Source: Candidatus Bathyarchaeum sp. (GTDB lineage Archaea > Thermoproteota > Bathyarchaeia > Bathyarchaeales > Bathyarchaeaceae). Taken from it: a stretch of DNA of 18,047 nt. Position numbers and translations under genes: made by a program. Numbering within the stretch: the stretch's first letter is position 1; every line of letters starts with the position of its first letter. Location of the stretch: positions 1 to 18,047 of the forward strand of contig JAOZIF010000112.1 in assembly GCA_026014495.1 (NCBI GenBank), written 5' to 3'. Positions 1-18,047 of the stretch are shown here, in pieces. A model generated the notes under the pieces. The model worked only from the letters and a program-made list of their open reading frames with translations, did no database searches and was not told the origin of the DNA.

Positions 1-19
1 GTTTTCAACAATGTACCTC
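1..19 (-). other. Possible ribosome-binding site and start of a further gene running off the left edge
   Basis: Minus strand reads GAGGT (19-15), aca, TTG TTG AAA AC (TTG at 11-9 or 8-6). Only a few codons are visible. Confidence 0.3.
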
Positions 20-109
20 TATTAGGAGACTAATATGCCGCACAGAAATGTGAATTAACATTGGAGTGCTGTTTGGGTTTTCAGAAAGTTCAAAGCGTGT
101 TAGTCTTAG

Positions 110-937
110 TTATTTGTCAGCCCAGAATTGAGCTAATGCCTTTAGTGCGTCTTCAAACAAGTATGTTTTGGGGGTTACGTCTACTTTTAGGTCCATTTCT
201 AATAGGGTCTTAGCTGTTACAGGGCCTATTGCTACAATTGTTAGTTTTTTGTTCAATATGTTTCGTAACTTATTTTTTGAGATAAGTGGCTCCAGCATTG
301 TGAACAAGTTTTTGGCGCTTAAGGAACTACCAAAGATAATAGCGTCGATTAATCCCTGCTTCAAGTCTTTAAGGAATTTTTTGTTCAAATCTTTGTCAGT
401 TGGAAGCAACGATTCATACACGTATAATTCGTGAACAGTTGCCCCCAAGTTTGAAAGTTTGTTTGCTAAGTCAGGGGCTGCGCCGCTTGTTCTCGGAATA
501 TAAATTAAGCTGTTTGAGACGTCCCGTTGTTTTAAACACTGGATTATTCCTGTTGAACTATATTTTTCTGGAACCAAGCCCACAGTTATGTCGCTGTTAG
601 TTAGTTCTTGTGCAGTTTTTGGACCAACAGCCATTACAATTGTTCTGTTCAGATTATCTTTTAGTTGACTGCTCAGCCCTAACTTTTCAGCGCAACCAAG
701 CAAATGTCGTACTCCATTTATGCTCATGAACAAAATATAGGTGATTTGGTTGGTTTCCAGTTCATTAACAAAGTTCTTTACAGCTGACGAATCGCAGATT
801 GGTTTAATTTGTATCGAGGGTATGAAGTAGGGTTTTGCGCCATACCGTTTTATGAGGCTACCTGTCTGTTCAGCTTGGTCGTGAGGCCTTGTTATTGCAA
901 CAGTTTGCCCGTTCAGTGTGAAGGCATCTTGAACCAT
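110..937 (-). CDS. hemD: Uroporphyrinogen-III synthase
   Basis: 275 aa with HemD motifs VAITRP, FMSINGV, AVGPKTA, VYE, FGSSLSAKN and AIGPVTA. Last gene of a hemB-hemL-hemC-cobA run; overlaps cobA by 25 nt. Confidence 0.93.
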   Translation of the reverse strand: MVQDAFTLNGQTVAITRPHDQAEQTGSLIKRYGAKPYFIPSIQIKPICDSSAVKNFVNELETNQITYILFMSINGVRHLLGCAEKLGLSSQLKDNLNRTIVMAVGPKTAQELTNSDITVGLVPEKYSSTGIIQCLKQRDVSNSLIYIPRTSGAAPDLANKLSNLGATVHELYVYESLLPTDKDLNKKFLKDLKQGLIDAIIFGSSLSAKNLFTMLEPLISKNKLRNILNKKLTIVAIGPVTAKTLLEMDLKVDVTPKTYLFEDALKALAQFWADK

Positions 938-1668
938 GAAAGCTTACTTCCTAGATGTACAACATCTCCAACAACAATAACTGCTGGAGGCTTCACATTT
1001 TTCGCCTTAACTTCTTTGGCTATAGTGGCTAGCGTTCCAACCAAACTTCTTTGCTTCTCTAAGGTTCCCCATTCAATTACAGCTACAGCTAAATCAGGGC
1101 TTAAACCAGCAGCAATCAAACTATTTGCCGTGAACTCCAGTGAGCTTACACCCATCATAATAACAATTGTATCCACACAACCAGCTAACCTGCGCCAGTC
1201 TATCGGTGATTTTGCATCTGCTGCCTGATGACCAGTAACTACAGCAAAAGAGGAAGCACAATCACGATGGGTAACAGGAATACCCGCGTATGCAGGAGCA
1301 GCCATGGCTGAAGTTACTCCAGACACAACCTCAAAAGATATCTTGTTATCAGCAAGGGTTTCAGCTTCCTCTCCTCCTCTGCCAAAAACAAAAGGGTCAC
1401 CGCCCTTTAACCGGACAACTTTTTTGCCTTCACGAGCTTTTTTAACCAAAAGTTCATTGATTTTTTCTTGAGAAAGCTCATGTTTATCCGAGCTTTTTCC
1501 AACATAAATTTTCTCGGCATCTTTTGGAGCATAATCAAGAATTGAATCGGACACTAAACGGTCATAGACTACAACGTCAGCTTCTTGTAGGACCTCAACA
1601 GCCTTCAAAGTAACAAGCTTGGGGTCTCCGGGTCCAGCGCCAACAAGAAACACTTTACCATGTCCCAT
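913..1668 (-). CDS. cobA: Uroporphyrinogen-III C-methyltransferase (SUMT/CobA, CysG-A type)
   Basis: VFLVGAGPGDPKLVTLKA, VYDRLV, RLKGGDPFVFGRGGEE, GIPVTHR. Start moved from 1728 to ATG 1668 (MGHGKV..., 251 aa), which follows a GGAGG SD-like motif and overlaps the hemC stop. Confidence 0.95.
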   Translation of the reverse strand: MGHGKVFLVGAGPGDPKLVTLKAVEVLQEADVVVYDRLVSDSILDYAPKDAEKIYVGKSSDKHELSQEKINELLVKKAREGKKVVRLKGGDPFVFGRGGEEAETLADNKISFEVVSGVTSAMAAPAYAGIPVTHRDCASSFAVVTGHQAADAKSPIDWRRLAGCVDTIVIMMGVSSLEFTANSLIAAGLSPDLAVAVIEWGTLEKQRSLVGTLATIAKEVKAKNVKPPAVIVVGDVVHLGSKLSWFKMPSH

Positions 1669-2587
1669 ACTTTTCCCTCCATTCAGCCTCCAACTCTTTA
1701 GCGCCTTGCCCAAGAAGGCTCTGAGCAACTTGTCTGCCTAAATCGTTAGCATCCTCAAGTTTGCCTTCTGCTGACGAAAAGATTTTTTTCTTACCATCAA
1801 GCGAAAAAACACAACCATAAAAAGACATTTTGTCACCGCATGCACGCCCAATTGCACCAATTGGAACGCGACAACCGCCCTCAAGTGAGAGAACAAGACT
1901 TCGTTCAGCAGTTACTTCAGCGCGTGACGGAGCATGATTGATTGATTCAAGAATGTTTATCACCTTTTTGTTATCTTTTTTTGCTGCTATGGCTAGTGCT
2001 CCTTGTCCTGCAGAGGGTGCAAAAGTTTCCAGTGAGAAACGTTCTGTGATCTGATTTTCCAGTTTCATCCGATTAAGTCCAGCCTCAGCCACTATTAATG
2101 CGTCAAATTCGCCTCTTTTTATTTTCTGGATTCGGGTGTCAACGTTACCTCTTATTGGCTTGGCTTCTAAGTCAGAACGAAGATGCTTTACTTGTGCCAT
2201 TCTCCTCAAACTGCTGGTTCCGATTACTGCGCCCTTCTGCAACTTTGCCAAGGAAACTTTATCCCTTGAGATTAAAACATCGTTTGGGGAATTACGTTTT
2301 GGTATTGCAGCTATAGTTGTTTGTGACTGTTCTAGGATAGGAACGTCTTTGAGACTATGAACAGCAAAGTCTACTTCTCCTTTTTCTATTGCCAAATCAA
2401 TCTCCTTTTCGAATATGCCCTTTCTGTCCAGAGAAAAAAGAGACAAGTTTTGTTCTTTGTCACCCAACGTTTTGATTACTTTGACTTTAAAGGTCAACTC
2501 TGGATGAAGAACTTGGAGACTAGCTAAAACATTGTTTGTCTGTATCAACGAGAGTTTGCTTCCACGAGTACCGACAGTTAAAATCAT
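1655..2587 (-). CDS. hemC: Hydroxymethylbilane synthase (porphobilinogen deaminase)
   Basis: VGTRGSKLSL, GIFEKEID, AVHSLKD, GTSSLRR, IRGNVDTR and LEGGCRVPIG (cofactor Cys). ATG 2587 overlaps the hemL stop (TGATG); TTG 2590 is an alternative start. Confidence 0.96.
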   Translation of the reverse strand: MILTVGTRGSKLSLIQTNNVLASLQVLHPELTFKVKVIKTLGDKEQNLSLFSLDRKGIFEKEIDLAIEKGEVDFAVHSLKDVPILEQSQTTIAAIPKRNSPNDVLISRDKVSLAKLQKGAVIGTSSLRRMAQVKHLRSDLEAKPIRGNVDTRIQKIKRGEFDALIVAEAGLNRMKLENQITERFSLETFAPSAGQGALAIAAKKDNKKVINILESINHAPSRAEVTAERSLVLSLEGGCRVPIGAIGRACGDKMSFYGCVFSLDGKKKIFSSAEGKLEDANDLGRQVAQSLLGQGAKELEAEWREKYGTW

Positions 2588-3903
2588 CAAACAGACCTGC
2601 CTTTAGTTGACACTTTGTGTAGAGCATTGTCAAGGGCATCAACAGTGCGCTCTAGATCGTCTTTGTCGTGTGCTGTTGACAGGAAACACGTTTCAAACTG
2701 TGAAGGCGGAACAAATACGCCCTGTTTTAGGAGTTCTTGGAAGTATACAGAAAACTTTTGAGTGTCACAGGATTTCGCGCACCCATAATCAACAATTGGA
2801 GTAGATGTAAAGAAAATCTGGAACATGGAAGCGATGCTGTTCACTTGTGCTTCAATAGTATAGGATGAAACTAAGTCTACAATTACTTTCTTTAATTCGT
2901 CGCAGTTCCGTGCAAGTTTAGGATAGATTTCATTTTTGTTTTTACGCAAAGTTTGGAGAACAGCAATGCCAGTAGACACGCAAAGAGGATTGCCACTAAA
3001 GGTTCCTGCCTGATACACCTTGCCAAACGGCGACAAATGATTCATAATTTCTTTTTTGCCCCCAAATGCTGCTATTGGAAAACCTCCCCCCAGAATCTTG
3101 CCTAATGTTGTCAGGTCAGCTTCAATGTCGTAATATTCTTGTGCTCCGCCCAAGGCAAGCCTAAAGCCTGTAATGACCTCATCAAAAATAAGAAGAACCC
3201 CATATTCTTTGGTTAATTTTCTGAGCTTCTGCAAATAGTCACCATGTGGCAATATGAGACCAGCATTCCCAATCACCGGTTCAACAATCACTGCGGCAAT
3301 ATCATTGCTTTCTTGTGTGACAACGTCCTCTAGAGCCGCATAGTTGTTGTAAGGCAAAACTATAGTGTTTCGTGTAGTTTCCTCAGGGATTCCAAGAGAG
3401 TCTGGAGCCCCACATGAAGTAGCGCCTGAACCCGCTTTCACAAGAACATAATCATGCGCCCCGTGATAGCATCCCTCAAACTTGATGATTTTGTTTTTTC
3501 CAGTAAAGCCTCTAGCTAACCTTATCGCATGCATTGTTGCTTCGGTGCCCGAATTAACTAAACGCATCATCTCCATGCAAGGAAACATTTCGCTAATGTG
3601 TTCTGCAAATTTGATTTCGTTCTCTGTTGGAGCACCATACAATGTCCCGTTTTCCAGTTGTTCTCTTGCTGCATCCAATACGCCCTCAAAAGAGTGCCCC
3701 AGAATCAGGGGCCCATAACCCATGCAGTAGTCCACGTAGGAGATTCCATCTACGCTGTATAGTTTTGAGCCCCTTGCATGTTTAACAAAGAACGGGTATG
3801 GTTTAATGGCTCGGACAGGACTGTTTACTCCACTGGGCAAAATGTTCTTGGCACGCTCATAGAGACATTCGGATTTAGTTCTGTTCAAAGTTGATTTAGC
3901 CAT
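2587..3903 (-). CDS. hemL: Glutamate-1-semialdehyde 2,1-aminomutase
   Basis: SGVNSPVRA, VNSGTEATM, KFEGCYHG, LIFDEVITGFR, TLGKILGGGFP (PLP Lys), QAGTFSGNP; 438 aa. Confidence 0.97.
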   Translation of the reverse strand: MAKSTLNRTKSECLYERAKNILPSGVNSPVRAIKPYPFFVKHARGSKLYSVDGISYVDYCMGYGPLILGHSFEGVLDAAREQLENGTLYGAPTENEIKFAEHISEMFPCMEMMRLVNSGTEATMHAIRLARGFTGKNKIIKFEGCYHGAHDYVLVKAGSGATSCGAPDSLGIPEETTRNTIVLPYNNYAALEDVVTQESNDIAAVIVEPVIGNAGLILPHGDYLQKLRKLTKEYGVLLIFDEVITGFRLALGGAQEYYDIEADLTTLGKILGGGFPIAAFGGKKEIMNHLSPFGKVYQAGTFSGNPLCVSTGIAVLQTLRKNKNEIYPKLARNCDELKKVIVDLVSSYTIEAQVNSIASMFQIFFTSTPIVDYGCAKSCDTQKFSVYFQELLKQGVFVPPSQFETCFLSTAHDKDDLERTVDALDNALHKVSTKGRSV

Positions 3904-4865
3904 GATTTTACATCCTTAGCAAAATATGTTATAATAATGTCAGCACCAGCCCGTTTTATTCCACTTAACAACTCAAGCACTGCCGCCTTTTCGTCCACCC
4001 AACCCAACTTAGCAGCAGCTTTAACCATAGCATATTCTCCGCTCACACTATATGCAGCAACAGGCAAACTGAAACTCGATTTTGCAAGCTGCACTATATC
4101 CAAGTAGGGCAAAGCAGGCTTGACCATCAAAATATCTGCACCCTCGTTTACATCTAACTCCATTTCCCTTAGAGCTTCATCCGAGTTCCCATAACCCATC
4201 TGGTAACACTTTCTATCTCCAAAACTGGGTGCACAACCAGCAGCATCTCGAAATGGACCATAAAAGCAAGATGCATACTTGGCAGAATAAGCCATTATAC
4301 CCACTTGATTAAAACCAGCGTCATCCAAAGCTTCACGGATGAATCTAACCTGGCCATCCATCATACTAGAAGGGGCTACAATGTCAGCCCCAGCGTCAGC
4401 ATGACTAACAGCCATTTTCTGCAAAAACTCTAGAGTAGAATCATTCACAACTTCATTACCGTCAACGATACCACAGTGACCATGAGTTGTGTATTCACAA
4501 AGGCAAACATCAGTCATAACAACAAGTTCATTAACAAATTCTTTCTTTAGTTCACGAATTGCCTTTTGAACAATACCATTGACACAAAAGCCACTAGAGC
4601 CAGTTTCGTCCCTTTTTGAAGAAATACCAAAAAGAAGCACAGATTTTACTCCATGCTCAAGAATCTTTCTAGCCTCATCAGCTACAAAATCAAGAGGTAA
4701 TCTAAAGTATTCAGGCAACGATTTCATAGAAACGGGTGCATTCGCGTTTTCATCCACAAAAATGGGACATACCAAATTGCTCGGATGAACCCTAACATTA
4801 GTTGTTAAGTCACGTAATGCAGGTGTCCGCCGCAGCCGTCGCAGTCTAACTGATGGAAAACTCAA
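3885..4865 (-). CDS. hemB: Porphobilinogen synthase (5-aminolevulinate dehydratase), Zn-binding type
   Basis: RLRRLR, DVCLCEYTTHGHCG (three Zn cysteines), APSSMMDG, YSAKYASCFYGPFRDA, MVKPALPYLD, YSVSGEYAM. TTG start with GGAGG 8 nt upstream. Confidence 0.97.
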   Translation of the reverse strand: MSFPSVRLRRLRRTPALRDLTTNVRVHPSNLVCPIFVDENANAPVSMKSLPEYFRLPLDFVADEARKILEHGVKSVLLFGISSKRDETGSSGFCVNGIVQKAIRELKKEFVNELVVMTDVCLCEYTTHGHCGIVDGNEVVNDSTLEFLQKMAVSHADAGADIVAPSSMMDGQVRFIREALDDAGFNQVGIMAYSAKYASCFYGPFRDAAGCAPSFGDRKCYQMGYGNSDEALREMELDVNEGADILMVKPALPYLDIVQLAKSSFSLPVAAYSVSGEYAMVKAAAKLGWVDEKAAVLELLSGIKRAGADIIITYFAKDVKSWLNQL

Positions 4866-4868
4866 AAG

Positions 4869-5546
4869 TTATGCCTCCGAAAGAGCCTGATTTTTTTCTT
4901 TGAAGCTTTCTGCAATGTCCAAGGCAAACTGTTTAGCAGCTTCAAACTTGCTTTGTTTCAAAAGTTTCTTTATGTGATTGTCGTCAAGTATTTCAGACAG
5001 AACAATTTTTCTGATTTTCTGCTCTGAGATTTGTTGCTTCAGAAGAGGCCGAATGCAATCTTGTAATCTGATTTGAAGCAAATCCTCAGGGGTAACCATT
5101 TTTTCTATTCTTTGCCTCAAAACTCTAGCCATAGAAGGACTTTTTCCACTAGTTGACACTGCAATATTCACATCACCTACTTTAGCTAAGGCTGGAAACA
5201 TGAAATCGCTTATTTCAGGATTATCAACACAATAAACTAAGCATCCCGCATCTTTAGCGTGTTTAACTAAACGAAAGTTAAGGTCGCTATCGTTAGTTAC
5301 TGCAACAAGTATGTCAGGGCTGTTACCAAGACTGTTAACAAAATCAGGTATATCCTTGATGTCAGTTTGAAGTAAATCGATTTTTTGCAGTTGATTTAAC
5401 GTATGAATGTCAAGCAGAAACTTTTTGCTTGCGACCAAAATTTTTGAGCCTGCATCCAGAAAACTCAGAATTTTTCTGTACGCTTCTGACCCGCCCCCAA
5501 CAATAACAACATATTTTCCGTTAAGATTGAAGTCTAAAATCAACAT
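4869..5546 (-). CDS. sirC: Precorrin-2 dehydrogenase, possibly also sirohydrochlorin ferrochelatase (SirC/Met8/CysG N-terminal family)
   Basis: Rossmann motif VVIVGGGSEAYRK, then VDNPEISDFMFPA and AVSTSGKSP. 225 aa with no fused methyltransferase domain. ATG with GGAG SD. Confidence 0.88.
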   Translation of the reverse strand: MLILDFNLNGKYVVIVGGGSEAYRKILSFLDAGSKILVASKKFLLDIHTLNQLQKIDLLQTDIKDIPDFVNSLGNSPDILVAVTNDSDLNFRLVKHAKDAGCLVYCVDNPEISDFMFPALAKVGDVNIAVSTSGKSPSMARVLRQRIEKMVTPEDLLQIRLQDCIRPLLKQQISEQKIRKIVLSEILDDNHIKKLLKQSKFEAAKQFALDIAESFKEKNQALSEA

Positions 5547-7102
5547 TCAGACGCTCCTTTAGGTATATCCAAAACACAGCCATTACCGAGTAGCAGCTTA
5601 AAGCGCTCCAGAACTGTTCCACAATCAATCGAAGAGCGTACAGGAGATTCAGCAAGACGCATCAACAAATCCAAATTCAATGACTGCTCCACAGTTGCGA
5701 GTACTTTGGCTCCGAACTCGTCATACCTTATCTCAATTTCAGGAATGGCTCCTCGTCCCTCTAAATTTATACGGGGCAATATTCCAAGTAACCCGACGCC
5801 AAGATTTCGAAAAGCAGATTTAAGGGAGTGCTTGATTTCGGGAGTAATGTAGCTTGTGCGAAACTTGTTTAATATTACCCCCACTACGTTGATTCCAAGA
5901 GCTTTCATGAAATTAACATAATTTAAGCCAGTTATCACTGCACCTTCGATACCCGTCTTGTCGCAGGCAACTACAAGAACTGTGGGAACACCTAGAACTG
6001 CCGCTATCTCCGCGGTTGAGGCAGGACGCTCTACAGTTTCGTTAAGAAATCCAGTGAAAGGCCCCATTGCTCCTTCTATTAAAAGAAAATCATAGTTCTT
6101 GCTTGCAGTGTCTACTGCATCTATTGGGGACGCCCAGCCACTGTTTCCTACTTTTATTGACGAATAACTGTTGATTGGCTCCTTGACCAAATACAAAGCA
6201 GGCACAATGTCACGTATGTCGCCACCTACTTTTAGCAACCCAACTTTGAATCCCCGCTTCTTCAATGCTCCAGCAACGCCAGTGACTATGAAAGTTTTAC
6301 CTGACCCGCTTCCAGTTGCGGTAGTAAACAAAAGCACTGGAGTTGCCGCCTGTTGGGACGAATTAAGTTCTGACTGAACACCTGTTGATATGCCAACTTC
6401 ACGCTTCAGTTTGAGTAATAACCGTGAATTAGCATTCTTGATTTCTTGAAGTTCTTGATTTGAGATATCCAAAGACTTCATGACGCTCTGGATTATGACT
6501 GGGTTTTCCTCAAGCAATCCATGACTTAAGATTCCAACTACATTGCCCTCGTTATTAGTAAATCCAGAAACAAAATCCTGAGGGTCATCACGATAATTAA
6601 CACGTTTTATGTGCGAAACCAGAATAGGTCTTGCTTTGGTGTATGAAGTAATCTTGCCGTAGGTGTGACAGTGAAAACCTGTAACCGTTTTCCCAAGCGA
6701 ATCAGTCATGAAGCTTTTTCCAACAACCGTAGCTGAAACACTGTCTGTACATATCAATGGCTCAAACTCCACATCTAACAGACCAAGCCCTCTGTGCGTA
6801 ATGGGAACAGAAGATAAACGTCCAACATCAGTTGCTTTGGCTAGCACCTGAAAACCTGAACAAATCCCAAGCACAAACTTGTCAACATCAGCCATCCGTG
6901 TTATCTCCTTTTTTATGTTGTCAGTTATGCTCTGGGACTCCACAAGGCTACCACCTGGAATTATTAGTAAATCAAGGATTTCGGAAGCAGGTTTACCATC
7001 TACTAGTCCGTCTTCTCGGATTATGTCAGTTGGTAAGCTTCCGAAGCTTTCAAAAAAGGGCAATGCCCCTGGAACGTAAATCAATCCGATTCGATGTCGC
7101 AA
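5540..7102 (-). CDS. CobB/CobQ-family glutamine amidotransferase with inverted domain order (N-terminal glutaminase, C-terminal CobB/CbiA-like ATP-dependent synthetase); candidate tetrapyrrole a,c-diamide synthase
   Basis: N-terminal part: DLLIIPGG, GIC81SGFQ, GLGLLDV, GFHCH, NVVGILSH194G. C-terminal part: P-loop GSGSGKT (aa 264-270), LKVGGD, LIEGAMGPFTG, STAEIAAVLGVP, GVILNK. TTG start at 7102. Family is well supported; substrate is not known. Confidence 0.8.
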   Translation of the reverse strand: MRHRIGLIYVPGALPFFESFGSLPTDIIREDGLVDGKPASEILDLLIIPGGSLVESQSITDNIKKEITRMADVDKFVLGICSGFQVLAKATDVGRLSSVPITHRGLGLLDVEFEPLICTDSVSATVVGKSFMTDSLGKTVTGFHCHTYGKITSYTKARPILVSHIKRVNYRDDPQDFVSGFTNNEGNVVGILSHGLLEENPVIIQSVMKSLDISNQELQEIKNANSRLLLKLKREVGISTGVQSELNSSQQAATPVLLFTTATGSGSGKTFIVTGVAGALKKRGFKVGLLKVGGDIRDIVPALYLVKEPINSYSSIKVGNSGWASPIDAVDTASKNYDFLLIEGAMGPFTGFLNETVERPASTAEIAAVLGVPTVLVVACDKTGIEGAVITGLNYVNFMKALGINVVGVILNKFRTSYITPEIKHSLKSAFRNLGVGLLGILPRINLEGRGAIPEIEIRYDEFGAKVLATVEQSLNLDLLMRLAESPVRSSIDCGTVLERFKLLLGNGCVLDIPKGASEC

Positions 7103-7122
7103 GTTTATCCCCTGCTTCTTAG

Positions 7123-7152
7123 CGCAAAAATATGCGAACTCTTATATTTAAG
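7123..7152. promoter_or_regulatory. Putative divergent archaeal promoter (BRE/TATA) with an adjacent palindrome
   Basis: CTTATATTTAAG (7141-7152) reads TATA-like on both strands. GCGAACT (7134-7140) is BRE-like for the + direction. CGCA-N6-TGCG lies at 7123-7136. This is the only gap between divergent starts at 7102 and 7172. Confidence 0.55.
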
Positions 7153-7171
7153 TTGGAGGGATTATCCATCC

Positions 7172-8446
7172 ATGCAGGCCTCTGCTAACAACGCCAACAT
7201 CATAAACGTGAGGATTACACACCAAAAATCACAGGTTTCACTAATTGAAACTGTAGCCTTTGAAAACATCAAAACTTCACTTGCCGAGCTTTGCTCAAGC
7301 ACCAATGTTGACGAGTGCATCATACTCCAAACATGCAACCGTACCGAACTTTACGTAGTTACTAAAAACAAAGGCACATCCCAGATGATTATAGACTACA
7401 TAATAAAAAAATGTGGAACCAAATCTAAAGAAGCAAGCAAAGCAATTGAAACGTCAACAAATCAAGATGCCCTTAAACATCTCCTACGAGTAGCGTCTGG
7501 ATTAGAATCAATGGTAATAGGTGAAGACCAAATTCTAGGTCAAGTTTGGGGCGCATATTCAACAGCAGAATCAGCAAACACTGTTGGTCCAATACTTAAA
7601 ACCGTATTTACACGAGCAGTAAGTGTTGGAAGACACGTAAGAAACAAAACCGAAGTTAACAGAGGCTCAGTATCTATTGGTTCAGTTGCAGTTGAGCTTG
7701 CAGAGACGCTTTTAGGAAACCTAGAAGGCAAGAACGTTCTGGTGATGGGTGCAGGGGAAACAGGAACCATTGTGGCAAAAGCACTAGCAAGATGCTGCCC
7801 AAATGCAATATTTATTGCCAACAGAACTTACGAGCGAGCAGTAAAGTTGGCTGATGAACTACAAGGAAAAGCTGTAAGGTTTGACATGTTAGAAGAGGTG
7901 CTTAAAGACACTGACGTTGTTATTTGCTCTACGGCTGCGCCTCATTATTTGCTAAAAAAAGAGTCGGTCTGCCGAATTATGAAGCAACGCAACAAGTTAA
8001 CGGGTTTAATGATTATTGACATCTCAAACCCGCGAAATGTCGAAGAGTCTGTGCAACAAATAGATGAGGTTACGCTCTACAACATAGATGATTTGCGAGT
8101 AATCGCGGAGAAAAACAAAGAGAAACGGCAACAAAAGGCAGAAAAAGCCTCAAAAATTATTGATGAAGCCCTGATTTTGCTTGAACAAGACTTGAAAGCA
8201 CAGTCTGTAAGCAACATAGTTTCGTCCTTGTTTTCGCACGCTGAGAAAATCAGACAAAAAGAGCTGACCAAAGCAAACAACATGCTAGGAAAGCTTGATG
8301 AAAAAAAGAGGGGCGTTATTGACGATTTGACTTTCGAGATAGTTGAACAAACTTTGGTGCCTATTGTTGAAAATCTGCGTAAGGCAGCTAAGACCAACGA
8401 TAAGGAAATGGTAGATGTTGCAGTGAAACTGCTTGAAGTAAAATAA
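7172..8446 (+). CDS. hemA: Glutamyl-tRNA reductase
   Basis: ILQTCNRTELY (catalytic Cys), SGLESMVIGEDQILGQV, MGAGETG (NADPH binding), IDISNPRNVE. Start moved from 7094 (overlaps the divergent gene) to ATG 7172, downstream of GGAGG at 7155-7159; 424 aa. Confidence 0.96.
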   Translation: MQASANNANIINVRITHQKSQVSLIETVAFENIKTSLAELCSSTNVDECIILQTCNRTELYVVTKNKGTSQMIIDYIIKKCGTKSKEASKAIETSTNQDALKHLLRVASGLESMVIGEDQILGQVWGAYSTAESANTVGPILKTVFTRAVSVGRHVRNKTEVNRGSVSIGSVAVELAETLLGNLEGKNVLVMGAGETGTIVAKALARCCPNAIFIANRTYERAVKLADELQGKAVRFDMLEEVLKDTDVVICSTAAPHYLLKKESVCRIMKQRNKLTGLMIIDISNPRNVEESVQQIDEVTLYNIDDLRVIAEKNKEKRQQKAEKASKIIDEALILLEQDLKAQSVSNIVSSLFSHAEKIRQKELTKANNMLGKLDEKKRGVIDDLTFEIVEQTLVPIVENLRKAAKTNDKEMVDVAVKLLEVK

Positions 8447-8462
8447 TGTAACCAAAAATGGA

Positions 8463-9530
8463 GTGAAAAGATTGAGTAAAACATGTTTGATTATTATTGG
8501 GCACGGAAGTAAGCTTCCACATAATAAGGAAACCATGGAAAAACTGGCAGACCAAATAAGACGGCGGTCAAGCTTTGACAAGGTAGAAACCGCGTTTATG
8601 GTGAGAAATAAGCCATCAATTCCAGAAGCAATAGAGAACGCAGTCAAAAAGGGAGCTACTAAGATTGTGTTGGTTCCTACATTCATAGCTCATGGGGTAC
8701 ACACAACAGATGAAATTCCTGAGATACTAAAAACAAAGCAGAAAGAGTTGGGGTTAAAGGCTCAGGGAGTAAAAATAATATACGGGGAACCACTGGGACC
8801 AGATGAACGAATAGCAAAAATAGTTGAAGAAAAAGCGCTGAAGCTTCTAGGTCAACAAAGCAGTGAAATAAAAAAAGTTCAGGAAGCCCGCAATCTAACG
8901 GCTTCGATAAACATGTACAAAACCAGTATAACAATAATAAGACCGCTCATAGCCGACACGCTAGAAAAAGCGCCCAAGACACATGCACCGATAATCGAAC
9001 GCGTTGTTCACACTACAGCTGACCCCGAATATGCAAAACTGGTTGTAATCGATAAACATGCAGTTGAAGCGGGGGTAGCAGCCATCAAAGCTGGAGCAAA
9101 AGTCATTGCAGATGTTAAGATGGTTAAAGTGGGCATAAATGAGGCACGAATCAAAAGGTTTAGGGGACAGATTTTAAGTTATGTCGATGATGAACGGGCA
9201 GTTAAACTGGCCAAACAAGAATCGATAACAAGGTCTGCAGCTGCCATGCGGTTAGCCATAAAAGACGGTATAGACAACTCAATTATAGCCATAGGAAATG
9301 CGCCCACCGCAGCATTTGAAATAGCAAAAGCTGTGAGACAAGGGTTAGCCAAGCCAGCTCTTATCATAGCTACTCCTGTAGGATATGTAGGCGCCGCAGA
9401 CTCAAAAAAAGAAGTTGCAAGCCTGCCTATACCTTACGTAATAATTCGAGGACCTAAAGGTGGAAGTGCACTAGCAGTTGCAGTTTTTAACGCCTTGCTT
9501 GGCATAGCAGAAAAAGATTTGGGAATTTAA
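8463..9530 (+). CDS. cbiX-cbiC: Fusion of short sirohydrochlorin (cobalto)chelatase CbiX(S)/CfbA-like domain and cobalt-precorrin-8 methylmutase CbiC
   Basis: aa ~1-129: IIGHGSKLP, AFM, PSIPE, VPTFIAHGVHTTDEIP, YGEPLGPD. aa ~147-355: RVVHTTAD, ADVKMVKVGI, IGNAPTA, ATPVGYVGAADSK, RGPKGGS. Single uninterrupted frame. Start is GTG 8463 or TTG 8472 (the latter follows GGAGTG). Confidence 0.9.
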   Translation: MKRLSKTCLIIIGHGSKLPHNKETMEKLADQIRRRSSFDKVETAFMVRNKPSIPEAIENAVKKGATKIVLVPTFIAHGVHTTDEIPEILKTKQKELGLKAQGVKIIYGEPLGPDERIAKIVEEKALKLLGQQSSEIKKVQEARNLTASINMYKTSITIIRPLIADTLEKAPKTHAPIIERVVHTTADPEYAKLVVIDKHAVEAGVAAIKAGAKVIADVKMVKVGINEARIKRFRGQILSYVDDERAVKLAKQESITRSAAAMRLAIKDGIDNSIIAIGNAPTAAFEIAKAVRQGLAKPALIIATPVGYVGAADSKKEVASLPIPYVIIRGPKGGSALAVAVFNALLGIAEKDLGI

Positions 9531-9547
9531 AATTACAGTGGCTTATC

Positions 9548-10633
9548 ATGCGAAGAGTCTTAAAATATGGAAACACGACGGGTGCATACGCTACAGCTGC
9601 AGCAAAAGCAGCCCTAATTACTTTGCTTGATAAGCCAGTTGACAGAGTAGGAATACCCAGCCCGTTAGGCATCCGTTTTGAGATACTAATTAAAGAATGC
9701 AAGAAACTCAGCGACGACACCGCAATAGCATACGCATTAAAGAATGCTGGAGAAGACATAGATGTCACAGATAAGATGGAAATTTTCGCCACAGTAAAGC
9801 TAACTGATGATGGAAAGATCAGCATAGCTGGTGGTAAGGGCGTTGGCACGGTAACAAAACAAGGCTTACCTGTTGCTGTAGGTGAAGCAGCAATCAATCC
9901 TACTCCAAGAAAGATGATAAAAGAGGCAATCAAAGAGGTTTTGCCTTCAGGTAAAGGCGTTAAAATAACAATAAGTGCTCCCGAGGGCGAAGAAGTTGCC
10001 AAGAAAACCCAAAACAGCAAGCTAGGCATAGTTGGGGGCGTATCCATTCTGGGTACAACAGGTGTAGTCAGACCATTATCGATTAAGTCATACAGGCGCT
10101 CGTTGGTTCCTCAACTTGACGTCGCCCTTGCCCAAAATTATGAACAGATTTTTTTGGTTCCGGGAAACATAGGGGAAAAGCTGGCTAAAAAAATATTCAA
10201 CATTCCTGAAGACAGCATAGTTCAAACAGGCGACTTCATGGGTTACATGCTACAGAAGGCAGTTGAAAAAGGGGCAAAAAACATAGCTATTTTTGGTCAT
10301 CCCGGAAAACTTGTGAAGTTGGCAGCGGGAATCTTCAATACTCATCATAAGATGGGTGATGCCCGAATGGAAATCATAGCCGCTTATGCGGGAGCTGCGG
10401 GTGCAGACACAAAACTCATACAAAAAATAGTGAACTCAAACACAACTGAAGAGGCAATACAGTTTCTTGAACCAGCCAAACTGATTCAACAAACATTTAA
10501 CCCGATTGCAGAGCAGGTGTATGTACGTTCATTAGAGAAAATAGGCAATAAAGCCAAGATTAACGTGATTATAGTATCCATGAATGGAACTGTTCTGGGA
10601 ACAAGTAAGAATGTTAGGAGTTTTGTGAATTGA
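9548..10633 (+). CDS. cbiD: Cobalt-precorrin-5B (C1)-methyltransferase
   Basis: TTGAYATAAAKAA, GGKGVG.VT..GL, AAINPTPR, LGIVGGVSILGTTGVVRP, GHPGKLVKLAAGIFNTH; 361 aa. Confidence 0.93.
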   Translation: MRRVLKYGNTTGAYATAAAKAALITLLDKPVDRVGIPSPLGIRFEILIKECKKLSDDTAIAYALKNAGEDIDVTDKMEIFATVKLTDDGKISIAGGKGVGTVTKQGLPVAVGEAAINPTPRKMIKEAIKEVLPSGKGVKITISAPEGEEVAKKTQNSKLGIVGGVSILGTTGVVRPLSIKSYRRSLVPQLDVALAQNYEQIFLVPGNIGEKLAKKIFNIPEDSIVQTGDFMGYMLQKAVEKGAKNIAIFGHPGKLVKLAAGIFNTHHKMGDARMEIIAAYAGAAGADTKLIQKIVNSNTTEEAIQFLEPAKLIQQTFNPIAEQVYVRSLEKIGNKAKINVIIVSMNGTVLGTSKNVRSFVN

Positions 10634-11298
10634 GCAAACTTAAGATAGTTGGTATGGGTCCAGGCTCTCCAGATTACATCACTGATATCGCAAAACAGAG
10701 CGTACAAAACGCAGAAATTGTGATAGGTGCAAAAAAAGCTCTAAAGTTGTTTCAAGATTTCATACACTGCGAATCATTAGCCTTAACAGCTCAGAACATA
10801 ATTGAGGGACTAAAATATGGAGTTGCATCTGCGGCAGCAGGCAAAGAAGTAGTAATACTTTCAACTGGAGACCCCGGTTTCTCGGGTCTTTTAGGTTCAT
10901 TGCTTAAAGTTGCTGGAAAAGATGTTGACTTCGATGTTATTCCGAACGTAAGCTCAATTCAAATTTGTGCTGCACGTCTTCGGATGCGCTGGGATACTGC
11001 AACTTTGATTAGTTTTCATGCTGACGCAAGCAATGAGAAGAAGATGAAACTAGTCGAGGCAACAAAAAGTGGAAATATAGTTATTCTTCTTCCAGACCCC
11101 CAATCGTTTTCTCCAAGTGATGTCGCAAGGTTTCTTATTGAAAACGGAATAGACAAAAAAACTGCTGTTAGTGTGTGCGAGAATTTGACGCTGACGAATG
11201 AGAAAGTGGTTACATCTACTTTGGCGGGGATTTTGGAGCAGGAATTTGGCGTTTTGTGTGTGATGGTTGTAGGAGAGAAAAATACAAAAGTAAAATGA
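10630..11298 (+). CDS. cbiE: Cobalt-precorrin-7 (C5)-methyltransferase
   Basis: IVGMGPGSPDYIT, LSTGDPGFSG, IPNVSSIQICAARL, VCENLT..NEK. TTG start overlaps the cbiD stop (TTGA). Confidence 0.9.
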   Translation: MSKLKIVGMGPGSPDYITDIAKQSVQNAEIVIGAKKALKLFQDFIHCESLALTAQNIIEGLKYGVASAAAGKEVVILSTGDPGFSGLLGSLLKVAGKDVDFDVIPNVSSIQICAARLRMRWDTATLISFHADASNEKKMKLVEATKSGNIVILLPDPQSFSPSDVARFLIENGIDKKTAVSVCENLTLTNEKVVTSTLAGILEQEFGVLCVMVVGEKNTKVK

Positions 11299-11308
11299 GG
11301 CGTTTGAT

Positions 11309-11923
11309 GTGTGGTCGTATAGAACTGCCGGAATTCCGGATGCAGATTTTGTTCAAAGCGATAAGGTTCCTGGGCCTACAAAAGAGGAGATACGTGTAGT
11401 CACTATTTCTAAGGCTCGGCTTTGTGAGGGCTCTTACGTAATTGATGTTGGATGTGGCACTGGCGGTTTAACGGTTGAGGCAGCTCTTCAGGTAACACAG
11501 AAGGGCAGAGTCTTTGCATTAGATGATAATGCAGAAGCAATTAGATTAACCAAAAGTAACGTGACAAAATTTCAGGTTCAAAACATAGTTGAGACTATCT
11601 TCGGAAAAGCTCCTGACACAATGTTACAGTTACCCAAAATAGACGCAGTCATCATAGGCGGCAGTGCATCATTACCAAAAGTAATACAAACAGCTTACCA
11701 TAAGCTGAAAAATGATGGAAGGCTAGTCGTTAATGCAATACTTTTGGAGACAGCAGTTAAGGCGCTAGATGAAATAAAGAAGCTGAACTTCAAGGATTTG
11801 GATGTTGCCCAGATTTTTGTAGCTAAAGGGCGACAATTACCCTCAGGAACAATGATGCTAGCAAGAAATCCAATCACAATAATATCGGCTACAAAAACAG
11901 AGGTAAAAAAAGTTGCAAGGTAA
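11309..11923 (+). CDS. cbiT: Cobalt-precorrin-6B (C15)-methyltransferase (decarboxylating)
   Basis: GIPDADF, PGPTKEEIRVVTISKARL, DVGCGTGGLTVEAA, GRLVVNAILLET, MMLARNPITII. GTG start with GAGG 8 nt upstream. Confidence 0.93.
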   Translation: MWSYRTAGIPDADFVQSDKVPGPTKEEIRVVTISKARLCEGSYVIDVGCGTGGLTVEAALQVTQKGRVFALDDNAEAIRLTKSNVTKFQVQNIVETIFGKAPDTMLQLPKIDAVIIGGSASLPKVIQTAYHKLKNDGRLVVNAILLETAVKALDEIKKLNFKDLDVAQIFVAKGRQLPSGTMMLARNPITIISATKTEVKKVAR

Positions 11924-12647
11924 ACTTGTTGGAGTTGGTGTTGGTCCCGGTGACCCGGAACTCATCACTGTAAAGGCTGTAAAAATGTTGAAGACTGCTG
12001 ATGTGATAAGCATTCCAAAAGCTCACGAGAACAAGCCCAGCCTTGCTCTTGCCATAGTCAAACAAATTCTAAAGGGCAGAGAAAACATTCCTGAATTGCT
12101 TGAACTGGTTTTTCCAATGACCAAAGACAAAAGCGAGCTTAAAAGGTCATGGAGCCAAAATGCGCAAATCATTGCTGAAAAAGCCAAAACAGGCAAAACA
12201 ATTGCATTCATCACGTTGGGCGACCCCATGTTCTATAGCACATTCATTTATCTTTGCCAAAGAATGAAAGAAGAGCACCCAGAAGTCAACTTGGAAATAA
12301 TACCCGGCGTAACATCGTTAACTGCTTGTGCCGCAGTTTCCAAGATACCACTTGCAGAAAAAAATGAAGTTGTTACAATTATTACGTCAGGTATTGAGTC
12401 AGACAAGATTGGCGAGATTGCCAAACACGCAAGCAGTATTGTGTTACTGAAGGGTTCTAAACGGCTAAAAGAGTTTGTTCCAGTTTTGGAGAAATCTGGT
12501 TTCACAAAGAACTCGACAATTGCTTTAGTTCGGAGATGCACAATGTCAGAAGAGAAGGCACTTGTTGGGACATTAAAGGATGTGAAAAAATGGGACATTG
12601 ATGATGATTACTTTTCGATTTCGATTATAAAGGAGAAAACAAAATGA
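11913..12647 (+). CDS. cbiL: Cobalt-factor II / precorrin-2 C20-methyltransferase
   Basis: LVGVGVGPGDPELITVKAV, LVFPMTKD, FITLGDPMFYST, IPGVTS, DDDYFS. TTG start with GAGGT SD. Confidence 0.92.
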   Translation: MQGKLVGVGVGPGDPELITVKAVKMLKTADVISIPKAHENKPSLALAIVKQILKGRENIPELLELVFPMTKDKSELKRSWSQNAQIIAEKAKTGKTIAFITLGDPMFYSTFIYLCQRMKEEHPEVNLEIIPGVTSLTACAAVSKIPLAEKNEVVTIITSGIESDKIGEIAKHASSIVLLKGSKRLKEFVPVLEKSGFTKNSTIALVRRCTMSEEKALVGTLKDVKKWDIDDDYFSISIIKEKTK

Positions 12648-13417
12648 AGGAAATTGTTTTTATCGGCGCAGGTCCAGGCGACCCTGAACTAATAACTCTC
12701 AAAGGAAAAAAGAACCTCGAAAAAGCAGATGTAGTCATCTATGCGGGCTCTTTGCTAAATCCGCAGATACTCAAATATGCGAAACCTCATGCTAAGCTCT
12801 ACGACAGCGCAGCCATGAACTTAAAAGAGGTTCTTCAGGTGATGGTTGATTCAGTTAATGAGGGAAAGTTTGTTGCTAGAGTGCATGATGGTGACCCCAG
12901 CTTTTTTGGTGCCATAACTGAGCAGATGGATTTTTTGGAAAAACAGGGTATACCATTTACGGTGATTCCTGGGGTGAGTTGCCTTCAAGGAGGTGCAGCA
13001 GCATTGAGAAGAGAGTTAACGTTGCCTAGCATTTCGCAGAGCGTTATAATAACTAGACCTGAAGGTAGGACTCCTGTTCCAGAGCCTGAGAGGATTAGAG
13101 AGTTGGCGAAGCATGGAACAACTATGGTTATTTTCTTGGGGATTCAGCATGTAGAAAAGGTTATTGAAGAGCTTAAGATGAGTGGTCGTTCCAAAGACAC
13201 GCCAGTTTCGGTTGTGTACAAAGCCACATGGAAGGAGCAAAAAATAGTTAGAGGCACCTTAGAAGATATAGTTGGGAAGGTCAAGGACGCTGGGATAACA
13301 AGGACAGCTCTGATATTTGTTGGAGAAGTATTGAATCCCAAAGCCTACGATTTTTCGAAACTGTATGACCCCAAGTTTACTCATGGCTACCGTAAAGGCG
13401 AAAACGATGTTTCCTAG
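12644..13417 (+). CDS. cbiF: Cobalt-precorrin-4 C11-methyltransferase
   Basis: FIGAGPGDPELITLKG, YAGSLLN, RVHDGDPS, ELTLPSISQSVIITR, GRTPVPE, VVYKATW, SKLYDPKFTHGYR. ATGA overlap with cbiL. Confidence 0.96.
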   Translation: MKEIVFIGAGPGDPELITLKGKKNLEKADVVIYAGSLLNPQILKYAKPHAKLYDSAAMNLKEVLQVMVDSVNEGKFVARVHDGDPSFFGAITEQMDFLEKQGIPFTVIPGVSCLQGGAAALRRELTLPSISQSVIITRPEGRTPVPEPERIRELAKHGTTMVIFLGIQHVEKVIEELKMSGRSKDTPVSVVYKATWKEQKIVRGTLEDIVGKVKDAGITRTALIFVGEVLNPKAYDFSKLYDPKFTHGYRKGENDVS

Positions 13418-14492
13418 AGGCGTAACAATTTTCGCCATTACTCGACAAGGGGTTAAAACGGCAGCCAAAATCAAGGATGTTCTAACCAAGAACAACATAA
13501 ATTGTACAATACGTGCACCCAGAAAATACGCCCAAAAAGGCGTTATTCCGCTAGAAAAGAAGCTGGGAGACGCAGTAAGGGAAGCCTTCAGTTATGTTGA
13601 TGCAATAGTTGCAGTTATGGCTACAGGAATTATCGTGAGGACAATTGCTCCATTACTGAAAAGTAAAATGAGTGACCCCGCTGTTGTGTGTGTTGACGTT
13701 TCTGGAAGATTTGCAATCAGTTTAGTATCAGGACATTTGGGTGGAGCCAACAAGCTAACAAAAATTATTGCTCAGGGCTTGGAGGCAGTACCTGTCATCA
13801 CTACAGCTTCGGACGTGTTAGGCAAGCAGAGCGTTGACGAGCTAGCCACAGAGTTACACTGCACTGTAATAAATCCTCAAAGTTTAGTCGCCGTTAACTC
13901 TGCAATAGTAAACGAACAAGAGTTGGTGCTGGTTTTATCTGGAACAGCAAAAATTTCACTGAATAAAATCAGCAGCTATAAGGTCAAAACTGCCGAGAAC
14001 ATAAAACATGCGATAGAGATTGTGAACAGCTTTGATGCAGGCGTCATAATCACAAACGAAGAAAACTTGGTGGACGAACTTAGTAAGCCAGCTACAATCC
14101 TGAAGCCAAAGACAATAACGGTTGGTATGGGTTCACGAAAAAAAGTAAGTGTAGAAGATATTGTTGAAACAGTAAGTTCTGCGTTGTCAAAAGCAAACAT
14201 TACAGTAGAACGAGTTGACCGCTTGGCTACGGTTGACATAAAAAAGGATTCATTAAGCATGCTAAACGCAGCCAAAAAACTAGGATTAAATCTTGAATTT
14301 ATCAGCATCAAGGAGCTTGGCTCTTTTAGGCACAAGGACCTTTCCGCTGATTCACAGGTAGTTAAAGAAAAAATTGGAGTTGGAGGAGTATGCGAGCAAG
14401 CAGCGCTAATAGTTGCAGGAAAAAATCCGAAATTAATAATGAAGAAAATGAAATCAAAAGGCGTGACAGTGGCAATAGCATCGGGCGAATAG
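13407..14492 (+). CDS. cbiG: Cobalt-precorrin-5A hydrolase
   Basis: MATGIIVRTIAPLL, DPAVVCVD, SLVSGHLGGANKL, VITTASD, VGMGSRK, GVGGVCEQAA, GVTVAIA. Start moved from 13365 to ATG 13407 (MFPRG..., 361 aa), overlapping the cbiF end. Confidence 0.93.
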   Translation: MFPRGVTIFAITRQGVKTAAKIKDVLTKNNINCTIRAPRKYAQKGVIPLEKKLGDAVREAFSYVDAIVAVMATGIIVRTIAPLLKSKMSDPAVVCVDVSGRFAISLVSGHLGGANKLTKIIAQGLEAVPVITTASDVLGKQSVDELATELHCTVINPQSLVAVNSAIVNEQELVLVLSGTAKISLNKISSYKVKTAENIKHAIEIVNSFDAGVIITNEENLVDELSKPATILKPKTITVGMGSRKKVSVEDIVETVSSALSKANITVERVDRLATVDIKKDSLSMLNAAKKLGLNLEFISIKELGSFRHKDLSADSQVVKEKIGVGGVCEQAALIVAGKNPKLIMKKMKSKGVTVAIASGE

Positions 14493-15220
14493 CCGTAGTC
14501 GGCATTGGACCTGGTGCTCTTGAGCACATGACTCTCAAAGCCAAACAGGAAATAGAACAAGCTGAAGTTATCATAGGCTACAAGACATACGTGAAGCTAA
14601 TCCAGAAAATCATCAAAAAAGATGTTGAAGTGTTCAGTGGCAATATGGGACAAGAGGTCGACAGAGCCAAAAAGGCAATACAGGAGGCATTAGAAAACAA
14701 GCAAGTTGTGGTTATTAGTAGCGGCGATTCTGGAGTTTATGGCATGGCAGGCGTTGTCTTGGAGGCTGCTGCACGCCAAAAAGTAAAGGTTCCAATAGAA
14801 GTTGTTCCGGGCGTAACAGCGGCTACTGCAGCTGCGGCAACATTAGGAGCGCCGTTAGTGGGAGATTTTGCTGTTATAAGTTTGAGTGATATTTTGACGC
14901 CGTGGAGTTTGATTGAAAGGCGACTGAGAGCTGCTGCTGAATCAGATTTTGGAATTGTATTGTATAACCCTCAAAGTAAGGGACGAAAAAAGCCGTTAGC
15001 CCAAGCCCACAAGATATTACTAGAATATCGTGACCCAAAAACGCATGTAGGCATAGTTAAGAATGCAAAAAGGCAGGGCGAAAAAGCCACATTTACTTCA
15101 CTAAAAAATATGCTAAACTTTGAAATAGACATGACAACGGTACTGGTTATAGGAAATTCGAAAACATACAAGGTTAATGGTAGTCTGGTTACTCCGAGAG
15201 GCTACAACTTCAAAGAATAA
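14390..15220 (+). CDS. cbiH: Cobalt-factor III / precorrin-3B C17-methyltransferase (start uncertain; homology begins near 14483)
   Basis: AVVGIGPG, IGYKTYV, MGQEVDRA, VISSGDSGVYGMAG, PGVTAA, DFAVISLSDILTPW, VLYNPQS, DMTTVLVIGNS, VTPRGY. The only upstream in-frame canonical start is ATG 14390, 103 nt inside cbiG. Confidence 0.9.
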   Translation: MRASSANSCRKKSEINNEENEIKRRDSGNSIGRIAVVGIGPGALEHMTLKAKQEIEQAEVIIGYKTYVKLIQKIIKKDVEVFSGNMGQEVDRAKKAIQEALENKQVVVISSGDSGVYGMAGVVLEAAARQKVKVPIEVVPGVTAATAAAATLGAPLVGDFAVISLSDILTPWSLIERRLRAAAESDFGIVLYNPQSKGRKKPLAQAHKILLEYRDPKTHVGIVKNAKRQGEKATFTSLKNMLNFEIDMTTVLVIGNSKTYKVNGSLVTPRGYNFKE

Positions 15221-15240
15221 AAAAAGATTTGGTTTTTGTC
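15218..15240. terminator. Putative bidirectional T-rich terminator between convergent cbiH and ABC-2 permease
   Basis: 20-nt gap AAAAAGATTTGGTTTTTGTC gives a T-tract on each strand downstream of each stop, consistent with archaeal oligo-T termination. Confidence 0.4.
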
Positions 15241-15987
15241 TTACACACTAGAGCGTTTTAAAGCCACCATAGACATTACAAAAAAGAATACCCCAAAGGC
15301 TAGAAGAACAAATATATAAATCCAAGGGAAAGACTGCTCCAAAGTTATTGCACGCAGAGATTCGCTTGAATGGGTTAGAGGTAAAAAGTACAAAACAATT
15401 TTCAGGGCTTCAGGAATTTGGCTTAACGAAAAGAAGGTTCCGCTAAGAAAAGTCATTGGTAACAACACTAAGCTGCTTACGGTGCTCATGTCTTGATGTG
15501 ATTTTGCCAGAAAAGAAACAAGTACTCCAAAAAAGGAGAAAACAAAGCATGACAGAACAAGTACAGCTACGAAAGCTATGTCTATGTTCAGTGAGGGTGA
15601 AAGGGCAAATCCTACTAGCATAAACACAATAGACGTGAATAAACCGCGTACTACCCCAATTAGGGCTTTTCCGATAATTATTGAATATACACTAACTGGG
15701 GACATTAAGCATTCGTCAAATGATTTGAAGAATAGGCGGTCCACGTTTAGTTTTTGTCCAGCACCACTAAAGCTGACGGTCATGGATGTTAAAGCGATTA
15801 TGCCGGGGATAACAAATTCAAGGTAGCTGTAGCCGTCAAAGCTGATTCCTTGTCCTAATCCAAAGCCGAAAGCTACAAGGTACAAAAGAGGATTCACAAG
15901 GCTAGTAGACAAAGTTCGAATCCACTGGCGCCTAAGAACTCTTAGGTCTACCCACAAGACAGAGTAAATATCGTTTAGCAGGTTCAC
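15241..15987 (-). CDS. ABC-2 type (exporter class, NodJ/DrrB-like) transporter permease
   Basis: About six hydrophobic segments, with SLVNPLLYLVAFGFGLG, YLEFVIPGIIA, PMTFLSGTFF and LPLTH. GTG 15987 is preferred (GAGGG upstream, just after the ATPase stop); the ORF track uses GTG 16002. Confidence 0.88.
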   Translation of the reverse strand: MNLLNDIYSVLWVDLRVLRRQWIRTLSTSLVNPLLYLVAFGFGLGQGISFDGYSYLEFVIPGIIALTSMTVSFSGAGQKLNVDRLFFKSFDECLMSPVSVYSIIIGKALIGVVRGLFTSIVFMLVGFALSPSLNIDIAFVAVLVLSCFVFSFFGVLVSFLAKSHQDMSTVSSLVLLPMTFLSGTFFSLSQIPEALKIVLYFLPLTHSSESLRAITLEQSFPWIYIFVLLAFGVFFFVMSMVALKRSSV

Positions 15988-15991
15988 TGTT

Positions 15992-16855
15992 TTAGCCCTC
16001 ACTTACTTTTTGTCCAGTTAGTTCAACAAACACGTCTTCTAGATTTGATTCGCGAAGGATTATGGTTTTTAGGTCCTGAGGCAAATTCTGAACATATCTT
16101 TTCGCTGCAGCTTTATCAGGAAAATAGTTGTACTTGGTACCTAAGTCCGCTGTAAGCGTTTCAACAGCAAATAATCCTAATTTTTGACGCAGCTCTACAG
16201 GCTTATCAAGAGCAATCAATCTCCCTTGATGTAATATTCCTACACGATTACATAGTGCCTCTGCTTCTTCGATGTAATGGGTTGTAAGAAAAATTGTGGT
16301 GCCATCACGATTCAGACGCCTTATTAATTCCCATAAACGACGGCGTGTCTGAGCATCTAATCCCACAGTAGGTTCATCTAAAAATAGAATCTTAGGACGA
16401 TGAATCAAAGCTCGAATAATCATCACTCGTTTTTGCATTCCTCCAGAAAGCGCCATCGCCATACGGTCAGCTTGGTCGGTCAGTCCAACAAAATCTAGCA
16501 GTTCGTTAATGCGGCGTTTGCGTTCAGAGGATTCAATATGATGAAGCCGAGCATGTAACTCCAGATTCTCTCTTACATCTAAATCTCGGTCTAGGCTCAT
16601 ATGCTGCTGAGCTATTCCGAACTCATTTTTTACTTTATCAGCTTGAGTTACTACATCAAAACCGTTTACAACTGCACGTCCAGATGTGGGCTTAGTCAAG
16701 GTGGTCAGCATACGAATAGTTGTAGTTTTCCCAGCCCCGTTGGGTCCAAGGAAACCAAATGTTTCACCTGCATGAATATTAAGATTCAGATTTTGAACAG
16801 CACTGATTTTTCCATAGTTTTTGGTCAAATCCTCGGTTACTATTATATCAGTCAC
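15992..16855 (-). CDS. ABC-2 type transporter ATP-binding subunit (NodI/DrrA-like)
   Basis: Walker A GPNGAGKTT, signature LSGGMQKR, Walker B ILFLDEPT, H-loop TTHYIEEAE, C-terminal NLEDVFVELTG. GTG overlaps the cbiZ stop (TAGTG). Confidence 0.92.
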   Translation of the reverse strand: MTDIIVTEDLTKNYGKISAVQNLNLNIHAGETFGFLGPNGAGKTTTIRMLTTLTKPTSGRAVVNGFDVVTQADKVKNEFGIAQQHMSLDRDLDVRENLELHARLHHIESSERKRRINELLDFVGLTDQADRMAMALSGGMQKRVMIIRALIHRPKILFLDEPTVGLDAQTRRRLWELIRRLNRDGTTIFLTTHYIEEAEALCNRVGILHQGRLIALDKPVELRQKLGLFAVETLTADLGTKYNYFPDKAAAKRYVQNLPQDLKTIILRESNLEDVFVELTGQKVSEG

Positions 16856-17637
16856 TAATCAACTACTCCAAGTCTTGATGAATCTTTTTTGTTGTCTGAG
16901 ACCCAAAGTTCATGTTTTCGTATTGTTTCAGCTACTGCAATTTTGGTTGAGGCTCCGATTAATTCGCCTAACTTTGTGTGACCACCTGTGTGTCGTACTT
17001 TCTTGTCAGGGTCAGTTCCAGAGATGACAATCATGTTGTCGGTTCCTGTTCCAGTTGCTTGATTTTCAGGTGAAATTGAGCTTCGGGCATCCATATCTTG
17101 GAGTGCAGCGGTTTTTGCTTCAGTCGCAGTAATTATGGATCGTGCCATAGCTCCATCAGACAAAGTTACATTTGTCAAAAGAATTATGTTGATTGTCCCA
17201 AGTTTCACGTATTTTCCATCTTGTTCAATCCAATCAACTTTATCGACTCCAGAACGCAAAGCATTACCCACACCTCCTGTAGCCAAACAGCAAACAATAC
17301 GGTCACGATACGATTTTTCACAAACAGCCAAATTGTTCATGTTTGCGCCTGTGCTCAAAAAGGTGAGGTCTTCACTGGGGAGTCCTAAAACATTAGGAAA
17401 GTTTTCTGTGAATTCATCATAGTTTTGCATTGTGCTTTGTGACAACTCAAAAGGCTGATAATGGTTAGCAACAAAACGTACTTCTCTGTAGCCATCCAAT
17501 GTGGAAATAACTCGACGTTTTTGGTTAAAAGAAACAAGTAGAGTGTTCACGTCAACGTTTTGATACTTGTGATAAAGAACCTCTGCCTTCACATTTTCTA
17601 GGTTTAGTTTGATTTCCTTTTTCTTCATTTTATCCAT
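16855..17637 (-). CDS. cbiZ: Adenosylcobinamide amidohydrolase (corrinoid salvage/remodelling)
   Basis: FLSTGANM, ATGGVGNA, GTINIILL, ITATEAKTAALQD, ATGTGTD, GGHTKLGELIG. Start is ATG 17637 or TTG 17640, after AAGGAG, rather than 17670. Confidence 0.88.
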   Translation of the reverse strand: MDKMKKKEIKLNLENVKAEVLYHKYQNVDVNTLLVSFNQKRRVISTLDGYREVRFVANHYQPFELSQSTMQNYDEFTENFPNVLGLPSEDLTFLSTGANMNNLAVCEKSYRDRIVCCLATGGVGNALRSGVDKVDWIEQDGKYVKLGTINIILLTNVTLSDGAMARSIITATEAKTAALQDMDARSSISPENQATGTGTDNMIVISGTDPDKKVRHTGGHTKLGELIGASTKIAVAETIRKHELWVSDNKKDSSRLGVVD

Positions 17638-17670
17638 CAAGTTGCTGTGCTCCTTCAAGTAAACTCTCAA

Positions 17671-17701
17671 ATTTAATAAAATGTGGTGTCATTTCCATTT
17701 T
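17671..17701 (-). promoter_or_regulatory. Possible internal promoter/operator upstream of cbiZ
   Basis: Minus-strand TTTTATTAAA (17681-17672) lies about 35 nt before the cbiZ start, next to inverted repeat AAATG-N6-CATTT (17679-17694). Confidence 0.3.
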
Positions 17702-17710
17702 TGGGCATGT

Positions 17711-18046
17711 TCAGTATTTTGCCATAAGTTTTGGCGGAAGTATATTTTCGGCACTATTAGTTTCTGATTCTAGAGGCGTAATCTGAGGAATACCAAGAAC
17801 AGATTTTGTCACCTTCGATTTAATTCCGTAAACAGCTTCTATGTTTTCTTCAGTCAACACTGAATCTGGAGTCCCAGCGGCAAAGATGGCCCCTTTTTCG
17901 AGCAGCATCAGCCTGTCAGAGAATCTGCTTGCCAAGTTTAAATCATGTATTGAAATAATTACTGAGCAGTGTTTGCTCTGGGCTAAAGTCTTAAGGATAC
18001 ATAAGATTTCTAGTTGGTGTCTAATGTCTAGGGAACTTGTTGGTTC
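17711..18046 (-). CDS. btuD: Cobalamin/Fe-siderophore ABC importer ATP-binding subunit (BtuD/FecE-like), C-terminal part; 5' end outside window
   Basis: The frame is open to the window edge: EPTSSLDIRHQLEIL...ISIHDLNLASRFSDRLMLL..G..FAAGTPDSVLTEENIEAVYG. B12 specificity is inferred only from adjacency to cbiZ. Confidence 0.78.
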   Translation of the reverse strand, partial: EPTSSLDIRHQLEILCILKTLAQSKHCSVIISIHDLNLASRFSDRLMLLEKGAIFAAGTPDSVLTEENIEAVYGIKSKVTKSVLGIPQITPLESETNSAENILPPKLMAKY

Positions 18047-18047
18047 G

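Follow-up and report, generated by a model that had tools for sequence, protein, structure and literature searches.

A circularly permuted CobB/CobQ-superfamily amidotransferase as the possible sole corrin amidase of Bathyarchaeia

Two glutamine amidotransferases of the CobB/CobQ superfamily, the cobyrinate a,c-diamide synthase CbiA (CobB) and the cobyric acid synthase CbiP (CobQ), amidate the corrin ring, and the reference models of both place a synthetase domain (approximately positions 5-226) ahead of a glutaminase domain (approximately 287-442). Cobamide producers are usually recognised by a set of marker genes, cbiA and cbiP among them. The Bathyarchaeia, which depend on corrinoid methyltransferases, rank with the most abundant archaea of sediments. 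Genome papers have reported ‘deficiencies’ or ‘missing steps’ in the B12 pathway of these archaea (PMC10477458, PMC11697101). Here we describe a gene from a MAG of Candidatus Bathyarchaeum (93% complete, 196 contigs), located in a stretch of DNA of 18,047 nucleotides (hereafter the window), whose product carries the two domains in the reverse order. The assignment of the window to this genus agrees with its homologues and related loci. At a probability of roughly 0.45, the best explanation of the data is that the protein is the corrinoid glutamine amidotransferase of Bathyarchaeia, which would fill the CbiA role and most likely also perform the b, d, e and g amidations, and would thereby produce cobyric acid alone.

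The open reading frame encodes 520 amino acids when translated from a TTG codon, and the N-termini of homologues (MRHRIGL...) coincide with this choice of start. Pfam places GATase_3 at residues 41-200 and AAA_26/CbiA at residues 259-445, which bears out the inverted order that an earlier note had read from the letters of the window; all the motifs cited there are likewise found in the translation where that note put them. In the glutaminase domain, which ends in a CobQ-like helical tail (residues 201-232), Cys81 lies in GICSGFQ (codon 6862-6860) and His194 in GILSHG (codon 6523-6521), while the synthetase half displays the P-loop GSGSGKT (6313-6293) together with LKVGGD, EGAMG, STAEIA and GVILNK. 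C81, G268-K269-T270, K291, D298, P301, Y304, E343-G344 and N412 show no variation among the 51 aligned members of the family, and at least 90% of these sequences retain H194, D295 and R297. AlphaFold2, run on the family alignment, returned a single compact chain with a mean pLDDT of 91.8 and a pTM of 0.92. This confident model, together with the existence of more than 1,000 full-length homologues, rules out a fusion or assembly artefact, and the protein as modelled is a genuine two-domain enzyme rather than a mis-joined reading frame. A sequence search of solved structures and a Foldseek search of the PDB recovered single-domain relatives only (PurQ, GatD, HisH and BioD), with no CobB or CobQ structure among the matches.

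It should be emphasized that the family itself is not new. The window protein scores 495.8 bits against NF004921 (PRK06278), for which the cut-off is 354, and residues 4-486 correspond to profile positions 2-460 of 482, such that the score extends over both domains, in GATase_3-first order, within one chain. The unrecorded status implied by the earlier note does not stand, as the family is already catalogued under NF004921/PRK06278, K02224 and COG1492. The same note had mentioned GATase-first proteins in some methanogens, and the family is indeed present throughout the Methanococcales and Methanobacteriales. At 50% identity its members collapse into only about eleven full-length clusters; those outside Bathyarchaeia include Hydrothermarchaeales, Methanobacteriales, Methanococcales and Vulcanisaeta/Thermoproteota, while a search for related loci gave matches from Bathyarchaeia only. 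The Methanocaldococcus member, MJ0138 of M. jannaschii, is listed as uncharacterised in Swiss-Prot, and the names given to the family conflict, ranging from CbiA through CobQ/cobyric acid synthase (COG1492/JGI) and K02224 (KEGG) to ‘AAA family ATPase’; the PRK06278 name is, as we judge it, a guess from homology. In the literature searched, no experimental or comparative description of the PRK06278/MJ0138 family was found, a search for Bathyarchaeota with cobyric acid gave nothing, and a search for MJ1421 returned unrelated matches only.

To relate the protein to its canonical counterparts, the synthetase half of the permuted proteins was placed ahead of the glutaminase half, solely for alignment, and sequences from genomes that scored above the cut-offs of the curated models served as reference CobB and CobQ. 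Scores fell well below those cut-offs for CobB/CbiA (TIGR00379; 61.9 versus 261.4, over the synthetase half only), for CobQ/CbiP (TIGR00313; 63.3 versus 309.9, mainly over the glutaminase) and for the Ni-sirohydrochlorin a,c-diamide synthase CfbB (NF033195; 52.1 versus 560). The best NCBIfam domain matches pair the N-terminal half with CobQ positions 287-442 and the C-terminal half with CobB (PRK01077) positions 5-226. The synthetase has the CobB/CbiA motifs, with the P-loop followed by G-x-D-x-x-D in the form KVGGDIRD and E-G-x-x-G in the form EGAMG, and by alignment it is not the insert-bearing CobQ type, whereas the glutaminase tree identifies the other domain as CobQ-type. The tree of synthetase domains resolves the permuted family as one clade (SH-aLRT 97) that is sister to all CobB-type sequences (97), with CobQ on a long branch; in that of the glutaminase domains a single clade (99, branch length 1.48) unites the permuted family (98) with CobQ (97), and the CobB glutaminases stand apart. 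The chimeric look that had been noticed from the sequence, a CobQ-like glutaminase joined to a CobB-like synthetase, is therefore upheld by the domain matches and by both trees, and since neither domain is nested within a characterised family, the separate trees that the note had called for leave its idea intact. Within the CobB/CobQ superfamily, the permuted proteins would constitute a third lineage, set apart by its circular permutation. An old recombination event fits this three-group pattern, and so equally does the retention of ancestral features while the synthetase of CobQ and the glutaminase of CobB diverged. A broader proposition, to which we give a somewhat more tentative rating than to our main reading, is that one circularly permuted amidotransferase performs all six amidations in Bathyarchaeia, in place of CbiA and CbiP, and that this enzyme is perhaps an ancestral form of the CobB/CobQ superfamily with broad specificity.

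The permuted gene heads a minus-strand run comprising sirC, hemB, hemL, hemC, SUMT and hemD (Table 1), in which the genes downstream of it are tightly packed (110-5546) and its own stop codon overlaps the start of sirC (5540-5546). The A/T-rich TTAAATATAAG, a putative promoter element, precedes the TTG codon by approximately 40 nt. The start of the divergent hemA is probably the ATG at 7172 rather than position 7094, because the HMM aligns only from residue 37 of the long reading frame onwards and M27 precedes the conserved N-terminus. The same gene layout is present in the closed genome of Ca. Bathyarchaeum tardum M17C-01 (G005) and in a genome from a different family (G040).

Table 1. Location of the permuted gene, its domains and the neighbouring genes in the window.
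Feature	Position	Strand	Basis
Permuted CobB/CobQ-superfamily glutamine amidotransferase, NF004921/PRK06278 family	5540-7102	-	ORF, HMM, AlphaFold2
Class-I glutaminase domain, CobQ-type (approximately residues 1-235)	6398-7102	-	Pfam GATase_3, tree, alignment
Dethiobiotin-synthetase-like ATPase/synthetase domain, CobB-type (approximately residues 256-490)	5633-6337	-	Pfam, PRK01077, tree
sirC	4869-5546	-	NCBIfam
hemB	3885-4865	-	NCBIfam
hemL	2587-3903	-	NCBIfam
hemC	1655-2590	-	NCBIfam
Uroporphyrinogen-III C-methyltransferase (SUMT)	913-1728	-	NCBIfam
hemD	110-937	-	NCBIfam
hemA, cbiX(S)-cbiC fusion (8463-9530), cbiD, cbiE, cbiT, cbiL, cbiF, cbiG, cbiH	7172-15220	+	NCBIfam
Divergent intergenic region between the permuted gene and hemA, 69 bp	7103-7171		Sequence

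In a sample of 301 Thermoproteota genomes, each at least 90% complete, the Bathyarchaeia that possess cbiD and those that possess the permuted gene are the same 16 genomes. None of these 16 encodes CobQ, and canonical CobB is confined to two of them (G005 and G016), being absent from the other 14. Some Bathyarchaeum genomes carry a canonical CobB in a neighbourhood of radical-SAM and methyltransferase genes with a second cbiB; this CobB also occurs in genomes that are cbiD-negative, which indicates that it has no tie to ring synthesis. The earlier note had described the permuted protein as the only amidating enzyme of the cluster; the cobB and cobQ models and the Pfam searches extend that statement to the whole of its MAG, in which the cobB and cobQ models matched nothing besides the permuted gene, and the canonical cbiA and cbiP whose presence elsewhere in the host genome would have removed the gap-filling argument were looked for without success. 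In five further Bathyarchaeia genomes, three of which are single chromosomes (including the Bathy-6 cMAG CP170178.1), the cobB and cobQ models again matched the permuted gene alone. Searches of a set of five genomes with Pfam GATase_3 and AAA_26 found no other protein with a DTBS-like synthetase, with or without GATase_3, nor did they reveal a split CobQ of the Nitrosopumilaceae kind (a 290-residue ATPase reading frame). For the late pathway, all five genomes that were tested carry cbiB, as two paralogues, and cobS. The second cbiB paralogue was considered as a pointer to a stand-in for CbiP and discarded, as Bathyarchaeia with neither cbiD nor the permuted gene have it too. Five members of the genus carry the permuted gene without cbiD, including two genomes that are 96% (G013) and 95% (G020) complete, and in G020 the gene adjoins a cobD-like aminotransferase gene and cbiB. 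CobD and CbiB act at the steps that consume cobyric acid.

The permuted enzyme very probably belongs to the cobamide pathway, in which the CbiA step, the formation of the a,c-diamide, is its most likely contribution. The one-to-one association with cbiD, the status as sole superfamily member and the gene context lend weight to the earlier suggestion of a non-canonical cobyrinate amidotransferase. Since CobQ/CbiP and any other enzyme of the superfamily are lacking from these genomes, yet CbiB and CobS are present, the permuted enzyme may well make cobyric acid on its own in Bathyarchaeia. In the mechanism we propose, the N-terminal CobQ-type glutaminase (Cys81/His194) would free ammonia from glutamine, and the C-terminal CobB-type P-loop domain (GKT 268-270, K291, D295/D298 and E343) would use ATP to activate the side-chain carboxylates of cobyrinic acid. 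The activated carboxylates would then be amidated, with a and c as the first role of the enzyme and b, d, e and g thereafter. We infer the substrate, the number of amidated sites and the order in which they are modified.

It could be argued that the enzyme is a cobyrinate a,c-diamide synthase only, as the NCBI and KEGG names would have it, and that the b, d, e and g amidations are the work of an enzyme unrelated to CobQ. This is a realistic possibility, although not one on which we would place an even bet. The synthetase resembles that of CobB, with G-x-D-x-x-D retained and no CobQ insert, and in other archaea the permuted family is accompanied by canonical CobQ. M. jannaschii contains genes of the permuted, cobB and cobQ types, and within the Thermoproteaceae only genomes that carry a distant permuted homologue (G141, G177 and G304) possess cbiD; each of these three also encodes canonical CobQ and a single canonical CobB. 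The coexistence with CobQ in M. jannaschii and in Vulcanisaeta-like genomes would fit a CbiA role for the family there, and indicates that the family does not in general suffice for the full set of six amidations. The only canonical CobB of G304, moreover, lies 1 kb from dsrAB, and in G141 and G182 the distance is 12-13 kb, which suggests that these CobB proteins are DsrN-like sirohaem amidases; the permuted enzyme would thus be left as the candidate a,c-diamide synthase in Thermoproteaceae, in agreement with its CobB-like synthetase domain. Gene context in the Vulcanisaeta-like and methanogen genomes is uninformative. Two further archaeal lineages in the sample (f26 and f43) possess cbiD, are devoid of CobQ and have either a canonical CobB or no CobB at all, so that an archaeal substitute for CbiP is conceivable. 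In Bathyarchaeia CbiJ also went undetected, so that missed pathway enzymes are not unusual in this lineage, with the caveat that the CbiJ model has a low sensitivity (positive in only 2 of 14 control genomes). Set against a role restricted to CbiA is the want of any candidate for the second enzyme in the five genomes searched with Pfam or in the closed chromosomes, and the retention of the permuted gene next to cobD-cbiB in genomes without the ring genes, for which a role purely as CbiA does not readily account. We slightly favour the view that a single enzyme performs all the amidations because closed genomes contain no superfamily member besides the permuted protein, which has a CobQ-type glutaminase and is kept beside cobD-cbiB in ring-less relatives.

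The opposite division of labour, in which the protein is a cobyric acid synthase only, as in the JGI and COG naming, and another enzyme carries out the a,c amidation, appears improbable. The CobQ-type glutaminase and C-terminal tail are what such an enzyme would be expected to have, the neighbours in G020 are suited to it and a canonical CobB unaccompanied by CobQ is available in G005 and G016, but this CobB is missing from most of the cbiD-positive Bathyarchaeia and, in Bathyarchaeum, is unlinked to ring synthesis; canonical CobQ coexists with the permuted family in other archaea, and the synthetase tree does not group that domain with CobQ. Least probable of all is the amidation of a tetrapyrrole other than a corrin, such as (metallo)sirohydrochlorin or siroheme, by a CfbB- or DsrN-like enzyme for another cofactor, an alternative that the earlier note had raised for (metallo)sirohydrochlorin. 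Its appeal derives from the translational coupling of the gene to sirC at the head of a hem/sirohydrochlorin operon, and from the precedent, given in a passage of PMC7617358 on the basis of work cited there, of CobB homologues recruited for F430 and sirohaem amide. The match to cbiD across the sampled Bathyarchaeia, the cobD-cbiB neighbours where the ring genes are missing and the very low score against the CfbB model all speak against this alternative, which would leave the corrin pathway without any amidase and is thus unsupported.

If the permuted enzyme is responsible for the CbiA step, and perhaps for that of CbiP as well, Bathyarchaeia would be complete de novo producers of cobamides, and surveys based on marker genes would under-count them. 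A function would also be assigned to a widespread and uncharacterised archaeal family, comprising MJ0138 and its relatives in the Methanococcales and Methanobacteriales, and a natural domain permutation of mixed CobB- and CobQ-like character would become useful for the study of site selectivity in multi-site corrin amidation. What is advanced here, for a family that already has its database entries, is the hypothesis of a sole corrin amidase, which is directly testable.

In structural terms the window protein does not differ from the other members of NF004921/PRK06278, with which it shares the GATase-first order, the invariant cysteine, the P-loop and the acidic residues. With CbiA/CobB the permuted synthetase has in common the P-loop, K-x-G-x-D-x-x-D, E-G-x-M-G and R-G-x-I-P-E, as well as the absence of the CobQ insert, although KVGPDYID of the canonical enzymes is KVGGDIRD in the window protein. 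The domain order of CbiA/CobB is the opposite, its glutaminase is of the CobB rather than the CobQ type, and the permuted family falls outside all sampled CobB sequences. With CbiP/CobQ the permuted glutaminase shares LIIPGG, GICSGFQ, GLGLLDV, the H-G after the catalytic histidine, and the helical tail; here too the order of the domains is opposite, and the permuted synthetase has neither the CobQ insert of approximately 40 residues nor QNMSLNS. The glutamine- and ATP-dependent amidation of tetrapyrroles at multiple sites that characterises CbiA/CobB and its offshoots CfbB and DsrN would be expected of the permuted family as well.

The canonical CobB of Ca. Bathyarchaeum, the usual a,c-diamide synthase, is housed in a conserved cluster found in the closed Ca. 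B. tardum genome and likewise in the bathyarchaeial genome G016, where it is accompanied by one HemN-like, one B12-binding and one SPASM radical SAM protein, two methyltransferases, and an aldo-keto reductase that carries Fe-S domains. A second cbiB paralogue lies ~5 kb from this cluster, which is present also in genomes without cbiD, the marker of corrin-ring synthesis, and looks like a separate pathway of tetrapyrrole or corrinoid modification. Both CobB and the adjacent methyltransferase are absent from the syntenic contigs of the window's MAG (G000). The MAG itself carries two cbiB paralogues, and in the phylum sample (301 Thermoproteota genomes) such pairs are nearly restricted to the Bathyarchaeia order, some of whose two-cbiB members lack both cbiD and the permuted amidotransferase gene.

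Two short contigs of the MAG bear further hem/cbi genes, which share only 72-79% amino-acid identity with the window copies. Rather than a second cluster, these contigs are probably pieces of the hem/cbi cluster of a co-binned relative.

Coordinates of the features discussed
Feature	Genome or locus	Coordinates
Canonical CobB cluster, Ca. B. tardum	L014 (G005)	C1:438500-458400
Canonical CobB cluster, Bathyarchaeia	L015 (G016)	
cbiB paralogue, window's MAG	G000	C59:15840-16727
cbiB paralogue, window's MAG	G000	C129:10534-11469
cbiX-cbiC and cbiD, short contig	G000	C162 (1573 bp)
SUMT and hemC, short contig	G000	C33
Long hemA ORF, part before ATG 7172	window	7094-7171
hemA frame, Ca. B. tardum	L010 (G005)	10977-13526
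Amidase-family gene, Methanobacteriales	L096	8297-9667
Amidase-family gene, Methanobacteriales	L102	5043-6422
CobQ synthetase-domain ORF, family f19 (example)	G041	C1:1369131-1369838

Within the window, the long form of the hemA ORF would share 9 nt with the start of the permuted gene. Judging from where its HMM match and conserved N-terminus lie, hemA probably starts at ATG 7172 instead. The hemA frame of Ca. B. tardum extends to ~850 aa, enough to take in the cbiX-cbiC fusion, which the window encodes in an ORF apart from hemA; either all three genes are fused in Ca. B. tardum or the frame is in error. In two Methanobacteriales contexts the gene immediately upstream of the permuted gene encodes a GatA-like member of the amidase family.

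The CbiJ/CobK model TIGR00715 had no match in the whole genomes of the window's MAG, Ca. B. tardum, G040 (Bathyarchaeia of a different family), G287 and G314. Because this model detects only 2 of 14 control genomes, the result is weak evidence that cobalt-precorrin-6A reductase is missing from these five.

Elsewhere in the phylum sample, closed genomes of family f26 (for example G087, G108 and G159) contain a cbiD-like gene and lack CobQ, the usual cobyric acid synthase; CobB was likewise not found in G087 and G108, and G159 holds it in two nearly identical copies. The genomes of family f19, which we take to be ammonia-oxidising thaumarchaea, are small, mostly closed and cbiD-positive. In all 50 of those sampled the CobQ synthetase domain forms an ORF of its own (~290 aa) adjoining cbiB, which amounts to a split cobyric acid synthase.
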